Shown here: piece after piece, positions 1-59,518 of the stretch
How the letters are laid out: each line of letters opens with the position of its first letter
How positions within the stretch are numbered: the stretch's first letter is position 1
Virus record (IMG/VR): IMGVR_UViG_3300025122_000016
Coordinates: 1-59,518 of that record
Source of the DNA: a virus
Lineage: Duplodnaviria; Caudoviricetes
Reading direction: 5' to 3' (one strand)
DNA: 59,518 nucleotides
Position numbers and translations under genes: made by a program
The notes under the pieces: generated by a model
What the model was told of the DNA's origin: nothing
What the model saw: only the letters and a program-made list of their open reading frames with translations
The model's database searches: none

Positions 1-145
1 TCCAGCATCGACTAACAGCTTATGTAGTCGGATAACCTCAAGTCTGACTTGCGGATCGGTAATCTGCAATTTTGACTCTGCCGGATGGGAATCAACAGCA
101 TCGTTGGCGCGTTTCAAGATTTTGAGAAGTAACCACGTCGGAACC
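1..145. repeat. Terminal direct repeat, left copy (assembly overlap of a circular/permuted genome)
   Basis: 1-145 equals 59374-59518 except C19 vs T59392; a reading frame continues across the junction. Confidence 0.95.
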
Positions 146-528
146 TTGGTTTCTTTAGCATAATCGTACCATCTGCTACCATCGGCCCAGTAGTGGTCAA
201 CACTTATCTCAAACTTGCCATCGACCTCTTTCCCGACGATCTCACCGTCCCATGACACATTCTTACCAAACGCCTTTTTATTGACGTTCCAGACCACACC
301 GAAGGATGCCTCAACATATTGCACCATGCGAGCGGTGTCTACTCCCTTCGGGCAATCCTTCACAATGTCAGTAAAAAGTGTGGCATTGAAGTGGTTGGCG
401 TAATGCTGGCCAGCAGAGACGAGCAGTTGGTGATACAGATCACGCATCGTTTTAGCTTTTGCGTGGACTGCTTTAATCTGCTTGGGAAGGTCGGCTTCTG
501 CAATGATTGATTTGATTGATGTGCTCAT
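1..528 (-). CDS. First early protein, 185 aa, spanning the circular junction (continues 59373..59344)
   Basis: Manual translation: ATG at 528, MSTSIKSIIAEADLPKQIKAVHAKAK...DAGLPLIEDKAA, TGA at 59346-59344; GAGGA RBS upstream; absent from the ORF track because it crosses the end. Confidence 0.85.
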   Translation of the reverse strand, partial: MSTSIKSIIAEADLPKQIKAVHAKAKTMRDLYHQLLVSAGQHYANHFNATLFTDIVKDCPKGVDTARMVQYVEASFGVVWNVNKKAFGKNVSWDGEIVGKEVDGKFEISVDHYWADGSRWYDYAKETKVPTWLLLKILKRANDAVDSHPAESKLQITDPQVRLEVIRLHKLLVDAG

Positions 529-540
529 AATAAATATTCC

Positions 541-1048
541 TCATGAGATTACGGATCACCGGAATTGGTAATCCCTCAATCAACCTACAGGTTCTGGTGT
601 TTACAACTTTGCAATGTATCCGGCGCCTACCGCCCGAGAAGGGCCGCGCTCAGTGCGCGGTGTCGCGTGGGACGCGATCGCTTACAACCCCATGTCAGCC
701 TATCGGCCTACCGTATCAAGGAATCTGCGGTGTAGCCCGCTTTCACCTACACCATCTTCAAACTACCAGTGGAGTCTGAATCAATCGGTGCAACTCTGGT
801 TCGATCCAATCACCATTACGCCATCTCAAGCGCGTTGGCCTACCACATTATTCACACTTGCCAAGCCCCGATACTCAAGTCACTTTCGATCATATCGCTA
901 CGGGAGTCAGATGCTACGTTGTGGTAGCGGATTATCCGGCGCCCTACCCGCTGTTCTTTAACGTCTGCTCGGCATGCACTAGCAAGACGTACATCCTTGC
1001 GACACCTTATTGTGCCGCTTGTTGGGCCTCGAATTGACAACCCAACAC
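541..1048 (-). ncRNA. Candidate long structured leader/ncRNA
   Basis: About 54% GC by hand count over 601-1020 in an otherwise AT-rich genome; at least 10 hairpins; A.C mismatches on + become G.U pairs on -; no convincing CDS. Confidence 0.55.
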
Positions 1049-1052
1049 CCAC

Positions 1053-1058
1053 ATTATA
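1053..1058 (-). promoter_or_regulatory. Sigma70-type -10 box (TATAAT) of the leftward early promoter
   Basis: Perfect TATAAT on -; predicted start ~1047 coincides with the first hairpin; no clear -35. Confidence 0.5.
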
Positions 1059-1096
1059 CATAATCCGCACAATGTTTTCTTTATTTAAGGTTTTGA

Positions 1097-1109
1097 GATC
1101 AATGGTTTA
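1097..1109 (+). promoter_or_regulatory. IHF-like site
   Basis: GATCAATGGTTTA vs consensus WATCAANNNNTTR (1 mismatch) in the divergent control region. Confidence 0.3.
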
Positions 1110-1227
1110 CAAAAGGAACCCCTAATCCGCAGGCGGGGGTGTCCGACTTTCCGACGCAGCGGTTGCCCACCCCCATACATACATTAAAAAACTCACACGC
1201 ACACACTAAGGGGGCGTTTTATGCAGG

Positions 1228-1263
1228 ATTTTATGTGGCTTTGCTTAAAATTTTACATAAAAT
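1228..1263. promoter_or_regulatory. 9-bp inverted repeat (operator-like) upstream of the rightward promoter
   Basis: ATTTTATGT-N18-ACATAAAAT. Confidence 0.35.
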
Positions 1264-1295
1264 AATCTGAAGTGCGCCAGTTGGTACCCCTAATA

Positions 1296-1304
1296 TGCTA
1301 TAAT
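1296..1304 (+). promoter_or_regulatory. Extended -10 promoter (TGCTATAAT) for the rightward/late arm
   Basis: Perfect TGnTATAAT; ATG at 1311 lies at the expected +1. Confidence 0.6.
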
Positions 1305-1310
1305 ATAGGT

Positions 1311-1502
1311 ATGGGGAAGCGTAATATAGCAAGAATCAAGACTAAACCTAGGTCAAAGATTGATGTACCTGATATAGAGTATCTGGCAATGCCTGATTGG
1401 ATGGTTGATAAGGAGGGGACTGGTACCCATACTTCCATATATGAAGATTCTTTAGATGGTACTACTTGGTATGATGAACGTATCGAGACTGCACGGGGTT
1501 AA
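1311..1502 (+). CDS. Hypothetical protein (probably leaderless)
   Basis: ORF 1272..1502; ATG 1311 preferred as it lies just after the promoter. Confidence 0.6.
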   Translation: MGKRNIARIKTKPRSKIDVPDIEYLAMPDWMVDKEGTGTHTSIYEDSLDGTTWYDERIETARG

Positions 1503-1542
1503 GTTGTTGAATTTCATGGTAAATTTTTTTTGGGAGTAAAAA

Positions 1543-1710
1543 ATGGCAGTAAAAAAGAAAAAACAGGGTTATAATGATAGACTTGACGAGAGACTTGGCA
1601 TGACCCGTGGGAAACAGGGCGACAAAAAAATGTCTTCAGCTGGCCGTCGTGCTGTTTCTAAAGGGGCCCGAAAGAAGAAAGGGTCCTATGGCTTTAAGAA
1701 AGTCAAGTAG
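1543..1710 (+). CDS. Small Lys/Arg-rich protein, 55 aa
   Basis: MAVKKKKQGYNDRLDERLGMTRGKQGDKKMSS...KKVK; GGGAG RBS; below the ORF-track cutoff. Confidence 0.75.
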   Translation: MAVKKKKQGYNDRLDERLGMTRGKQGDKKMSSAGRRAVSKGARKKKGSYGFKKVK

Positions 1711-2191
1711 TTCTGCTGCGGATTATCCTTCCAGTTCAACGAATCCTGAACTTCCTATACTTGCCTTCCCTGATCCTAGATTAAGGAAGAAGGGTAAGGA
1801 TGTAAAGAAGGTTACGGATTCTGAGACAAACCTTGCAAGACGGATGGCTTATACAATGTATAGCAATGAAGGTATCGGCCTTGCTGCTACTCAGGTGAAT
1901 TTTCAAAAAAATATAATTGTAATGGACACCTCTGAAGAGAGGGATGATCTATACGTAATGATAAATCCTGAGATAGTGGCAAGGTCTGGTACCGCAAGAA
2001 CAAGTGAAGCCTGTTTGTCAGTGCCCGGGTTACGTGCTTTAGTAAACAGGTCTGAGGATATAATAGTAAAGTATACTGATTTGTCTGGTGTAGAGATAGA
2101 AGAAAATTTTAACGATATGCAATCTTACTGCGTACAGCATGAGATAGATCACCTCAATGGTAAAATATTAATTGATCATATAGCTAACTAA
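1688..2191 (+). CDS. def: Peptide deformylase
   Basis: Motif I GIGLAATQ, motif II EACLS, motif III QHEIDHLNG; N-terminal ILAFPDPRLR. Confidence 0.95.
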   Translation: MALRKSSSSAADYPSSSTNPELPILAFPDPRLRKKGKDVKKVTDSETNLARRMAYTMYSNEGIGLAATQVNFQKNIIVMDTSEERDDLYVMINPEIVARSGTARTSEACLSVPGLRALVNRSEDIIVKYTDLSGVEIEENFNDMQSYCVQHEIDHLNGKILIDHIAN

Positions 2192-2646
2192 TGAGCAAAA
2201 TAAGAAAGAGACAAGGTAGTGTTGTTCACTCCTCAGTGTGGGATAAAAACAACAAAGAAGAAGTTACGAAGATGTTTCATGAGGGAGCATCTATAGTTGA
2301 GGTGTGTAAGTTCTTAGGTATAAATAAATCCACATGGTACAGGTGGTTAAAGGACCCTAGGAAAAAAGATTTTCAAGATTCGGCGGAATTAGGTTTGGAG
2401 GCTTCCGAAGCTTACTGGGTAAGAATGGGGCGAGAGAATATTGAGAATAAAAGTTTCAATACAGCGCTGTATTCTTTCCTTATGGTTAATAAGTTTAATT
2501 ACAGGTCTGCTTACTCCAAACAGGAAAAGGATGTTAAGGAAGTAAAAGAACATAAGATAGAGGTCAAGAAGTCTGTAGACGTTGATTCTATTCTAGGCAA
2601 GCTAGAAGCAGCTATTCTAGTTGAGAGCAAGGAGCAAATACATTAA
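2191..2646 (+). CDS. Terminase small subunit-like HTH protein
   Basis: HTH (GASIVEVCKFLGINKSTWYRW) followed by an F..A.E.G...SEAYW...GR helix typical of TerS; upstream of TerL. Confidence 0.7.
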   Translation: MSKIRKRQGSVVHSSVWDKNNKEEVTKMFHEGASIVEVCKFLGINKSTWYRWLKDPRKKDFQDSAELGLEASEAYWVRMGRENIENKSFNTALYSFLMVNKFNYRSAYSKQEKDVKEVKEHKIEVKKSVDVDSILGKLEAAILVESKEQIH

Positions 2647-2846
2647 TGAATTTTAGTCATTTAAAAGAGATTGGTGAAAGTTATTTTTCCCATATGTTTT
2701 TTAGTTTTAAGATGTTTGTAATGCTTACAGTTTTATCTTGGGTTGCGCTTGTGCATTCAATCATTCCATTTGCGTTTACTTCATTTGTTTCTAGTAAGCT
2801 TGAAAACTTGAGTGACGCTTTGATTGCCAGAAACGAGGGGGTTTAG
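2646..2846 (+). CDS. Small membrane protein, DUF6356-like
   Basis: HLKEIGESYFSHM...HSIIPFAFT pattern; hydrophobic core. Confidence 0.65.
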   Translation: MNFSHLKEIGESYFSHMFFSFKMFVMLTVLSWVALVHSIIPFAFTSFVSSKLENLSDALIARNEGV

Positions 2847-2850
2847 TGTA

Positions 2851-2967
2851 ATGCCTAAAGTCGGCACAAAAAAATTCAGCTATACTGATAAGGGTAAGAA
2901 AGCGGCTAAGGCCTACTCCAAGAAAACAGGGAAAAAAGTAAAGAAGGCTTCCCCTAAGAGTTACTAA
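2851..2967 (+). CDS. Small basic phage protein, 38 aa
   Basis: MPKVGTKKFSYTDKGKKAAKAYSKKTGKKVKK...; TAATG-coupled to the next gene. Confidence 0.75.
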   Translation: MPKVGTKKFSYTDKGKKAAKAYSKKTGKKVKKASPKSY

Positions 2968-3341
2968 TGAAGGCCGCGATTATTATTTTATGGGCTTTGT
3001 TTTCTTTCGTTGATGCAAAAGCAGAAAAGCCAACCATATATAGAAATATGGTGACAATCCAAGTGCTGTGTAGTAGTGGTGGCCCTGAATTATTTATGAA
3101 AAAACTTCTTGATGATTATAATGAGAAGCCTGTTCACGCTATGGATCTCAGTTCACAAAGCGGGACGGATATGCAAATGTATATCACTGAGAATAGGAAT
3201 AATCCTAGTAGCACTCTCTTATTACATAATCGAGCGGGAGACAAGACCTGTATCTTCTGGACCGCAGAAGATTATCTAAAGACCATAGAAACAGAAAGTC
3301 TCCCAGCAAAGAAACCAGAGGGGATGAAACTTGAAAGTTGA
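2967..3341 (+). CDS. Hypothetical exported protein
   Basis: N-terminal signal peptide-like sequence (MKAAIIILWALFSFVDAKA). Confidence 0.7.
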   Translation: MKAAIIILWALFSFVDAKAEKPTIYRNMVTIQVLCSSGGPELFMKKLLDDYNEKPVHAMDLSSQSGTDMQMYITENRNNPSSTLLLHNRAGDKTCIFWTAEDYLKTIETESLPAKKPEGMKLES

Positions 3342-3633
3342 CCCTAAATTTTTTGGATTCCTATTATTCCTGCTTATCCAGACAGGTAGTGCTATCTGGT
3401 GGGCATCTGATATCTCTGCCGAGGTGGAGCGTTTGGCTGGCATTCAAGGCAGGGCAATACCAGCTCTTGAAGCAGAGGCTAAACAATGCGGCATAGAGAT
3501 ACACAACCTAAAGAAGTTGACAGGGGATCAAGAGAAGGTGGCAGAATCTGTAAAGAACTTGGATGTTATGCTCTACAGATTAGAAACCATTGAGAACATG
3601 TTGGATAAAATCTTAGCGACGAAGGTGAGATAA
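3331..3633 (+). CDS. Single-TM coiled-coil protein (lysis/holin-region-like)
   Basis: N-terminal TM followed by heptad-rich helix. Confidence 0.6.
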   Translation: MKVDPKFFGFLLFLLIQTGSAIWWASDISAEVERLAGIQGRAIPALEAEAKQCGIEIHNLKKLTGDQEKVAESVKNLDVMLYRLETIENMLDKILATKVR

Positions 3634-3911
3634 TGGCTGAGTATACGGGTCCAGAGCGACGGGGTAATGGCGGATGGCACTTATCTAAAAGCCTCAGCGT
3701 TTCTCATTTATTTACCACGGTTGCAATCGCGATTGGGTTCTTTACCTATCTCACAGGTATAGAGCAGGAAACAGTAGTTAATAGAATGGAATTAAAAAGT
3801 CTGTCTGAAAGAATGGACAGAACAGATCAAAGACATTCAGAACAGTTTGTAGAAATAAAAGATATGTTAAAATCCTTAACTGTTAAAATAGACAACTTAA
3901 AGACGAGGTAA
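3633..3911 (+). CDS. Single-TM coiled-coil protein (holin-like candidate)
   Basis: YTGPERR N-terminus, one TM, C-terminal coiled coil. Confidence 0.6.
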   Translation: MAEYTGPERRGNGGWHLSKSLSVSHLFTTVAIAIGFFTYLTGIEQETVVNRMELKSLSERMDRTDQRHSEQFVEIKDMLKSLTVKIDNLKTR

Positions 3912-3915
3912 GATA

Positions 3916-4035
3916 ATGCATCCCCAACCTGTTAACGGAACAAGACGAAGGAACAGAACTGCTATGCAAGCCAGATTAAAAGAAAGAGCCAGATCAAGGT
4001 CTAGGTTCTCATTACCAAAGAAAGGCGGTAAATAG
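3916..4035 (+). CDS. Small Arg-rich protein, 39 aa
   Basis: MHPQPVNGTRRRNRTAMQARLKERARSRSRFSLPKKGGK; GAGG RBS; fills the intergenic gap. Confidence 0.6.
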   Translation: MHPQPVNGTRRRNRTAMQARLKERARSRSRFSLPKKGGK

Positions 4036-4037
4036 TC

Positions 4038-4949
4038 ATGTCATTCCAAGATCCAGACGCTGACACAGATCCTTATGGCGCTGGCGAATCAGCAGGAGGT
4101 ACAGATGCTGGTGCTAATGTAAGTGCGACTGGTCCTGCTACTGCTGGAGATACAGACGGCGGTGGTTCAGTATCGACACAGGAGCAAGATCAACGCGATC
4201 CTACTAGAGGCAGAGATGAATCCTATGGCAGGACATCCGAGAGAGATCGCGGAATAGATGCGTATGCAACTGTAGTAGAGGCGCTAGATAATGATGTTTC
4301 AGCTTTGACCAGCAACATCGCAAATGTTGAAACGGACACTCAGGTTGATTCCTTTACCTCTCAGTTTGCTACTCCCGTAACGGAGAAGGATGCCCCGTTT
4401 TATGGAAAATTTGATCCTAAAGATCCCAGACGGTCTTCTTACGACAAAGAAGCTGTTGATTGGTATGATATAATAGCCAAGGAAGAAAAATCCACAGAGG
4501 CAAAAAGAGCCGGCCTTCACACAAGCGCTGCCGCTTTACGTACAGCAAAGAGCTTCCTTGGACCACTTGGTGCTTTTTTTGGCCCTGTGCCTACCAGAGA
4601 TGAGATTGACGCCATGACCCCCAAAGAGGTTAATAAGGCGGTGGATGATATCAACGCTAAGCAACAAGAACAAGAAGCGGAACAGGAAGGGTTATCAACC
4701 GGCGAAGATGATCGTAAAGTAATGCAGGATCGGGTCACTATAAAGAAATTCAGGGACGAGTACGAATGGGCAGAGGGGCTGTCTGATGATGTTGTCTTAG
4801 CTTATGCTAAAGACCCAACCCTGCTCCAGTTAAAACTAGACAATGTAAGGATGTTAGATACGATTGAGGCGGGGCAAGCTAAGCCAGCTTTGACTTCAGG
4901 AGTATCACCAAGACAGGTTATATATAACCCAATGTCTGTTTATGCCTAA
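4038..4949 (+). CDS. Hypothetical acidic low-complexity protein
   Basis: 303-aa ORF with D/G/T-rich N-terminus. Confidence 0.75.
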   Translation: MSFQDPDADTDPYGAGESAGGTDAGANVSATGPATAGDTDGGGSVSTQEQDQRDPTRGRDESYGRTSERDRGIDAYATVVEALDNDVSALTSNIANVETDTQVDSFTSQFATPVTEKDAPFYGKFDPKDPRRSSYDKEAVDWYDIIAKEEKSTEAKRAGLHTSAAALRTAKSFLGPLGAFFGPVPTRDEIDAMTPKEVNKAVDDINAKQQEQEAEQEGLSTGEDDRKVMQDRVTIKKFRDEYEWAEGLSDDVVLAYAKDPTLLQLKLDNVRMLDTIEAGQAKPALTSGVSPRQVIYNPMSVYA

Positions 4950-5031
4950 AGGCAGTGGGTAATGCCAGTCTACCCGAAACAAGCATAGTTGTTTTAAATT
5001 AAGGTGTACAAACGGTGTATAACAAAGGAGT
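4943..5031 (+). promoter_or_regulatory. Structured 5' UTR (possible H-type pseudoknot plus hairpins)
   Basis: GGCA(4951-54)/TGCC(4963-66) and GGGTA(4957-61)/TACCC(4971-75); AAACAA/TTGTTT hairpin; then AAGGAG RBS. Confidence 0.35.
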
Positions 5032-5037
5032 GATATT

Positions 5038-5337
5038 ATGTCAATTAGATTAGTAAGCAGTCAAGCAAGGGCAATGGACAGGATGTTCGAAAGAATGATG
5101 GGATTTACTGGGCAAGCCAATCCATTAACTATGATAGATAATGTATTTGATAGATTTGAGAGGTTTAGTAGAGAAGCATCTCTCCCGGCTGACGGCGCAG
5201 AATTTACATTATATGAGATGGTTCCGACCACTTACAGGGCTGAGAGGCAATCCGATGGATCTGTCCTCTTCAAGGTTGTAACCAAAGATAAGGAAGAGGA
5301 AGATGCCGATACAGCGGTGCAAGCTGAAAAACGGTAG
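5038..5337 (+). CDS. Hypothetical protein with an sHsp-like N-terminal arm
   Basis: Strong RBS; MDRMFERMMGF...DNVFDRFERF; no recognisable alpha-crystallin domain. Confidence 0.7.
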   Translation: MSIRLVSSQARAMDRMFERMMGFTGQANPLTMIDNVFDRFERFSREASLPADGAEFTLYEMVPTTYRAERQSDGSVLFKVVTKDKEEEDADTAVQAEKR

Positions 5338-5359
5338 ACAAGGGTGGACAGAAGGGTAA
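5303..5359 (+). pseudogene. Truncated remnant of a small basic phage gene
   Basis: MPIQRCKLKNGRQGWTEG* with GAGGA RBS; stop abuts the TerL ATG. Confidence 0.4.
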
Positions 5360-7024
5360 ATGATATTACCCAATATATCTTCTGGCGTCTATGCTAATAC
5401 TAAGAATGCAGAAGCAGCAGTTCAGTTTGCAGAATGGGCATTACTAGCTGAATATGATAAGGCAGTTAAGGCATATGCTGACTGCCATAAGGATCCTAAT
5501 ATTGATGATAGTTTTATTAGGACTCTTTGCCAGCTTGACAGGTATTACCTTGGTGTTTTTATTTGCAACAGGCATGATATGCTTCATCCATGGATCTATG
5601 AAAGGTGCAGGGAGGTAGAGGCAAATAGAGATAACTATTTAGATTTATGGGCTCGTTTTCATTATAAAAGCTCTATTATAACTTTTTTGGGTTGTGTGCA
5701 AGAGGTCCTTTGTAATCCAGAGATTACAATAGGTATATTATCATTTTCAGCTAAACAGGCTAAGCCATTCCTCAGACAGCTAATGCAGGAGTTTGAGAGC
5801 AATGAAAATCTTGTAAGGTTGTTTAGTGATATCCTATGGGAAAAGCCTAGAACGCAGGCACCTAAGTGGGCAGAGAATGATGGGCTATGTGTAAAGAGAA
5901 AGTCTAACCCTAAAGAGCAAACTATAGAAGCTCATGGCCTTGTTGATGGTCAGCCTACAGGTAGGCATTTTCAACTGATAGTATACGATGATGTAGTTGT
6001 TCAAGATGCAGTATCAACCCCTGAGCAGATAGCCAAGACAACAACCCAGTGGGAGCTATCTCTTAACTTGGGATCTACTCATGGCCCTAGATTTCAGTAC
6101 GCAGGGACAAGATACTCGTATGGTGATACCTATGGGACAATACTACAAAGAGCTGCCGTAAAGCCAAGAATACATCCAGCTACAGATAATGGCGCGATGG
6201 ATGGCGATCCTATCTTTCTAGAAAAGGAAAGATGGGAAGAGATAAAGAAAACAACATCTACCTATATAGTAGCCTGTCAGCAATTGCTGAACCCTATTGC
6301 AGGCTCTGATATACATTTCAGAGATGAGTGGTGGCGTGAGTGGGAAGTAAGACCGTACACTATGAATGTCTACCTGATGTGCGACCCAGCCCACTCCAAG
6401 AAGAAAGAATCTAATAGGACAGCTATGGCTGTTGTAGGAGTAGATGCTAACTATAACAAGTTTCTATTAGACGGGGTTTGTCATAGACTTTCTTTATCGG
6501 AGAGGTGGGATTCCTTAAAGAAGTTAAGAGCTAAATGGAAAAGAGCTCCGGGGGTGCGAGAGGTAAAGGTTGGCTATGAAAGGTATGGAGCGCAAAGCGA
6601 CATAGAGCACTTCAAGGAAATGATGCGTATAGAGGGAAGTTCCTTTCCTATATACGAATTGAACTGGGTTGGTGGAGGCGGCTCCCAATCTAAGAAGGAT
6701 AGAATACAGAGGCTTGAACCAGACCTAAAGGATGGGTCTTTCTTTTTCCCATATCCAACTAATGAGAAAAGACTAACATCTAGTCAACAGGGCATGATAG
6801 AAAGAAAGCAGAAATTTTTAAATTCAAGAAAAATCGTATGTAAGGATGAGAACAATAAGTTGTACGATCTAACTACTTGGATGAGGGAAAACGAGTATAG
6901 ACTTTTCCCCACTATACATCCAGATTTTTTAGATGCGCTATCAAGGATTTATGACATGGACCCAGCCCCTCCCTTACTTAGAAGAAACAAGGTTCTAGAA
7001 CCTAATGCGGAGGCCTCCTTCTAA
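5360..7024 (+). CDS. terL: Terminase large subunit
   Basis: Walker A-like ARFHYKS, TGRHF, Walker B LIVYDD, GTRY coupling motif, nuclease MCDPA...DFLDAL. Confidence 0.9.
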   Translation: MILPNISSGVYANTKNAEAAVQFAEWALLAEYDKAVKAYADCHKDPNIDDSFIRTLCQLDRYYLGVFICNRHDMLHPWIYERCREVEANRDNYLDLWARFHYKSSIITFLGCVQEVLCNPEITIGILSFSAKQAKPFLRQLMQEFESNENLVRLFSDILWEKPRTQAPKWAENDGLCVKRKSNPKEQTIEAHGLVDGQPTGRHFQLIVYDDVVVQDAVSTPEQIAKTTTQWELSLNLGSTHGPRFQYAGTRYSYGDTYGTILQRAAVKPRIHPATDNGAMDGDPIFLEKERWEEIKKTTSTYIVACQQLLNPIAGSDIHFRDEWWREWEVRPYTMNVYLMCDPAHSKKKESNRTAMAVVGVDANYNKFLLDGVCHRLSLSERWDSLKKLRAKWKRAPGVREVKVGYERYGAQSDIEHFKEMMRIEGSSFPIYELNWVGGGGSQSKKDRIQRLEPDLKDGSFFFPYPTNEKRLTSSQQGMIERKQKFLNSRKIVCKDENNKLYDLTTWMRENEYRLFPTIHPDFLDALSRIYDMDPAPPLLRRNKVLEPNAEASF

Positions 7025-7203
7025 TGGCTAGAAAGTTTAGAGTTGGGGGTAGAAAAAGATACAAGCCTATGCGACCAGCATATAGGATGACCAATGGAAG
7101 AATTTTTTATGAGAAGCGTGGAGATAACCAAGGTGCCTATGATGTTAAATTTCCCTATGTTCAAAATTACTATTGGGTTGACGGGTATACGGTAGTAGAT
7201 TAA
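7024..7203 (+). CDS. Small protein, 59 aa (basic N-terminus, YVQNYYWVDGY tail)
   Basis: TAATG-coupled to TerL; manual translation. Confidence 0.7.
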   Translation: MARKFRVGGRKRYKPMRPAYRMTNGRIFYEKRGDNQGAYDVKFPYVQNYYWVDGYTVVD

Positions 7204-7205
7204 TT

Positions 7206-7784
7206 ATGGCAAGCATTACAACAAGAGCGGGAAAGGGGTCACCATTAACCCACGATCAAGTAGATGACAACTTTGTTAACCTTAATGATGGAAAGATAGA
7301 ACTAATACAAAATGTTACAGCTACTGGCGTAACTATGGACAAGAGTACAGATTTTATTCTGTACCTTGACGCTGCCTCAAACACAACGAAGAAAATACTA
7401 GCTAGCAACTCTAGCTTTATTGAAAGAGCTATGGCGCTAAAGGCTATACCAGATACCATTGACTTATACACTGGAGATGGAATTGCTAGGATGGTAATAC
7501 CGAGCACCCTTGATGACTTGTATTTATTTTCAATAGGAGCGCATGTATTCACGGCTGGAAGTTCTGGATCGAACACCATCATGCTATACAACGAGACAAA
7601 GGCTGCTGATATGTTAACTTCCGGGGTAATTATTGAAGTATCTGAAACCGACTCAAGCACTTCAGGAACCCCTCCTGTTTTAAGTTCAGACAACAAAGTT
7701 AATACAGCAGATGTTTTAAGATTTGATGTTGATACTATATCAACGGGAGCGAAAGGGTTAGAAGTCAGGATGACCTTTAAGTAA
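7206..7784 (+). CDS. Tail fibre/appendage protein
   Basis: N-terminal TRAGKGSPLTHDQVDDNFVNLN anchor motif typical of fibre proteins; C-terminal beta domain. Confidence 0.7.
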   Translation: MASITTRAGKGSPLTHDQVDDNFVNLNDGKIELIQNVTATGVTMDKSTDFILYLDAASNTTKKILASNSSFIERAMALKAIPDTIDLYTGDGIARMVIPSTLDDLYLFSIGAHVFTAGSSGSNTIMLYNETKAADMLTSGVIIEVSETDSSTSGTPPVLSSDNKVNTADVLRFDVDTISTGAKGLEVRMTFK

Positions 7785-7963
7785 TGGAAGATGTAGAAAG
7801 ATTGCATCTTGAAATACCTAATGAGTACGGGGTGTTATTTGGTAGATATGTAGAATCATATGTAACAGATAGAGATCTGTTTGAGGGATTTGTTGCTTGG
7901 AAAACATTATCAATGGGCATTATCAGAACAATGGATGTTGTAGAGTTCAATAAAGATATTTAA
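7784..7963 (+). CDS. Hypothetical protein, 59 aa
   Basis: TAATG-coupled; MEDVERLHLEIPNEYG... Confidence 0.6.
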   Translation: MEDVERLHLEIPNEYGVLFGRYVESYVTDRDLFEGFVAWKTLSMGIIRTMDVVEFNKDI

Positions 7964-7965
7964 TT

Positions 7966-8175
7966 GTGGATATCGAAAAGGAGCTGTCCTCTTTGGATTC
8001 AAATTTCCAACAGAAGATAGCCGTTACCAAAAATGCTCTTATATCTAATTTCGGAAGTTTGATGGTGTATTACAATACTTTATACAAGGACAATTTCTTA
8101 GGATTTTCTATTTGGAAAAATGCTGTTTTTAGCAGTTTAAGAACACGAAGAGAAGTAGAACACGGGAGAGATTGA
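7966..8175 (+). CDS. Hypothetical protein
   Basis: 69-aa ORF in operon. Confidence 0.55.
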   Translation: MDIEKELSSLDSNFQQKIAVTKNALISNFGSLMVYYNTLYKDNFLGFSIWKNAVFSSLRTRREVEHGRD

Positions 8176-8176
8176 T

Positions 8177-8266
8177 ATGGTAGAATGGGCAAAAGAAAAC
8201 AAGATGTTAGCTGTAATCGCATGCATTATAGTTGTTTCCGTTCTTTGGCAGCTGTTTGCTGGGTAA
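8177..8266 (+). CDS. Tiny single-TM protein, 29 aa
   Basis: MVEWAKENKMLAVIACIIVVSVLWQLFAG; GGAGAG RBS. Confidence 0.5.
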   Translation: MVEWAKENKMLAVIACIIVVSVLWQLFAG

Positions 8267-8604
8267 TATTTTTAACAGGATGCATGAGTTTAAAGAAAGC
8301 GGGACTGATCGGAGCGGGAGCTCTAGTTCCAGGTGCAATTGCATCAGTTGCGAGTTCGGGGACTGCTCCTGTACTTCTGGCCTCTACGGTCGGTGCCTCT
8401 GTGACGAGTGTGGTTGCGGACGTGATGACCCAATCGAAAGGAGAAGCGATGAATGCAGCAGCTAGTTGTGCCCCAGATAATTTCTGGAGCTTGTTGGGAA
8501 GTATTGTGGAAATGGGAGGAATTTATCTCATTTTAATCGTATTAATTCCCATGATTTTGGGTTGGTTATTACCCGGTCCATTGGAGAGAAAGAAAAAGAA
8601 ATGA
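8185..8604 (+). CDS. Lipoprotein with C-terminal TM (u-spanin-like topology); start uncertain
   Basis: Lipobox FLTGC; C-terminal TM IYLILIVLIPMILGWLL then ERKKKK. Confidence 0.55.
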   Translation: MGKRKQDVSCNRMHYSCFRSLAAVCWVIFLTGCMSLKKAGLIGAGALVPGAIASVASSGTAPVLLASTVGASVTSVVADVMTQSKGEAMNAAASCAPDNFWSLLGSIVEMGGIYLILIVLIPMILGWLLPGPLERKKKK

Positions 8605-9458
8605 CCCTTACTATTTCTGTAGACTCTCATGCGCCTTCTGTTTCTATAGGGCCAGAGATGATTCCGGTGCCGGAAATATTCTGTGCAGTTAATGCAGATA
8701 AAGAAGATATAAGAAGAAATATGGAAGCTAACTTGAAGAAGGGAGTTCCTCAAGTTGTTCCTTATGAAACGCAATGGGATAAAACTGTCGCGTTAGTGGT
8801 AGGTGGGCCATCTCTAAACTCTACTCTTGACCTGTTAAAAGAGAAGCATAGAAATGGAATGCCGGTAATAACGGTGAATGGATCTTACAAGTATTGTATG
8901 GACCACGGTATAAGACCATCCGCTTTTGTTATGTTGGACAGCAGGGAATTTAACAATAGATTTGTTGATCCTCCGCACAAAGAGTGTAAATACTTTATAG
9001 CGTCCCAGTGTCATCCATCTGTTCTTGATAAATTAGATGGATATGATGCCTATCTTTGGCATACAGCAGGACAGGACGAGTATAAAGATATTTTAGATGA
9101 AGCGTATGGGGAAATGCATAAAGACTATTTTCCTATACTAGGAGGTTCCACGGTAACATTAAGGGCTATTCACTTAATTAGATTACTTGGGTTTCCAAAG
9201 TTTGAGGTTTTTGGTTTTGACAGTTGCATCATGGAAGAGCATCACGCTTATTCTCAACCAGAGAATAATGATGAAAAGGAGATTGAGATTCATGTTGCTG
9301 GAAAACAATTTTTGTGTACGGTAGCGCATTATCATCAAGCGAAGGAATTCGTTCAAATGGTCAGCGCCACCGGGGACCATTACGATATGATAATACACGG
9401 TGAGGGTTTGATATCCCACATTGTACGAAGCCCGGAAGCATTAAAGGAGGCAGCATAA
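8601..9458 (+). CDS. DUF115/MptE-like (Maf-type) protein
   Basis: VALVVGGPSL, ITVN, GIRPSAFVMLD, GGSTV, LGF..FEVFGFDSC...HAY motifs. Confidence 0.8.
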   Translation: MTLTISVDSHAPSVSIGPEMIPVPEIFCAVNADKEDIRRNMEANLKKGVPQVVPYETQWDKTVALVVGGPSLNSTLDLLKEKHRNGMPVITVNGSYKYCMDHGIRPSAFVMLDSREFNNRFVDPPHKECKYFIASQCHPSVLDKLDGYDAYLWHTAGQDEYKDILDEAYGEMHKDYFPILGGSTVTLRAIHLIRLLGFPKFEVFGFDSCIMEEHHAYSQPENNDEKEIEIHVAGKQFLCTVAHYHQAKEFVQMVSATGDHYDMIIHGEGLISHIVRSPEALKEAA

Positions 9459-9902
9459 ATGGCGGCTACTGCATGGAGTTTTTACAATAGTTTTAAAGAT
9501 AAATTAGGGAATGCGCTATTTGATCTAAACGCTACTACCTACGATTATAGTATGGCATTGTTTACTAATAGTGCTAGCACCAATGCTAACAATGTAGCGT
9601 TATCTACTTATGCGTCTATCGGAAACGAAGTGGCGGGTAGTTATGGCTATGCTACTGGCGGAGTGTCTGTATCAGGAAGGACGTGGACTTCGGTAGCAAC
9701 CAATAAGTTTAGATGGGATGCTACAGCCGTAGTTTGGACCGCAACAGGCGGTGATATAGCTGATATCAAATACGCTATTATCTACAAGTCTGGCGGAGCT
9801 TTGGTTTGCTTTTCCAAACTATCGACATCTCATTTTACTTTGACTGCTGACAACACGTTGACTATAACTCCAAATGCCAATGGCATCTTTGAGTTGAGTT
9901 AG
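9459..9902 (+). CDS. Virion structural protein
   Basis: MAATAWSFYNSFK...W.ATGG.I...KYAIIY...LTITPNANGIF pattern of phage structural proteins. Confidence 0.65.
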   Translation: MAATAWSFYNSFKDKLGNALFDLNATTYDYSMALFTNSASTNANNVALSTYASIGNEVAGSYGYATGGVSVSGRTWTSVATNKFRWDATAVVWTATGGDIADIKYAIIYKSGGALVCFSKLSTSHFTLTADNTLTITPNANGIFELS

Positions 9903-9912
9903 GAGAGACTAA

Positions 9913-10134
9913 ATGGGAATCGAATCAGCCACATATATTTCACAACTTAGCTCTACTAATCCGCTAGGCACAGACCCTGTTTCAGAGGGTGATCAACATT
10001 TGCGTTTAATCAAGTCTGTTTTGCAGTCTCAGTTTACTAACCTTGGCGCGGTCGCGGTTACTGTAGATGCAGCTACATTAAATACTAACCCTAATGCAGC
10101 CGCTGTAGCCATGGCGATTGCCCTCGGAGGATAA
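9913..10134 (+). CDS. Short fibre adaptor protein
   Basis: GIESATYISQL..TNP.GTD..SEGD.HLRLIKSVL anchor; C-terminal AMAIALGG. Confidence 0.65.
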   Translation: MGIESATYISQLSSTNPLGTDPVSEGDQHLRLIKSVLQSQFTNLGAVAVTVDAATLNTNPNAAAVAMAIALGG

Positions 10135-10137
10135 CCT

Positions 10138-10494
10138 ATGGCTAATGACTTTCAAATACAAGCAGCACAGTTAACAACTTCGTTTGCCTCTTTTGTTCCG
10201 GGTATAGATACAGCAACGACGAATCAAACTGTACACGCTATTTATTTTTCAAATATAACTACCTCTTCGGTGGATGTTTATTTGAGACTTTACGACAACG
10301 ACACTCCCACGGCTATAACAGGTGGTTATATTTTGTTCAAAGTTCCCGTGCCAGCTAGTAGCACTCTAGTAATAGAAAAGCCTATAAATTTAGTTTGTAG
10401 CGCTACTGCTTCTGAAACAAGAACATTGTGGGCAAAAGCTTCGGTTGGAACAGCAATTGATGCAGTGGCGAGCGTTTTGGTAATGACAGCATAG
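10138..10494 (+). CDS. Virion structural protein (small beta-sandwich)
   Basis: MANDF...VPVPASSTLVIEKPINL; follows the AMAIALG protein. Confidence 0.6.
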   Translation: MANDFQIQAAQLTTSFASFVPGIDTATTNQTVHAIYFSNITTSSVDVYLRLYDNDTPTAITGGYILFKVPVPASSTLVIEKPINLVCSATASETRTLWAKASVGTAIDAVASVLVMTA

Positions 10495-10505
10495 GTGATT
10501 AAACA

Positions 10506-11477
10506 ATGGCATATTTAGGACAAGTAGATAGAAAAGCTAGTAACGTCCAAGTCTTCAATGTCGATTCTTCCACCTCTGCTACGCATAACATAGGATGGAC
10601 GCCTCCAAGCGAACAGACCATAATCGTTACTATTAATGGTGTGAAGCAACACACAAATGCATATAGCTTTAGTGGTGCTGTTCTAACTCTAAGTTCTGCT
10701 TTGGTTACAACAGACGAACTAGAAGTTATAGGTATTAATGACATTGGTAATTCATTAACTCCGGTAGATGGATCAGTTACTACTTCTAAGTTAGGAGATG
10801 ATGCAGTAACCCTAGCTAAGATGGCTGGACTTGCAAGAGGGAAAATCATTGTGGGTGATTCTTCTGGTGATCCATCTGCTTTGACGGTTGGTTCAGCTAA
10901 TCAGGTATTGAAGAGTGATGGAACTGATGCTGCATGGGGCGCAGATGTTGGTGGATCATTAGTTTACCTTGCAAGTTCTCGATCAACTGTGGATGCTGCG
11001 ACTGTAGATTTTCAAGGGTTCAAAAGTACAGATTATTTATTTTATCTTATTACTGGATTTATGACACCAGTTACAGCCAATGTTCAGTTAAGTATGCGGC
11101 TCATGGATGGAGCGTCGGAAATAACCACAAGTAATTATCTTTACATTCGGGGCGGAGTTGACAGCGATGGAACTGGTGTTTATGACAACAGTACTACTAA
11201 TGATAATTGGTCGTTAGCTGCCAATGTTGGCACTCAAGGCCCTGCGATGTTTTCATTACAACTTCATTTTCAGGATGCAACTGATGATGGTTGGGATGGT
11301 GCTTTACTTGTTGGAAATCTAGGACATATATTATCAGCCACTGGTGATCCTGTAGAACGCACAGTCTATGGGAACTATGGTGTTGATAATGCCGATCTTG
11401 ATGGTATTCGATTTTATCATAATAGTGGGGATATTGATTACCACAAAATTGTTGTCTACGGAATGAAGGGTAGCTAA
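10506..11477 (+). CDS. Tail fibre protein
   Basis: MAYLG start, V.INGVKQ...YS.SG.LTL module, DGSVTTSKL.DDAVTLAK repeats, C-terminal head ending VYGMK. Confidence 0.75.
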   Translation: MAYLGQVDRKASNVQVFNVDSSTSATHNIGWTPPSEQTIIVTINGVKQHTNAYSFSGAVLTLSSALVTTDELEVIGINDIGNSLTPVDGSVTTSKLGDDAVTLAKMAGLARGKIIVGDSSGDPSALTVGSANQVLKSDGTDAAWGADVGGSLVYLASSRSTVDAATVDFQGFKSTDYLFYLITGFMTPVTANVQLSMRLMDGASEITTSNYLYIRGGVDSDGTGVYDNSTTNDNWSLAANVGTQGPAMFSLQLHFQDATDDGWDGALLVGNLGHILSATGDPVERTVYGNYGVDNADLDGIRFYHNSGDIDYHKIVVYGMKGS

Positions 11478-11478
11478 T

Positions 11479-11739
11479 ATGGCAAGATATAAAATGGTAA
11501 ATGGTGAGCGCATTCAGTTTACTCCAGAAGAAGAAGCCGCCAGAGATGCAGATGAGTCTCAAGCTGCCATAGAGCAAGCCGCTATAGACGCTGATCACAC
11601 TTGGAAGCGTAAAGCAGAATACCCATCAATAGATGAACTGGTAGTCGCTCTTTGGGAAGGTGTGGTTGAAGAAAGAATGGCTGCAGTGACGCAACTAGAA
11701 GGTGCGCGTCAGGCAGTTAAAGCTAAGTATCCTAAGTGA
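11479..11739 (+). CDS. Fibre assembly chaperone-like protein
   Basis: YKMVNGERIQFTPEEEAAR...RKAEYPSI...VKAKYPK. Confidence 0.7.
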   Translation: MARYKMVNGERIQFTPEEEAARDADESQAAIEQAAIDADHTWKRKAEYPSIDELVVALWEGVVEERMAAVTQLEGARQAVKAKYPK

Positions 11740-11900
11740 GCTTTATAGTAGGGATAGCAAGGATAGCCCATTGGTTTCTAATCCCGTTCTTAGTTATATG
11801 GATGACAATAGCACCAGACGATATGCTGCCTAATTGCTTGATAGAAGCAAAAGCATACATCTCAGACAAATATAGAGGAAGTTATTTTGGCAACGACTAA
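11736..11900 (+). CDS. Small TM protein, 54 aa
   Basis: GTG start overlapping the upstream stop; hydrophobic N-terminal half. Confidence 0.45.
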   Translation: MSFIVGIARIAHWFLIPFLVIWMTIAPDDMLPNCLIEAKAYISDKYRGSYFGND

Positions 11901-12537
11901 AATTGAAGCATCAAACATAGCAACGGGGGCAGTCCCTTCTACGGGGTTTACCTCTGTACAAGTGTTTACTGCAGCGTCTACATGGACTAGACCTACTGAC
12001 ATTACCAAGGTAATAGTTGAGGTTCAAGGTGCTGGAGGTGGTGGTGGAGGCGGCTCCACATCCAAAGGAGACGGAGGAGGCGGTGGTGGCTATGCTAAAA
12101 AATTCTTGGATGTATCTAATACCACGACAGCAACTGTCACCATAGGAGGCGCTGGTACTGGAGGTGCCTCTACTGCAAATGGAGTTGCTGGTGGATTGTC
12201 AAAGTTTGAGGAAAATGCAGGATCAGGAGGTTGGGCAGATGTAATTGGTAATGGAGGAGCTCTTGGCCAAACAAACAATGCTGGTGGGGGCGCTGGCGGT
12301 ACTGGAACGGGTGGTGACTTTAATATCACGGGCGGTTCAGGCGGTGGTCAGACAAACGAAAATAACACTGGAGGCGGTTCACAATTTTCTTCCATGCACT
12401 ATTCTATTACAGGCAGTGCAAATCCACCAACCGCAACACCCGGTTATGGTGGTGGCGGGGAAGGTAGTCGTGGAACAACTGGCTATAGCGGCGCTGCAGG
12501 AACAGCCGGAATAGTTATCGTTTGGGAGTATAAATAA
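11887..12537 (+). CDS. Glycine-rich fibre-tip protein, paralog 1
   Basis: VFT...TWTRP..ITKVIVEVQGAGGGG...KFLDVS...GIVIVWEY. Confidence 0.8.
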   Translation: MATTKIEASNIATGAVPSTGFTSVQVFTAASTWTRPTDITKVIVEVQGAGGGGGGGSTSKGDGGGGGGYAKKFLDVSNTTTATVTIGGAGTGGASTANGVAGGLSKFEENAGSGGWADVIGNGGALGQTNNAGGGAGGTGTGGDFNITGGSGGGQTNENNTGGGSQFSSMHYSITGSANPPTATPGYGGGGEGSRGTTGYSGAAGTAGIVIVWEYK

Positions 12538-13196
12538 TGGCATTAACTAAAGTAGGTTCTGGAGTTATTCAAGATGATGCCGTTGGTATCGCTAATTTAG
12601 GAGCGACTGGGACCGCATCAGCAACGACATTCCTTCGTGGAGACAATGCGTGGGCTAGTGCTGCGGCAGGACTTAACTCTGCTCAATTTTTTACCTCTAG
12701 TGGAACGTGGACTAAACCAACAGGAATTACTAAAGTAATTATGTATGTTACTGGTGGTGGTGGTGGGAGTAAAACGAGTGCCTCGGCAGACGATACCTCT
12801 GGTGGTGCAGGAGCAACGGCAATTAAATTTTTAGATGTATCCAGCATCTCAACATCGACGATAACAGTGGGCGCGGCTGGAGATGGGCAAAGCACACCAA
12901 CAGCAGGGGGTAATTCTATTTGGTCAGATGGGACCAATACCATCACTGCGAATGGTGGTACGCAAGGAAATGCTACTAATACTCCGGGCGCACAAGTGAC
13001 GGCAACGGGCGGTGATATAAATATTCCCGGATCGCAAGGGACAAATTCTCCACAAGATAACGGGAAACCCTCTTTTTGGGGTGGTGGAACTTATCGGGCG
13101 AATGGAACAATTTATGGAGAGGGTGGCCCCGGCCAATATCAACAAACAGGTTACGACGGTGGGCCGGGAATTGTATTAGTTTGGGAGTATAAATAA
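12537..13196 (+). CDS. Glycine-rich fibre-tip protein, paralog 2
   Basis: MALTKV..., ATTFLRGDNAW linker, FTSSGTWTKP...GIVLVWEY. Confidence 0.8.
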   Translation: MALTKVGSGVIQDDAVGIANLGATGTASATTFLRGDNAWASAAAGLNSAQFFTSSGTWTKPTGITKVIMYVTGGGGGSKTSASADDTSGGAGATAIKFLDVSSISTSTITVGAAGDGQSTPTAGGNSIWSDGTNTITANGGTQGNATNTPGAQVTATGGDINIPGSQGTNSPQDNGKPSFWGGGTYRANGTIYGEGGPGQYQQTGYDGGPGIVLVWEYK

Positions 13197-13642
13197 TGCC
13201 TTATTTAGGATTTGAACCAACATTCGGAGAATACCCGAATCAGATATTTGCAGGAACTGCTACTGGGCCTAATGGATCGAGGACAGACTTCACAATGACA
13301 TACGCTCCATCAAACAGTGCATCGGTTCTGGTGACGCTGGCTGGAGTAAAGCAGATGACCAACGCTTACAGTGTAAATGGCACGACCCTTACGATGACTG
13401 CTGCTCCTGCTGCAGACGACCCATCAGGGACAAACAGTATGGAGCTGGTCTTCTTAGGGCTAAGGGCTGATACAATTCAGCCTGATGAAACTTTAGGCAC
13501 AGACGCAATCATGAGGTATAACGGAAACACAATATCTGAAAACATAACAGTAACGGCTGCACAGAATGCAATGAGCGCAGGACCAATTACCATTGCAGAC
13601 ACTTACATAGTTACTGTCGATGGTAACTGGAGCATCGTATGA
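13196..13642 (+). CDS. Fibre adaptor protein
   Basis: MPYLG start, LVTLAGVKQ...YSVNGTTLT module, C-terminal NAMSAGPITI...VTVDGNWSIV. Confidence 0.7.
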   Translation: MPYLGFEPTFGEYPNQIFAGTATGPNGSRTDFTMTYAPSNSASVLVTLAGVKQMTNAYSVNGTTLTMTAAPAADDPSGTNSMELVFLGLRADTIQPDETLGTDAIMRYNGNTISENITVTAAQNAMSAGPITIADTYIVTVDGNWSIV

Positions 13643-14256
13643 GCACACTAGAAGTTGGAAAGATTGTTCCAGCAACAGGGACTGCAATAACATTAGGGGA
13701 TTCAGGTGATACTTTCACCATACCAGCAAGTGCAACGCTGGATGTTAATGGAATTATCGACTTAACTGGGGCTACCAAAACTAGCTTTCCTTCTATAACA
13801 ACTGCAAGTCAGTGGAGATTGACTACAGATTTTACTGGAGGGGTAACTCCTATTGCAACCAATCTTGAAGAGGTTGATGGTCCTGTCGGTTTTGGTGTTC
13901 TTGGGTCTTCAATGACGCAATCAAGCGGTATTTTTACGTTCCCCAGCACTGGATACTGGATGATTAAGTTTGATACTGTAAGTTCAGCCGCAGCACGGGT
14001 TGCTTATAATAAGTCAATTATTATGACTACAACGAATGATTCAACTTATGTTGAGGCGGCATGGGCTATGGCATTTAATGTTTCTAGTCCAGCAACTTAC
14101 TCTAGTAGTTCTGTTGTTTACATCATGGATGTCACCAGCACATCAACTCATAAAGTTAGATTTGATGTTGCCGTAGCTTCTGGTACAACTACTTGGATGG
14201 GAGACACGGATCACAACGAAACTTGTATGACTTTTATAAAATTAGCGGATACCTGA
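13639..14256 (+). CDS. Fibre protein with C1q/TNF-like head
   Basis: MSTLEVGKIVP start; SGIFTFPSTGYWMI, T.MTFIKL terminus. Confidence 0.7.
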   Translation: MSTLEVGKIVPATGTAITLGDSGDTFTIPASATLDVNGIIDLTGATKTSFPSITTASQWRLTTDFTGGVTPIATNLEEVDGPVGFGVLGSSMTQSSGIFTFPSTGYWMIKFDTVSSAAARVAYNKSIIMTTTNDSTYVEAAWAMAFNVSSPATYSSSSVVYIMDVTSTSTHKVRFDVAVASGTTTWMGDTDHNETCMTFIKLADT

Positions 14257-14257
14257 T

Positions 14258-14533
14258 ATGAAACCAGAACACATTGAAGACGTATTGGTACATTTACATT
14301 CTGGTCAATGGTTTGGCTGGTCAGACTCTAAGAACAAGGTTTATGACAATTTAGTTATTCACAGCGATGACGAGAAGCCAACACAAGAATGGTTAGAATC
14401 AGAATTAACTCGACAGCAAGACGCATATGACGCAGAGCAAGTAGCAAAGCAAGAAAGGTTGGCTTCTGCTAAATCAAAACTTGAGGTTCTTGGACTCACA
14501 ACTGAAGAAGTTAAAGAAGCATTCGGGATATAA
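14258..14533 (+). CDS. Fibre chaperone-like protein
   Basis: KPT..W...; C-terminal SAKSKLEVLGLTTEEVKEAFGI. Confidence 0.7.
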   Translation: MKPEHIEDVLVHLHSGQWFGWSDSKNKVYDNLVIHSDDEKPTQEWLESELTRQQDAYDAEQVAKQERLASAKSKLEVLGLTTEEVKEAFGI

Positions 14534-14536
14534 ACT

Positions 14537-15256
14537 ATGGTATCTACAGTAAAAGTTGATGTAGTAGCTCCAAGAGTAGCTACCGGAACAACCACACTAG
14601 GAGTCAGTGGTGATAAGTTGCTTGTGCCTTCTGGTGTCACAATAACAAACTCTGGAACAGCTACTGGGTTTGTTTCTGGATTCACTTCGGTTCAGAAATT
14701 CACAGCGAGTGGAACGTGGACTAAACCTGCTGATATAACTAAGATATTAGTTTTTATTACTGGCGGTGGTGCGGCTGGAACGTATATATCTGGTTCTGAT
14801 GGTCAAGGGGGTGGTGCTGGTGGTACAGCAATAAAATTCCTTGATGTGAGTGCAATTTCTTCTGTGGATGTAACTATTGGATCTGGTGGACTAGATACTG
14901 GTGTAGGTGCATCTCCATCTTTCGGTAATGCGGGTGGAGCGTCTGCTTTCGGTGTTGCTCCTGCTACCGTTCATTGCACGGCTGGTGGGGGTGCAATCGG
15001 TACGACTCAGCAAGTGCCCGGCGTTGGTGGTGTAGGGGCTAGTGGAGATTTAGACATCAAAGGAGGCATGGGGTCTTATGCTGGGTTTGGCAATGGCGGG
15101 TCTAGTTTCTGGGGAGGCGGTACTTCCGAAGGTTACAATGGCGGATATACAAGTCCTGTAGGTGTAGGGGCGTTTGGTTCTGGCGGTGGTGGGGCAAGAG
15201 ATGTGGCTGCTGGCGATGGCGCGGATGGAGTATGTTTTGTGATGGAGTTCAAATAA
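14537..15256 (+). CDS. Glycine-rich fibre-tip protein, paralog 3
   Basis: FTASGTWTKPADITKI...KFLDVS...GVCFVMEF. Confidence 0.8.
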   Translation: MVSTVKVDVVAPRVATGTTTLGVSGDKLLVPSGVTITNSGTATGFVSGFTSVQKFTASGTWTKPADITKILVFITGGGAAGTYISGSDGQGGGAGGTAIKFLDVSAISSVDVTIGSGGLDTGVGASPSFGNAGGASAFGVAPATVHCTAGGGAIGTTQQVPGVGGVGASGDLDIKGGMGSYAGFGNGGSSFWGGGTSEGYNGGYTSPVGVGAFGSGGGGARDVAAGDGADGVCFVMEFK

Positions 15257-16023
15257 TGGCTAGTACAATTAGAACAGACAAGATAGGGCCAGCAGATGGC
15301 TCTGCTGATTTTACTCTCCCAACTGCAGACGGAAGTGCAGGGCAGTTTATAAAAACTGATGGATCAAAAGCCCTCAGTTTCGCTACAGTTACTGAAACTG
15401 GATTTCTTGGTGTGGTAGTTTACACAGCAACAGGCACTTACACTCCGGGTAATACTACAAATGGAACTGCTGGTGATGAAGGCAGTGCAACTGTTTCTAA
15501 GATTATTGTAGAGGTATTGTCTGCAGGGGGAGGCTCTGGTTCATGTGGAGCGGCGGGTACTTCTGGTGGTGCTGGCGGTGCAGGCTCGTATGCGTTGAAG
15601 GTTTTGGATATAGGAACTGATAGAGCTGTTATAACTACATGTACTCCAACTGTTGGTGCGGCAGGAGCCGCTGCAAGTTATGCCGGTTCTGAAGCGGGTG
15701 CTACTGGAGGCGCGTCTTCATTTGCAAAGGCCACTGGAAGCGGGTCATTTACAACTGTTGCAACTTTTGGTGGAGTGGGTGGCACATATAACACTTATAC
15801 TCCCGGCGCTGGTGGAGCAGCGCCAACTACTGGCGATATAAATTTAGCAGGATGCGGGGGGTATAACGTGAATTCAGGTGGTGATTCTCAATATGGTTGG
15901 GGCGGTAGACCAGACCCAAACCCCGGGACAGGTTATGGTACTGGTTCAGCAAGTGGTTCTGGGACTAATACAAATGGTATACCCGGCAAGGATGGAATTA
16001 TAGTGATTTGGGAGTATGCATAA
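15256..16023 (+). CDS. Glycine-rich fibre-tip protein, paralog 4
   Basis: MASTIRTDKI..., TLPTADGSAGQFIKTDGS linker, ...GIIVIWEY; TAATG-coupled start at 15256. Confidence 0.8.
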   Translation: MASTIRTDKIGPADGSADFTLPTADGSAGQFIKTDGSKALSFATVTETGFLGVVVYTATGTYTPGNTTNGTAGDEGSATVSKIIVEVLSAGGGSGSCGAAGTSGGAGGAGSYALKVLDIGTDRAVITTCTPTVGAAGAAASYAGSEAGATGGASSFAKATGSGSFTTVATFGGVGGTYNTYTPGAGGAAPTTGDINLAGCGGYNVNSGGDSQYGWGGRPDPNPGTGYGTGSASGSGTNTNGIPGKDGIIVIWEYA

Positions 16024-16073
16024 TGAGCTACGGGCTTAACACAGAAGAAGTTAAAGACGAATTTGGACTATAG
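16023..16073 (+). pseudogene. C-terminal remnant of a third chaperone gene
   Basis: MSYGLNTEEVKDEFGL* matches the end of 14258..14533 (GLTTEEVKEAFGI), including DNA GAAGAAGTTAAAGA. Confidence 0.65.
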
Positions 16074-16079
16074 GAGATA

Positions 16080-16370
16080 TTGATGGCACATGCAAATTAC
16101 GCAGTAGTTGAAAGCGGAACAGTAACAAATATGATTGTGGTGGACGAAGATGTTGGATTTGAAATGGATGGGGCCGATGTGGTCAAGGCTACTAGCGACG
16201 CTAGGATTGGCGGAAGCTGGGATGGAAATGTTTTTTCATTTGTCGAGCCCCCAGTTCCTGAGCCTTCTGCTGAAGAAGTTGCTCGTGCTGCTAAGTTAGC
16301 AAGCGCTAAAGAGAAGTTAGCTGCATTAGGTCTAGACTTAGAAGAGATTTCAGCAGCTTTCGGAATCTAA
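16080..16370 (+). CDS. Fibre chaperone-like protein
   Basis: NYAVVESG.V.N.IV...IGGSWDG..F; C-terminal SAKEKLAALGLDLEEISAAFGI. Confidence 0.7.
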   Translation: MMAHANYAVVESGTVTNMIVVDEDVGFEMDGADVVKATSDARIGGSWDGNVFSFVEPPVPEPSAEEVARAAKLASAKEKLAALGLDLEEISAAFGI

Positions 16371-16374
16371 TTAA

Positions 16375-16884
16375 ATGGCTGGGGCCAATGTTGCTTGGAA
16401 TTCTGCCAGTGGGTCATGGAATGCATGGGTAGGAAAGTGGGATGATGTAGGCTTTACTCCGGGCGTTGGAACACTAACGCTCACAGGGTATGCTGTTAGC
16501 GACGCTGAAGGTGTATTTAAATCTCCAGCGGTTGCCAGTTTAATATTAGGCGGATTAGTACCTAGTTCTGATGTAGTATTTAAAGATGTTCCGGGTACAG
16601 CTAGTCTAACTCTTACAGGTTTTGTCCCAGCAGTATATGATCCATCAGAAAACATACTCATAAGTCCGGGTGTTGGCGTTGTTACGATAGTCGCTAACGA
16701 CTGGGATGGTTATGTTGGAACATGGGATGCAGCTACAAGCACTTGGGATAGCATAGGGTACGAGCCTCATGCAAGTCAGACATTTAGCTTTAACATTGCT
16801 ACAGGAGTTTTAACATTGATACCACTTGCTCCATCACGAGCGGAGAAGGCACCAAAATTCTTGCCTCCGATATATATAACATGA
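16375..16884 (+). CDS. Virion protein with Trp-periodic segments and PG.G.L.LTG repeats
   Basis: WNSASGSWNAWVGKWDD and WDGYVGTWDAATSTWDS. Confidence 0.65.
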   Translation: MAGANVAWNSASGSWNAWVGKWDDVGFTPGVGTLTLTGYAVSDAEGVFKSPAVASLILGGLVPSSDVVFKDVPGTASLTLTGFVPAVYDPSENILISPGVGVVTIVANDWDGYVGTWDAATSTWDSIGYEPHASQTFSFNIATGVLTLIPLAPSRAEKAPKFLPPIYIT

Positions 16885-17027
16885 CAAAACAAACTGAATT
16901 TTCATGGGCTGAATTAGTAAAAAAAGCTGATCCTAATAGCACAGCTCCGGTACCATCTTATACTTTTAACGGTAAATCATTTTACAGCCCTCAGAAGAAG
17001 AGAAATAATGGAAGTAGAAAGAGCTGA
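16881..17027 (+). CDS. Small protein, 48 aa
   Basis: MTKQTEFSWAELV...PSYTFNGKSFY...; ATGA overlap. Confidence 0.6.
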   Translation: MTKQTEFSWAELVKKADPNSTAPVPSYTFNGKSFYSPQKKRNNGSRKS

Positions 17028-17334
17028 GCAATTTAAGTTAGGCGATCATTTAAGAGCTAAAAATGTGGCTGAGACTTTAGAAAAAAAATATCCGGGATGG
17101 CTTTGGGCTGTTCATGTAGATCACGGACTTGTTACTGTGAAGTCAATGCTGCTATCCGGCAACTGGGGATTTATTTTGCATGAGGATAAAATTGATAATG
17201 ATTATAAATCTGTCGTGAGGGCTGGTGGCGAGATACTTGAAAGATACAATCAGAACAGGGGAAGATTTAACAATACAAAGTACAATGATCTGACTATGGA
17301 TAATAAGGGGCGGTTAAGCGGAGATAGAAGTTAA
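17008..17334 (+). CDS. Phage protein preceding portal
   Basis: AKNVAETLEKKYPGWLWAV...RAGGEILERY. Confidence 0.75.
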   Translation: MEVERAEQFKLGDHLRAKNVAETLEKKYPGWLWAVHVDHGLVTVKSMLLSGNWGFILHEDKIDNDYKSVVRAGGEILERYNQNRGRFNNTKYNDLTMDNKGRLSGDRS

Positions 17335-19538
17335 TGTCACTAGTAAATCCACAGCCTTCGTTAGAGGGAGCAGGCGATATACCACCAGAAGAAGGCGGTC
17401 AGGTTGAAGACTTCTGGTTAAGAATAGCTAGGCAGTCATACGAAAGCTCATCTGAATGGGTGGATGCAAATCTAAGGTACCAGTGGGAAAAAAGTTTATC
17501 TTTATTTAATAGTAAACACCCGTCTGGTTCTAAGTATCATTCTGCTGCTTATGATAAAAGATCAAAGTTATTTAGGCCAAAGACTAGAACAGCTGTAAGG
17601 AACTTACAGGCAGCTATGGCTATAGCTTTTTTCTCCAATGAAGATGTAGTTAGTATACAGCCTAGAAACCCTAACTCTCCAGAGCAGGCTGCTGCCGCAG
17701 TAGTGGCTCAGTCATTGGTGCAATATAGATTAACAAATACTATTCCATGGTTTCAAACTATGTCTTCTGCATTGCAAGATGCTGCAGTGCAAGGGGTTTG
17801 TGTATCTCATCAGTATTGGGATTTTGAGGAGCAAGAGCAGATATACACTGAAGTCGATGAAGTAAACAACCCTATACTCGATGAAGAAGGAAGAGCTACT
17901 GAGATTAAGCAAAAAACTGCTTTGACGGATAGGCCGTCTATTGAGCTTATATCTCCTGAGAATTTCAGAATTGATCCAGCTGCTGATTGGGCAGATCCTG
18001 TTGGGTCAACTCCATACATAGTTCATTTAATACCAATGTATGTTCAAGATGTTTTGGCTAAGATGAATGATGGCGAATGGCACACTTTAACTGTTGAGCA
18101 GTTATTATCTACCACAACTGCAGAAGATGATAATACAACTAGACTTGTTAGAGATGAGCCTAGAATGGATCCTTTAGATACAGATGCTGGGTTTGGAGAA
18201 ATACAAGATCATAAGATAGTATGGATTCATAAGATAATAATAAATAAGGAAGGAAATGATTGGTGCTACTTCACAGCAGGTACTGATTATATGCTTACAG
18301 ATGCTAAGCCATTACTTGAAATGTATCCATGGCTAAGGCCGGGAGAAAGACCTTATGTAATGGGTGCGGTAAACTTAGAGGCTCATAAGCTTTATCCTTC
18401 TGGGACAGTAGAGATGACGCAGGAGTTGCAAGCAGCTGCTAACGACATATGGAATCAAAGATTCGATAATGTTCGGCTTGCAATGAATAAAAGGTATCAT
18501 ATACGAAGAGATAGAAATATAGATTTAGATGCCTTATTTAGGTCGGTGCCGGGTGGGGCTGTTGAGATGGATGACCCAGACACTGATGTAAGGGTTATAG
18601 AAACAAGAGATGTAACTGCATCCGCTTATGCAGAGCAAGATAGAATCAATATGGACTTTGATGAGTTGCAGGGCAACTTTTCTACGTCAACAGTCCAAGG
18701 AGCTAGGAATCTAAACGAAACAGTAGGCGGAATGGCATTGCTTGCTGGGAATAGCAGTACAGTAACTGAGTATGTTTTAAGAACCTTTTCGGAGACATGG
18801 GTTGAGAGAGTCCTAAAGCAATTAATAAGATTAGAGCAGTACTATGAAACAGATGAGATAGTTTTATCGGTTGCTGGAGACATGGCTGAAAGTAAGTTAG
18901 GGTTTAAAGTCGATGAGAATTTAGATAACTTATTGAGGGAAGAGGTTCTATTGAAAGTTAATGTTGGTTTGAATGCTACTAACCCGTTGACTAAGGTCCA
19001 AAACTTAATGGCGGCAATTGCTACATTGTCTAATATTCCCGGAGTTGCCGAAAGGCTTAACTTGCCTGAAATAGCAAAAGAGGTATTCGGGCAATTAGGA
19101 TTTAAGGATGGTTCAAGGTTTGTGTCTTTCGATGAAGACCCAAGACTTCAGGAGCTTATGCAACAACTTGAGCAAATGCAAGCTGTTATTGAGTCTGATC
19201 AACAGAAGATACAAGGAAGAATGCAAGTTGAGCAAATGAAGCAAGAAGCTAATCTGCAAGCTGCCTCAATGAAGTCTGCGACAGATCTAAGGATAGCGCA
19301 GATAAAAGCGCAGCTTGAGTATATAGACTTGCAGCTCAAAAAGGCTGATGTAAAAACAAGAAAGGATGAATTATTATTGCAGCGAGAGGCCCTAATAAAT
19401 CAGATAGCCGATCAAGAGATAGAGCGACAGGCTGAAATAGCAGAGAGTGCTATCAATCCTTCTGATATGACACAAGAAGGTAAAGTAGGCATCATGGCTA
19501 GAGATGATTATAATATGGTACCTTATGCTGTGGGATAG
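17334..19538 (+). CDS. Portal protein
   Basis: 734 aa; RSKLFRPKTR, FRIDP, LNETVGGM motifs; C-terminal Q/E-rich coiled-coil barrel; precedes scaffold and MCP. Confidence 0.88.
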   Translation: MSLVNPQPSLEGAGDIPPEEGGQVEDFWLRIARQSYESSSEWVDANLRYQWEKSLSLFNSKHPSGSKYHSAAYDKRSKLFRPKTRTAVRNLQAAMAIAFFSNEDVVSIQPRNPNSPEQAAAAVVAQSLVQYRLTNTIPWFQTMSSALQDAAVQGVCVSHQYWDFEEQEQIYTEVDEVNNPILDEEGRATEIKQKTALTDRPSIELISPENFRIDPAADWADPVGSTPYIVHLIPMYVQDVLAKMNDGEWHTLTVEQLLSTTTAEDDNTTRLVRDEPRMDPLDTDAGFGEIQDHKIVWIHKIIINKEGNDWCYFTAGTDYMLTDAKPLLEMYPWLRPGERPYVMGAVNLEAHKLYPSGTVEMTQELQAAANDIWNQRFDNVRLAMNKRYHIRRDRNIDLDALFRSVPGGAVEMDDPDTDVRVIETRDVTASAYAEQDRINMDFDELQGNFSTSTVQGARNLNETVGGMALLAGNSSTVTEYVLRTFSETWVERVLKQLIRLEQYYETDEIVLSVAGDMAESKLGFKVDENLDNLLREEVLLKVNVGLNATNPLTKVQNLMAAIATLSNIPGVAERLNLPEIAKEVFGQLGFKDGSRFVSFDEDPRLQELMQQLEQMQAVIESDQQKIQGRMQVEQMKQEANLQAASMKSATDLRIAQIKAQLEYIDLQLKKADVKTRKDELLLQREALINQIADQEIERQAEIAESAINPSDMTQEGKVGIMARDDYNMVPYAVG

Positions 19539-19541
19539 AAT

Positions 19542-19877
19542 ATGGAATTTTATGATCCTAATGAAATAGGTATAGATGAGTTAGTAAAAAGAGTACGAGT
19601 TGGTGAAAAAACAAAAGAGTTTATTTCTTCGGCAACTGGTAAGGCTATAGTTTCTCGTGCAGTTAGCGACTATAGATCTGGAATACATGAACTGCAAAAA
19701 ATGATAATGGATGGATGGACTGGCTCTCAAGAACAAGAGCTGTCCAAATATCGCGGAATCTCTAACAATCTCGCTACCCCTTTGAAGATGCTAAGATGGT
19801 TAGATGGTGTAATCGCGGACGGTGATAATGCGGAGACTCTTGCGAAATATAAAAGATCCAGTGATTTAGAACCATAG
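19542..19877 (+). CDS. Hypothetical head-module protein
   Basis: Lies between portal and scaffold. Confidence 0.7.
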   Translation: MEFYDPNEIGIDELVKRVRVGEKTKEFISSATGKAIVSRAVSDYRSGIHELQKMIMDGWTGSQEQELSKYRGISNNLATPLKMLRWLDGVIADGDNAETLAKYKRSSDLEP

Positions 19878-19886
19878 GAGAATAAG

Positions 19887-20879
19887 ATGTCACAAGAGGA
19901 CGCTACCCCCCAAGAGGATGCGATAGAAGATGTTGTAAGTGAAGAGGTAGTAGATAGTAAAGTTTCCAGCCCTAGAGAGCTTGCCATGCAAGCTATAATT
20001 GATAGCAGAAGGGAAGAGTTATCAGAAGAAATAGGAGAGGAGCTTGAAGCTACAGAAGAAATTACTATACCAGATGTTAGGAGTGATGATTCCCCATTAA
20101 ATTATAATGGGGAGCAATGGGTTGCTACTATAAAAGTAGATGGCCAAGAATTGAATGTACCATTTGATGACTTAAAATCATCTCACCAAAAAGATAAGGC
20201 TTCTCAAAAGAGGTTTGAAGAAGCCGCGCAACTCTCAAGGCAGTTAAAGCTTAGAGAGGAGCAATTGAATTCTTATGTTAGGCATTTACATGAGAACCAA
20301 CAAAAACAAGCACCACCTTCTGACGTGCCTGAAAACAATAATGATGCCAGTATTATAGAGCAATATCATGAAGCCTTGTATGAAGATGATTCAGAGAAGG
20401 CTGCATCGTTGCTAAAGACCTTGACAAATGGGCGCGAACATGCTACCCAGAATGTGGAAGAGGTTGTTAATCAAGCTTTGGAAAGAGCTTTTGCTAGTAG
20501 ACGAGCCGCACAGGAACGTCATGAGCAGGCAAAGTATAACATGGACTTAGATGATGCAGTTGGATGGTTCAACGAAAATCATAAGGACATTGCAGAAACG
20601 CCTGAGCTACGTGCTGTAGCAGATAATAGAACGGTTACCCTAATGCAGGAAAATCCTGAATGGACACCTAAACAAGTTATCGAAGCAGCGGCAGATTATA
20701 CTAGAAATTGGATTAGTAATTTAGCTAATCCAAAAGATGCTAGGATCACTCGCAAAAAGAATATTGTGAAACATCCTAGGGCAGTCAGTGCTGCATCTTC
20801 TTCTGGCGATCAGGATATGGAGCCTCAAACTCCATCCCAGATTATAGATGAAATGAAGAGACAGCGCGGGCAAATATAA
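19887..20879 (+). CDS. Capsid scaffolding protein
   Basis: Acidic helical protein with IKVDGQE..V...L...QK motif, basic C-terminus, directly upstream of MCP. Confidence 0.8.
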   Translation: MSQEDATPQEDAIEDVVSEEVVDSKVSSPRELAMQAIIDSRREELSEEIGEELEATEEITIPDVRSDDSPLNYNGEQWVATIKVDGQELNVPFDDLKSSHQKDKASQKRFEEAAQLSRQLKLREEQLNSYVRHLHENQQKQAPPSDVPENNNDASIIEQYHEALYEDDSEKAASLLKTLTNGREHATQNVEEVVNQALERAFASRRAAQERHEQAKYNMDLDDAVGWFNENHKDIAETPELRAVADNRTVTLMQENPEWTPKQVIEAAADYTRNWISNLANPKDARITRKKNIVKHPRAVSAASSSGDQDMEPQTPSQIIDEMKRQRGQI

Positions 20880-20897
20880 TTAACAGGAGAAGTAAAT

Positions 20898-21863
20898 ATG
20901 GCTGGACAAGTATGGTCAGTTAGCACTTCTGGTGGTTATATGTACGCCGACAACTTAAGCCGACAACTGCGTATGGCTGTTCAGCCTATCGTCAAGTTCA
21001 GGCAGTTTTGTGATGTTAAAGATGCAGCCCATCAGGGTTTGCATAGAGGCGATACATTCCACTGGAACGTGTATAGCGATGTTTCTACGCAGGGAACAAC
21101 GTTGACCGAGACCAATACTATCCCAGAAACTTCGTTCACGATTTCTCAGGGCACCATGACCATCACCGAAGCGGGTAACTCCGTTCCGTGGACTGGTAAG
21201 TTGGATGATCTATCTGAGCAACCTGTGTCAGAAGTGGTAAGGAAAGTATTAAAAACTGATGCGAAAAAAGCGTTTGACAATCTTGCTGCGACTCAATTTG
21301 ATGCTGCTGCATTGCGTGTTGTGCCGACTGGGGGTAACTCCACCACGGCTCTAACGTTAACCACGAATGGAACTGCTACGGTTAATAACAACATTGCTTT
21401 ACAGAAAGAGCATGTTAAGTTGATCGTAGATACCATGAAAGAACGTAACATTCCCGCCTATTCGGGCGATGATTATTACGCAATTGCATGGCCGTCAACG
21501 TGGAGGACGCTAAAGAATAATCTGGAAGACATCAAGCAGTATATTGATCAAGGCTTCCAAATGATTATGAATGGTGAAATTGGACGTTACGATGGTGTAC
21601 GTTTTGTTGAGCAGACCCATAAAGCGAAAGCTTCTATTGGTACTGCTTCTTCTGCGTGGACTAACGGTCTGTCTGATTGGGCTGTTTTCTTTGGCGAAGA
21701 TACGGTAGCTGAAGCAGTTGCTGTTCCTGAAGAGATTCGAGGGAAGATCCCCGGAGATTTCGGAAGGGACCGTGGCATAGCGTGGTATTATCTAGGCGGT
21801 TTCGGCATTGTTCACACACAAGCAGCCCAGTCACGAATTGTGATTTGGGATAGCGCAGCTTAG
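20898..21863 (+). CDS. Major capsid protein (HK97 fold, N4-gp56-like family)
   Basis: KFRQFCD, GEIGRYDGVRFVE, DFGRDRGIAWY; strong AGGAG RBS. Confidence 0.88.
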   Translation: MAGQVWSVSTSGGYMYADNLSRQLRMAVQPIVKFRQFCDVKDAAHQGLHRGDTFHWNVYSDVSTQGTTLTETNTIPETSFTISQGTMTITEAGNSVPWTGKLDDLSEQPVSEVVRKVLKTDAKKAFDNLAATQFDAAALRVVPTGGNSTTALTLTTNGTATVNNNIALQKEHVKLIVDTMKERNIPAYSGDDYYAIAWPSTWRTLKNNLEDIKQYIDQGFQMIMNGEIGRYDGVRFVEQTHKAKASIGTASSAWTNGLSDWAVFFGEDTVAEAVAVPEEIRGKIPGDFGRDRGIAWYYLGGFGIVHTQAAQSRIVIWDSAA

Positions 21864-21873
21864 GAGGCACATT

Positions 21874-22266
21874 ATGAGTTATTCAAATCCTATAACTACG
21901 CGAATCCAGTCCGGTGATGTTCAAGACTTGGGAGGCACACCAACTGCCTACTCATTTAAGGGACCAACGGGTAAGAAGGGTATGATTGTTGATATTGGTA
22001 TTGAGGTTACCGAGACTTTCGCTTGCGATACTTTAGAGGCATGTTTTAATGTCGGAACGAGTAGTGACCCAGATGCTTATTGTAAACTCAATATTACGGA
22101 TGGTACCGCTATAACAGATACATTCAATATCCAAAATGATACGAATGCTATTATTGCACAGGCTATTCCTGCCGATACTCAGATCGAGTGTCTCCCAGTT
22201 GCTGGGACCGACGCTTCCAGTGTGACCGGGCAAGGATATACCTATGTTGTTGTTGAATGGTATTAA
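21874..22266 (+). CDS. Capsid decoration/minor head protein
   Basis: 130-aa beta-rich protein right after MCP. Confidence 0.6.
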   Translation: MSYSNPITTRIQSGDVQDLGGTPTAYSFKGPTGKKGMIVDIGIEVTETFACDTLEACFNVGTSSDPDAYCKLNITDGTAITDTFNIQNDTNAIIAQAIPADTQIECLPVAGTDASSVTGQGYTYVVVEWY

Positions 22267-22277
22267 GGAGGATTAAG

Positions 22278-22457
22278 ATGGCAGATAAAAAGCACTCGGC
22301 TCAGGGTAAGGTTCCTGAGAATGGTATGTCTTTTTTGGAAAAGTCTACTGAAGACACCAAGCAATTGGCGTTGGATAGTCATGGACCAAATCAGATGCCC
22401 ATTGGTGTTGTGCATAAGAGCGTTTCAACGCCGAAAGGTAAGTTCGAATTCGCATAA
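22278..22457 (+). CDS. Hypothetical protein
   Basis: AGGAGG RBS before ATG 22278. Confidence 0.65.
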   Translation: MADKKHSAQGKVPENGMSFLEKSTEDTKQLALDSHGPNQMPIGVVHKSVSTPKGKFEFA

Positions 22458-22471
22458 TGTAAATTGGAGAT

Positions 22472-22489
22472 GGGGGGAGAAATCCCCCC
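22472..22489 (+). terminator. GC hairpin after the capsid genes (terminator or mRNA-stabilising stem)
   Basis: GGGGGGA-GAAA-TCCCCCC; no U-tract. Confidence 0.5.
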
Positions 22490-22506
22490 TGATCCTTGGA
22501 GGTGAT

Positions 22507-22737
22507 ATGCCTAAGAAAATGCTTGACTCTGTTACTTTTTATATGGGCGGAGCTTTACAGACGCCTGTTGAAGGGTATGGATATACAGAGCCTAAGAACA
22601 AAGGGTACACTAGCGGCAGTCAATTGTTTCCAGCTGATGGAAGAGCGATTGAGTATCGTAATGCCCAGATGAAAACCAACAATGATGTAAGGGTAAATGG
22701 TAGTATGATATATAATTCACCAGACTTTTTCTTTTAA
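22507..22737 (+). CDS. Hypothetical protein
   Basis: GGAGGTGA RBS before ATG 22507. Confidence 0.65.
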   Translation: MPKKMLDSVTFYMGGALQTPVEGYGYTEPKNKGYTSGSQLFPADGRAIEYRNAQMKTNNDVRVNGSMIYNSPDFFF

Positions 22738-22778
22738 GGTGGAGTGCATTATGAGCTGATGACAGCAGGGGAGCTGAT

Positions 22779-23873
22779 TTGAGGGTAATTAAAATTCCGA
22801 AGAAGAGTATTGAAGATTTAATCCTAGATGACTTTGGAGGAGAAAGAGAAGAAAAGACTGTTTGTATTGTGAGGTACGGGGCTTGGGGTGATATGATAAT
22901 CACATCATCTTTATTTCCGTGGTTCAAAGAAAGAGGTTATAGAGTATGTGTTAATGTTTCTGAAAGAGGCATGGACATTGTAAAGAGTGATCCTAATGTT
23001 GACGAGGTTATAATACAACAAACGGATCAGATACCAAACACTAGATTGTCTGAGTACTGGGAGCGGATGTCTAAATGCTTCGATAAGTTTGTTCAATTAT
23101 CTGAATCAATAGAGCAAACCCTCTTGTTTATGCCTAGGCACTCTGTGAAGATAGATGGCAAGAAAGCTTTTATAGAGGCTAATCCAAATTACTATAAGGA
23201 TAAGGCTTTTATACATAATTTATGTAATGTGAATTATCTGGAAAGAACACATGACCTAGCTGGAGTCCCATATGAAGACGAAAGTGGGTCTTTATTTAAG
23301 CCTAAATTCTTTCCAAGTAACTCTGAAAAGAAGTTCGCTAAAGATTTTAAGAGAAGAGTAAAAAGTAAAAATTTAGTTATGTGGGTTCTTTCTGGGTCTT
23401 CAGTGCATAAGGTTTATCCTTGGGCTGATTCTATTATTGCAAAGTTTATATCTGAGCGTGACGATATTTCTTTTGTTACTGTGGGTGACGAAGCTTGCCA
23501 AATGCTTGAGATAGGGTGGGAAAAAGAAAGGCGGGTTATTACAAAGTCCGGTAAGCTTAGTATAAGAAACACCCTTGCTTTGTTGGATGTTTGTAATGTT
23601 GTAGTAGGCCCGGAGACAGGGGTTTTAAATGCAGCATCTTTTACAGATGCACATAAGTCTATATTTTTGTCTCACTCTTCCGAGGAGAACATGACAAAAC
23701 ATTGGACAAACACCACTGCCTTTGAGCCTGATGATTGTCCTTGTTTCCCGTGCCATAAAATGCACTTTGGATTTGATACTTGCAATAGGGATTTAAGAAC
23801 AGGTGGAGCTCTTTGCGCTGCCAACATACTTCCTGAAAAAGTTTATAACGATATTGAGAGACATCTTAGATGA
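22779..23873 (+). CDS. Glycosyltransferase family 9 (heptosyltransferase-like, GT-B)
   Basis: IVRYGAWGDMI, DPNVDEVI, K.YP, GKLSIR.TLAL...VVGPETGVLNAA; C-terminal CPCFPC. Confidence 0.85.
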   Translation: MRVIKIPKKSIEDLILDDFGGEREEKTVCIVRYGAWGDMIITSSLFPWFKERGYRVCVNVSERGMDIVKSDPNVDEVIIQQTDQIPNTRLSEYWERMSKCFDKFVQLSESIEQTLLFMPRHSVKIDGKKAFIEANPNYYKDKAFIHNLCNVNYLERTHDLAGVPYEDESGSLFKPKFFPSNSEKKFAKDFKRRVKSKNLVMWVLSGSSVHKVYPWADSIIAKFISERDDISFVTVGDEACQMLEIGWEKERRVITKSGKLSIRNTLALLDVCNVVVGPETGVLNAASFTDAHKSIFLSHSSEENMTKHWTNTTAFEPDDCPCFPCHKMHFGFDTCNRDLRTGGALCAANILPEKVYNDIERHLR

Positions 23874-24565
23874 GTACTTATTTAACATTATGCCAGAACA
23901 TGGCAAGAGATATTGGAATTCCCGGAAGCGGGCCGTCTAGTGTTTCATCTACATCATTAAGCGAGGAAGAGAATTCTGTTGTTCGGTATGTTAAAGAAGC
24001 GGATCTTGATATTCAACGAAGGTGGTTCGATTGGAATTTCTTATGGAAAGAAGTTACTATGACATCTTCTTCTGGTACATCTACTCTAACATCCCCCTCT
24101 GATCTTGCAAGCTGGAATATAGATAAGATTATATGGGATCTTACTAGTGATGATAATCAGCAATTAGAGTATATGGAGTGGGGCGAGTACTTTGATATGT
24201 ACAAGATAGGTACTGTAGACAGTAGCGTCCCAGAGGTTTTTTCTGTAAAACCTGATAATGTATTAGACTTATATCCAACGCCAAACTCCAATACATCTGT
24301 GTATGGGCAGTATTGGAAAGTACCTACAGAATTGTCTACTGATGCTCAAGTATCTGAAATACCCCCAAGATTCCATAAGATAATAGTAGCAAGGGCTAAG
24401 ATGTATTACGCTGAAAATGAAGATGCTCCTGAAATCCTTGCTGGATCATTAGTTGAGTTTGAAGATCTTTTAGATAAACTTGAGGCTGATCAATTGCCAT
24501 CTCAAAAGAACAGGAGATTTTCTAAAGCGCAAGATCTTTTTAATTTTACGGTTGTTCCTGAATGA
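23870..24565 (+). CDS. Head-tail adaptor (tail tubular protein A-like)
   Basis: MSTYLTLCQ, W.FL, LYPTP, IPPRFH.IIV motifs. Confidence 0.75.
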   Translation: MSTYLTLCQNMARDIGIPGSGPSSVSSTSLSEEENSVVRYVKEADLDIQRRWFDWNFLWKEVTMTSSSGTSTLTSPSDLASWNIDKIIWDLTSDDNQQLEYMEWGEYFDMYKIGTVDSSVPEVFSVKPDNVLDLYPTPNSNTSVYGQYWKVPTELSTDAQVSEIPPRFHKIIVARAKMYYAENEDAPEILAGSLVEFEDLLDKLEADQLPSQKNRRFSKAQDLFNFTVVPE

Positions 24566-25098
24566 CTCGACTAAGAAATAGGAGGATATCTTCTAGCAAC
24601 TTAACTTCTGTATACTTCCCGTTTGAAGGTGGGTTGAATATAGTTGATCCGGTAATGTCATTAAAGCCCGGAGAGTTGGTTGCAGCTAATAACTTTGAGG
24701 TTGATTTAAGGGGAAGATACAAGAGGACTGATGGCTACGAAAGATTTGATGGGCAGACATTACCATCAGCAATAGAACCGTATTACAGAATTCCATTCAC
24801 TACTGGTAGTGTTACATACCCAACATTTTCTAGCGCTTACGGAACTGCATTTTTTCGTAACGCACCCTCTTCTGGTGATATGGTAAAGGGAGAGACAACA
24901 GGAGCAACAGGAACTGTACTTGTTGTAAGTGTAGAGGATATAACTGGGGATGCCAATGCTGGGACTTTTCCCACAGATGATGCAGAAGGTTATGTATATT
25001 TTGTTGTGACAAGTGGGACTTTCCAAGACGGAGAGAAATTATATTTTTTAAACAAAGACAGCGCCTATGGAGGCGACTTCGATGTGGAGTTTACATAA
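24562..25098 (+). CDS. Tail nozzle/stabilisation protein, N-terminal part
   Basis: FPFEGGLN..DP...KPGE...A.NFE...G.Y.R..GYERFDG start typical of podoviral nozzle proteins. Confidence 0.65.
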   Translation: MTRLRNRRISSSNLTSVYFPFEGGLNIVDPVMSLKPGELVAANNFEVDLRGRYKRTDGYERFDGQTLPSAIEPYYRIPFTTGSVTYPTFSSAYGTAFFRNAPSSGDMVKGETTGATGTVLVVSVEDITGDANAGTFPTDDAEGYVYFVVTSGTFQDGEKLYFLNKDSAYGGDFDVEFT

Positions 25099-25713
25099 AT
25101 GGGAACACCAACAGTACTAAGAAAAGAAAGGTCAGTTTTAACCGGCACTAGCTTTGCAGATAACACTACTGGTGCTATTACTGCTCAGATGGTTAGGCAA
25201 TTTGTTGAATCTGGAATGGGGGGATATGCAACTATATATTCGCCAGCAGGGACACCAGCTAGTCAAGCGGTAGCATCAGGAGCAACAGCAACTATAGATT
25301 GGAATGCTGATTCAGTCGGGGCTAATGGGCCTGACGACACAGCTACTGTCGCTGCTACACTTGTAGGAAGTGATGCTGATTTCGCTAATGACAGAATCAG
25401 GGTGTATGATAAAGGATTTTTTATGGTCAATCTGGGTGTAAGTTTTGCTCAGACTGGAACGGATACTGTTATATGGACATTCAGAATTGCTACTCAGGAT
25501 ACTGGCGGTAGTGTTGTTTATCCCGGTTATGATGCTGCAGTTCAAAAGGTGGCGGCTACGTTAGATAACATGGCATCCGCTTCTGGAATAATTGATACTA
25601 CTGGTCATACTACATATACAGATATTCTTGCTCAAGTCAAGAACGGTCATGGTAGTAATTCAGAAAACTTTCAAATGCATTATGGTCAACTGTCAGTATT
25701 TAGGGTTGGATAA
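25099..25713 (+). CDS. Short fibre/appendage protein inserted in the nozzle locus
   Basis: FADNTTGAITAQMVR anchor helix plus C1q/TNF-like beta head. Confidence 0.65.
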   Translation: MGTPTVLRKERSVLTGTSFADNTTGAITAQMVRQFVESGMGGYATIYSPAGTPASQAVASGATATIDWNADSVGANGPDDTATVAATLVGSDADFANDRIRVYDKGFFMVNLGVSFAQTGTDTVIWTFRIATQDTGGSVVYPGYDAAVQKVAATLDNMASASGIIDTTGHTTYTDILAQVKNGHGSNSENFQMHYGQLSVFRVG

Positions 25714-27659
25714 TGGGGCTTTATGCATCTTCTTTTGCACACGGCCCTCCAGAGGAGCGGGATTCTAGTATAGATGCTTCTTTGCTGCCTGAACTACAGA
25801 CCCTTATAGAGGATCAAAGAAAGCTTATAGGGGCTGTTCCCGGAGAAGGGAGCGTAAATGGTGTATGGGTTCACGAAGGTATAACTTATGCCTTTAGGAA
25901 TAAGGCTGGCGGTGCCACCGCTGGAATGTATAAAGCTACATCTACTGGTTGGGTAGAAGTAGGCCTTGGAACAGCTTTAAATTTTGATGGTACTACATTA
26001 AATGGAGAGCCTGTTCCCGGAAATATAGGAACTCCAACAACCATAAAGGGCGGTACTAGTGGGGCAGAAGCAGACTTGATGGGCATCTCATATCATGGGT
26101 TATGGGAGACTGGAGCTCAAGGTGCTATGATTCTGGATAATATTACTGGGACATTTCAAGATGACGAAGATCTTCAAATGCCTTTGATATCGTTTGATAC
26201 AGGATCTGTAGAGATATCTGCAGGGGATAAGTTAAAAGGTGCTTCTTCTTCTAAAGAGGCGGTAGTTACGAGCGTTACAATAGTCACTGGTACATGGACC
26301 TCATCTAATGCAGTAGGCTACATATCTGTAAAGAATAATACAGGAACTTGGACAGCCTCTGAAGACATAACCGTCGGTGGAAATAAAAGAGCTCAGATAG
26401 TATCTTCTCCGGCTCAGCCAACTGAAGTGAAAATAGCTGTGGCTGATGGAGCAACATACTCTCAGTCCTTAGCTCCTGATGGAAAGTATGAATTTGTGAG
26501 TTATAACTTCCTAGGGGATACTAAAACAGATTCCATGTATGGGGTAAATACTGTAGACAATGGATTCTTTTTTGATGGAACTACCTTTGTAAAGAATTAC
26601 ACAGGAAAGGATGTAGACAAGCCCGAACATGTCATAGCTCACGTAAGGCATTTGTTCTATTCTTATGCCGATGCATCAATACAACACTCAAGTATAGGTG
26701 AGCCTAATAAATGGAGTGTTGTCACTGGGGCTGCAGAGTTAGGTCTTGGCGATGTTGTCAGTGGTTTTGGAGTAGAGATAAATGATGTGCTATCTGTGTT
26801 CACAAGGAATGATTGCTATATGCTTTATGGCACTTCCTCAGCAGACTGGCAGTTAAGGAGGTTCCATGCTGGAACTGGTGCTATACCTTACAGCCTTCAG
26901 AAGATGGATCAAACATTTTTCTTAGATGACCGAGGACTAACATCTATTTTCACAGTGCAATACTTCGGAGATTTTCAATCAGCGGTTGCTTCCGATAAGA
27001 TTGATCCTTTAATACAGAAGAAGAAAGACAATACAGTCGCATCTTTAAGGGTGAGAGCAAAGAATCAGTATAGATTATTTTTTGATGATAAAACTGGTGT
27101 GGTTATGACTTTCCTTAATAGGAAAAATAGAGGCATCATGCCGTTTACATTGAAGGATCAGATAGTATGTTGCTGTTCGTCGGAAGATTCCAACGGATTT
27201 GAAGTTCTTTATGGCGGCTTTGATGACGGCTATGTTCGTAGAATTGATTCAGGAACGAGTTTTGATGGAAGTTCAGTGCCATCCTTCATACGCACAGCAT
27301 ATTACAATTATGGCAATCCCGGTAATCAAAAGAGATTTAGGCAGGTTAATCTTGAAATGAATGCAGATACATCTACAGATTTAACAGTAGCTCCTGATTA
27401 TGATTTTGGGGGTATGTATTCTCCTAGAAGTATTCCTATATCAAATACATATCCTATTTCTGTTACAGCAGATGACTGGAATGTAGATGATGTTAGCAAT
27501 GATGCTTTAGGCGTCACTGTTGTTGCATCAGAGCGAATAAAAATAAATGGCTTAGGTCAAAATATGGGCCTACTTATAAAGAATGAAACAACTTACGATA
27601 AACCTATAACATTGCAAGGCGCTGTTGTAGATTATTCTCCACGCGGAGTAAGAAGGTAA
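25713..27659 (+). CDS. Tail nozzle/stabilisation protein, main part (beta-propeller)
   Basis: IGAVPGEG.V.GV, HLFY...IQHSSIGEP..W, LYGTSSADW, KNQYRLFF, KRFR..., TLQG....Y..RG.RR. Confidence 0.75.
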   Translation: MGLYASSFAHGPPEERDSSIDASLLPELQTLIEDQRKLIGAVPGEGSVNGVWVHEGITYAFRNKAGGATAGMYKATSTGWVEVGLGTALNFDGTTLNGEPVPGNIGTPTTIKGGTSGAEADLMGISYHGLWETGAQGAMILDNITGTFQDDEDLQMPLISFDTGSVEISAGDKLKGASSSKEAVVTSVTIVTGTWTSSNAVGYISVKNNTGTWTASEDITVGGNKRAQIVSSPAQPTEVKIAVADGATYSQSLAPDGKYEFVSYNFLGDTKTDSMYGVNTVDNGFFFDGTTFVKNYTGKDVDKPEHVIAHVRHLFYSYADASIQHSSIGEPNKWSVVTGAAELGLGDVVSGFGVEINDVLSVFTRNDCYMLYGTSSADWQLRRFHAGTGAIPYSLQKMDQTFFLDDRGLTSIFTVQYFGDFQSAVASDKIDPLIQKKKDNTVASLRVRAKNQYRLFFDDKTGVVMTFLNRKNRGIMPFTLKDQIVCCCSSEDSNGFEVLYGGFDDGYVRRIDSGTSFDGSSVPSFIRTAYYNYGNPGNQKRFRQVNLEMNADTSTDLTVAPDYDFGGMYSPRSIPISNTYPISVTADDWNVDDVSNDALGVTVVASERIKINGLGQNMGLLIKNETTYDKPITLQGAVVDYSPRGVRR

Positions 27660-27663
27660 TATT

Positions 27664-28791
27664 ATGGCAAGTAGCTATACTGGCGAAAAGGCAATTGACT
27701 ATACCAATACTAATCCTGATTATTGGGGTAGTGTAAATCAATTTTTCAATGAGGGGAAAACAGCAGCGACTGGTGAGACTGGTATATGGATTCCCAATCT
27801 TGAGAAGGAAGGGGCAGAGGCAACAGCTTTAGCTGCAACAGCGGGTGGGGTAAAGGCTTTCTCTGGAACAAACTATGCTAAAGCTTCTGGAACTGACCCG
27901 ACAGACAACGCCGGAGCAGAAAAACCTATAAGATTAGCATCAATCTACAGAGGCGGAACAGAATACAAAGGTAAGGTTGTGAATCCCGAAGCGGTAAAAG
28001 AAGGGCATGACCCGATAAGAGGAGGGCCGATGGGCTCTTTACCTGAGTATTGGCATGGTAGATATATAAAGGGTGGTGAGATCATGGATCGACCACGAGG
28101 CTCTATGTATACTGACCGTGGTGGAGATTTCACTGGTATGCTAATGCCGGGTCAAAAGCTAGATAATCCATTCCTCGATGCATTGCTAGGCCCTAGGGAT
28201 GGTGATGGCCTTAGAGGAACCTATGAAGCTACTACAACAGGGGTTCCTACACATGGTGCTGGAGGAACTACCTCTGGAGGAGGAGCATTCTTCAGCGGTC
28301 CAACAGCCCCGCTGTTTAATACTGTTAATGATTCCGCATTTATTCAAAACAGACTTGCCGATTTATTACAAACCAATACTCCTCTATGGAAAAGCGCTAG
28401 AACTTTAGGATTGCAAGTGGCAAACTCTATGGGTATTCCTTTAGACAGCTCGATAACCCAAGGCATCGTAATGAATCAAATAATGAAGATTGCTATACCT
28501 ATTGTTCAAGCTGATGCAAAAACATACCAGCATCAACAGTTAGTTAATCAAGGATATGCTAATGAGTTTATTCAGTTGATCAACAAAGCCTACATAAGTG
28601 AATTCGATACAAGACTGAAGGGAAGCATTCAACTTGAGCTATCTTCCTTGGCAGCAAACGCAGCCAATTGGAGAACAATGATTGCAGCGTATTCGGATAT
28701 AATGACAACAGCTGATATGTCAGCTAATGCTGCTAATATAGCTATGGGCTCTCTTGGGCCTTTGATGCAGTATGATTTATTTAGGATATAA
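27664..28791 (+). CDS. Internal virion/ejection protein
   Basis: Position after nozzle; G/A-rich, helical C-terminus. Confidence 0.6.
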   Translation: MASSYTGEKAIDYTNTNPDYWGSVNQFFNEGKTAATGETGIWIPNLEKEGAEATALAATAGGVKAFSGTNYAKASGTDPTDNAGAEKPIRLASIYRGGTEYKGKVVNPEAVKEGHDPIRGGPMGSLPEYWHGRYIKGGEIMDRPRGSMYTDRGGDFTGMLMPGQKLDNPFLDALLGPRDGDGLRGTYEATTTGVPTHGAGGTTSGGGAFFSGPTAPLFNTVNDSAFIQNRLADLLQTNTPLWKSARTLGLQVANSMGIPLDSSITQGIVMNQIMKIAIPIVQADAKTYQHQQLVNQGYANEFIQLINKAYISEFDTRLKGSIQLELSSLAANAANWRTMIAAYSDIMTTADMSANAANIAMGSLGPLMQYDLFRI

Positions 28792-28805
28792 CAGGAGATA
28801 GAACT

Positions 28806-29384
28806 ATGGACTGGACAAGTATACTTAGCGGCGCAGCTAGCGGGCTAGGAAGCATAGTGGGTGCTTTTTTCTCCGCTCTTGGTAGTGGGGGTGGTGGATC
28901 TGCCGCAGATGGGGCGCAAGCAGTATTCATGAACGGCTTTAGGCAGGGCGACGCAGGTAAAAAAATGCTTTCCTCTTCTAATTATTTTGAAATGGGGTCG
29001 GGAGAAGTTCCTTCTACATACGGTTGGCCAGATACATTCTATAATATGGATGCAAATAGTTTTTTTAAAAGCGCTTTCTCCCCGGGAGGGTGGCTTAATC
29101 CCGGCAAGCAGCCTATGACTCCGTATGAAAAAGCAGGGCTTTGGGCTGCAGTTGGTGGAGACCTAGCCGACCTATATGGAGAAAAAAGAGATCGTGATTT
29201 AGCGAAGAATGTGTTAAAGCTTAAAGAAAAAGGTGGAAGGCACCTTGGAACATCTCACAGCGATAAGCCCGGAGAGGGGGCTCCTTTCGATTTAGTGGCG
29301 GCTTATAAGGCTCAGGGGAAAGTAGCACCATTACGTAGGACAGTTTTAGGGGGCGAAAATACTGCCTTTGGGTTGTTATCATAA
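28806..29384 (+). CDS. Internal virion/ejection protein
   Basis: Gly/Ala-rich hydrophobic N-terminus; ends GLLS. Confidence 0.6.
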   Translation: MDWTSILSGAASGLGSIVGAFFSALGSGGGGSAADGAQAVFMNGFRQGDAGKKMLSSSNYFEMGSGEVPSTYGWPDTFYNMDANSFFKSAFSPGGWLNPGKQPMTPYEKAGLWAAVGGDLADLYGEKRDRDLAKNVLKLKEKGGRHLGTSHSDKPGEGAPFDLVAAYKAQGKVAPLRRTVLGGENTAFGLLS

Positions 29385-30103
29385 TGGCTATTAAATATCC
29401 TAGAAGTCCTCAAGCTCTTCCTGACCCATCTCCAAACGCAATGGCTGATGTTGTTGCCACAGAACAGGCATCTCCATTTGGCGAGGAAGTAACCGTAAGT
29501 GAGTCTGTAGAAACCCCGCTTGGCGCAGCTGGGAATAGCGTTGCTCAGACAGTGGTTGACCCATCAGAGATAGAGACTGCAAAAGCTGTAGCTAAATTTA
29601 TAAAAGATGAAGTAAACCAGTCTAAGGATATTATAGCTGACAGACTAACTAATTCTAGAGATCCTTATGTAGAAGTAGGAGCTATAGTTGCGCCTATAAC
29701 CAAGGATGAATTAGATGCAATTAGAGAAACCGAAATCCCAACCAACTACAACGCTATACCAGCTCTTTTGTCTAGCGGTAATGAAGCAGTTTTTAGAGTT
29801 GGCAAGCTTCAGCCAAACAAAAAAGAAAGAATGATATCATTAATGTCTGCCCTTGATTCATACTCTAATCTTGGAGACCCAGACTTTGGAAAAGAGCAGC
29901 AGATCAAGATGACTCAGGATATAATCCGCAGCTTGCAGGCCAACGAGAAAAATGCTGCTGCGTTAGCTGATATCTCACCACCCCCAGCACCTCTGGGACA
30001 GATGCAATCGCCACAACCTCCAACCTTACCACAAGAACAACCACTCCAACAGCAACCTAGAGGTCTTCTCGGGGCCTCTGTTCCTCAGCAGGATATTGCA
30101 TAA
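29384..30103 (+). CDS. Internal virion protein
   Basis: P/Q-rich C-terminus with RGLLG. Confidence 0.6.
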   Translation: MAIKYPRSPQALPDPSPNAMADVVATEQASPFGEEVTVSESVETPLGAAGNSVAQTVVDPSEIETAKAVAKFIKDEVNQSKDIIADRLTNSRDPYVEVGAIVAPITKDELDAIRETEIPTNYNAIPALLSSGNEAVFRVGKLQPNKKERMISLMSALDSYSNLGDPDFGKEQQIKMTQDIIRSLQANEKNAAALADISPPPAPLGQMQSPQPPTLPQEQPLQQQPRGLLGASVPQQDIA

Positions 30104-32934
30104 TGGCATTTGAAGCTACTCAAAAGTTTTTTGCTAACGCCCAAGCTAGGCTTGATAAAGAAGCAGACTTCCTAAAAGGGGCTGCGTTCTCATTTGCTTT
30201 GAATGAATTCGTTGACAAAAGAACAGAAGCCAGAAAAGAAAAGCTAAGATTGCATGGAGTTGCAGCAACAGCCCATACGCAGAAAATAGATATCATTAAA
30301 AGTATGGTAGGTTCTTTGAATCAAGATATTAAGGCACTTTATAACTCGTTAAAAGGTGCTACTACCGCGTATCAAGCGGGTGGTAGCGCACTTGCAACCA
30401 CCTTAACCAGAATAGGCATGGGCAGCAAAGAGGAGCTTGCTGCTCATATACAAAATTTAAAAGATAATATCATAAGGAAGGAGGAGAAAAGGCAGGCATT
30501 CTATAGCGGGTGGTCAAGACTTGTAGGATATGGCGGGTCTATACCAGAAGCAAACAAGTTATGGAGTGGGAAAACTATTCCAACTACTGCAGCACTTACG
30601 GAGTCTTTAAAAAAATCTGCTGCAGTAGAGGCCGTTACTGAAGGAGCTGCAACCGATACACCTGCTACTACAGTTACCCCATCAGCTGTATCCCCTGCTG
30701 CTGGATCAAGCGTAGCTGATGAGTACCTTGCAATAGATCGACAAGTAGAAAAACTAAGAAAGAAAAACCTTGTAGCCGAAGAGAGAGAAAAGATAGTTCA
30801 AGATGTTGTTAAATTTGCTATAGGTGGGCAGGGTAGTAGTGGAAGGGATAAACTCGCTGGTGTTTTGAAAAGGAAAAAGGATAACGATCTTGATAAAAAC
30901 ATAGATCGCTGGCTGATTGATTATTTAAAAGGGTTTGAGTGGGGTAAACAATTCTTACAAGAATACGAGATTATACCGGGTGATACTAAAGATGCTGATA
31001 CCTTATGGACACAGGAATATGAAGCTGGTCAAACTCCTCGTTTATGGGAGCAGGAATATGAAGCTGGCCAAACTTCTCCGCAAACTGTACCGCCTATTCT
31101 CTATCCTAATTTCCAACATTTTGACGAGCTATCACCAGAGGAAGATGCTTGGGATCGAGGATTACTACAAAAAGGATGGGACAAAAGAGCCCAACAAGCC
31201 ATTCTTGCGCGAAATGTATCTGGTCTTCAGCAGTGGGATTATCTGCATCCAGATGAGGATGCTCCGCTAGAGTGGCCTCAAGAATATGGAGAGTTTGATC
31301 CACAGTATGGGGTGGTTCCTAGGGATATTTCAGAGGAAGCTGCGCTAGCCGAAGTGTCTGACGAAAGATGGGCTCCCGGCCCACGAACTAATGTTCCTGC
31401 AGAGTTGCGTGGGGATAGGCGTCGATACGAGGCGCGCAACTGGATGAAGAAAATCCCAATAGACGAATTTTATAGACTTATTGCAGCCACGATAAAAGAT
31501 AACAAAAAATATCTAGATGAATTGTCTGGAGCTGCTGGTGGTTCTTACTTATTATATCAGGGGTATGATGCAATCAGAGATGCCTTCCTTTCGCCAGACC
31601 AAAAAGAGCTAAAAGCATTATTAAGAGAAAGGGCGGCTGCCAAAAAGAGTCCCAAGAAGTATGGTACATGGACTAAAAAAGATGAGCAGAAACTAACCGC
31701 TCTAAAAAACAAGATTTCAACAGCTAAGAAAACCAAAGCCCGTGAAGCAAAAGGAAAAAGGGGTGGACTAAGTTTATATAAAGAAGATAGGTTTAGAAAA
31801 ATTCCATTCGGCAGTATAGCAAAAATTGGAACAGGTCTTGCTTTGTTAGGGTATGGTTTCTTTGCGGAGGCGAAAGAGCATGGTCTTGCACTTATGGAAG
31901 AGGCTGCGGCTGGAGATGAGAAAGCACTAGAGATCATTGGTGCTCTAAAAATAATATCAGAAGGTGCAGATAAAGTAATAACAACAGGGTTAGGAGTAGG
32001 TGGCGCTGCTATAGATGTAGCTACGGGTGCGGCAGGAGATCAAGGAACCTCTAGAATGCCGGGTCTGGAAAGGATGACAGGGCCGGAAATGGAAAGGATT
32101 CCACACGCTACAAGCCCGCAATATGGGAGCGGTGCGTACCGCGGCCCATTTAAAAGCCCAGCAGTAGGCCAGATTGATGCTGACTCAGATGCTTTAATGA
32201 ATTTAAGAGCTGAAGGATGGCTTGATGAAATTCAGTATAACAGACTTAAAGACCCTTCTATACCTGAAACAGTCAAGAGGAATATAGTGCAGCAGGCCAG
32301 AGACAGAATGGAAGGGGCGGGTGAGCCAGTTGGGCATATGACAGCTACCGAACATAGAGCTGCTAGAGTTATACAATATACAACACAACTGGTAAGTGAA
32401 GCTGAAAGTGGTGGCGATTATAATGCAGTTGGATTCTCTCCGGGAATGAAACAAGAAGAAAGCGACAGAGCTGTTACACAAAGAACTGTAGGGCAAAATG
32501 CTAAGGTGTATGGAGAAGAAAAGAATCTTGGCATGTACCAAATGGATGTCCCTCATATGCTCAGCTTGACAAGAAAGTATCTTGGTAGGGATAAGAAATG
32601 GTTAATGGACCAATCATTTACTCCAGAATTCCAAGATGAGATGTTTAATTTTACGCTTATAGACGCTGGTTTGATGAAGCTCGTTACGGAAGAAATTACT
32701 CCAGCTGAATTTTGGACAAATCTAATAAAGAAATATCCTAGTTTGCCGGGACCTAACCAGAAAAGAGGGGGTAGAACGGTGGGGGAAAATAAAGTAACAG
32801 ATACCATGACCATGGAAGAAAGGTCTGGAGATATCAAGGGGCTAATCAACAAGCGTGTTACTCCTTCTATGTTATGGAGTGCGGCGGACGAAGAAAGAAC
32901 TGGTATGCGTGGCGAAGGATTGCTAGGAAGATAA
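30103..32934 (+). CDS. Ejection protein with C-terminal lysozyme/lytic transglycosylase-like domain
   Basis: AESGGDYNA...GMYQM...FTPEFQD...YPSLPG (~32400-32750). Confidence 0.7.
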   Translation: MAFEATQKFFANAQARLDKEADFLKGAAFSFALNEFVDKRTEARKEKLRLHGVAATAHTQKIDIIKSMVGSLNQDIKALYNSLKGATTAYQAGGSALATTLTRIGMGSKEELAAHIQNLKDNIIRKEEKRQAFYSGWSRLVGYGGSIPEANKLWSGKTIPTTAALTESLKKSAAVEAVTEGAATDTPATTVTPSAVSPAAGSSVADEYLAIDRQVEKLRKKNLVAEEREKIVQDVVKFAIGGQGSSGRDKLAGVLKRKKDNDLDKNIDRWLIDYLKGFEWGKQFLQEYEIIPGDTKDADTLWTQEYEAGQTPRLWEQEYEAGQTSPQTVPPILYPNFQHFDELSPEEDAWDRGLLQKGWDKRAQQAILARNVSGLQQWDYLHPDEDAPLEWPQEYGEFDPQYGVVPRDISEEAALAEVSDERWAPGPRTNVPAELRGDRRRYEARNWMKKIPIDEFYRLIAATIKDNKKYLDELSGAAGGSYLLYQGYDAIRDAFLSPDQKELKALLRERAAAKKSPKKYGTWTKKDEQKLTALKNKISTAKKTKAREAKGKRGGLSLYKEDRFRKIPFGSIAKIGTGLALLGYGFFAEAKEHGLALMEEAAAGDEKALEIIGALKIISEGADKVITTGLGVGGAAIDVATGAAGDQGTSRMPGLERMTGPEMERIPHATSPQYGSGAYRGPFKSPAVGQIDADSDALMNLRAEGWLDEIQYNRLKDPSIPETVKRNIVQQARDRMEGAGEPVGHMTATEHRAARVIQYTTQLVSEAESGGDYNAVGFSPGMKQEESDRAVTQRTVGQNAKVYGEEKNLGMYQMDVPHMLSLTRKYLGRDKKWLMDQSFTPEFQDEMFNFTLIDAGLMKLVTEEITPAEFWTNLIKKYPSLPGPNQKRGGRTVGENKVTDTMTMEERSGDIKGLINKRVTPSMLWSAADEERTGMRGEGLLGR
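31003..31080 (+). repeat. 39-bp in-frame tandem duplication
   Basis: LWTQEYEAGQTPR / LWEQEYEAGQTSP; DNA nearly identical. Confidence 0.85.
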
Positions 32935-32937
32935 TCT

Positions 32938-35900
32938 ATGGCTGACAATCAAGAGCAAAAAATTTATCTATTTGATTACCCTGCTGTAACTAGGTGGGAT
33001 ACTCCAGTTGATCAATTGAATCAAGCATTGGATACTACAAATGTAAGTTCAGAAGAAAGAAGTCTTGCAGAAGCTTTCCATGGAGGTTACAAGAACCTTC
33101 AACATCTTGCAGCTTCATACATGATGAAAACAGGGAAGCAACTTCTTGACCCTGAAGGGTTTGAGCATGAGGGTATAGGTCGGTGGCTGTTTGAGACTGG
33201 CGAAGATTGGTATACAGAAGTAGGCGCTGACATTGCAGATGACAAACACAGGCCGCGATGGAAAGATGTTGAGGGCGTAGGAGAAACTAGCTCATGGTTT
33301 GCTGATGCTATAGCAGAACAAATACCATTGATGGCTCCCGGCGTGATTGGTGGTGGTCTTGTTGGTATTGCTGCAGCTGCCGCTGGTTGGCCTGTGCTTG
33401 CTGTAACAGGCGCTGTATGGGGGACTGTAGGCTTAACAAGTTACTTGCTGAATACTGGGGATGCTTACTCAAAGCAACTACAGAAGGGCGGAAAAATAGA
33501 TGAACATGTTGCTGACGTTGCTGGTGTTGTAGCTGCTGCTTTTGATGTTATCATACCCGGCGTTATAACTGGTAAGGTTGTAAAAGCTTTAGGTCCTAAG
33601 CTATCTAAGAATTTACGTGATGGATTGCAGAAAAATGTAGCTAAAAATTTAAGGCTAAATACTGCTGTAGGTACTAGGATAAAAAGAGGTATAACGTATG
33701 CTCTTGTTGAGGGATCTACAGAGTATCTGCAAGAAGGGTTGCTAGAGGCCAGTGTAAATTATGTAAATGATCTGCCTCCTTTTGATTATAGCCCAGAACA
33801 AAAAGAGATAATGACAGAGGCATTCTGGGTTGGATGGGGTGCCGGTGGTGCTTTTGGGGTGACTACCCCTACTGGTAGCAGGGCTCAGAGAAAAGCCCTT
33901 GAGGCTGAATCTGCGGCTGCTGATGCTGAAGTAGCAGCTAGTGAAGCTAAAGCTGCTGCAGATGAGGCTGTATTATCTGAGGCGGTTGATGAGTCTACTG
34001 CATTAGAGGCCATTGAAGAGGTGGCTGCTGAAGCTCCGCCGAGAAGTATGAGACGGAGAGGAACACTACCTACCACTGCACCACCTCCAGCTACTCCAGA
34101 ATTTGATACTGGGCTAGCTGGTATAGGGCCATTTGGAGACCCATTAGCTACTCCATATACTAGACCGGGGGATAGGGCTCCCCTTGATGCTGAGGAAGCA
34201 ACACTAGAAACTGGAGATCCTTATGCTCCAACAAGGATGGACAGAGTTAGATCTAGGAGAGCAGCTAGGAGAGCGGAAAGAAGCGAGGTTGATGATACCC
34301 TTGCTAGATTAGAGAGGGGTGTGGAGGCTGATGGCGGCATTCCTGTAATCACAGGACCAGCTGCTGAAACTGTTACTGCATCTGACGCTGGGTTGCTTGA
34401 CATAGGCGAACCAATACGCCCAATAAGGAAGAAGTTTGAAACAGCAGGTGAAACTGGTAGGGTACTAGGAAGGCGCAGAAGAGAGGCTAAAATAGAAGCC
34501 GAAGCTGCTGCTAGAGCTGAGCAAGAAAGATTAGACGCAATAGAAGCTGAGCGTATACTGAGAGAGAAAAGAGAAGCAGCTGACATAGAGGCTGAATCTG
34601 TTGCTTTAGCAGAGTCAAGTAATAGACAGATCCAAGATGCTGTTAATATGGCTAATACATTAATGGATCTAGTCCTAGCTAGAGGGTGGGACGAAGCTAG
34701 GACTATAAGATTTACTTCTCAAAAAGCTGGTGACATTTCTGCAAGCAATGGACAAGCTGCGGCTGATGCATTTAATGCTGTTATTTCACAAAGAATGGCA
34801 AGGGAGGCGGAGGCTAAAGCTGCTGAATCAGCGCCTACAGCTCCCAAAGCTCGCAGCCCAAAAGAAGAAGCTGAATTAGCTGCTACTATAGCAGAGCTGC
34901 AGGAAAGATTCGGTACGATATTTGAAGAAAGACCAGCCATTACACAGTTAGCTGTTTCAGCTACTCCTGAACCCGCTAAACCAAAGAAGAGACCTACAAC
35001 AAAAAGAACACCACCAGCTGTTGCACCCCCTAAAGAATCCGTTGTATGGTCTGATGATAGGGGTGTATTAACTGCTAATGTTGGTGTTGGTACGCCTGCA
35101 GAGGCAGAAGTAATAGTAAAAGAGGTTGATGGAGAGTGGGTTGCATGGGTTGGAGATGCAGAGGTAACTACTGATGGCATGCCAGAATCCGATCAAAAAG
35201 TATTTAAATCCTCAGAAGATGCAAAAAGATTTGTAATAAGACAGTATGGCTCTGAAGCTGAAGCAGCAGCCATACCAAAAGGAAGACCAAAAACGAAGGC
35301 GGCAACTGCTGGAGCTACCCCATCAGCTCCCTCATCAGCTCCGGCTCCGGCAGCTGCCCCTTCACCCTCACCAGCAAAGACTCCTACACCAAAAATAAAG
35401 AAGCCCGCTATTGGTCCTAACATGACCAAGAAGGAGTTTGATTATTATAGTACTCAAGAGGCTGGCGTTCTTTCTCAGAAGAGAATAAACTACATAGCCG
35501 CTAAAAGAGTTAGGGGAACTGAGTTAAATAAGTGGGAGAGCGGTGCTATTCTGTGGGATAATCAGGCAGAAAGAGTTGCTAGAGCAGAGGGTAGAATCCG
35601 TAAGGCAACGGAGAAGCCTGCTGAGAAGCCAGCGGCTGCCAGAAAACCTTTAAGGGTTCTTCCGTATTCCAAAGTAACAACTAATGAAGAAGGGATACCG
35701 CTCCAGATAGAAAAAAATGATGAAGGTACATTCAACTTACTTCTTGGTGTAGAAGATCAAAATGTAATTGGAGTGTACAAATCTAGATCAACTGCTAAAA
35801 ACGTAGCTGATGGCCTTACATCATCTGATGTAGGTAAGAGATTGGCAGCTCCTTTAAAGCTCGAGGCAAGAACTTTAAGAAGAGATTATTCTGATTGGAA

Positions 35901-38900
35901 GAAGCGAGCTGTTGCACTAAGAGGTATGGGTGAACAGAAAAGGGAACAGGCGGAGCGTGATGCAGAAACTTATAGAATATATAAAGGACCGTTACCAGTA
36001 CCTCGTAAGGTTGGTGAAAGATTTACTGAAGTAGCGGTTGGAGTAAAGGAACTACCTGACGGAAGGTATGAAGTAGTAGCGCATTATCATAAGAGAAGGG
36101 GTGTAGCTGTAAAGGGGTCTGTTACAGGAAAGAGAGCGGCAATACCTTTAGCTCTTTTTCATGCAGATACTAGGGCAGGTGCAGAGGCTATAAGAGATTC
36201 CATAATCACAAACCAACAAGAATTCTATGATCTTGTTAGGATGCACCATGAGGTAGGTAATAGATTTATAGAGATGGGGCGTGGTGATAATAGAGTTTTA
36301 TTCCATATGGATGAAGATGCCTTCTTGGAGAATTGGCTATCCAGAGTAAGCCCATCAGAGCGAGTAGAAATTGAAAATGCATTTACCTCACCTGATGTAC
36401 CTGTTGCGATTGATATCGAAGAAGCGACTGCAGAAGAGGCTGCTATGGCTGAGAAAGCTAAAGCTATTGCCTCAGCTAATAAAGCTAAAGCAGATCAGAG
36501 GGTATTAGATAGGGAAGCAACAGAAAAAGCTCTAGCAAAAGAGGAAAGAGATGCACGTATAGAAGCAGAGAACGCTAAAAAAAAAGTAGATGATGCGTTA
36601 GAAGCTGAAGAAGATATAGTTACAGTTGAGGGAGAGTTAGTTGATAAGCCAGTAGGTATTGTTACAGATTCTGACGCAAGAAGAGATGTAGCTGACTTTT
36701 TTGAACAAGTAGTGCTTGATCAAAGCTATCTCACCGATCAAGACTTTGAAAGAATTGGAGAGATTTATAGAGAGAACCCAATGATAGAGTTGGGTGATAG
36801 ACAGATTACTGCTCAGGAGTATATTCTTGAGCAGTATGAAGAGTCCGGCTTTAGTGATCAAATGATTGCGGAGCGTTTAGAGGTAGCCATACCTGATATA
36901 GATTCTGCGGCTACTCCTCCAATCATTCAATATCTAGAGGAATCCCCTCTTGATGGTATAGAATCTATATCTGCGAAGCTTGATTTAGCGCAACCTGAAC
37001 TTACAGTATCTCATGTCGGAGCAACCGATATCGAAGGAAGGACTGATGACGCTCTAAGATCTTTAGAGATGCAAGGCGATCTTAATAAGAGGCTTGGAAG
37101 AGGCTCACATTATAATCTCTCGCTACCATTTACAGAAACTAAGATTGATATTATTGAAGGCAATGACTTCTTAGAAGGTGCAGGGCATGGCGCTGATATA
37201 GTTGTTCTTCATAGGATTCCTGATGAGGCAACTGCCAGATCTTTAGATAGAGTAGCAGCTGAGATAGGGTACGAAGGAGGGATTTCAGAAGGGCATACTC
37301 TTGATAATTGGAAACAGGCTATATCTGATAGTGGCGCAGATCTTGTTTACATCTTTGGGTCTGGTTCTGCTGGAGACTTCAACGGCCTTGACTTTCAGAG
37401 AGTTCCCGGATATGAGATGGTTGGCGATTGGAACCAAGAAGGGGATATGGAGGCTGGCCAATATGCAGTGCTTAAGAAACTTAGAGAGCACCCTTGGAAG
37501 GATAGGGATCTAGACCCAGCATGGTTACTTGATAGTCCTGTAGAAGAGGAGCAGACAGCTGAGCAGCAAACTCAGGAGATGATTGAGAAGGAGCAAGCTA
37601 CTGCAGAAAGAGAAGCTGCAGAAGCTGCAGAAGAGGCTGCTATAGAGCAAGAGATTGCTGATGCAGAGCAAGATTTGATCATAGGGCAAGAGCCTACTCT
37701 TGATTCCGATGAGTTAGCAATAACTGATTGGGATGCTACAAAAGAAATAGAAGCAGAGATAAGAAACGAGAGAAGACTAGCTCAGAAAAAGACTGACGCT
37801 AATAGAGTTGAGCCTTCTTATGTTTTAGGTATGACTCCAGAAGAAATAAAAAGATCTCTAAAGAGACGACCATCCGAAGGCGGCTATTCTGCCGTAGAAA
37901 TAAATACATTATTACAAAATATAGTTTCATGGGGTGATGAAATATCTACCATTCGTGGTGGAGAAGAAGTCCTCATTGATCCGTCTATAACCCAAAAAGC
38001 TACACGTAAAGCAAAGACAGAAGCAATACTTGATTGGCATAAGCTTGCTAATGATTATGTTATTCTGCGGGATTCTGATCAGGATGCATTCGATGTACCA
38101 GAGATGGAGATAGATGAAGCTCCAGAGTTTATGGTTGAGAAGACTGATGATGGTATGTTTCTTAAAAAGGATGAAGGGGCTTTAGTACACAATGTAGTAA
38201 AGAATAATACTGAGGTAAAATCTAGATTCAGAAAGGCTATGCACCGGATCTGGGGCATAACAGCCACGAAAAGGATGGAGAAGATTGGCTTTATAAAGTA
38301 TGTAACTTTCGATGAAGCAAAGGAACTTATACCATCTTTCTTAGATCGCGAAGGATTAAGAACAAAGATAACAGATAGATACTTAGCCTATTCAGCGCCT
38401 ACTGGAGGTATAATATTTATAACAGATAACCTTCGCAAATACTCTCCATTAGATACTGAATCTGTAAGAGGGATTGTATTTCATGAGTTAGGCGTTCATT
38501 TTGGTAAGGGGATATTCTCCAATAGAGAGCTTGCTAGTATACTAGATCTAACAAAAGATATGTGGCGTATGGGAAATCCTGAAATCAATGAAGCTTACGA
38601 TAAGGTTGTCAGATCTTACTTACCTAAAGAAGCCTTTACCGCTCAGGGGTTGCTCAATAAGAGGGGTGTTGGCTGGTTTAGAGGCTATCAGGAGTGGGGG
38701 AAAGTAGGCGAGGAAGCAGCACTTGTCGGAGAGGGGGCCGCTGTGTTTTGGGAGGAGGTTCTTGCTCATTTTGTTGAGAATAGTTCTCCAGATATTAATC
38801 CAACTTTATGGCAGAAAATACAAACATCTTTTAAATTGTTTATGCGTAGGTTGCTATCTACTTGGACCGATCAGGATGTCATTGATAACTTTACCACAAA

Positions 38901-41900
38901 TGATTTAAAGAATACTATTTCTTATGCATTGCGTCATGTCCCTGATATGGCTCTGGCGCGGTATGGTGACACTAGAGCTATTGAAAGATTAAGGAATAAG
39001 AAGAGGGCTGATTTCTTAGAAGAGTCTGTAGTAAAAAGACCATTGTATCATTACACTACAGCTGACTTTCACTACCCTGTATATGAGTTTACAGAGTTAG
39101 GAATGCATCTAGGCACTATGGATGCAGCCATTAGGATAGGCTTAAAGGGTAATGAACATCAGACAATGGATAACTACGGTGCATTAAGAGGTCAGCCGGG
39201 TATTGATTTTATAGATGACCCCTACGATAGCAGTCTGTATAATAGGAATTTAAAAAATGTTGTTCTTAATTGGGGTAGGCCCTTTCCGGTACAGAGAGCT
39301 GGAAAAAGAACTCCTGTATCTCTAAACAATAAATCCTTGATAGTTCTTGATCCGAGAACTGAAGAGTATTATTATGTTTCCAAAGGAAGGAATTTTATCA
39401 TACCAGTTGCCGGTAATGAGGAAGAGATATCTACAAGACAGAAAATAGAGATGTCCTCAAGAGAAGCAAATCGGTTGACAACAGATGCTAATACTGCAGA
39501 GTTTATATCGGAAAAGCTAGGCAGTGCTGAAGGAAGGGGTATTGAGTGGGCTCAGTTTGAAGATAAATACGTTATCTTTCCTCAAGGTGGTTCTATAAAG
39601 GAAGGGTATGCAAGCATAAAAAATCCATTAAGGATACCGATTGATCTATACGCATGGCATATGCCATCCTCATGGGGAAGGTTTATTGATCTTGAGTCAT
39701 TAACCGATCAATCTGTTATTGATGCTTTAGGATCGGAGTGGTCTCAAGCTAATCGATATACTGGTCCTTCTCCTATAGCTGCTCAGATGAGTAAAGAGAA
39801 ATATGAGGAGTGGAATGACTTTATAGTAAGAAATCTAAAGCATCAAGCATTTTTAAATTCTGAGATAGCCAAGGCTAATCAGAAAGTTTGGGACAATCAG
39901 GCAGAGGAGCAAAGGGGAGAAGTAGAGGGCATTGATCATGAATTAGTAGATAAGAGAGATAGTCTAGAGGAAGACAAAGAGATTCACTTCAAAGAATTTA
40001 GTAGGTATATACGGGATCTTCTAACTGATTTTGGATTCGACTCCATAGAGTATATCAACTACCACGAGCATGAACTTAGTAGATCATATATAGTCTTTAA
40101 TGATGGCCAATTCAAAACAACAGACTCTTTGGCGTGGAGGCCAGAGAATTTAGGCATGGGATTCAAGAAGGTTCTTGATGAAACAGTTGCTGATGAAGTT
40201 AAAAAGACTATGCCTCTGGCTGTTGAGTCAACAAAGCAATTAGGTAAAGGTATTGTTGGTAATGCTAGAGCGGATGGATTCTTAACTAAGATGCAGAAAT
40301 TGGTAGAACCATTGGCTACTGTTCCCGGGTGGGAAGAGCTTGAGGTTGGCAGGATGCTTGCAAAAGGCGAGTCTACAATTGCAGTTAACCAAGCTAGAGT
40401 AATATTTGATATTCTTAATCAGGCTAATAGAAAAGAAAAGAAGGCTATCTTTGAGTACTTCACTACAAGAGGTGCCTCTCCAGATAGCCTACCAACAAGA
40501 ACGGTTGATTACGCAGGGGTAGAGTCAGTACTTGGGGGAAGGAGAACTAGTGGGATAGGGGTTGATCCAGATAATATTCATAATGTAAGCATAAAAGATA
40601 AGGTAATTGAAGTAAAGAAATCCATAGAGGGGTATGGAGAAGAACTAGTAGACAGGGGATTGATAAGTCAAGATCAGTATTCAGAGCTGAAAGGCAAGTA
40701 TTTACCACAGCTGTATCTTAAATATCTAGTAGATGACAGCATGCGTAGGTCTTTAGGTACGGGACTAAAGGCATCTACTTTGGATTATACAAAGGCTAGA
40801 AAGGTTCACGATGAGTGGATTGCTCAAATTCTTTTTGGCAAGATTGATGATCCAGCATTCTTGGCGTCAAGATATGTTGGTCAGGTTGGGAGAGACATAT
40901 CGATTATAAAGTACTTGCAATTTATAGCTTCTGACCCCGGCAATAACAAGTGGGTAATACCACAACAGCTTGTAAGTTACAGGGGCATCAATGGAACAGC
41001 AGACTTTTTCCTTAATGAGTCAGCTGGCCTAAGCCATAGGGCAGATATAACAGAGAAGACTGATCCAGAAAGAGCTAAAGAGATGCGTACTATTTCATCT
41101 GAAATGAATAGAGCTGCTAATAGTGTGCAAGATTTTAGCGTGTACAATCAAAAGATGTATAAGCGTATGCCTTCTCATCCAAGGTATGGTGCTATGCGAG
41201 GTCTGTTAGTGCGAAAAGAAATATATGATGACCTTGTTGGATTGTCGACATCCGGCGAGATGTCGTTACCTCAAAGCTTTCTAAGTGATAGAGGCTGGGG
41301 CACCAAGATAACTCAAGTGTTTAAATATACTAGAGTGCCAATGAATATACCAACACAGGCTCGCAACTTTGTGTCTAACATGATACTGTTACATACATCT
41401 GGAGCTGGCGGGGTGCTTGGTTTGGGTATTCCTAGACTGATAACAAAGTCAATGAGTGATATTGTTAATAATGGCAAGTATATGCAGATAGCTAGGAAGT
41501 ATGGAATTGAAGGAACCACATTTGCTACTGAAGAGTTAGCAAGGATAGACAGGGAGTTACTTGCAGTAAAGGCAAGCGGGGATACGTTTGAAGGAGCCAA
41601 AGCCAGAGCCGCTATATTTTTTGATAACTGGATCGACATAGCAGGAAGAGCATACCAGAAATCAGAAGTGCTTTTTAAGGTAGCAAAAATAATGGATGGA
41701 ATGGAGAAGGGGCTTAAGGAATCTGATGCTGTACGGGCGGCAAACAATGCTATCATAGACTACAGCCAAGTATCCCAAGGCATAAGGTATTTGCGTAGAG
41801 TCCCATTCGGTTCTCCATTTATAACATTTAATGCTAAGGTCCTACCTCAGTTGTTGAGAAACCTTAAGAGTAATCCATTGCATTTCTTGCCTTATGTTGC

Positions 41901-42684
41901 GCTGCCCTATATAATAAAGGAAGCTTTAATTGCACAGCATGAGGATTTAGATGACGAGGATGTTAATATTCTAAAGAGGTTGTTGCCTGAGTGGGCTAGA
42001 GAAAGGGCTGGAATATATTTCCTACCATTTAAAGATGAGAACAATAGATGGACCGCGCTTGATCTAGGGTACATGTTACCATGGACGGCGCATTTTGAAC
42101 TGTCTAAGAACTTAGGTAAGGGAGAGTTCGGTAAAGCTTTTGGCAATACAGGTATGTTTACTGGGCCAATGGACCTTGTTGTTGGATTGAAGACAAACCA
42201 AGATCCATTCTTAAATAAAGAGATATGGAATGATTCTGATCCAGCGGCGCAACAGTACCAAGATATCCTAGGCTTTATAACAAGTTATATAGTTCCTCCA
42301 TTCATGTCCCCAAGGAATCAATCAGGAGATACAATAACTGGCGGCGGTCCAATCATAAAGTTAATGATGGCCTCTGGATATATGGATGGTAATATAGATT
42401 CTGATGGGCTACCTAGGTATACTGTACCACGGTCGTGGGCTTCCATGTTTGGGTTTAATACATATAATGTAAATGAACTTTCCGCCGCAAGAAATGTTCA
42501 GTGGATGGAGAGGGAGGCTCTTAGGATAGAGAAGCGGTTAAACAATTTATTACTTAATCCTAATCTATCCATGGAAAAAAGACAGAAGCTTTATACAGCG
42601 TATGTTGAGCATCTAGCAGATAAGGTTAGGAAGACTTACGAGTACTATGATAGCGTGAAGGGCTATGAAAAAATGTTCCAATAA
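32938..42684 (+). CDS. Giant polyvalent DNA-ejection protein, 3248 aa (metallopeptidase + ADP-ribosyltransferase + C-terminal translocation region)
   Basis: FHELGVH...EEVLAH; PLYH.T...GMHLGT...SIKNPL...GFDSIEY.N.HE..SYIVF..GQFK; C-terminal helical region (IDYSQV, PFITF, NQDPF...IW). Confidence 0.8.
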   Translation: MADNQEQKIYLFDYPAVTRWDTPVDQLNQALDTTNVSSEERSLAEAFHGGYKNLQHLAASYMMKTGKQLLDPEGFEHEGIGRWLFETGEDWYTEVGADIADDKHRPRWKDVEGVGETSSWFADAIAEQIPLMAPGVIGGGLVGIAAAAAGWPVLAVTGAVWGTVGLTSYLLNTGDAYSKQLQKGGKIDEHVADVAGVVAAAFDVIIPGVITGKVVKALGPKLSKNLRDGLQKNVAKNLRLNTAVGTRIKRGITYALVEGSTEYLQEGLLEASVNYVNDLPPFDYSPEQKEIMTEAFWVGWGAGGAFGVTTPTGSRAQRKALEAESAAADAEVAASEAKAAADEAVLSEAVDESTALEAIEEVAAEAPPRSMRRRGTLPTTAPPPATPEFDTGLAGIGPFGDPLATPYTRPGDRAPLDAEEATLETGDPYAPTRMDRVRSRRAARRAERSEVDDTLARLERGVEADGGIPVITGPAAETVTASDAGLLDIGEPIRPIRKKFETAGETGRVLGRRRREAKIEAEAAARAEQERLDAIEAERILREKREAADIEAESVALAESSNRQIQDAVNMANTLMDLVLARGWDEARTIRFTSQKAGDISASNGQAAADAFNAVISQRMAREAEAKAAESAPTAPKARSPKEEAELAATIAELQERFGTIFEERPAITQLAVSATPEPAKPKKRPTTKRTPPAVAPPKESVVWSDDRGVLTANVGVGTPAEAEVIVKEVDGEWVAWVGDAEVTTDGMPESDQKVFKSSEDAKRFVIRQYGSEAEAAAIPKGRPKTKAATAGATPSAPSSAPAPAAAPSPSPAKTPTPKIKKPAIGPNMTKKEFDYYSTQEAGVLSQKRINYIAAKRVRGTELNKWESGAILWDNQAERVARAEGRIRKATEKPAEKPAAARKPLRVLPYSKVTTNEEGIPLQIEKNDEGTFNLLLGVEDQNVIGVYKSRSTAKNVADGLTSSDVGKRLAAPLKLEARTLRRDYSDWKKRAVALRGMGEQKREQAERDAETYRIYKGPLPVPRKVGERFTEVAVGVKELPDGRYEVVAHYHKRRGVAVKGSVTGKRAAIPLALFHADTRAGAEAIRDSIITNQQEFYDLVRMHHEVGNRFIEMGRGDNRVLFHMDEDAFLENWLSRVSPSERVEIENAFTSPDVPVAIDIEEATAEEAAMAEKAKAIASANKAKADQRVLDREATEKALAKEERDARIEAENAKKKVDDALEAEEDIVTVEGELVDKPVGIVTDSDARRDVADFFEQVVLDQSYLTDQDFERIGEIYRENPMIELGDRQITAQEYILEQYEESGFSDQMIAERLEVAIPDIDSAATPPIIQYLEESPLDGIESISAKLDLAQPELTVSHVGATDIEGRTDDALRSLEMQGDLNKRLGRGSHYNLSLPFTETKIDIIEGNDFLEGAGHGADIVVLHRIPDEATARSLDRVAAEIGYEGGISEGHTLDNWKQAISDSGADLVYIFGSGSAGDFNGLDFQRVPGYEMVGDWNQEGDMEAGQYAVLKKLREHPWKDRDLDPAWLLDSPVEEEQTAEQQTQEMIEKEQATAEREAAEAAEEAAIEQEIADAEQDLIIGQEPTLDSDELAITDWDATKEIEAEIRNERRLAQKKTDANRVEPSYVLGMTPEEIKRSLKRRPSEGGYSAVEINTLLQNIVSWGDEISTIRGGEEVLIDPSITQKATRKAKTEAILDWHKLANDYVILRDSDQDAFDVPEMEIDEAPEFMVEKTDDGMFLKKDEGALVHNVVKNNTEVKSRFRKAMHRIWGITATKRMEKIGFIKYVTFDEAKELIPSFLDREGLRTKITDRYLAYSAPTGGIIFITDNLRKYSPLDTESVRGIVFHELGVHFGKGIFSNRELASILDLTKDMWRMGNPEINEAYDKVVRSYLPKEAFTAQGLLNKRGVGWFRGYQEWGKVGEEAALVGEGAAVFWEEVLAHFVENSSPDINPTLWQKIQTSFKLFMRRLLSTWTDQDVIDNFTTNDLKNTISYALRHVPDMALARYGDTRAIERLRNKKRADFLEESVVKRPLYHYTTADFHYPVYEFTELGMHLGTMDAAIRIGLKGNEHQTMDNYGALRGQPGIDFIDDPYDSSLYNRNLKNVVLNWGRPFPVQRAGKRTPVSLNNKSLIVLDPRTEEYYYVSKGRNFIIPVAGNEEEISTRQKIEMSSREANRLTTDANTAEFISEKLGSAEGRGIEWAQFEDKYVIFPQGGSIKEGYASIKNPLRIPIDLYAWHMPSSWGRFIDLESLTDQSVIDALGSEWSQANRYTGPSPIAAQMSKEKYEEWNDFIVRNLKHQAFLNSEIAKANQKVWDNQAEEQRGEVEGIDHELVDKRDSLEEDKEIHFKEFSRYIRDLLTDFGFDSIEYINYHEHELSRSYIVFNDGQFKTTDSLAWRPENLGMGFKKVLDETVADEVKKTMPLAVESTKQLGKGIVGNARADGFLTKMQKLVEPLATVPGWEELEVGRMLAKGESTIAVNQARVIFDILNQANRKEKKAIFEYFTTRGASPDSLPTRTVDYAGVESVLGGRRTSGIGVDPDNIHNVSIKDKVIEVKKSIEGYGEELVDRGLISQDQYSELKGKYLPQLYLKYLVDDSMRRSLGTGLKASTLDYTKARKVHDEWIAQILFGKIDDPAFLASRYVGQVGRDISIIKYLQFIASDPGNNKWVIPQQLVSYRGINGTADFFLNESAGLSHRADITEKTDPERAKEMRTISSEMNRAANSVQDFSVYNQKMYKRMPSHPRYGAMRGLLVRKEIYDDLVGLSTSGEMSLPQSFLSDRGWGTKITQVFKYTRVPMNIPTQARNFVSNMILLHTSGAGGVLGLGIPRLITKSMSDIVNNGKYMQIARKYGIEGTTFATEELARIDRELLAVKASGDTFEGAKARAAIFFDNWIDIAGRAYQKSEVLFKVAKIMDGMEKGLKESDAVRAANNAIIDYSQVSQGIRYLRRVPFGSPFITFNAKVLPQLLRNLKSNPLHFLPYVALPYIIKEALIAQHEDLDDEDVNILKRLLPEWARERAGIYFLPFKDENNRWTALDLGYMLPWTAHFELSKNLGKGEFGKAFGNTGMFTGPMDLVVGLKTNQDPFLNKEIWNDSDPAAQQYQDILGFITSYIVPPFMSPRNQSGDTITGGGPIIKLMMASGYMDGNIDSDGLPRYTVPRSWASMFGFNTYNVNELSAARNVQWMEREALRIEKRLNNLLLNPNLSMEKRQKLYTAYVEHLADKVRKTYEYYDSVKGYEKMFQ

Positions 42685-42967
42685 CAAGCACCAATTGGTT
42701 GAGGTTGAGTGGTATGATATAATAGCTACTGCTGGTTGGGAGAAGGACGACGAGGTGAACTGTCCTTTGTTTATTTCGGTGGGATATTTAATAAAGCAGG
42801 ATGATTCGTTTGTTAAAATAGCTACAACAAAGGATGAAAAGAATGATTGGTATGGCTGGCATGTCTTTCCATCTGGTTGCGTAAAAAAGATACGCCCCCT
42901 TTCGGGGGCGGTAATTGAAGATGCTCCTGTTACCCGAAAAACAGTACAGACAAAACGGAAGAAATAA
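42665..42967 (+). CDS. Conserved phage hypothetical protein
   Basis: LVEVEWYDI...GW...SVGYL...FPSGCVKKI. Confidence 0.75.
   Translation: MKKCSNNKHQLVEVEWYDIIATAGWEKDDEVNCPLFISVGYLIKQDDSFVKIATTKDEKNDWYGWHVFPSGCVKKIRPLSGAVIEDAPVTRKTVQTKRKK
42883..42910 (-). terminator. Rho-independent terminator of the leftward arm
   Basis: On -: CGCCCCC-GAAA-GGGGGCG-TATCTTTTTT at the convergence of the two arms. Confidence 0.8.
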
Positions 42968-43025
42968 ATATAAAGGAACAGTAGAATATAGCAAGGCCAA
43001 TGGCAGCTCTAATAACCCTATCCAT
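42930..43025 (-). CDS. Tiny membrane protein, 31 aa
   Basis: MDRVIRAAIGLAIFYCSFIFISSVLSVLFFG; overlaps the upstream stop. Confidence 0.45.
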   Translation of the reverse strand: MDRVIRAAIGLAIFYCSFIFISSVLSVLFFG

Positions 43026-43806
43026 ATGTTGAGAGGATTTTACGTTGTGTTACCGATCTTATCTCATCATAATATCCTTCATTGTCTAGGCCCTCCAGCA
43101 TTATGACTCCACGCCACCAAGTATATTCCGTATCCCTGCACCAGCTTTCTGAATATTTTGGGTGTGAATAACATCCAGCAGATAGGCCAAATATTTTTTG
43201 CCCGTCTGGCCTTGTTTGTTCTGCGTGGTTGTATAGGTGGGAATGGCCTTGAACAGCAGAGCAGTGTAGCTTTGAAACAAGTTGGTGACCTATATGCATT
43301 GAGCTAATAGGCCTGCCAGATACTCCTGTTGTGAAGTAGTGAGAGAAGACTATACCTTTGATAGACAGACAATGCTTAAACTCAGTTATCTTCCATCCAA
43401 ATTTGGAGTACTGTAAGTCTTCAATTCCTATAGTCCCATCTAGTTCTGGTGATGTATTTATAGCCCTAAGTATTCTATCTTCGTGGTTGCCTAGGCACAT
43501 GTTAAGTTTAGGCTTGTATTGTTTTTCTTTGTTCTTTTTCTTTTGCTGATTAAACTTCTTTAATGGGAGAAACAATCTTTCTTGTGCATCTATAGCTGAC
43601 TCGATATCTTTTTTAAATCTTCTTCCTTCAAATCCTTTTGTTCCTTTGTCGTAAGAAGAAAGGCTACTCATGTCTGCAAGGTCACCGAGACAGGTTATGT
43701 ATTCTGGTTTTTCATTGACTATTAATTCTCCAAGAGCCTCAAACCTGTCGTTATCATAGTCAGGTGAGGCGTGACAGTCTGGGATGATAAGCATATTGCT
43801 CGTCAT
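43018..43806 (-). CDS. Calcineurin-like metallophosphoesterase
   Basis: PDCH, GDLAD, GNHE, SH, GHSH motifs. Confidence 0.9.
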   Translation of the reverse strand: MTSNMLIIPDCHASPDYDNDRFEALGELIVNEKPEYITCLGDLADMSSLSSYDKGTKGFEGRRFKKDIESAIDAQERLFLPLKKFNQQKKKNKEKQYKPKLNMCLGNHEDRILRAINTSPELDGTIGIEDLQYSKFGWKITEFKHCLSIKGIVFSHYFTTGVSGRPISSMHIGHQLVSKLHCSAVQGHSHLYNHAEQTRPDGQKIFGLSAGCYSHPKYSESWCRDTEYTWWRGVIMLEGLDNEGYYDEIRSVTQRKILSTYG

Positions 43807-43816
43807 ATCTGTTCTC

Positions 43817-45661
43817 CTATAGCTCGCATGCATCAGCTGTGCATGCTAATTCTTGGCTTCCTATTGTGTAGTCATCTTCTTCAGAGATGCTATCCCAATC
43901 TATAGGGCTCTTTGTTTTCTCATATAACTCACCCCATACATCAGTTGTTACTTCTTCGTATGGAGCCGCCTCATAAATATGATCGTCGTCCGCTTTAGGA
44001 AGAAAGCTTAGACCGCTAATTATATCAAAGTTCTCCCAACACCAAGCACCAACAGATAGCCATTCGTCTCCCCCAACATAGATGGTAACGCTTGGCTTGT
44101 GCTCGCACCAGTAGAGAGCAAACTTCTTCCATATCTCAAGATGATCTAGCGCGGTTATTTGATTTCTTGTTATAGATTTTGTAGATGCGCCCATTGGAAA
44201 CTCAAAAACTATGGCGTCTTTATTGTATGGGTCAGTAATGTAGGGCTTTCCAGATTTAATCAACGCTTGATTAAGGGGGTCTTTAATGTCCTGTCTTACT
44301 CGTCTAATATAATACTGGGCATAAGCTGGATGCAGGCCGGACCCAGATACTCCAACTAACTGGCTAACTGTACCAGAAGGCTTGATACATGTAACTGCCA
44401 CAGATTGATTTACCTTTAGCTTCTTTGCCCATATCTTATTCTGCTCTACAGCGTGATCCCTAAGACTCATCAGCTCTTCTGGTGTTGCATGAAGAATTTC
44501 TGGGCAATCAAACACGCCTGTAAGGCTTACACCTAGCAATCTCTCCTCTTCTGCATTGCGTTTCCATATTGGGCGCACATATCTAAAGTCTGTTAGAGTG
44601 GACTGGTAGGTTCCTAGTATAGTAGCTAGTCTTACCTTTCTTTTAACATCTTCTAATGTATCTTTAGCTCTAAGCACTACTTCTGATAAATTGCACAAAC
44701 CGGAACTTCGAAGTATCACCTCACTGCAGGGATTGCAACCGAAGTCATGGTCTGTATCTCTGCGATCAGGGGCGAGGTCTTTAGCTGCTTGACGGTTAAA
44801 GATTCCTCTCTCTCCACTCTTGGATTCATATAGAGATATCCATTCACGCATGAATATACCAATGTCTGGTCTCTCTGTGTAACATACAGAGTTATTTGAC
44901 AGTGCTCTTTGTGGTTCATCAATCCACCATTGGCCCATCTTGGCTCGTTGCATTCTCTCATCAGTTAGATTGCTTAAGCTTAGTTCAGCGGCCCGGCGTA
45001 CACCCCCTACAACTACAGCCTCACCATTAAAGCATAAAAGATCATGGCATTCTATACTGTTTAATCTACGGCCAGACGCTCCCTTGAATATTCTTATGTA
45101 TTGGTTGAATAGTTTCTTAAGAGGTTCAGGGCCTGACGCTCTGCCTCCAAATGTTTTAAGCCTAGCACCAGATGGTCGTATTCTTGAGTAGTCAATCTCA
45201 GGTATCCTTCCTTGGTACAGCAGGCTAATCAACTCTCTTAGTGCGCTTGCCCATCCTATCTTGCTATCCCTTACAACAACAGTTGTTTCTGTTGAGTTAA
45301 ATGAGTCAGCTACATCAGGTAGCTTGCTTATGAACTGTCTCTCTACGCTAAACCCAACCCCGGTACCGCATAAAAGAACATACAAGTTCTCATCAAAAGC
45401 TCTCACATGATCAACAGCTATGAAGGAACAATTGTATCCTGCCATGTTATCTCTGGACAATGCTGGTCCCGCAGTCATTAATGCTCTCATGCTTGGCATT
45501 ATTTCCATGTCCAAGATAGCTTGCTTTACTTCATCGGGTAGAGGTTTGTCCCAAAAGTTACAGTATCTATCTACTGTTTCCTCCCAAGTTTCTCTACGCC
45601 CTTCCTTGTCAAGGTATCTAGCGTACCTACTTTTGTGTATGAATTTTTGATACTCGTTCAT
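43817..45661 (-). CDS. nrdJ: Class II (adenosylcobalamin) ribonucleotide reductase, monomeric RTPR type
   Basis: SRYAR, PSMR, YNCS, GTGVGFSV, GGVRR, NPCSE, LCNL, KPSGT, C-terminal ACTADACEL; no beta-subunit gene. Confidence 0.92.
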   Translation of the reverse strand: MNEYQKFIHKSRYARYLDKEGRRETWEETVDRYCNFWDKPLPDEVKQAILDMEIMPSMRALMTAGPALSRDNMAGYNCSFIAVDHVRAFDENLYVLLCGTGVGFSVERQFISKLPDVADSFNSTETTVVVRDSKIGWASALRELISLLYQGRIPEIDYSRIRPSGARLKTFGGRASGPEPLKKLFNQYIRIFKGASGRRLNSIECHDLLCFNGEAVVVGGVRRAAELSLSNLTDERMQRAKMGQWWIDEPQRALSNNSVCYTERPDIGIFMREWISLYESKSGERGIFNRQAAKDLAPDRRDTDHDFGCNPCSEVILRSSGLCNLSEVVLRAKDTLEDVKRKVRLATILGTYQSTLTDFRYVRPIWKRNAEEERLLGVSLTGVFDCPEILHATPEELMSLRDHAVEQNKIWAKKLKVNQSVAVTCIKPSGTVSQLVGVSGSGLHPAYAQYYIRRVRQDIKDPLNQALIKSGKPYITDPYNKDAIVFEFPMGASTKSITRNQITALDHLEIWKKFALYWCEHKPSVTIYVGGDEWLSVGAWCWENFDIISGLSFLPKADDDHIYEAAPYEEVTTDVWGELYEKTKSPIDWDSISEEDDYTIGSQELACTADACEL

Positions 45662-45674
45662 TCTTTTCCCTCTA

Positions 45675-46280
45675 TTACCAGCGCCCACCAATTGGAACAT
45701 CTGCAAGTGCGTCATCATCTTTAGCTACATCTTCATCACTACTGCCAAACCCTTCTTCTCCCCTTTCTCTGTGGGATGTTATGGTTGCGTTTAGCTTTGG
45801 TTCTTCGTATGCATTGTATACTAATTGTGCTATCTTATCGCCCCTGTCTATGTCAAATGGCATTGGGCTTAGATTGGCTAGGATAACTTTGATTTCTCCT
45901 TTGTAGTCCGGGTCTATTGTTCCCGGGGAATTTAGAACAAACACTCCTTTAGATGCTAGGCCACTCTTTGATCTTATCTGCGCCTCCAATCCTTTAGGCA
46001 TAAATAATCTTATGCCGGTACCTATTAACTTCCATTCAAGTGGCTTTATTGCGTGATCTTCCGTGCTGTATAGATCATACCCTACAGCATCCTTGCTTCC
46101 TTTAGATGGGGTGCTGAAGTTGTTATCAGTTAATTCTATTGTAACTTCAAACTTATCTTCACTGCTAATGGCGCTAGCAGTTTTCATTTGATTGTCCCTC
46201 CATTCATTAGCGAGGTCTCTTAGGTTTCTTGCGGCATCCAGAATAGTCTCACCATCTTTGTACTCTTTATTAGAATGCAT
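45675..46280 (-). CDS. dut: Trimeric dUTPase with N-terminal extension
   Basis: GYDL, SKSGLA, GTIDPDYKGEI, IAQL, RGEEGFGSS. Confidence 0.92.
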   Translation of the reverse strand: MHSNKEYKDGETILDAARNLRDLANEWRDNQMKTASAISSEDKFEVTIELTDNNFSTPSKGSKDAVGYDLYSTEDHAIKPLEWKLIGTGIRLFMPKGLEAQIRSKSGLASKGVFVLNSPGTIDPDYKGEIKVILANLSPMPFDIDRGDKIAQLVYNAYEEPKLNATITSHRERGEEGFGSSDEDVAKDDDALADVPIGGRW

Positions 46281-46485
46281 TTCTTCCTCTCTTGGTGCTT
46301 GTATATTTATTGGGTAGTCCTATACTCTCAGCGTATCTTCTGTATTCATAAATATCCATGCCTGATTGTGATTTGAATATACTGTTCCATGATCTTTTCC
46401 TGTCTGGCTTCATTGCGTTCTTCATAGGCCAAGGGTAAGCGGAGATGGTGTGATCATTTAGTTTTAATCCTGTTCCGTTTCTCAT
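46270..46485 (-). CDS. Hypothetical protein
   Basis: ORF in operon. Confidence 0.55.
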   Translation of the reverse strand: MRNGTGLKLNDHTISAYPWPMKNAMKPDRKRSWNSIFKSQSGMDIYEYRRYAESIGLPNKYTSTKRGRNAF

Positions 46486-46663
46486 CTAGACTCTCCTGCA
46501 TAAATACTATGTATGTTTTATCTTTCATTCTTACAATGAACTCTCCTTTGTTATTGTAAGTACATAGTATAATTCCATTTGATTTCCAGTCCCCTTCTTT
46601 GCATGCAGTATACATTTGCCTCTCAAAAACTTTAGTGTAGCATTCTAGCAAATCGCAATCCAT
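46454..46663 (-). CDS. Hypothetical protein
   Basis: TAATG-coupled to ssb. Confidence 0.55.
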   Translation of the reverse strand: MDCDLLECYTKVFERQMYTACKEGDWKSNGIILCTYNNKGEFIVRMKDKTYIVFMQESLDEKRNRIKTK

Positions 46664-47103
46664 TAGAATGGAACGTCATCTGCTTGATCCGTAACGCTAT
46701 CTTTAAAGGAAGACATCTCTGCTCTGGTGTATTCGTCTTTCTTTGCATGACTATTTTTAGAGTCATGTTCAACTTGCTTGTACGCATCAGGGCTATTAAC
46801 CATTTGAAGTATTGATCCTATAATTTCAGTAACATACTTATCAGTACCGTCGCGGCCTGTATATTTTCTGTAGTTTATTCTTCCTTCTACGTATAGGTTT
46901 GTTCCTTTGGTTAGGTACTGCTCTGCTATTTCAGCTTGGCGTTTGTAGAATACCACCTTATGCCAATCTGCTTTTTCATATTCACCTGATCCAGAAGAAG
47001 TAACAAGGCCTATCTCTGCAACCTTGTTACCATTGGATGTAGTTCTAATTTCTGGGTCTTTCCACACCCTGCCCAAGATAATTACTTTATTAATTCCCCT
47101 CAT
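46663..47103 (-). CDS. ssb: Single-stranded DNA-binding protein (bacterial type)
   Basis: MRGINKVIILG..., WHKVV, YVEGR, acidic DDVPF tail. Confidence 0.93.
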   Translation of the reverse strand: MRGINKVIILGRVWKDPEIRTTSNGNKVAEIGLVTSSGSGEYEKADWHKVVFYKRQAEIAEQYLTKGTNLYVEGRINYRKYTGRDGTDKYVTEIIGSILQMVNSPDAYKQVEHDSKNSHAKKDEYTRAEMSSFKDSVTDQADDVPF

Positions 47104-47860
47104 TGTGATTCTCCGGGTAGTATTTTTTAATGTTTTTCCATACAGATAATGTCGAGTTAAATATGTTTGTAAATCTTTCGTGTTCTTCGGCGGGCCACTC
47201 ATGGAATACTGCATGCCCCGGGTGGGTTGCGCTTATAAATATGTTAGCAATTCTTGGTGATTTAATTCCAAGCCCTTGGGCGTAAGCAATTAGTTGGTAA
47301 CCCATGCTATCGTATGCTAGATTTTTATAGTCGTAATCAAACTCCTTAGTTTTAAAGTCTACAACCCATTGGTCAGAGCATAGGTCTACCATGCCACCAT
47401 AACCTTCCTTGCTTGCGAATGTATGCTCAGCTTTCCATTCGGATTTACTGTCATCATTAAGGCCGCAGTTGATATCCAGTATTGAAAAGGCAGCGCCAAT
47501 AATTCTTTTATCATCTTCATTGGCAGGCATATCTCCGGTTTTGAAGTGCGTCTCTAACACATGGTGTATCCTGCTTCCTCTTTCAGATGCTTTCTCAGAT
47601 TCTTTTTTGCTATGGTGTAATATTCTTTTAGCATATGTGCCGTTGTGCTCACCATCTTTTCTGCTTAATTGCATGGATGATTCAATTGCTTTATTTATTT
47701 TCCATTTATCAAGCCCCGGCTTGCCAAGTATGTCCATAACAGATGTGACTGATGGTACCCATCCATGTTTTCTAGCATCGCGAAGTGTTGAACCTCTTTT
47801 AGTTCCGTCCTTAGACGTTACCCAGTGCTGTGGGTTTCCTTCTTTGTCATACCAATGCAT
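47090..47860 (-). CDS. PD-(D/E)XK exonuclease
   Basis: PSVTSV, RGSRIH, E..., GGMVDL, VVDFKT, QLIAY. Confidence 0.85.
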   Translation of the reverse strand: MHWYDKEGNPQHWVTSKDGTKRGSTLRDARKHGWVPSVTSVMDILGKPGLDKWKINKAIESSMQLSRKDGEHNGTYAKRILHHSKKESEKASERGSRIHHVLETHFKTGDMPANEDDKRIIGAAFSILDINCGLNDDSKSEWKAEHTFASKEGYGGMVDLCSDQWVVDFKTKEFDYDYKNLAYDSMGYQLIAYAQGLGIKSPRIANIFISATHPGHAVFHEWPAEEHERFTNIFNSTLSVWKNIKKYYPENHNEGN

Positions 47861-47873
47861 TATGTTATGCTCC

Positions 47874-48296
47874 TTATATTCTGTCGGCTAATTCGTTTGT
47901 CCATTTTCCACTGTCAGGATCAGCCCAAGAAGGCAGTTCTTTAGTGTTAGGTAAGTAATAGAGATATCTTCCAACACCCCACTTGACAGCACTACGTTTA
48001 AATGCATCACTCAGACCGCCTTTAGCGCCTTCTATTTTAGTATCGTCAGCCCCGTCTGACTTGCTTATCCATTCGTCTCCAAATCTTATTCTTAATGTAC
48101 ATACAACTCTACCCATGACTTCTTTGTATTCGTCTTGCCAGTTTAAAGGCCCAACTGTTGAGTCAAGGCGAGCCATTACATCTCTTGCATCTATATAGTG
48201 TAATGTTTTATTAGCTTGTGGCCTTGGCTTCACTCTACCAACATCGAATGGTTTCTTCAACTCACGGATTGTATTTAGAATTTCTTGAGTGTCCAT
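47874..48296 (-). CDS. Rad52/Sak-like single-strand annealing protein
   Basis: YIDARDVMARLD..VG..NW, KSDG, KGGLSDAFKRSAVKWGVGRYLY. Confidence 0.9.
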   Translation of the reverse strand: MDTQEILNTIRELKKPFDVGRVKPRPQANKTLHYIDARDVMARLDSTVGPLNWQDEYKEVMGRVVCTLRIRFGDEWISKSDGADDTKIEGAKGGLSDAFKRSAVKWGVGRYLYYLPNTKELPSWADPDSGKWTNELADRI

Positions 48297-48297
48297 A

Positions 48298-48528
48298 TCA
48301 AACCTCGCTATCTTGTTTAATCCACCAGTTATCATCACCTCTACCTATACCGTCTAACCATTTGTTATAGCTAGGCTTCCATGATTCATCCATAACTTTC
48401 TTTGCCTTGTCAGGGGTTAATTTAATTTCCTCTTCAAAATATCTTTGCCATTGGGCTACCTCTGCCTCATACTGTTCTTGCGTATCTTCGTACTCATCTT
48501 CAGAGATGTACTCTTCGGAATGTCCCAT
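48298..48528 (-). CDS. Hypothetical acidic protein
   Basis: ORF in operon (MGHSEEY...). Confidence 0.55.
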   Translation of the reverse strand: MGHSEEYISEDEYEDTQEQYEAEVAQWQRYFEEEIKLTPDKAKKVMDESWKPSYNKWLDGIGRGDDNWWIKQDSEV

Positions 48529-48597
48529 CTTAATATGCAAAAATAATGAATGCTAATACAGCCATGCAAGCCATGATAAAATCCATTGTTACTCTCC

Positions 48598-48987
48598 TTA
48601 GTATGCTTGTCTTGGTATCGTAATTCCATACTCAGCCATGAACTGTTCAACCCTTTCCATGTATTCCCCAAAGTCATCTACTTTCATCTTAGATGTAGAG
48701 TATGGTAGTTCATATGTCTTTCCTGTTATATCGCTTTCAAGTGTGTCAATACCTAATAGTTCTGTTGCAAGTATAGCATGCAATTCATCTACTGTGTGCC
48801 CTGTTTCCTTAGAGAATGTTCTAAGCAATAGCCAATACCTGTTGTTTTGTTCGGATGATCTTTTAGATTTGTATTTTTGAATCGTCACTTCGTAAGGACT
48901 GTCTTCATTCGCTCCTAGAGCATAGAGTTTATCTATGCAAGAGTCAACCGCTTCGTCGTTACGAAGAACATACCTTATCTTTTCCAT
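48598..48987 (-). CDS. NinB/Orf-like recombination protein
   Basis: KRSSEQNNRYW, STSKMKVDDFGEYMERVEQF. Confidence 0.85.
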   Translation of the reverse strand: MEKIRYVLRNDEAVDSCIDKLYALGANEDSPYEVTIQKYKSKRSSEQNNRYWLLLRTFSKETGHTVDELHAILATELLGIDTLESDITGKTYELPYSTSKMKVDDFGEYMERVEQFMAEYGITIPRQAY

Positions 48988-48988
48988 A

Positions 48989-49255
48989 TCATACTTCCTT
49001 GAGTTTGTTTTCTTTGAATGCCCTTCCTATTGTTTGCAAACACCACCTTATCTGATCCTCTTTGGGATGCGTTCCGTTATGGCAATCTTCATGGCACTTA
49101 TAACATACTGGTATAGTAAATACATCTGAGGCCTTTCTCCCTACACCAGCGCCGAGAACAATCACCCGTAAGTGATGAGCCTGTATGCCCTGTATTGTAG
49201 CACAAAATATACAAGGCAGTGAGGCTACCCACTGTAGATACTTGCGTGACTTCAA
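48989..49255 (-). CDS. DUF968/Ref-like Zn-binding HNH-type protein
   Basis: KYLQWVASLPCIFC...AHH...KASD.FTIPVC..CH..H. Confidence 0.8.
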   Translation of the reverse strand: MKSRKYLQWVASLPCIFCATIQGIQAHHLRVIVLGAGVGRKASDVFTIPVCYKCHEDCHNGTHPKEDQIRWCLQTIGRAFKENKLKEV

Positions 49256-49789
49256 TCAAGCTCTCCTTAATGCGTTTATAAGTTCTCTCTCCCAGTTGTA
49301 TAAGGCCCCTATAAAGTGATAGTGGTAATTATATTTTACGCATCTGTGGTAGGTTCTCCTATCCATCATCAAATAGTTTGCCCTAACTCTATCGCTTATA
49401 GATTTTTTACCAACTCCATTACAAACAGTGCATGTGAATAATGTTTGGTCTATAAAAAGTTTGCCCCTGCCCCCGCACTTAGGACAGCATGATGGACTTA
49501 TGCCTTCGCCAAGTGCTAGAACGCACATCCTTTTTAATAAAGCATTTGTCATTTTAAAGCCGTGTCTTTTTCTTGCCCATTTTATTTTTTTTCCTATCTT
49601 AAACAGTTCAAATAATATTTCTTTATTATGGTTGGGGTCTAATGCATACTTAGCCCTACCGTACAAAGATGCTGGCCTACTAGCAAATCCCATTGCACCT
49701 GCTATATAAATCCATGGCAATCTATCCTCTGTACGTGACGGGTCGGGAGACCTGATTGTCAATGATTTAATGTCTTCTAACCCTGCCAT
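49256..49789 (-). CDS. Lambda Q-like antitermination protein
   Basis: CPKCGGRG...CTVCNGVG zinc finger followed by HTH-like segment; located in the nin-like region. Confidence 0.6.
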   Translation of the reverse strand: MAGLEDIKSLTIRSPDPSRTEDRLPWIYIAGAMGFASRPASLYGRAKYALDPNHNKEILFELFKIGKKIKWARKRHGFKMTNALLKRMCVLALGEGISPSCCPKCGGRGKLFIDQTLFTCTVCNGVGKKSISDRVRANYLMMDRRTYHRCVKYNYHYHFIGALYNWERELINALRRA

Positions 49790-49973
49790 AAATGCTCTCG
49801 TATATTTTTCTTGTTGGTCTCAAGCCGAATGCGTGATTGCTTCCATTAACATAACCCAAGAATGTTTCACACGCCTGACTCCCCTCATAGCAGGGCTTGT
49901 AGTACAAGCAGTCAGTGCATGGGGGTTCTTCAGATTTGATTGCTCGTAATATATTAAATATCCCTCTGTCCAT
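49767..49973 (-). CDS. Small Cys-rich protein
   Basis: PCTDC....C......C. Confidence 0.6.
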   Translation of the reverse strand: MDRGIFNILRAIKSEEPPCTDCLYYKPCYEGSQACETFLGYVNGSNHAFGLRPTRKIYESIYGRVRRH

Positions 49974-50283
49974 GCCTGATCTCCTTCTTCAGGTCACCAA
50001 GTCTTAAAATAACTAGCGTATCATCTATGACTGCAGATCTCTCCTTTAAAAATACGATCGGAGTCTTCACACCATCGCTTGATTTCACTGCTTGATCCAT
50101 AGCATTCTTTATCCACTTGGGTATTTCTTTTCTGTACTTGCACTCGATAGAAAAGACATTGCTTTTTATGTCGGCAGCATGCCCTCGAATTCTACCTGTT
50201 ACTGGTATTCTTTCTGCGTCATCACCCAGTAAGGTCAGCTCCTCAGCTATTTTTCTCTCAAACTTCTTCCATGTTTTATCCAT
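49954..50283 (-). CDS. Holliday junction resolvase-like PD-(D/E)XK nuclease
   Basis: WKKFERKIA, ADI, SIECK, QA, PIV. Confidence 0.8.
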   Translation of the reverse strand: MDKTWKKFERKIAEELTLLGDDAERIPVTGRIRGHAADIKSNVFSIECKYRKEIPKWIKNAMDQAVKSSDGVKTPIVFLKERSAVIDDTLVILRLGDLKKEIRHGQRDI

Positions 50284-50284
50284 A

Positions 50285-52045
50285 TCACACTCCGAATTTA
50301 GGAGGTATCTCTTCAGTAGCTTTATTAAGTTCATGGTATGTTCCTGTAGACCAGTTGTAAGCTAGTTCTGACATGCCTATCCTACCATCCTGTCTGAACC
50401 TAATTTTCTGGGTATGTATTTCTATTACTGCACCACTATCAATGCTTAAATCTCTCCAAACTGTAATACAATTATCAGACTTGTCTCTCCATCTAGCACT
50501 ACCACTTATATCATATGGCGTTGGGATGGGTACCTTACCGTTTTTATCTCGGTAAAGCTTTGCTGGATGGGCGACTATCCATATGTGTATGCCTGCCTTA
50601 CGTGCAAATTGTCTGACTCTTTTTAAACATATAGATATGTACTCTGTTTCTGTTTGATTGTTAGGCCTCATGTGCTCAAGTTCATTCCATGGGTCAATAA
50701 CCAATCCCCTTATACCTTTTTTAAGCACGAGAGATTGCGCGGCTTTTAGAATTGTTTCTATTGACCACTCTTTATCATCATGTGGGAGTATCCAAGTGAA
50801 ATGTTTGGACAACCACCTCTTGCCATGCTCTAACTCTTCCTTACTCATCCTGAGTTGAGGCCCGTCATTGAATGGCGCACCTATATATTTCTCAAGAACC
50901 CTAGCCATATGGTCTTCCATTGGTTGGTTCTCTGGTGAGAAAATTGCGAAGTTCCATCCTTCATTCTTAGCTATGTTAACCATCATGGCGTCTATCCAAT
51001 TTGATTTGCCGCTACTTGGTATCCCTGTAACCGTCGTCAATGCTCCGGGCCTTACCAGATACAAAGGATTAAGGCCACTCCATCCTGTACTTACACCTTG
51101 ATCCATCCCACTATCATACAATCTATTTATAGAGTCAGATAATTCTATTGCATTGTATGTTCCCTCTATTGGGTAAGGTGCAGCGTGGTCAATGCACTCA
51201 ATCAATATGCTTTTTCCATACTTTATAAGAACTTCGTTAGCATCCTTACATCCTTCAGGCCAATCAACTTTGTAGCATACCTCTCTTCCCAACCTTCTAG
51301 ATAACTCATCCTCTAATTTTTTACCAGCCTCGTCGTTGTCAACTGCCAATATAAACTTACCAATACCCTTAGTCCAGTTACCATTTAAATATTCAAACTT
51401 GGAACTGTAGTCTCTTGAGTTTGGTGGTGGTGCGCCATCAGGAACACTTATGCAGTTCTTTATTCCCGCTTCCCATAAAGCCAGTTTATCGATCTCACCC
51501 TCAACAATAACAGACCATCCTGATCTGGAAGTTGCATCTTCATCTGGAACTATTATGTCATCGATGCCATAAGGAATTCTCTGAGCGCCCGCTTCTAAAC
51601 GAAAATTCTTTTTACCGTCCCTATATTTTACGTTTATTAATTCTCCATCTTTATAATATGGAAATGCTATAGCGTTCTCAAGTGATTCTGTTTGTGGCAT
51701 ATAAACTTTCTTGGATGAGATATTATTTTCCTTCAATGTCTCAGCAGATATACCTCTATTCAAGAACCAGTCCATAACTTCAGGACTTAAATCTACGGCG
51801 GGTAATGGTTCTGGCTTGTGGTAGGTTGGCTTTCTCCAGTGGAGTACATTGGATATATCATCCGGCCCCTTCTTTAAAGAGCCTGACCAACCACAGTGGT
51901 GACACAACCATACACCCTCATCTGCATTCACAGATAAGCATGGTGCTTTCTTCTTTTTCCTATGACTTGAACATTCTGGGCATTGTGTATTAACCTGTCC
52001 CGATGCCCTGCCGGGAAGTCTTATACCATAATCTTCAAATGTCAT
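50285..52045 (-). CDS. T7 gp4/Twinkle-type primase-helicase
   Basis: CPEC/CHHC zinc finger, TOPRIM EGEID and DND, KDANE, Walker A GIPSSGKS, IDP, VAHP, DISGS. Confidence 0.92.
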   Translation of the reverse strand: MTFEDYGIRLPGRASGQVNTQCPECSSHRKKKKAPCLSVNADEGVWLCHHCGWSGSLKKGPDDISNVLHWRKPTYHKPEPLPAVDLSPEVMDWFLNRGISAETLKENNISSKKVYMPQTESLENAIAFPYYKDGELINVKYRDGKKNFRLEAGAQRIPYGIDDIIVPDEDATSRSGWSVIVEGEIDKLALWEAGIKNCISVPDGAPPPNSRDYSSKFEYLNGNWTKGIGKFILAVDNDEAGKKLEDELSRRLGREVCYKVDWPEGCKDANEVLIKYGKSILIECIDHAAPYPIEGTYNAIELSDSINRLYDSGMDQGVSTGWSGLNPLYLVRPGALTTVTGIPSSGKSNWIDAMMVNIAKNEGWNFAIFSPENQPMEDHMARVLEKYIGAPFNDGPQLRMSKEELEHGKRWLSKHFTWILPHDDKEWSIETILKAAQSLVLKKGIRGLVIDPWNELEHMRPNNQTETEYISICLKRVRQFARKAGIHIWIVAHPAKLYRDKNGKVPIPTPYDISGSARWRDKSDNCITVWRDLSIDSGAVIEIHTQKIRFRQDGRIGMSELAYNWSTGTYHELNKATEEIPPKFGV

Positions 52046-52058
52046 AATTTCTCTTACC

Positions 52059-52095
52059 ATAATTATATTATATATACTATAATTATATTATATAT
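52059..52095. repeat. AT-only 17-bp tandem repeat (candidate origin/unwinding element)
   Basis: ATAATTATATTATATAT at 52059-52075 and 52079-52095, immediately upstream of the primase-helicase. Confidence 0.6.
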
Positions 52096-52127
52096 TTAAC
52101 AACAAAGAATATAATATCTATACTACT

Positions 52128-52136
52128 ATTATAGCA
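52128..52136 (-). promoter_or_regulatory. Extended -10 promoter (TGCTATAAT) for replication genes
   Basis: Same TATGCTATAATA core as the promoter at 1294-1305. Confidence 0.6.
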
Positions 52137-52192
52137 TAACGTATTGGCTATGGTGAGTCATGGTAGAAATTAACTTTCTTGAATCTTCCGTG

Positions 52193-52369
52193 CTATTTCT
52201 CCGACTCACCAAGTTCGTCATCTATCTCTTTCTTACCATCTTTTCTAGTCTGCTTATTAGTTTTTTTAATATGCTTCCCTCCCTTCTTTAATATGTCATA
52301 GTTATATCTTGGCTTTAAAGTATTACGAACAGAACTCGTATCATCTGTACGTTTTCGCTTGTTGCTCAT
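52193..52369 (-). CDS. Small basic protein
   Basis: MSNKRKR...; GAGG RBS. Confidence 0.6.
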   Translation of the reverse strand: MSNKRKRTDDTSSVRNTLKPRYNYDILKKGGKHIKKTNKQTRKDGKKEIDDELGESEK

Positions 52370-52448
52370 TGTGTCCTCTCTAAAAACATGCCGTATAAGG
52401 CACCAAATCAAGCCTCTAAGAGACATTTAAAGTGCACCCTGTACCCCC

Positions 52449-53417
52449 CTACGACTGAATAGAATCTACTAATTTTATTAGCTTTCCTTCCATCAAACTA
52501 GCAGGTAACTCCGATGCTATACTGGCGGCAAGTAGGTAAGCTTTATCCATTGTCTCTCTAGACCTGTCAATAAATCTAGCAACGGAAAGCCTCCTTATCA
52601 ACCCCTCGTTTGGGCCGTGGTTTCCATAAGTGCTGGGTTTGTACATCTCTAATACTACATGCATCAAACCAGTTGGAATCCCTCTAAACGTCGCGTTTTG
52701 ATCGGCACAACAGATAGCAAGGTCACCATTTAACCTAGCTTTAGCCATTTCCTTGTAATGTTTTGGCTCTAGGTGCTGTGATAGTGGCTTATCTTCAGCC
52801 CATATAGTCTTGCCTCGATTGAGCCTCTTGGCATTAGTTATATTTCCATTAGGGAACTTATCACTAGCTGGGCTATACTTTATTGTACCTTCATTGGGGA
52901 CTTCATATATAACATGTGGACATTCATTACCATTATGGTATGGTGCGTAAGCATGCATTCTGGCGTCTGTCATGTCAGGATTAAAGCTTGTGAACATCTT
53001 GTTTCCGTCAGTGCCAGCAGATTTTGACCAGAAATAAATCCATTCTGGTAAATATTCTGATATAAGACATACGACTCTATCAGAAAAAAAAGTCCGTTGA
53101 TTTTTACGCCTAACCCCTCTTGTGGGGTATATAAAATCGAAAACTTTATCTAAATCAACAGTTACTTCATTGTTTTTATGGTAAGTTATCATCTTATTAT
53201 TGCTTATTTCAGAAGCCTTGTTACGTATTTCTTCTACGGTTGAGGTATCTCCAAAGTCAAGGTCTAGGTAATTCTCTGCACCAAAAAAGAAATCGCCATC
53301 CTCTTCTCTTAATGTACATCCATTGCCAAATTGTCTTGCGTTTTTATGTATATAATATTCTCTTGCGGCATGCAAGGTAGTATTAATAACCGAAAGTGTA
53401 CTGTCTCCATAAGCCAT
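52449..53417 (-). CDS. Hypothetical protein, 322 aa
   Basis: Long ORF with GAGGAG RBS; no motif recognised. Confidence 0.8.
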   Translation of the reverse strand: MAYGDSTLSVINTTLHAAREYYIHKNARQFGNGCTLREEDGDFFFGAENYLDLDFGDTSTVEEIRNKASEISNNKMITYHKNNEVTVDLDKVFDFIYPTRGVRRKNQRTFFSDRVVCLISEYLPEWIYFWSKSAGTDGNKMFTSFNPDMTDARMHAYAPYHNGNECPHVIYEVPNEGTIKYSPASDKFPNGNITNAKRLNRGKTIWAEDKPLSQHLEPKHYKEMAKARLNGDLAICCADQNATFRGIPTGLMHVVLEMYKPSTYGNHGPNEGLIRRLSVARFIDRSRETMDKAYLLAASIASELPASLMEGKLIKLVDSIQS

Positions 53418-53432
53418 AAGCTTCTCCTCTAT

Positions 53433-54560
53433 CTAAATCTCTTCATCGACATAAATTACATCTCCGAATGGGCTTGTTATTATTCTACCACAATTATATG
53501 CCACCCAAAGAACGGGATAATCTGGCTCAGTTTCTGGGAAACTGCCCATCATATCTGTGAAATATATAAACAAAGATGGGTTAACATCATTCATTTCTAC
53601 CCACTCAAAAGCAGGCTCAAATGCAGTGCCACCTCCACCAACAGGGTTAATGCTGAAAGGAAAGTCTTCTTTATTAAAGGTCTCTGCTTTGTGAACTGCG
53701 GCATCGACATGCAGTACAATCACCTTATCAATGTCACAATCCATCACTATACCGTTGATCTCACCAACAAATCTCTCCAAAAAAGATTGAGTTGATCCGC
53801 TTGAATCAATAGCAACAACGAGTTCTCTTAGGCCGTGCTCTTTGCGGACAGATGGAAGATATATACCAGAAGAAATGAACTTCTTCAAAGGTTTAGTCCA
53901 TGTTGAGGTATTTTTTATCCTGTCGATAGCGTATTGCCTCATCTTTTCAGACCATAAAATCTCTGGTTCTAGTATATCTGCTACAAGATGTTCAAATTCA
54001 GCAGGTACAGTGCCTCTACTTTTAGCGGCCTCAACAGCGCCAATGACTCTAGTTTTCCACTCATTTTCCATCTCGTTTTTGTCTGAAGAAGAGTTAAATC
54101 CATCTTCAAAGTACCCTGTTCCTCCAATATCGAAGCCAGCAACAGGCAAATCAATGCATTTTGCGCCTTTAATTAGGTCATCATATACCTTTTCAGCAGT
54201 CCATCCGTCATACTTCTCATCATGTAGCACATCTTCTGGCAACGCAATGCCTGCATCAAAGATTATTTTGTTGATTACATAGTCGCAAGCTTGATTCCAA
54301 ACGTAAGGATTTCTAGTTCCTCTCCGTGTTACATGAAGGAAGGCGCAATGACACACCTCATGAACGAAAACACCTAACAATACCCTAACCGACAGGGTTT
54401 CTACATAAGATGGATTATAATATAAATTATTACCATCAGTTCCCATTGTTGGGATGTCTTCCTTGACTATCATAGGCATTCTACATAACAAAGTGCCAAA
54501 GAAAGGTTGATCAACTAAGGCGTGAGTCCTAGCTATACCTATCTTACGATTCAAGTCCAT
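53433..54560 (-). CDS. Metallopeptidase + vWA domain protein (DUF2201-like)
   Basis: TMGTDG, HEVCH, WNQACDYVIN, MIDAS DSSGS, GGGT.F, FTD. Confidence 0.88.
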   Translation of the reverse strand: MDLNRKIGIARTHALVDQPFFGTLLCRMPMIVKEDIPTMGTDGNNLYYNPSYVETLSVRVLLGVFVHEVCHCAFLHVTRRGTRNPYVWNQACDYVINKIIFDAGIALPEDVLHDEKYDGWTAEKVYDDLIKGAKCIDLPVAGFDIGGTGYFEDGFNSSSDKNEMENEWKTRVIGAVEAAKSRGTVPAEFEHLVADILEPEILWSEKMRQYAIDRIKNTSTWTKPLKKFISSGIYLPSVRKEHGLRELVVAIDSSGSTQSFLERFVGEINGIVMDCDIDKVIVLHVDAAVHKAETFNKEDFPFSINPVGGGGTAFEPAFEWVEMNDVNPSLFIYFTDMMGSFPETEPDYPVLWVAYNCGRIITSPFGDVIYVDEEI

Positions 54561-55422
54561 ATATACGCTCCATTTTCTCTATAATTTGTGTCGCAGATGA
54601 AACAACACCACTCCTAGTGCCTTCACTATCTCTTAACTCCTCGATTCCGTAACATAAAAGACCGTCTTCCATCTCTTTCGCTATCATAGATAGGTTCTGA
54701 TCTTCCATTATATTAAGATGAGGCACAACTTTTACTACATTATGTACTTTATTTATTAAACTGTTGAAAATTCTTGGGTCTTCCTTGTCCAGCACACACT
54801 TCATGTGTGTTACAGCATCATGCATCTTGTAATGTAAGTCTTTAATTGAAGACCGCATAGATTCTATCATATCTTCCTTCGCTTCTTCCTCGATCTTGCG
54901 TAACTCTTCCTGACTAGCACCATGATCGAACCTAAAATCCATACTATCTAGACTAGGTATAGGCCTGATTGATGATGAGAAATGTAATTTATTTAACAGT
55001 GCATCAGCGAATGGGTAATCATTCACATTAAACAACGACCCTAACCTGACCTTAGCCTCTTCAACATGACCATCATAAGCGGCAGAGGTTAATGCCTTCT
55101 CATGATGCCATGCATTCTTAGCTTTTCTTATCACATTGCTTGCCTCTATCACAGAACCGTTACCAAGTATACGCATATTGCTCCCATTCATATATGGTAG
55201 CGTAACAGAGTCAATATACCCCATGATCTCACTCTTTATTTTATGGTATGGCTTGAATAACTTACGTTCCATGGTAATTTTCTGGTAATTTCCTGCTCTT
55301 TTCCTACCGCCTTCAACATTATTATCGAATGCAATCTTTTCAGATAGATTCTTATCTGCCTTAGTGCCTGAAGGTATACTAAAATCAACACACAAAAGAA
55401 CTGCCTTGTCTTCTAGTGACAT
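54544..55422 (-). CDS. DUF3150-like helical protein
   Basis: AVLL...S..SG.K.D, TLPY, LGSLF...DYP; sits between AAA and vWA genes. Confidence 0.6.
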   Translation of the reverse strand: MSLEDKAVLLCVDFSIPSGTKADKNLSEKIAFDNNVEGGRKRAGNYQKITMERKLFKPYHKIKSEIMGYIDSVTLPYMNGSNMRILGNGSVIEASNVIRKAKNAWHHEKALTSAAYDGHVEEAKVRLGSLFNVNDYPFADALLNKLHFSSSIRPIPSLDSMDFRFDHGASQEELRKIEEEAKEDMIESMRSSIKDLHYKMHDAVTHMKCVLDKEDPRIFNSLINKVHNVVKVVPHLNIMEDQNLSMIAKEMEDGLLCYGIEELRDSEGTRSGVVSSATQIIEKMERIYGLES

Positions 55423-55423
55423 A

Positions 55424-55660
55424 TTATTCTCCGGTCATTTCAAAATTTGTTAAAATAGAATATGTGGAGTCTCCACTATCAAAGCTTATTGACATACATC
55501 TTTGATACAACCACCACAGAAGTCTGCTTTTCCATGTAAGTATTGGTTCTCCCCTATTGTCAAACTTCCACTTAAGGGACTCATGCTTTTCAAAACAATG
55601 ATCACCAAATACATACATTACATCATAATATACAGACTTAAATCCAACTGTATATTCCAT
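55424..55660 (-). CDS. Hypothetical protein
   Basis: AAGGAG RBS before MEYTVGFK. Confidence 0.55.
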   Translation of the reverse strand: MEYTVGFKSVYYDVMYVFGDHCFEKHESLKWKFDNRGEPILTWKSRLLWWLYQRCMSISFDSGDSTYSILTNFEMTGE

Positions 55661-55670
55661 TAGTTTCTCC

Positions 55671-56702
55671 TTATCCAAGTAAAACATCTGAATTTTCAAT
55701 AGCCCACATACTGAAAGCCTTAGTATCCTCTAACTCCTTAGTCTTTTTCCACGCTTGCATGACACATAAGGTGGTAAACTCAGGGTCAAGTCTCGACATA
55801 TATTTAATGACATTATCAAAGTTCTTTTGATCAGCATACTGAGCGAGACTGCATGCGATAGCGTACTTAGCACTAGGATTTTCTGGAATTCTAGTTTTAT
55901 CAGGTGACTTGATACAATCTAATGGGTCAGGAACATCAACAGCTACATCTTCATGCGATGCAAATGCAACAGCGGCCCCCTCTCCGACAAGTGAGGCGTA
56001 TAAATTAAACCTCATTGATTTAGATGGGTCTTTCTTTCTAACACCACTCACTCTTTCCCACGCTCTAGGGTTAGGGTAAGCCCATTCAGCCGCACCCGTT
56101 TCAGGCATCTTAAATGCCATATCAGGATGGAACTTTAGAAAAGAAATCACAATAGGGTCGACCCCGTTCCGTATAAAGTGAGGAAGAAGCCCGTCCTTTG
56201 CCTGTGTGTCAGCACCTAACTCCATAATCGCCTCGATATGTGCATACCTAGTCTTCTGCGGCACAGAAAGACCACGATTTATACCGCCATGTTCTTTCCT
56301 ATTGCCTAATGCAATGATCTGCCACCCATCAGGTAACCTGTAGTCTCCCACTCTACGCTCTAGAACAAGAGACTGCGTAGATGCGTTCACCTCTTGAGTT
56401 CCATCAAGTATCTCTTCCAAGCAAAGAACCCCATACTTACCATCACGATCCTCATAAGGGAGAAAGTCAGGCGATGCCCACCTAGAGATACCGCCATCCA
56501 AGTAAGGTATACCCTTGATATCACTAGGGTCCATTTGTGAGGTGCGTAGTTCCATATACCCACCAACATCGTTATGTGCGTACAAATCTGTCACCTGAGT
56601 CTTACCTATACCGGAGTGACCAGTAACTAATACTGGTATACCCTGCCCTCGGTAGTATCGGTAATAAGTAGGCAACTCATGCACTGGTACTTGTATTGTC
56701 AT
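55671..56702 (-). CDS. MoxR-like AAA+ ATPase
   Basis: GHSGIGKT, D..DIKGIP, LCLEEI, ALGNR, NPRAWE. Confidence 0.88.
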   Translation of the reverse strand: MTIQVPVHELPTYYRYYRGQGIPVLVTGHSGIGKTQVTDLYAHNDVGGYMELRTSQMDPSDIKGIPYLDGGISRWASPDFLPYEDRDGKYGVLCLEEILDGTQEVNASTQSLVLERRVGDYRLPDGWQIIALGNRKEHGGINRGLSVPQKTRYAHIEAIMELGADTQAKDGLLPHFIRNGVDPIVISFLKFHPDMAFKMPETGAAEWAYPNPRAWERVSGVRKKDPSKSMRFNLYASLVGEGAAVAFASHEDVAVDVPDPLDCIKSPDKTRIPENPSAKYAIACSLAQYADQKNFDNVIKYMSRLDPEFTTLCVMQAWKKTKELEDTKAFSMWAIENSDVLLG

Positions 56703-56713
56703 ATAAAATCTCC

Positions 56714-56911
56714 TTACGCAATGATTACTTCTGGTGGAAGTGACTCAAGAACTAGCCTAGAAACAAACACTCGTTTATTATCTATAACTTTAGAGGTAGA
56801 TAATTTTACAGAGCTATCATTACCAAACTTACTTCTAAAAACTATGACAGGCTCAGCGCCCATAAATTCTTGATCGCATACAGACAGGTCGCTTAATTTA
56901 AGTGCACTCAT
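56714..56911 (-). CDS. Hypothetical early protein
   Basis: ORF in operon. Confidence 0.55.
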   Translation of the reverse strand: MSALKLSDLSVCDQEFMGAEPVIVFRSKFGNDSSVKLSTSKVIDNKRVFVSRLVLESLPPEVIIA

Positions 56912-57119
56912 CTTTCACCGTCTCCCAATCAGCATCTTCGTTAGAGTACATTGCCTGCATCTTGAATGGATCAGTTGGCTCCTCAACAACGAGCCTAGCC
57001 TGATCAAGCCTACGTTCCTTTCTATCCATACGGGCAATCTCATCCCTCCACTGGTCAAGCGAAAGGCATCCCTCATCTCTCAGTATATTGAGAGCATGCT
57101 GCGACACAGAGTAAGTCAT
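56898..57119 (-). CDS. Hypothetical early protein
   Basis: GGGAGAG RBS. Confidence 0.6.
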   Translation of the reverse strand: MTYSVSQHALNILRDEGCLSLDQWRDEIARMDRKERRLDQARLVVEEPTDPFKMQAMYSNEDADWETVKDECT

Positions 57120-57185
57120 AATTGACTCTCCCTAAGTTAACTCCGACTGAATTATCGGAGCAGTTCACAAAAGATCAGTGTCATA

Positions 57186-57359
57186 TCATGACGGATATAT
57201 CATGCACATAATACCACACTCATCCATGTAATTTGCATATGCGATTGGATCACTGAGATAGACGCGCTCTATCTGATTAGGCCTGTCTGTCCTTGCATTC
57301 CACTCATCCAACTCCCACCAACCCACATATATTACATCGTACATCCCTTCCTCTGGCAT
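57186..57359 (-). CDS. Hypothetical early protein, 57 aa
   Basis: MPEEGMYDVIYVGWWELDEW...; TAATG-coupled. Confidence 0.5.
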   Translation of the reverse strand: MPEEGMYDVIYVGWWELDEWNARTDRPNQIERVYLSDPIAYANYMDECGIMCMIYPS

Positions 57360-57826
57360 TACTCAACCTCCGTTCTGTTAGGCATTCCTAATAGCCTTAA
57401 CTTTATTAGGAATGCCTTTTCATTCTCAGAAAACTGAAAATAAAACCCCATCGTTGGAGTAATAACCTTATCGCCGAAAGGTTTATACCCCTTGCTCTCA
57501 GCAAGATAGCACAAATACCAATAGTAATCGTCATGATTATCCCATTTCTTTATTAGTTGCTCATCATTCAATAGCGGTCGAAAAAATGAAGGTTTGAAGA
57601 TGCCAAGCGGAACCTGTTCCAAAAACCACTGAAAGGATTCGGGATTGAACTTACCCCATACCTGTTCTATACCCTTACCGAGACTTGAATCCCAATGACT
57701 CCATGTTAGACCATTAACCTCACCTCCCATACTGCCTACCTCAATGTTTCCTATACCGTTAACGTGCGCTCTGTACTCCTCGGGAGAATCGAACACTAGA
57801 TTGGTGCCATATATTCTTATTGGCAT
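57359..57826 (-). CDS. Hypothetical early protein
   Basis: 155-aa ORF. Confidence 0.65.
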   Translation of the reverse strand: MPIRIYGTNLVFDSPEEYRAHVNGIGNIEVGSMGGEVNGLTWSHWDSSLGKGIEQVWGKFNPESFQWFLEQVPLGIFKPSFFRPLLNDEQLIKKWDNHDDYYWYLCYLAESKGYKPFGDKVITPTMGFYFQFSENEKAFLIKLRLLGMPNRTEVE

Positions 57827-58224
57827 TTTAACCCCCCATGTTTAACAATCAGATCAATCACCGCATCAGTGGGAACATACGGATACACTGATCCTGTAGC
57901 GTCACGATCCTCGTCCTCGATGTATGGGAGAATCGCATGGTCTGGCTTACTTGGGTAGCCAACCTCCCAATGCTTATAGTCCTTTGCGGGTAGCCCATTC
58001 TTTTTAGGCGAACAATAATGATTCTCTGATGCTTGGCAGGAAAACCTAAACCCGTCGTTGCATACAATGTAATCCCTGTTCTTCTGGTTAGTATAATAAA
58101 CTATCTTTTCATACACTTCACTGTAATGACTGCGCTCAACAGGTGGATCAATTCTATCCTGTTGCTCACAAAACAACAGTAGAGTTGCCAAATCCCTAGA
58201 AAAACCCTTCGGTACTTCACTCAT
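57817..58224 (-). CDS. Conserved phage early protein
   Basis: CNDGF.FS.QAS..HYCSP...WEVGYPS...VYPYVP...KHGG. Confidence 0.75.
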   Translation of the reverse strand: MSEVPKGFSRDLATLLLFCEQQDRIDPPVERSHYSEVYEKIVYYTNQKNRDYIVCNDGFRFSCQASENHYCSPKKNGLPAKDYKHWEVGYPSKPDHAILPYIEDEDRDATGSVYPYVPTDAVIDLIVKHGGLKCQ

Positions 58225-58233
58225 ACCTTTCTC

Positions 58234-58347
58234 CTATATTGAAAATTGAAACACATTCAACATCAACAACACCAACGACCACAACAACCAGACGTTACGC
58301 TGAAACCTCATCTCTTCCAAAGACTTCTTCAACCAATCATCATTCAT
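58234..58347 (-). CDS. Small TM early protein, 37 aa
   Basis: MNDDWLKKSLEEMRFQRNVWLLWSLVLLMLNVFQFSI. Confidence 0.5.
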   Translation of the reverse strand: MNDDWLKKSLEEMRFQRNVWLLWSLVLLMLNVFQFSI

Positions 58348-58525
58348 ACATTTCCCCTAAGATTCTAGCGAATGCTTGCCTTGATACCTTAATAGGGCAA
58401 GTTTGCCATGGTTTGCCAGCCTTAATGTGAGCCAATACTATCCTGTAAGGCCCAATAACAGGCAATCCCTTGATAGGAACACACAGGGAATTACGCTGTA
58501 ACCATTTAAGATGTTCTATAGCCAT
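58340..58525 (-). CDS. Hypothetical early protein
   Basis: GGAGAAAGGTATG start context shared with 58224. Confidence 0.55.
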   Translation of the reverse strand: MAIEHLKWLQRNSLCVPIKGLPVIGPYRIVLAHIKAGKPWQTCPIKVSRQAFARILGEMYE

Positions 58526-58550
58526 ACCTTTCTCCCTTACAGTTTAACTA

Positions 58551-58748
58551 CTACTTCTCCAAACGTGAAATCTCCGCCTGAATCGAGTCAACAGCCTTAT
58601 CAAGACAGTGCATCGCCCACATACTATTCCCGTCCAGATACCTCCAGTCTGGGACGTTATAAACCACTGACTCCAAACCCTCAAGCAAAGGAACTAACCT
58701 CTCCAGAAACTCTCTGGATCGGCTCTCTACCTTATCTTTAACAGACAT
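58551..58748 (-). CDS. Hypothetical early protein
   Basis: GGGAGG RBS. Confidence 0.6.
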   Translation of the reverse strand: MSVKDKVESRSREFLERLVPLLEGLESVVYNVPDWRYLDGNSMWAMHCLDKAVDSIQAEISRLEK

Positions 58749-58768
58749 ATCAGTACATTCCTCCCTGT

Positions 58769-58951
58769 TTATTTATCGTGATCTTCGCTATCGAAAAGGT
58801 GATACCACACACCCGTCAATTCGCACCTTATCGGGAACTTTGATGTATGAATTTCACTGCAACAGCACTCCTCGCTACACTCACCTGTCCAACTACCGCG
58901 AATATTTTCATCGCGATATATACTATCAAGTCCAAGATGTAAATCTGGCAT
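58769..58951 (-). CDS. Small Cys-rich early protein
   Basis: AGGAG RBS. Confidence 0.55.
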   Translation of the reverse strand: MPDLHLGLDSIYRDENIRGSWTGECSEECCCSEIHTSKFPIRCELTGVWYHLFDSEDHDK

Positions 58952-58975
58952 ACACTACTCCTGTAGGTTAAATGG

Positions 58976-59287
58976 TTACTTGAAACTACCGTGCAAACCT
59001 CTACTAGACGGTCTGCTACCCTTCCTATTACCACGTACACGTACAGGCTGAGGCAATAAGTCAGATTTGCGCTGAAACACACGAGCATCCGCACGTTCAC
59101 GCTTTCCGTCAGAATTACAGGCCAAAACAACCAGCAATTCAAGGGATTTTGGGGACGCATTTGCCCAGTGCGGTGTACCCTGACGTGTGCGACCGCTAGA
59201 GTCCGTCCAACGATCACACTTCAAACCGTCAGTCATAGGACGATCGCGCTCAGCAATACTCCGATTCAACATATCTATAAAGTCCAC
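58976..59287 (-). CDS. Hypothetical early protein
   Basis: GGAG RBS just downstream of the 59300-59346 hairpin. Confidence 0.55.
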   Translation of the reverse strand: MDFIDMLNRSIAERDRPMTDGLKCDRWTDSSGRTRQGTPHWANASPKSLELLVVLACNSDGKRERADARVFQRKSDLLPQPVRVRGNRKGSRPSSRGLHGSFK

Positions 59288-59299
59288 ATTACGCTCCGC

Positions 59300-59346
59300 A
59301 GGTTGATTGAGGGATCACACTCTTTCGAGTGTGACCCGTACAATCA
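59300..59346 (-). promoter_or_regulatory. Long hairpin between early genes 1 and 2 (RNase III/processing-site-like)
   Basis: UGAUUG-UAC-GGGUCACACUC-GAAA-GAGUGUGAUCC-CU-CAAUCA on -; no U-tract. Confidence 0.65.
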
Positions 59347-59373
59347 TGCAGCTTTGTCTTCGATCAAAGGCAG

Positions 59374-59518
59374 TCCAGCATCGACTAACAGTTTATGTAG
59401 TCGGATAACCTCAAGTCTGACTTGCGGATCGGTAATCTGCAATTTTGACTCTGCCGGATGGGAATCAACAGCATCGTTGGCGCGTTTCAAGATTTTGAGA
59501 AGTAACCACGTCGGAACC
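59374..59518. repeat. Terminal direct repeat, right copy
   Basis: Matches 1-145 with one mismatch. Confidence 0.95.

Follow-up and report, generated by a model that had tools for sequence, protein, structure and literature searches.

A long untranslated leader, conserved at its two ends, that may open the leftward early operon of an uncultured marine phage group

The early transcripts of the phages HK022 and lambda carry cis-acting antitermination RNA elements, put and nut, at their start. In the case of put, RNA polymerase becomes resistant to terminators through two conserved stem-loops that closely follow the promoter. The early leader of phage T7 holds an RNase III site upstream of gene 0.3. 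Another element, the SAM/SAH riboswitch aptamer (RF01727), adopts an H-type pseudoknot in which the hairpin loop pairs with the Shine-Dalgarno sequence. In the titles and abstract openings of a small part of the literature on untranslated early-operon leaders and ncRNAs of phages, we met no element such as the one discussed here.

Here, we focus on a noncoding locus of a tailed phage (Duplodnaviria; Caudoviricetes) represented by IMG/VR record IMGVR_UViG_3300025122_000016, of which the whole stretch analyzed, 59,518 nt, is called the window. A preliminary description had proposed that positions 541-1048, read on the minus strand, are a hairpin-dense, GC-rich leader RNA of about 500 nt and a candidate undescribed large phage ncRNA. 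On balance, and with limited confidence, we favor a different arrangement, in which roughly 529-1180 of the minus strand is a long untranslated, cis-acting 5' leader of the leftward early/replication operon and 541-1048 is its lineage-specific core. The features of the locus are as follows:

1..528 (minus strand), first leftward gene, 185 aa once the wrap is read, PHROG 1448
526..600 (minus strand), conserved 3' module of the leader, comprising the RBS-proximal hairpin 553-574 and the Shine-Dalgarno region
529..1180 (minus strand), whole putative 5' leader of the leftward early operon, with start motif and start codon (at 528) about 652 nt apart
541..1048 (minus strand), region of the preliminary description, a core that is rich in GC (53%), free of ORFs and lineage-specific, and that has local hairpins
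1053..1058 (minus strand), TATAAT, possible secondary promoter specific to the window (sequence present)
about 1090..1192 (minus strand), conserved promoter-proximal 5' block, with a T-run and a -10-like stretch rich in AT, followed by ATGGGG and about 70 nt more
1171..1188 (minus strand), start motif TTTAATGTATGTATGGGG, candidate leftward promoter and transcription start, an exact match to the family motif and conserved in relatives
1296..1304 (plus strand), extended -10 (TGCTATAAT) of the divergent rightward promoter, read from the sequence, with an ATG 7 nt later at 1311

The ends of the contig overlap by 145 nt with one mismatch, from which it follows that the genome is circular or complete, and therefore that the leftward arm truly spans 528, through the wrap, to about 43018. 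Its first gene has distant homologues at the same position in related phages, has no relative among PDB sequences, and matches only viral hypothetical clusters in the Atlas. On the rightward side, the promoter string TAATATG[C/G]TATAAT is common to related loci L002, L007, L012, L014, L016, L033 and L036, and the ORF at 1311-1502 has gene-like codon usage (score 0.275). The leader lies where the two transcription arms diverge, at the minimum of the cumulative GC skew, and an HTH, terminase-small-like gene is found about 1 kb away. A giant ORF of 3248 aa was considered as a virion RNA polymerase because such an enzyme would imply hairpin promoters; it was dropped, having no Pfam, PHROG or PDB-sequence match. 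Contigs from two RNA-library runs cover only 1472-1851 and 2304-2563 and, being contigs, are uninformative on transcription of the leader. Sequencing-run contigs, as distinct from reads, gave no sign of molecule ends or of a pile-up of ends.

The composition of the core is as first described. The GC content of 601-1020, put at about 54%, was measured as 0.540, with 0.530 for 541-1048 and 0.421 for the whole window. The absence of a credible coding sequence is likewise borne out, as all ORFs and 60-codon frame windows within 541-1180 score below all 31 reference genes, whose codon-usage log-odds range from 0.073 to 0.362; the best such frame window reaches -0.01. That the region hides an unrecognized protein-coding gene is accordingly very improbable. 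Two ORFs are open, one of 72 codons at 852-1070 on the minus strand and one of 115 codons at 614-961 on the plus strand, antisense to the leader, and a 69-aa, 97% identical product of the former is on record. Against this, neither codon pattern is gene-like (scores of -0.09 and -0.21, below 31 of 31 real genes), neither ORF has a Pfam match, and the near-identical copy is the sole homologue of the minus-strand ORF among 5.8 billion clusters. Moreover, in a hand reading of one natural variant contig of low depth, C949T and G950A convert codon 41 of the minus-strand ORF from CGG to TAG, while the GC content at the three codon positions of the plus-strand ORF is 0.53/0.60/0.52 versus 0.51/0.42/0.34 in real genes. 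Both ORFs were rejected as genes.

No homologue of the window's leader core could be retrieved by blastn, protein-anchored or pattern searches. With blastn there was no match among GenBank phages, and a comparison of 529-1300 with all 71 related loci aligned nothing outside 1162-1215. The first pass of a contig scan anchored on the first-gene protein found none, and the second returned only L020, which is the same phage with 98 nt of leader, and L021, which is without a leader. A protein homology search for relatives of the window's lineage gave P0001 at 97% and P0002 at 80%, and a contig scan with P0002 found no further leader. A DNA pattern for the hairpin at 553-574 matched the L014 contig only. 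Within the leader, an 11-mer, TATCCGGCGCC, is repeated at 617 and 933; an internal duplication was rejected, since the two halves have no meaningful alignment. The pentamer GTAGG occurs six times on the sense strand of the window's leader versus 0.43 expected, an enrichment absent from relatives. The sense-strand ratio of G to C exceeds 1 in 12 of 12 leaders examined (1.12-1.59), which is not diagnostic of Rho avoidance because the coding arm is likewise richer in G than in C (1.41). As for the minus-strand TATAAT at 1053-1058, previously taken as the promoter, the sequence is present but a promoter scan does not flag it, and no relative aligns to the stretch of the leader in which it falls.

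The hairpins on which the original proposal was built exist, all 12 of them:

1020-26/1041-47, 1001-05/1012-16, 961-66/985-90, 913-17/924-28, 787-90/811-14 and 797-99/806-08, verified stems of the first part
757-64/773-80, 729-35/747-53, 663-68/672-77, 644-49/655-60, 632-35/641-44 and 553-60/567-74, verified stems of the second part

It is also correct that in the stems at 553, 757 and 1001 an A.C mismatch on the plus strand is a G.U pair on the minus strand. Watson-Crick stems, for their part, are equally present on both strands of 541-1048, and the folding energy of the region is no better than that of shuffled sequences on either strand. The minimum free energy of the minus strand is -176.6 versus a shuffle mean of -170.3 (z -1.04; 15 of 100 shuffles as good), and the plus strand has a z of -0.29 (40 of 100 as good). 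Counting local hairpins with stems of at least 7 bp and G.U pairs allowed, the minus strand has 7 versus 5.4 +/- 1.35 after shuffling (43 of 200 shuffles reach 7) and the plus strand 8 versus 3.9 +/- 1.3 (1 of 200 reaches 8). Sliding windows of 150 nt along the minus strand have a mean z of -0.59, within the range of 12 coding control segments (-0.38 +/- 0.44). Three of these 11 windows fall below -2, and they lie at both ends (1130-931 and 680-531), with values of -2.2 to -2.8 at 931-1130; the middle (980-581) gives -0.3 to +1.5. At the gathering score, Rfam 15 has no match in the whole window, and a lenient search (E<=10) of 400-1400 yielded only three chance-level matches (E 1.5-9.5). Rfam also gave no match in the leaders of 15 related loci, and ARAGORN found no tRNA. 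The leader matches no Rfam family, with the models of ROOL, GOLLD, group I/II introns and riboswitches all included. With ordinary folding, no Rfam match and a middle that is mosaic and unalignable among relatives, the idea of one large, globally structured, undescribed ncRNA of about 500 nt is not upheld. Nor is that of a stand-alone RNA, as a scan of the minus strand found no intrinsic terminator separating the region from the first gene. In GC-rich DNA, a series of short stems listed by hand is, alone, no indication of a large ncRNA.

More can be learned from related leaders in uncultured marine phages. In 14 of 14 loci, some of them near-identical copies, an ORF-poor, GC-raised stretch lies at the same place, upstream of a homologous first leftward gene, and an AT-rich trough of 11-33% GC lies further upstream. 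The window shows the same order, with its ORF-poor, GC-raised stretch between the first leftward gene and an AT-rich trough. Related leaders have 46-54% GC versus 41-46% for their loci. Start motif and start codon lie 652 nt apart in the window and 649-1075 nt apart in 15 related loci, the only ones in which the start-motif regex truly matched. Only the two ends of the leader, the 5' block and the RBS-proximal hairpin, are conserved. The middle is mosaic and lineage-specific; it is unalignable between lineages, and close relatives exchange the core outright (L046/L048 and L052/L061). As the core is replaced wholesale between related lineages, there is no fold conserved across the family. In L041, L067, L046 and L048 the leader holds a small protein family, so that part of that leader is a real gene; a profile of this protein has no match in the window. 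An internal AGUCCGUAACCCGAAAGGGAACUG hairpin occurs in lineages B and D and in L066 (motif regex in 12 of 43 leader sequences) and is absent from the window by regex, where the nhmmer profile A8 has no match either.

The conserved element at the 5' end begins at about 1180-1190, some 130 nt upstream of the boundary at 1048 drawn in the preliminary description. By blastn, 1162-1215 matches 9 loci at 80-84% identity, and a profile of the 5' block detects it in 43 of 72 loci (39 distinct contigs); the central part of the window's own block has diverged from its relatives. The start motif at 1171-1188 probably works as a promoter. From the conserved ATG, a mini-ORF is open in 12 of 12 sequences by hand translation; it was rejected as coding because the block shows no 3-periodicity (entropies of 0.79/0.64/0.64 at the three codon positions). 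Two pairs of the stem that closes the block vary only as G.U/A-U and C-G/U.G, changes that are workable only in the minus sense. The 12 sequences analyzed have no stable common fold (z -1.8 to +1.1), and double changes were seen in none of the 8 pairs of the block.

At the 3' end, just upstream of the Shine-Dalgarno sequence, relatives have a hairpin of the type GGAUUnC/GnnAUCC with an inner stem of 7-8 bp and an outer stem of 4-7 bp, homology being judged by eye. The window has a hairpin of this type at 553-574, with an 8-bp stem including a U.G pair and a loop, AAUUCC, identical to that of L014. Over 13 leaders and 7 pairs, 91 of 91 cells are paired and both sides have changed in 4 of the 7 pairs. 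The covariation score was reached by 0 of 500 shuffles, and controls slid along the sequence were paired in only 21-45% of cells. In addition, 10 of the 91 cells are G.U pairs when read on the minus strand, where the opposite strand would have A.C. Covariation thus shows that the conserved hairpin at 553-574 is an RNA structure. Also sustained is the earlier view that the region heads the leftward early/replication arm, is noncoding and is probably read as RNA in the minus sense. When the covariance model R1 was run over both strands of the whole 59.5-kb window, its best match was 526-600 on the minus strand, full-length at 16.8 bits; with an E of 0.24 for the whole window, this match is convincing only in combination with its position. 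A sequence-only profile of the relatives' larger 3' domain has no match in the window. Read from the sequence, the loop AAUUCC is complementary to GGAAU in the window's Shine-Dalgarno region.

How the core itself should be understood is where the explanations part. It might be a discrete, large, fast-evolving structured RNA that keeps a fold or a function while its sequence turns over. It would then either serve the 17-kb operon as a factor-independent antiterminator or work in trans as an early RNA, for instance as an anti-defense decoy. All the relatives examined have their GC content up by about 10 points at this locus, something uncommon in noncoding phage DNA. The strongest compensatory signal comes from one lineage, where L056/L063 have 20 double-compensatory pairs along the leader versus 5.5 expected in the sense direction (reached by 0 of 300 permutations) and 10 versus 5.2 in antisense; L052/L063 have 20 versus 11.6 (P 0.013) and L052/L054 have 3 versus 0.19. 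The adjacent coding gene, used as a control in ten tests, gave no such excess, and the RNAalifold covariation term of the lineage with the signal is -8.9, with several hairpins of 2-4 compensatory pairs. Together with the low z-scores at 931-1130 and the GTAGG repeats of the window, this speaks for a structured core. The signal is weak or absent elsewhere (L036/L039, 8 versus 9.7; L014/L039, 11 versus 7.7; L041/L067 in sense, 2 versus 2.8), and in L054/L056 and L041/L067 it is as strong in antisense as in sense or stronger. For lineage D (L033/L036/L039), which aligns poorly, the covariation term is an unfavorable +3.0. The window's core does not surpass shuffles or coding controls in its folding and matches no Rfam family, no terminator separates it from the first gene, and the GTAGG enrichment is not common to relatives. 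Cores swapped between close relatives and unalignable between lineages, leader lengths of 649 to 1075 nt and a real small protein gene within one lineage's leader also count against a discrete structured RNA, which we consider unlikely. Unlikely as well is the broader proposal that the GC-raised cores are fast-diversifying, lineage-specific structured early RNAs, transcribed before anything else on infection and held between two conserved handles. Such RNAs would serve the entire 17-kb operon in cis, by antitermination or by shielding against Rho, or would be processed at the hairpin to yield a trans decoy, with their turnover reflecting a host arms race.

The same turnover could mean that only the two conserved ends matter and that the core is a neutral spacer left by recombination or gene loss in a hyperplastic early region. 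Mosaic replacement between close relatives, the occurrence of small ORFs in certain lineages only (L041/L067/L046/L048), and the ordinary folding energy of the window all fit such a spacer. Drift toward AT would be the expectation for a neutral spacer in a phage, whereas all lineages have raised GC, and compensatory evolution in one lineage also disagrees with neutrality; we hold this explanation, too, to be doubtful. Quite improbable, finally, is that the region acts mainly as DNA, forming with the AT-rich trough a replication origin or a packaging/terminus region in which the inverted repeats are protein sites or cruciforms. Its place at the divergence point and GC skew minimum, the adjoining trough conserved in relatives, the terminase-small-like gene nearby, the equality of Watson-Crick stems on both strands and the many related contigs that break within the region would all suit such a role. 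However, in a cruciform, as on the plus strand, the 10 G.U cells of the hairpin would turn into A.C mismatches, and two pairs of the 5'-block stem show the same strand asymmetry. A search found no iteron-like direct repeats, only short two-copy families, and the contigs show no pile-up of molecule ends.

On the reading that we prefer, that of a cis-acting untranslated leader, host RNA polymerase would begin transcription at about 1176-1188, at the conserved AT-rich motif whose end is ATGGGG. The first 90 nt or so of the transcript would be the conserved block, closed by a stem that pairs only in the minus sense, and this block probably protects the 5' end or provides a regulatory contact. The next 450-500 nt or so would be G-rich, GC-raised, untranslated RNA with local hairpins. 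The hairpin at 553-574 may then set the processing, stability or translation of the first gene, and its loop could pair with the Shine-Dalgarno region. The leader would act in cis rather than as a separate RNA gene. If so, the early operon of a widespread group of uncultured marine phages begins with a leader that is unusually long (650-1075 nt), GC-raised and conserved at two ends only, its 5' block being found on at least 39 distinct contigs. The group would then carry two small RNA elements absent from Rfam, the 5' block and the RBS-proximal hairpin with its SD-pairing loop. Such a leader would also raise the question of why untranslated GC-rich RNA persists when its sequence is exchanged from lineage to lineage.

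With ROOL, GOLLD and other large ncRNAs, the leader shares a size class of about 500 nt, a phage context and a GC content above that of the genome. Unlike ROOL and GOLLD, the leader family is without a multi-stem architecture conserved across lineages. In HK022 put and lambda nut, the place at the start of the early transcript corresponds to that of the conserved 5' block of about 90 nt; the block, however, lacks a stable two-stem fold and compensatory pairs, and neither an antiterminator protein nor target terminators have been identified here. The likeness to T7 is one of layout. In both, several hundred untranslated nt separate host-type early promoter(s) from the first early gene, an irregular hairpin stands immediately upstream of the ribosome-binding site of that gene, and the first early protein is small. 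In contrast to T7, the leader here is 650-1075 nt long, GC-raised and variable between lineages, its operon diverges from the structural arm, and the hairpin has an inner stem of only 7-8 bp with 4-7 bp of outer stem. As for the SAM/SAH riboswitch, RF01727 has no match in 505-625 of the window or in 1-120 of L014. The RBS-proximal hairpin of L056 does align to it, at 22.8 bits and an E of 0.01 versus a gathering score of 40, with 8 consensus loop positions missing from the alignment. Both show a stem of 7 bp, a loop of CUUCC and, at a similar spacing, a downstream GGAGCA. The resemblance of the leader hairpin to the SAM/SAH riboswitch is not one of membership but of architecture.

The window, an IMG/VR virus contig, is 59,518 bp long. 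Its first 145 nt (1-145) recur at its end (59374-59518) with 1 mismatch, which indicates an assembly of ~59.37 kb that is circular or complete, though the record is labelled 'linear'. The preliminary description had a GC-rich stretch, 541-1048(-), heading a leftward operon of ~17 kb, and the minus-strand arm is indeed continuous, running from ~43018 to the last position of the window and on across the wrap as far as 528. Among cultured phages the closest portal match is to Vibrio phages (36.8% identity) and none is close. The 3248-aa ORF of the plus arm (32938-42684(+)) has no match in Pfam, PHROG or PDB sequences. The features of the two arms and of the interval between them are:

~43018 through the wrap to 528, minus strand: leftward arm, with ribonucleotide reductase, dUTPase, SSB, exonuclease, primase/helicase, HNH protein and ATPase genes
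1-528 through the wrap, minus strand: first leftward gene, 185 aa, completed from related locus L020; PHROG 1448, function unknown
~1090-1192, minus strand: conserved 5' block, with an exact match to the start motif at 1171-1188
1296-1304, plus strand: extended -10 TGCTATAAT, perfect, with the ATG at 1311 following after 7 nt
from ~1311, plus strand: rightward arm, with peptide deformylase, HTH terminase-small-like protein, large terminase, SU10-type portal and the 3248-aa ORF
1607-2191, plus strand: peptide deformylase (Pfam E 4e-46), directly upstream of the terminase-small-like HTH gene

With the terminase-small-like gene as anchor, 18 and then 61 related loci (L-numbers) were collected from IMG/VR, all of which keep the pair of peptide deformylase and terminase-small-like HTH gene. 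Going upstream from the homologue of the first leftward gene, one meets an ORF-poor, GC-raised stretch and then an AT-rich trough (11-33% GC in the related loci) in 14/14 loci holding that gene, a count that includes some near-identical copies. Such copies (L007/8/9, L048/49/51, L056/58/60, L067/68, L043/44) mean that locus counts overstate the number of independent lineages. From shared start motif to start codon, the leaders of relatives measure 649-1075 nt at 46-54% GC. With the stretch at the same place in relatives, the leader locus is conserved across this phage group. What is kept is its position and not its sequence: in all-against-all blastn of the leaders, one block only is common to nearly all. 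The L046 and L048 leaders show 89% identity across 472 nt on the promoter side, have nothing in common over the next ~560 nt and return to 94% identity across the final 65 nt; L052 and L061 have the promoter side alone in common, and window 529-1300 aligns to other loci at 1162-1215 only.

Codon log-odds, with 31 genes of the same phage as training set (range 0.073 to 0.362), upheld the earlier finding of no credible CDS: no 60-codon window of 541-1180, whatever the frame, exceeds -0.01. Two open frames were rejected as genes, 852-1070(-) at -0.09 and 614-961(+) at -0.21, both under all 31 training genes. The sole database homologue of the former is a 97% identical twin. Two independent metagenome runs, marine or from vents, carry natural variants at a depth of ~4-5 (X10 has C949T and C1068T, and X10 and X15 each have G950A). 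By hand reading, C1068T loses the GTG start of ORF 852-1070(-), and C949T with G950A, together in one variant contig, turns its codon 41 into TAG, which is weak evidence against the frame because that contig's depth is low. In the L041/L067/L046/L048 lineage, a genuine small gene, encoding 82-102 aa, lies within the 'leader' just downstream of the 5' block (L041:2601-2909(-); L067:3706-4014(-); sense ORFs at leader positions 236-508 in L046 and 236-484 in L048). Between sublineages its product keeps 36-40% identity even where the DNA has ceased to align; neither the window nor the other lineages have such a gene.

The preliminary description also saw the region as dense in hairpins. All 12 listed pairings are present, three of them with A.C on the plus strand and hence G.U on the minus, and GC is raised as reported (54.0% for 601-1020 and 53.0% for 541-1048, vs 42.1% for the whole window). 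The density itself is not above chance: minus-strand stems of >=7 bp number 7 vs 5.4 expected, and folding energy (MFE) has z = -1.04 for the minus strand, a level that 15/100 shuffles reach, and z = -0.29 for the plus strand. Averaged over sliding windows, z is -0.59, within the span of 12 coding controls (-0.38 +/- 0.44). Only both ends, 1130-931 and 680-531, hold windows with z < -2, and the middle, 980-581, ranges from -0.3 to +1.5. The Rfam check yielded no match in the window, and no tRNA/tmRNA match either. In one related phage contig, L005:7764-7839(+) matches the Rfam tmRNA model at 55.1 bits vs a gathering threshold of 47 over just 76 nt, possibly a tRNA-like element. The pentamer GTAGG has 6 copies in the leader sense strand (584-947(-)) vs 0.43 expected and 0 antisense, and the 11-mer TATCCGGCGCC is present twice, at 617 and 933; neither is common to relatives.

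Compensation was scored by predicting structure from one sequence and asking if pairs are kept under a relative's substitutions, with permuted substitutions as the null. By this test, the sense strand of lineage B (L052, L054, L056 and L063) gives a clear positive, with 20 double-compensatory pairs vs 5.5 expected in L056/L063 (0/300 permutations reach this), 20 vs 11.6 in L052/L063 (P 0.013) and 3 vs 0.19 in L052/L054. Its antisense compensation is weaker, the coding gene next to the leader gave no signal in ten control tests, and RNAalifold returned a covariation term of -8.9 with several hairpins holding 2-4 compensatory pairs each. The family therefore does include structured leaders. In lineages other than B, compensation is weak or negative: 8 vs 9.7 in L036/L039, 11 vs 7.7 in L014/L039, 2 vs 2.8 in L041/L067 (sense strand) and 4 vs 0.77 in L002/L007 (kept-pair fraction 0.32 vs 0.23, P 0.08). 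Two leader pairs have antisense compensation as strong as sense or stronger, and the alifold covariation term of lineage D (L033, L036, L039) is positive. No fold is common to different lineages' leaders, and a search of related loci and databases found no homologue of the window's own core. The earlier proposal of a new large ncRNA was not borne out for this window.

At the gene-proximal end, a 7-bp stem stands immediately before the Shine-Dalgarno (SD) sequence in 13 leaders from six sequence clusters, with 91/91 cells paired. Both sides change in 4/7 pairs, G.U stands in 10 cells, 0/500 shuffles reach the covariation score and slid controls are paired in merely 21-45% of cells; these substitution patterns show a covarying RNA structure in the minus sense. 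The top match of its covariance model in the whole window, both strands, is full-length at 526-600(-), the one expected place, with 16.8 bits and an E of 0.24 over 119 kb, modest and rough for a home-built model. The stem 553-560/567-574 noted earlier is the window's copy. Its loop, AAUUCC, is the same as that of L014. By reading, five loop bases could pair with the downstream SD region in these two, four in lineage B (L052/L056) and 2-4 in other clusters. A separate conserved hairpin, AGUYCGYRACCYGAAA..GGGARCU, whose loop is of GAAA type, follows a variable hairpin and lies ~100-130 nt ahead of the start codon in several lineages (L014, L030, L033, L039, L052, L054, L056, L058, L060, L063, L066); it matches nothing in Rfam, and the window lacks it.

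At the promoter side, the 5' block consists in order of a T-run, an AT-rich -10-like stretch, ATGGGG and ~70 nt with invariant islands; its profile was found in 43/72 loci, or 39 distinct contigs. Hand translation leaves it open as a 23-37-codon frame in 12/12 sequences; its variation lacks codon periodicity (0.79/0.64/0.64 by codon position), which makes it a nucleic-acid element and rules out a peptide gene. No stable common fold was found in the block, RNAalifold retaining an 8-bp closing stem alone, with zero double changes. Two pairs of this stem alternate (G.U with A-U, C-G with U.G), exchanges compatible with minus-sense RNA only. Leftward transcription probably starts at ~1172-1180, at the conserved motif, and the TATAAT at 1053-1058, within the part aligning to no relative, is a possible additional promoter of local reach. 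Of the two divergent promoters, the rightward one is the clearer. Its string recurs in at least seven related loci (L002, L007, L012, L014, L016, L033, L036), which indicates that these phages use host sigma-70-type promoters. ORF 1311-1502(+) has gene-like codon usage, and with the extended -10 so close to its ATG the first rightward gene may have a leaderless mRNA.

The region is non-coding, conserved in place and bounded by a conserved 5' block and the covarying RBS hairpin, and no terminator was found between leader and first gene. We lean, at a little better than even, towards a cis-acting 5' leader of the early operon. Transcription would start at the conserved motif, the 5' block and hairpin would protect, process or gate translation of the first gene, and the GC-rich core would be a tolerated, fast-changing untranslated tract that local hairpins may shield. 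A discrete, fast-evolving large RNA, for which lineage B compensation speaks and the chance-level folding of the core does not, is unlikely. So is a neutral spacer, which the mosaic replacement of the core would suit and the raised GC of every lineage would not. A DNA-level origin or packaging region is a rather improbable reading, weakened by the G.U asymmetry. A hidden gene, for all the open frames present, is very improbable given the codon scores.

Compared with curated RNA families, the region is a member of none (Rfam, window and relatives' leaders). The RBS hairpin and SD of L056 (3611-3649(-)) match the SAM/SAH riboswitch (RF01727) at 22.8 bits and E 0.01, under the gathering threshold of 40 and with eight loop positions missing; the model has no such match in the window or L014. 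The loop of that riboswitch pairs with the SD sequence, as is likewise possible in the leader hairpin, and this shared architecture accounts for the sub-threshold match, a likeness of form, not membership. Within a limited literature search, the layout of two conserved modules and a long, GC-raised, lineage-variable tract appears undescribed. By analogy, the functionally nearest systems would be the classical phage early leaders: that of T7, where an RNase III hairpin precedes gene 0.3, and those of lambda and HK022, with their nut/put elements.

Follow-up and report, generated by a model that had tools for sequence, protein, structure and literature searches.

The two flanks of a 185-codon gene at the head of the early operon of a marine phage, here called gene X, are complementary to each other, and on the early transcript they can close into a long helix, the clamp, with the whole cistron in its loop. 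The window analysed is a stretch of 59,518 nt, positions 1 to 59,518 of the virus record IMGVR_UViG_3300025122_000016 (Duplodnaviria; Caudoviricetes). Covariation supports the clamp in 14 lineages of a marine phage family that is abundant and uncultured, and comparison of their arms shows that selection maintains its structure on the gene's strand across the whole family. A conserved RNA structure on the sense strand, taken alone, is highly probable. By analogy with known transcripts we favour the fuller statement that the clamp is a conserved processing site of the RNase III type, function included, and we hold it tentatively, at slightly below an even chance. Such a clamp represents a concrete, mutable RNA device for early-gene control, and it makes gene X worth examining for its function. 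RNA structures whose halves lie on either side of an ORF are missed by standard motif discovery. Here the structure is split by a 560-nt ORF, which makes the clamp invisible to motif searches, and it went unnoticed until the contig was circularised.

The clamp and its setting in the window phage

The two ends of the contig overlap by 145 nt (1–145 = 59374–59518, with a single mismatch, 19 C/59392 T), and the contig therefore closes into a circle of 59373 nt. Read across the circle junction, gene X is a minus-strand ORF of 185 aa (528..1 joined to 59373..59344), with codons 1–176 in 1..528 and the last 9 codons and the stop in 59344..59373. As the initial annotation had stated for the pairing, both gene X and the complementarity around it emerge across this junction once the contig is closed. 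A GAGGA Shine-Dalgarno sequence, read from the sequence, lies at 538..542 (minus strand), ahead of the start codon at 528–526. Gene 2 of the early operon (58976..59287, minus strand; 103 aa) has a GUG start with GGAG 6 nt upstream. The long non-coding stretch at 589..1270 (minus strand), about 680 nt, presumably forms the 5′ leader of the early RNA. It should be mentioned that the mismatch in the terminal overlap falls inside gene X; the contig of a strain that is 99.5% identical (L021) has the T allele at this position, which indicates that the assembly merges two strains.

Gene X stands at the head of the minus-strand operon and is thus the first gene of the early or replication arm. It is followed by small ORFs and then by genes for an ATPase, primase/helicase, RusA, NinB, Erf and SSB, with dUTPase and ribonucleotide reductase among the further genes. 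The plus-strand operon begins at ~1272 and encodes peptide deformylase, the small terminase subunit TerS (2191–2646), the large terminase and the portal protein. The window sequence was found in marine, seawater and hydrothermal-vent metagenome runs of 16 studies. No match to cultured phages was returned by blastn and tblastn with window sequences, and gene X alone and gene 2 alone, used as queries against viral contigs, found no loci. A sigma-70-type promoter was found neither in 589–1270 nor within 450 nt upstream of the element, and neither a sigma-70 promoter nor a terminator was found at or near the clamp arms. Searched against Rfam, the whole window had 0 matches at the gathering threshold and the part 500–1400 had 0 at E ≤ 1, and a search for tRNAs found none.

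Some observations concern the rest of the genome. The large terminase has 20–26% identity to its nearest matches in cultured phages, N4-like Pseudomonas phages (about 22%) included, and the nearest relatives of the primase/helicase (31–35%) are found in phages of Flavobacteriia. A 3248-aa ORF at 32938–42684 on the plus strand has no match in Pfam or PHROG. This ORF shares a perfect G+C-rich stretch of 25 nt (38720–38744 = 55969–55993) with the gene for the ATPase, which lies on the opposite strand; the stretch is in sense orientation in both genes and encodes LVGEGAA, and apart from it the two genes are unrelated. A 32-nt repeat ending in ATG is present in four copies (12508–12539, 13167–13198, 15227–15258 and 15994–16025), which sit at the starts of paralogous, glycine-rich genes next to one another.

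No Pfam family was matched by protein X, which belongs to phrog_1448 (E 4e-15), a group without assigned function; neither Pfam nor PHROG gave a match to a recombinase or transposase. Among 1.84 billion representative proteins, 14 relatives were found at E ≤ 1e-3. Two homologs, P0001 and P0002, are 98% and 80% identical. The AlphaFold model is confident and has a helical/beta fold with a mean pLDDT of 87.4. A fold search of the model against the PDB gave no match with E below 1, and one against BFVD gave 14 matches at E ≤ 1e-3, to uncharacterised proteins of cultured phages. No function was suggested by Pfam, the PDB fold search or the ESM Atlas. In an alignment of the protein family (A2), H42, H46 and W80 are nearly invariant and most members end in K-x-A, K-A-A or V-A at the C-terminus.

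The core of the clamp is a 16-nt stretch, 571–586, that is the exact reverse complement of 59300–59315, as had been reported from the sequence at the outset, and this pair is unique in the window. At up to two mismatches the 16-mer occurs at these two sites only, with a chance expectation of 0.03, and two or more matches were obtained in none of 100 shuffles. The inverted pair extends to 19 nt (568–586/59300–59318) and, with G·U pairs, to the 23 bp of helix A. The 5′ strand of helix A is the upstream arm, 568..590 on the minus strand, in which the exact core (571–586) is continued by 3 inner and 4 outer pairs including a U·G. Its 3′ strand is the downstream arm, 59296..59318 on the minus strand, which covers part of the GGAG and ends 9 nt before the start of gene 2. 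In helix B, GUGAUCCGUA (550..559, minus strand, read 559→550) pairs with UACGGGUCAC (59331..59340, minus strand, read 59340→59331) over 10 bp, with one U·G on the minus-strand RNA. Stem C joins UCAUG (541..546, minus strand), adjoining the Shine-Dalgarno sequence of gene X, to CAUGA (59344..59348, minus strand), which holds the UGA stop codon of the gene. Helix B and stem C had both been named in the initial annotation and both are present. The position of the duplex next to two ribosome-binding sites is likewise confirmed, since it adjoins the GAGGA of gene X (538–542) and the GGAG of gene 2 (start 59287); in the window, helix A pairs with the GCGG of the GCGGAG Shine-Dalgarno region of gene 2.

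Each flank can also fold into a local hairpin with the same stem, so that there are two competing, mutually exclusive pairing schemes. The upstream hairpin (553..575, minus strand) has its 5′ strand in common with helix A and its 3′ strand in common with helix B. The downstream hairpin (59311..59337, minus strand) is closed by a GAAA loop, and its 3′ strand is the inner part of helix A. Judged by base complementarity, the four helices could coexist in the window phage as a four-way junction with no unpaired nucleotides at the junction; this arrangement is not the predicted minimum free energy (MFE) structure. The stem word GTGATCC occurs 9 times in the window, with 5.0 expected, and is not enriched; the hairpin is therefore not a dispersed repeat.

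Cofolding of the two flanks, a check suggested in the initial annotation, gave −66.0 kcal/mol on the minus strand, compared with −57.2 kcal/mol on the plus strand. The local hairpins alone yield −17.9 and −27.7 kcal/mol. The duplex energy of −64.4 kcal/mol in the window is to be compared with a mean of −21.8 (sd 6.7) for 3210 equally spaced flank pairs in the genome and a mean of −27.4 (sd 4.5, minimum −46.8) for 500 shuffles. The best unrelated pair in the genome scan had −55.0 kcal/mol. It lies at ~35299–35990 on the minus strand, within the 3248-aa ORF and antisense to it, and is probably a coding repeat.

Conservation and covariation among marine relatives

The arms in strain L021 are identical to those of the window and thus uninformative for covariation. 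More distant relatives were reached in two ways. An alignment of distant gene X homologs led to 9 viral loci, all syntenic with the window, in which TerS is 56–69% identical and gene X only 24–30%; exact flanking inverted repeats of 15–17 nt are present in all nine. A search with TerS gave 76 loci, 27 of them with a gene X homolog, which is divergent from TerS in every case (27/27). Across the related loci TerS identity is 56–78%, and gene X is 24–30% identical to the window protein. The complementarity, whose absence from relatives that keep the gene had been named as evidence against the pairing, is there throughout: a flanking inverted repeat with an exact seed of at least 10 nt was found in 37/37 loci carrying gene X, about 50 nt upstream of the start and 25–30 nt downstream of the stop. 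These 37 loci correspond to 29 distinct contigs (8 were fetched twice) and to 14 lineages with different arm sequences. No relative without gene X was found among the loci with enough upstream sequence. An exact scan of viral contigs with the 16-mer itself gave 18 loci with one copy each, none resembling the window, and these matches are therefore attributed to chance.

The architecture is the same in all 14 lineages. Each flank has its local hairpin, with the same stem sequence upstream and downstream of the gene. The 5′ extension of the upstream hairpin complements only the 3′ extension of the downstream hairpin, and together with the shared stem this makes up helix A, which spans 20–29 bp in 14/14 lineages. 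In helix B, the 3′ strand of the upstream hairpin, together with a few further nucleotides, is paired with the downstream hairpin's 5′ strand. A gene-2 start was found in 10 of 14 lineages, where it lies 9–18 nt past helix A. Long-range pairing is more stable than the two hairpins by 10.9–25.5 kcal/mol in every lineage. In MFE predictions for the complete RNA of ~700 nt, the long-range helix is fully kept in 10/14 lineages and is kept partly or not at all in the other 4.

The whole element was aligned with MAFFT (alignment A6), and covariation was evaluated in 12 lineages out of 14. In the remaining two, L035 and L036, the upstream arm was misaligned and treated as gaps, and direct extension gave helices of 29 and 21 bp, respectively. 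The shuffle counts given here are not probabilities, since it was from these sequences, themselves related, that the structure was read. In helix A, 85.4% of the alignment cells are paired compared with 66.2% after shuffling (0/500 shuffles as high), and the covariation score is 0.450 compared with 0.174. When the partners were slid by 1–3 columns, 36–51% of the cells were paired. Compensatory changes on both sides, looked for at the suggestion of the initial annotation, occur in 20/23 pairs of helix A. The inner half of this helix is also hairpin sequence, and the hairpins could account for part of its covariation. The outer extension (columns 40–49) belongs to no hairpin, and there 8–12 of the 12 sequences are paired at each column with several pair types; columns 43/899, for instance, hold GC 5 times, UA 5 times and CG twice, with zero unpaired cells. 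The support from covariation is weaker for helix B, where it may be called modest: 66.9% of cells are paired compared with 58.2% in the shuffles (0/500 as high), with a score of 0.374 (0.240 shuffled). For both local hairpins together, 86.5% of cells are paired compared with 72.1% (0/500 as high), with a score of 0.475 (0.235 shuffled); the upstream hairpin contributes 90.7% paired cells and the downstream one 84.5%. The long-range duplex and the one hairpin per flank, proposed in the initial annotation as alternating folds, thus both covary among the lineages.

The strand of the structure is suggested by its non-Watson-Crick pairs and its loops. On the gene's strand G·U outnumbers A·C by about 5:1, with counts of 15:3 in helix A, 9:2 in the outer extension, 17:8 in helix B, and 10:2 and 25:6 in the two local hairpins. 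The loop of the downstream hairpin is a GNRA tetraloop (GAAA, GCAA or GCGA) in 10/14 lineages, on the sense strand only. The cofold is more stable on the sense than on the antisense strand in 11/14 lineages, and in 13/14 with tighter windows. The G·U bias, the GNRA loops and the sense-strand stability together speak for a structure in the RNA of the early transcript.

A contig from RNA library X20, about 95% identical, differs by three changes in the upstream hairpin (L021 positions 52, 55 and 70); one turns U·G into U-A, another turns A-U into G·U, and the hairpin is kept. This contig covers the upstream arm but not its partner downstream arm. The contigs assembled from the library are 90–95% like the leader and gene X, and they are no guide to transcription or RNA ends.

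Proposed RNase III-type processing and alternative roles

Bacterial 16S and 23S rRNA are bracketed by RNase III processing stems in the rRNA operons, and the early RNA of phage T7 is cut by RNase III between cistrons. We propose that the flanks of gene X pair on the early minus-strand transcript through helix A (~22 bp), which helix B (7–10 bp) would extend inward, with the 185-codon cistron sitting in the loop. The local hairpins could be the first to fold, while transcription is still under way. With the 3′ arm synthesised, the outer extensions, which are single-stranded at this stage, could seed the long-range helix, the more stable of the two forms. An endonuclease of the RNase III type, specific for double strands, would then cut at the clamp. 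Cleavage there would free cistron 1 both from the long, structured leader and from the early genes downstream, and it would make the 5′ end of gene 2 and so set the accessibility of its ribosome-binding site. A cut of this type is favoured as the simplest mechanism with a precedent, that of the rRNA operon. The idealised E. coli RNase III substrate is described as 22 bp or two helical turns (PMC3867540). The 20–29 bp of helix A in the 14 lineages are in keeping with the about 20–22 bp of an RNase III substrate. Circularisation of the mRNA, which the initial annotation had considered, is supported by none of our results.

The strongest competing view, possible but doubtful, is that the same conserved RNA structure serves without cleavage, as a conformational switch or timer. 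In one version, toehold strand exchange would take place after transcription of the cistron, and the long helix would occlude the standby region or the Shine-Dalgarno sequence of gene 2 and partly that of gene X. In another, ribosomes terminating on gene X would melt helix B and stem C and so couple genes 1 and 2 in translation. In favour of a switch are the two pairing schemes, mutually exclusive and both under selection, and the outer extensions, which are single-stranded in the hairpin state; the long-range form is the more stable by 10.9–25.5 kcal/mol. The hok mRNA provides a precedent, having a 5′–3′ fold-back (tac/fbi) and a metastable 5′ hairpin (PMC9841398). Near gene 2, the helix ends 9–18 nt before the start codon (10/14 lineages) and pairs the GCGG of GCGGAG in the window; in several lineages, however, the Shine-Dalgarno sequence lies a few nucleotides outside the helix. 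Near gene X, the stop codon is inside stem C; clear conservation is lacking, however, both for stem C and for a helix adjoining the Shine-Dalgarno sequence. Nor would a switch need a helix held at about two turns, and no trigger for one has been identified.

A more specific possibility, which we consider rather unlikely, is that the clamp acts as a branch-migratable RNA four-way junction, an RNA analogue of the Holliday junction, that brackets the cistron and takes the completed transcription of gene 1 as its timer. The same-stem hairpins would fold co-transcriptionally, the emerging 3′ extension would trigger toehold exchange into the two-turn helix, and the exchange would trigger processing or translational gating of the remaining early operon. 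If true, such a timer junction would constitute a previously undescribed class of cis-acting phage RNA regulator.

It is also conceivable, and in our estimate improbable, that the two same-stem hairpins are sites for one protein, either protein X in autoregulation or a host factor, and that the long-range complementarity follows largely from the presence of one hairpin in two copies. The hairpins indeed share their stem within each lineage, upstream and downstream, and the stem core is conserved, as GGAUUG/CAAUCC, GGAUUAC/GUAAUCC and GAAUCAC/GUGAUUC types. The outer extension (columns 40–49), however, lies outside both hairpins and yet covaries strongly. Complementarity from arm to arm is usually perfect Watson-Crick over 10–17 nt, whereas the downstream hairpin has G·U pairs and mismatches. 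Nor does protein X have a recognisable nucleic-acid-binding family or fold (Pfam; PDB at E below 1).

Very improbable, in our view, is an inverted repeat acting at the DNA level, as an invertible segment, the ends of a mobile cassette or a cruciform, with the arms homogenised by recombination. Elements of this kind are classically recognised by inverted repeats flanking a gene, and concerted evolution of the arms would mimic covariation. The locus is nevertheless syntenic in all relatives, with gene X and TerS divergent in 27/27 loci holding both, and this synteny and fixed orientation argue against a mobile or invertible DNA element. Duplex DNA would not predict an excess of G·U over A·C of about 5:1 or GNRA loops on the gene's strand, and protein X matches no recombinase or transposase family. 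Inversion of the enclosed segment, raised in the initial annotation, is not borne out: the orientation is the same in all 27 loci, and the three contigs that bridge the arms are colinear with no strand-change joint, a weak test that uses contigs only. None of the 8 downstream early ORFs scanned matches a recombinase family, and the TerS gene has a faint match to a DNA invertase at the HTH level (E 5.7e-4). An invertible segment of the Gin/Hin type was rejected on the single orientation (27/27) and the absence of a recombinase family match, and a mobile cassette with terminal repeats (IS- or MITE-like) on the syntenic position and the match of protein X to a PHROG of unknown function only.

Two further candidates were discarded: an intrinsic terminator or attenuator, for which a G+C-rich hairpin with a U tract was looked for and neither a U run after the downstream hairpin (14/14 lineages) nor a terminator-like site at the arms was found, and an N4-like hairpin promoter, the 3248-aa ORF having no RNA polymerase family match and the loops having at least 4 nt, with GNRA on the sense strand.

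Comparison with known systems and the leader upstream

As a long-range helix the clamp resembles a processing stem or a fold-back, and it departs from the known examples in enclosing a whole phage cistron and in competing with two same-stem hairpins. To our knowledge, no other long-range helix is known around a phage protein-coding cistron, and a non-exhaustive search of the literature found no description of such an element. Like the RNase III sites of T7 (R0.3, R0.5 and others), the clamp is intergenic and lies at the start of a phage early operon. The known T7 sites are local hairpins, not cistron-spanning helices, in contrast to the clamp helix, which spans about 560 nt. In phage MS2, the long-range Min Jou interaction, which translation upstream opens, controls access to the ribosome-binding site of the following gene. 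The clamp, if it were a switch, would resemble it in placing a long-range pairing at the ribosome-binding site of the next gene. However, the Min Jou partner lies inside the upstream coding region, whereas both clamp arms are intergenic and bracket the gene.

For the favoured processing reading, the stems at which RNase III processes pre-rRNA (a processing noted in PMC3867540) offer a close parallel. As in these stems, distant 5′ and 3′ flanks pair into a helix of about two turns around a whole unit in a longer transcript; the clamp differs in that it encloses a phage protein-coding cistron, its arms have competing hairpins and its cleavage is one that we infer here. The hok mRNA is closed around its ORF by 5′–3′ pairing (tac/fbi) with a competing 5′ hairpin, as the clamp is; its local 5′ hairpin forms first in transcription, and its fold-back has support from covariation too (PMC9841398). 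The hok mRNA encodes a small type I toxin and is controlled by 3′ trimming and an antisense RNA (PMC9841398), unlike the clamp, which surrounds a gene of 185 aa within an operon and has no known antisense partner. Gene X, with 185 aa and as the first gene of the operon, does not correspond to the small membrane toxin ORF of hok. The flanks of the HCV IRES anneal into a double-helical switch that is cleaved by RNase III in vitro (PMC2760801). The likeness lies in immediate flanks that anneal, lock a unit and alternate with an open form; the difference is that HCV is a eukaryotic RNA virus with an IRES as the enclosed unit and a microRNA as the trigger (PMC2760801).

A distant homolog of gene X (P0015) matches 234 cultured phage records. 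Among the matches listed, the homologs lie 1–2.8 kb from the left end, in the early region, and all are annotated as hypothetical. The four cultured records opened, RSB1, phi Xc10, phi-2 and ISAO8, are Autographiviridae. In these 4 of the 234 records the flanks do not pair significantly over long range (z +0.7 to −2.4), and a hairpin follows the gene X homolog in each. The absence of the pairing from the four sampled Autographiviridae suggests that the clamp does not come with the gene family. Provisionally, with 4 of 234 records sampled, it seems to be specific to the marine family.

Upstream of the clamp, 0.5–0.9 kb from gene X, a leader block of ~100 nt (window 1092–1212, minus strand; columns ~376–500 of alignment A7) is conserved in sequence in about 10/14 lineages. 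It comprises, in order, a T-rich run, TATGTATGGGG, and the pair GGACUCC...GGAGUACC. One helix was predicted in it, with 0/8 pairs covarying, and the block has no Rfam match. It could be the early promoter, the transcript start or a protein-binding site. Between this block and the clamp, 45–60 nt upstream of the latter, is a small hairpin at 632–644 (minus strand), found at matching positions in L026, L028, L030 and L047. It reads CCC-GAAA-GGG in several lineages and GCCC-UUCUC-GGGC in the window, and these changes on both sides between lineages give a hint of a structured leader RNA on the sense strand.
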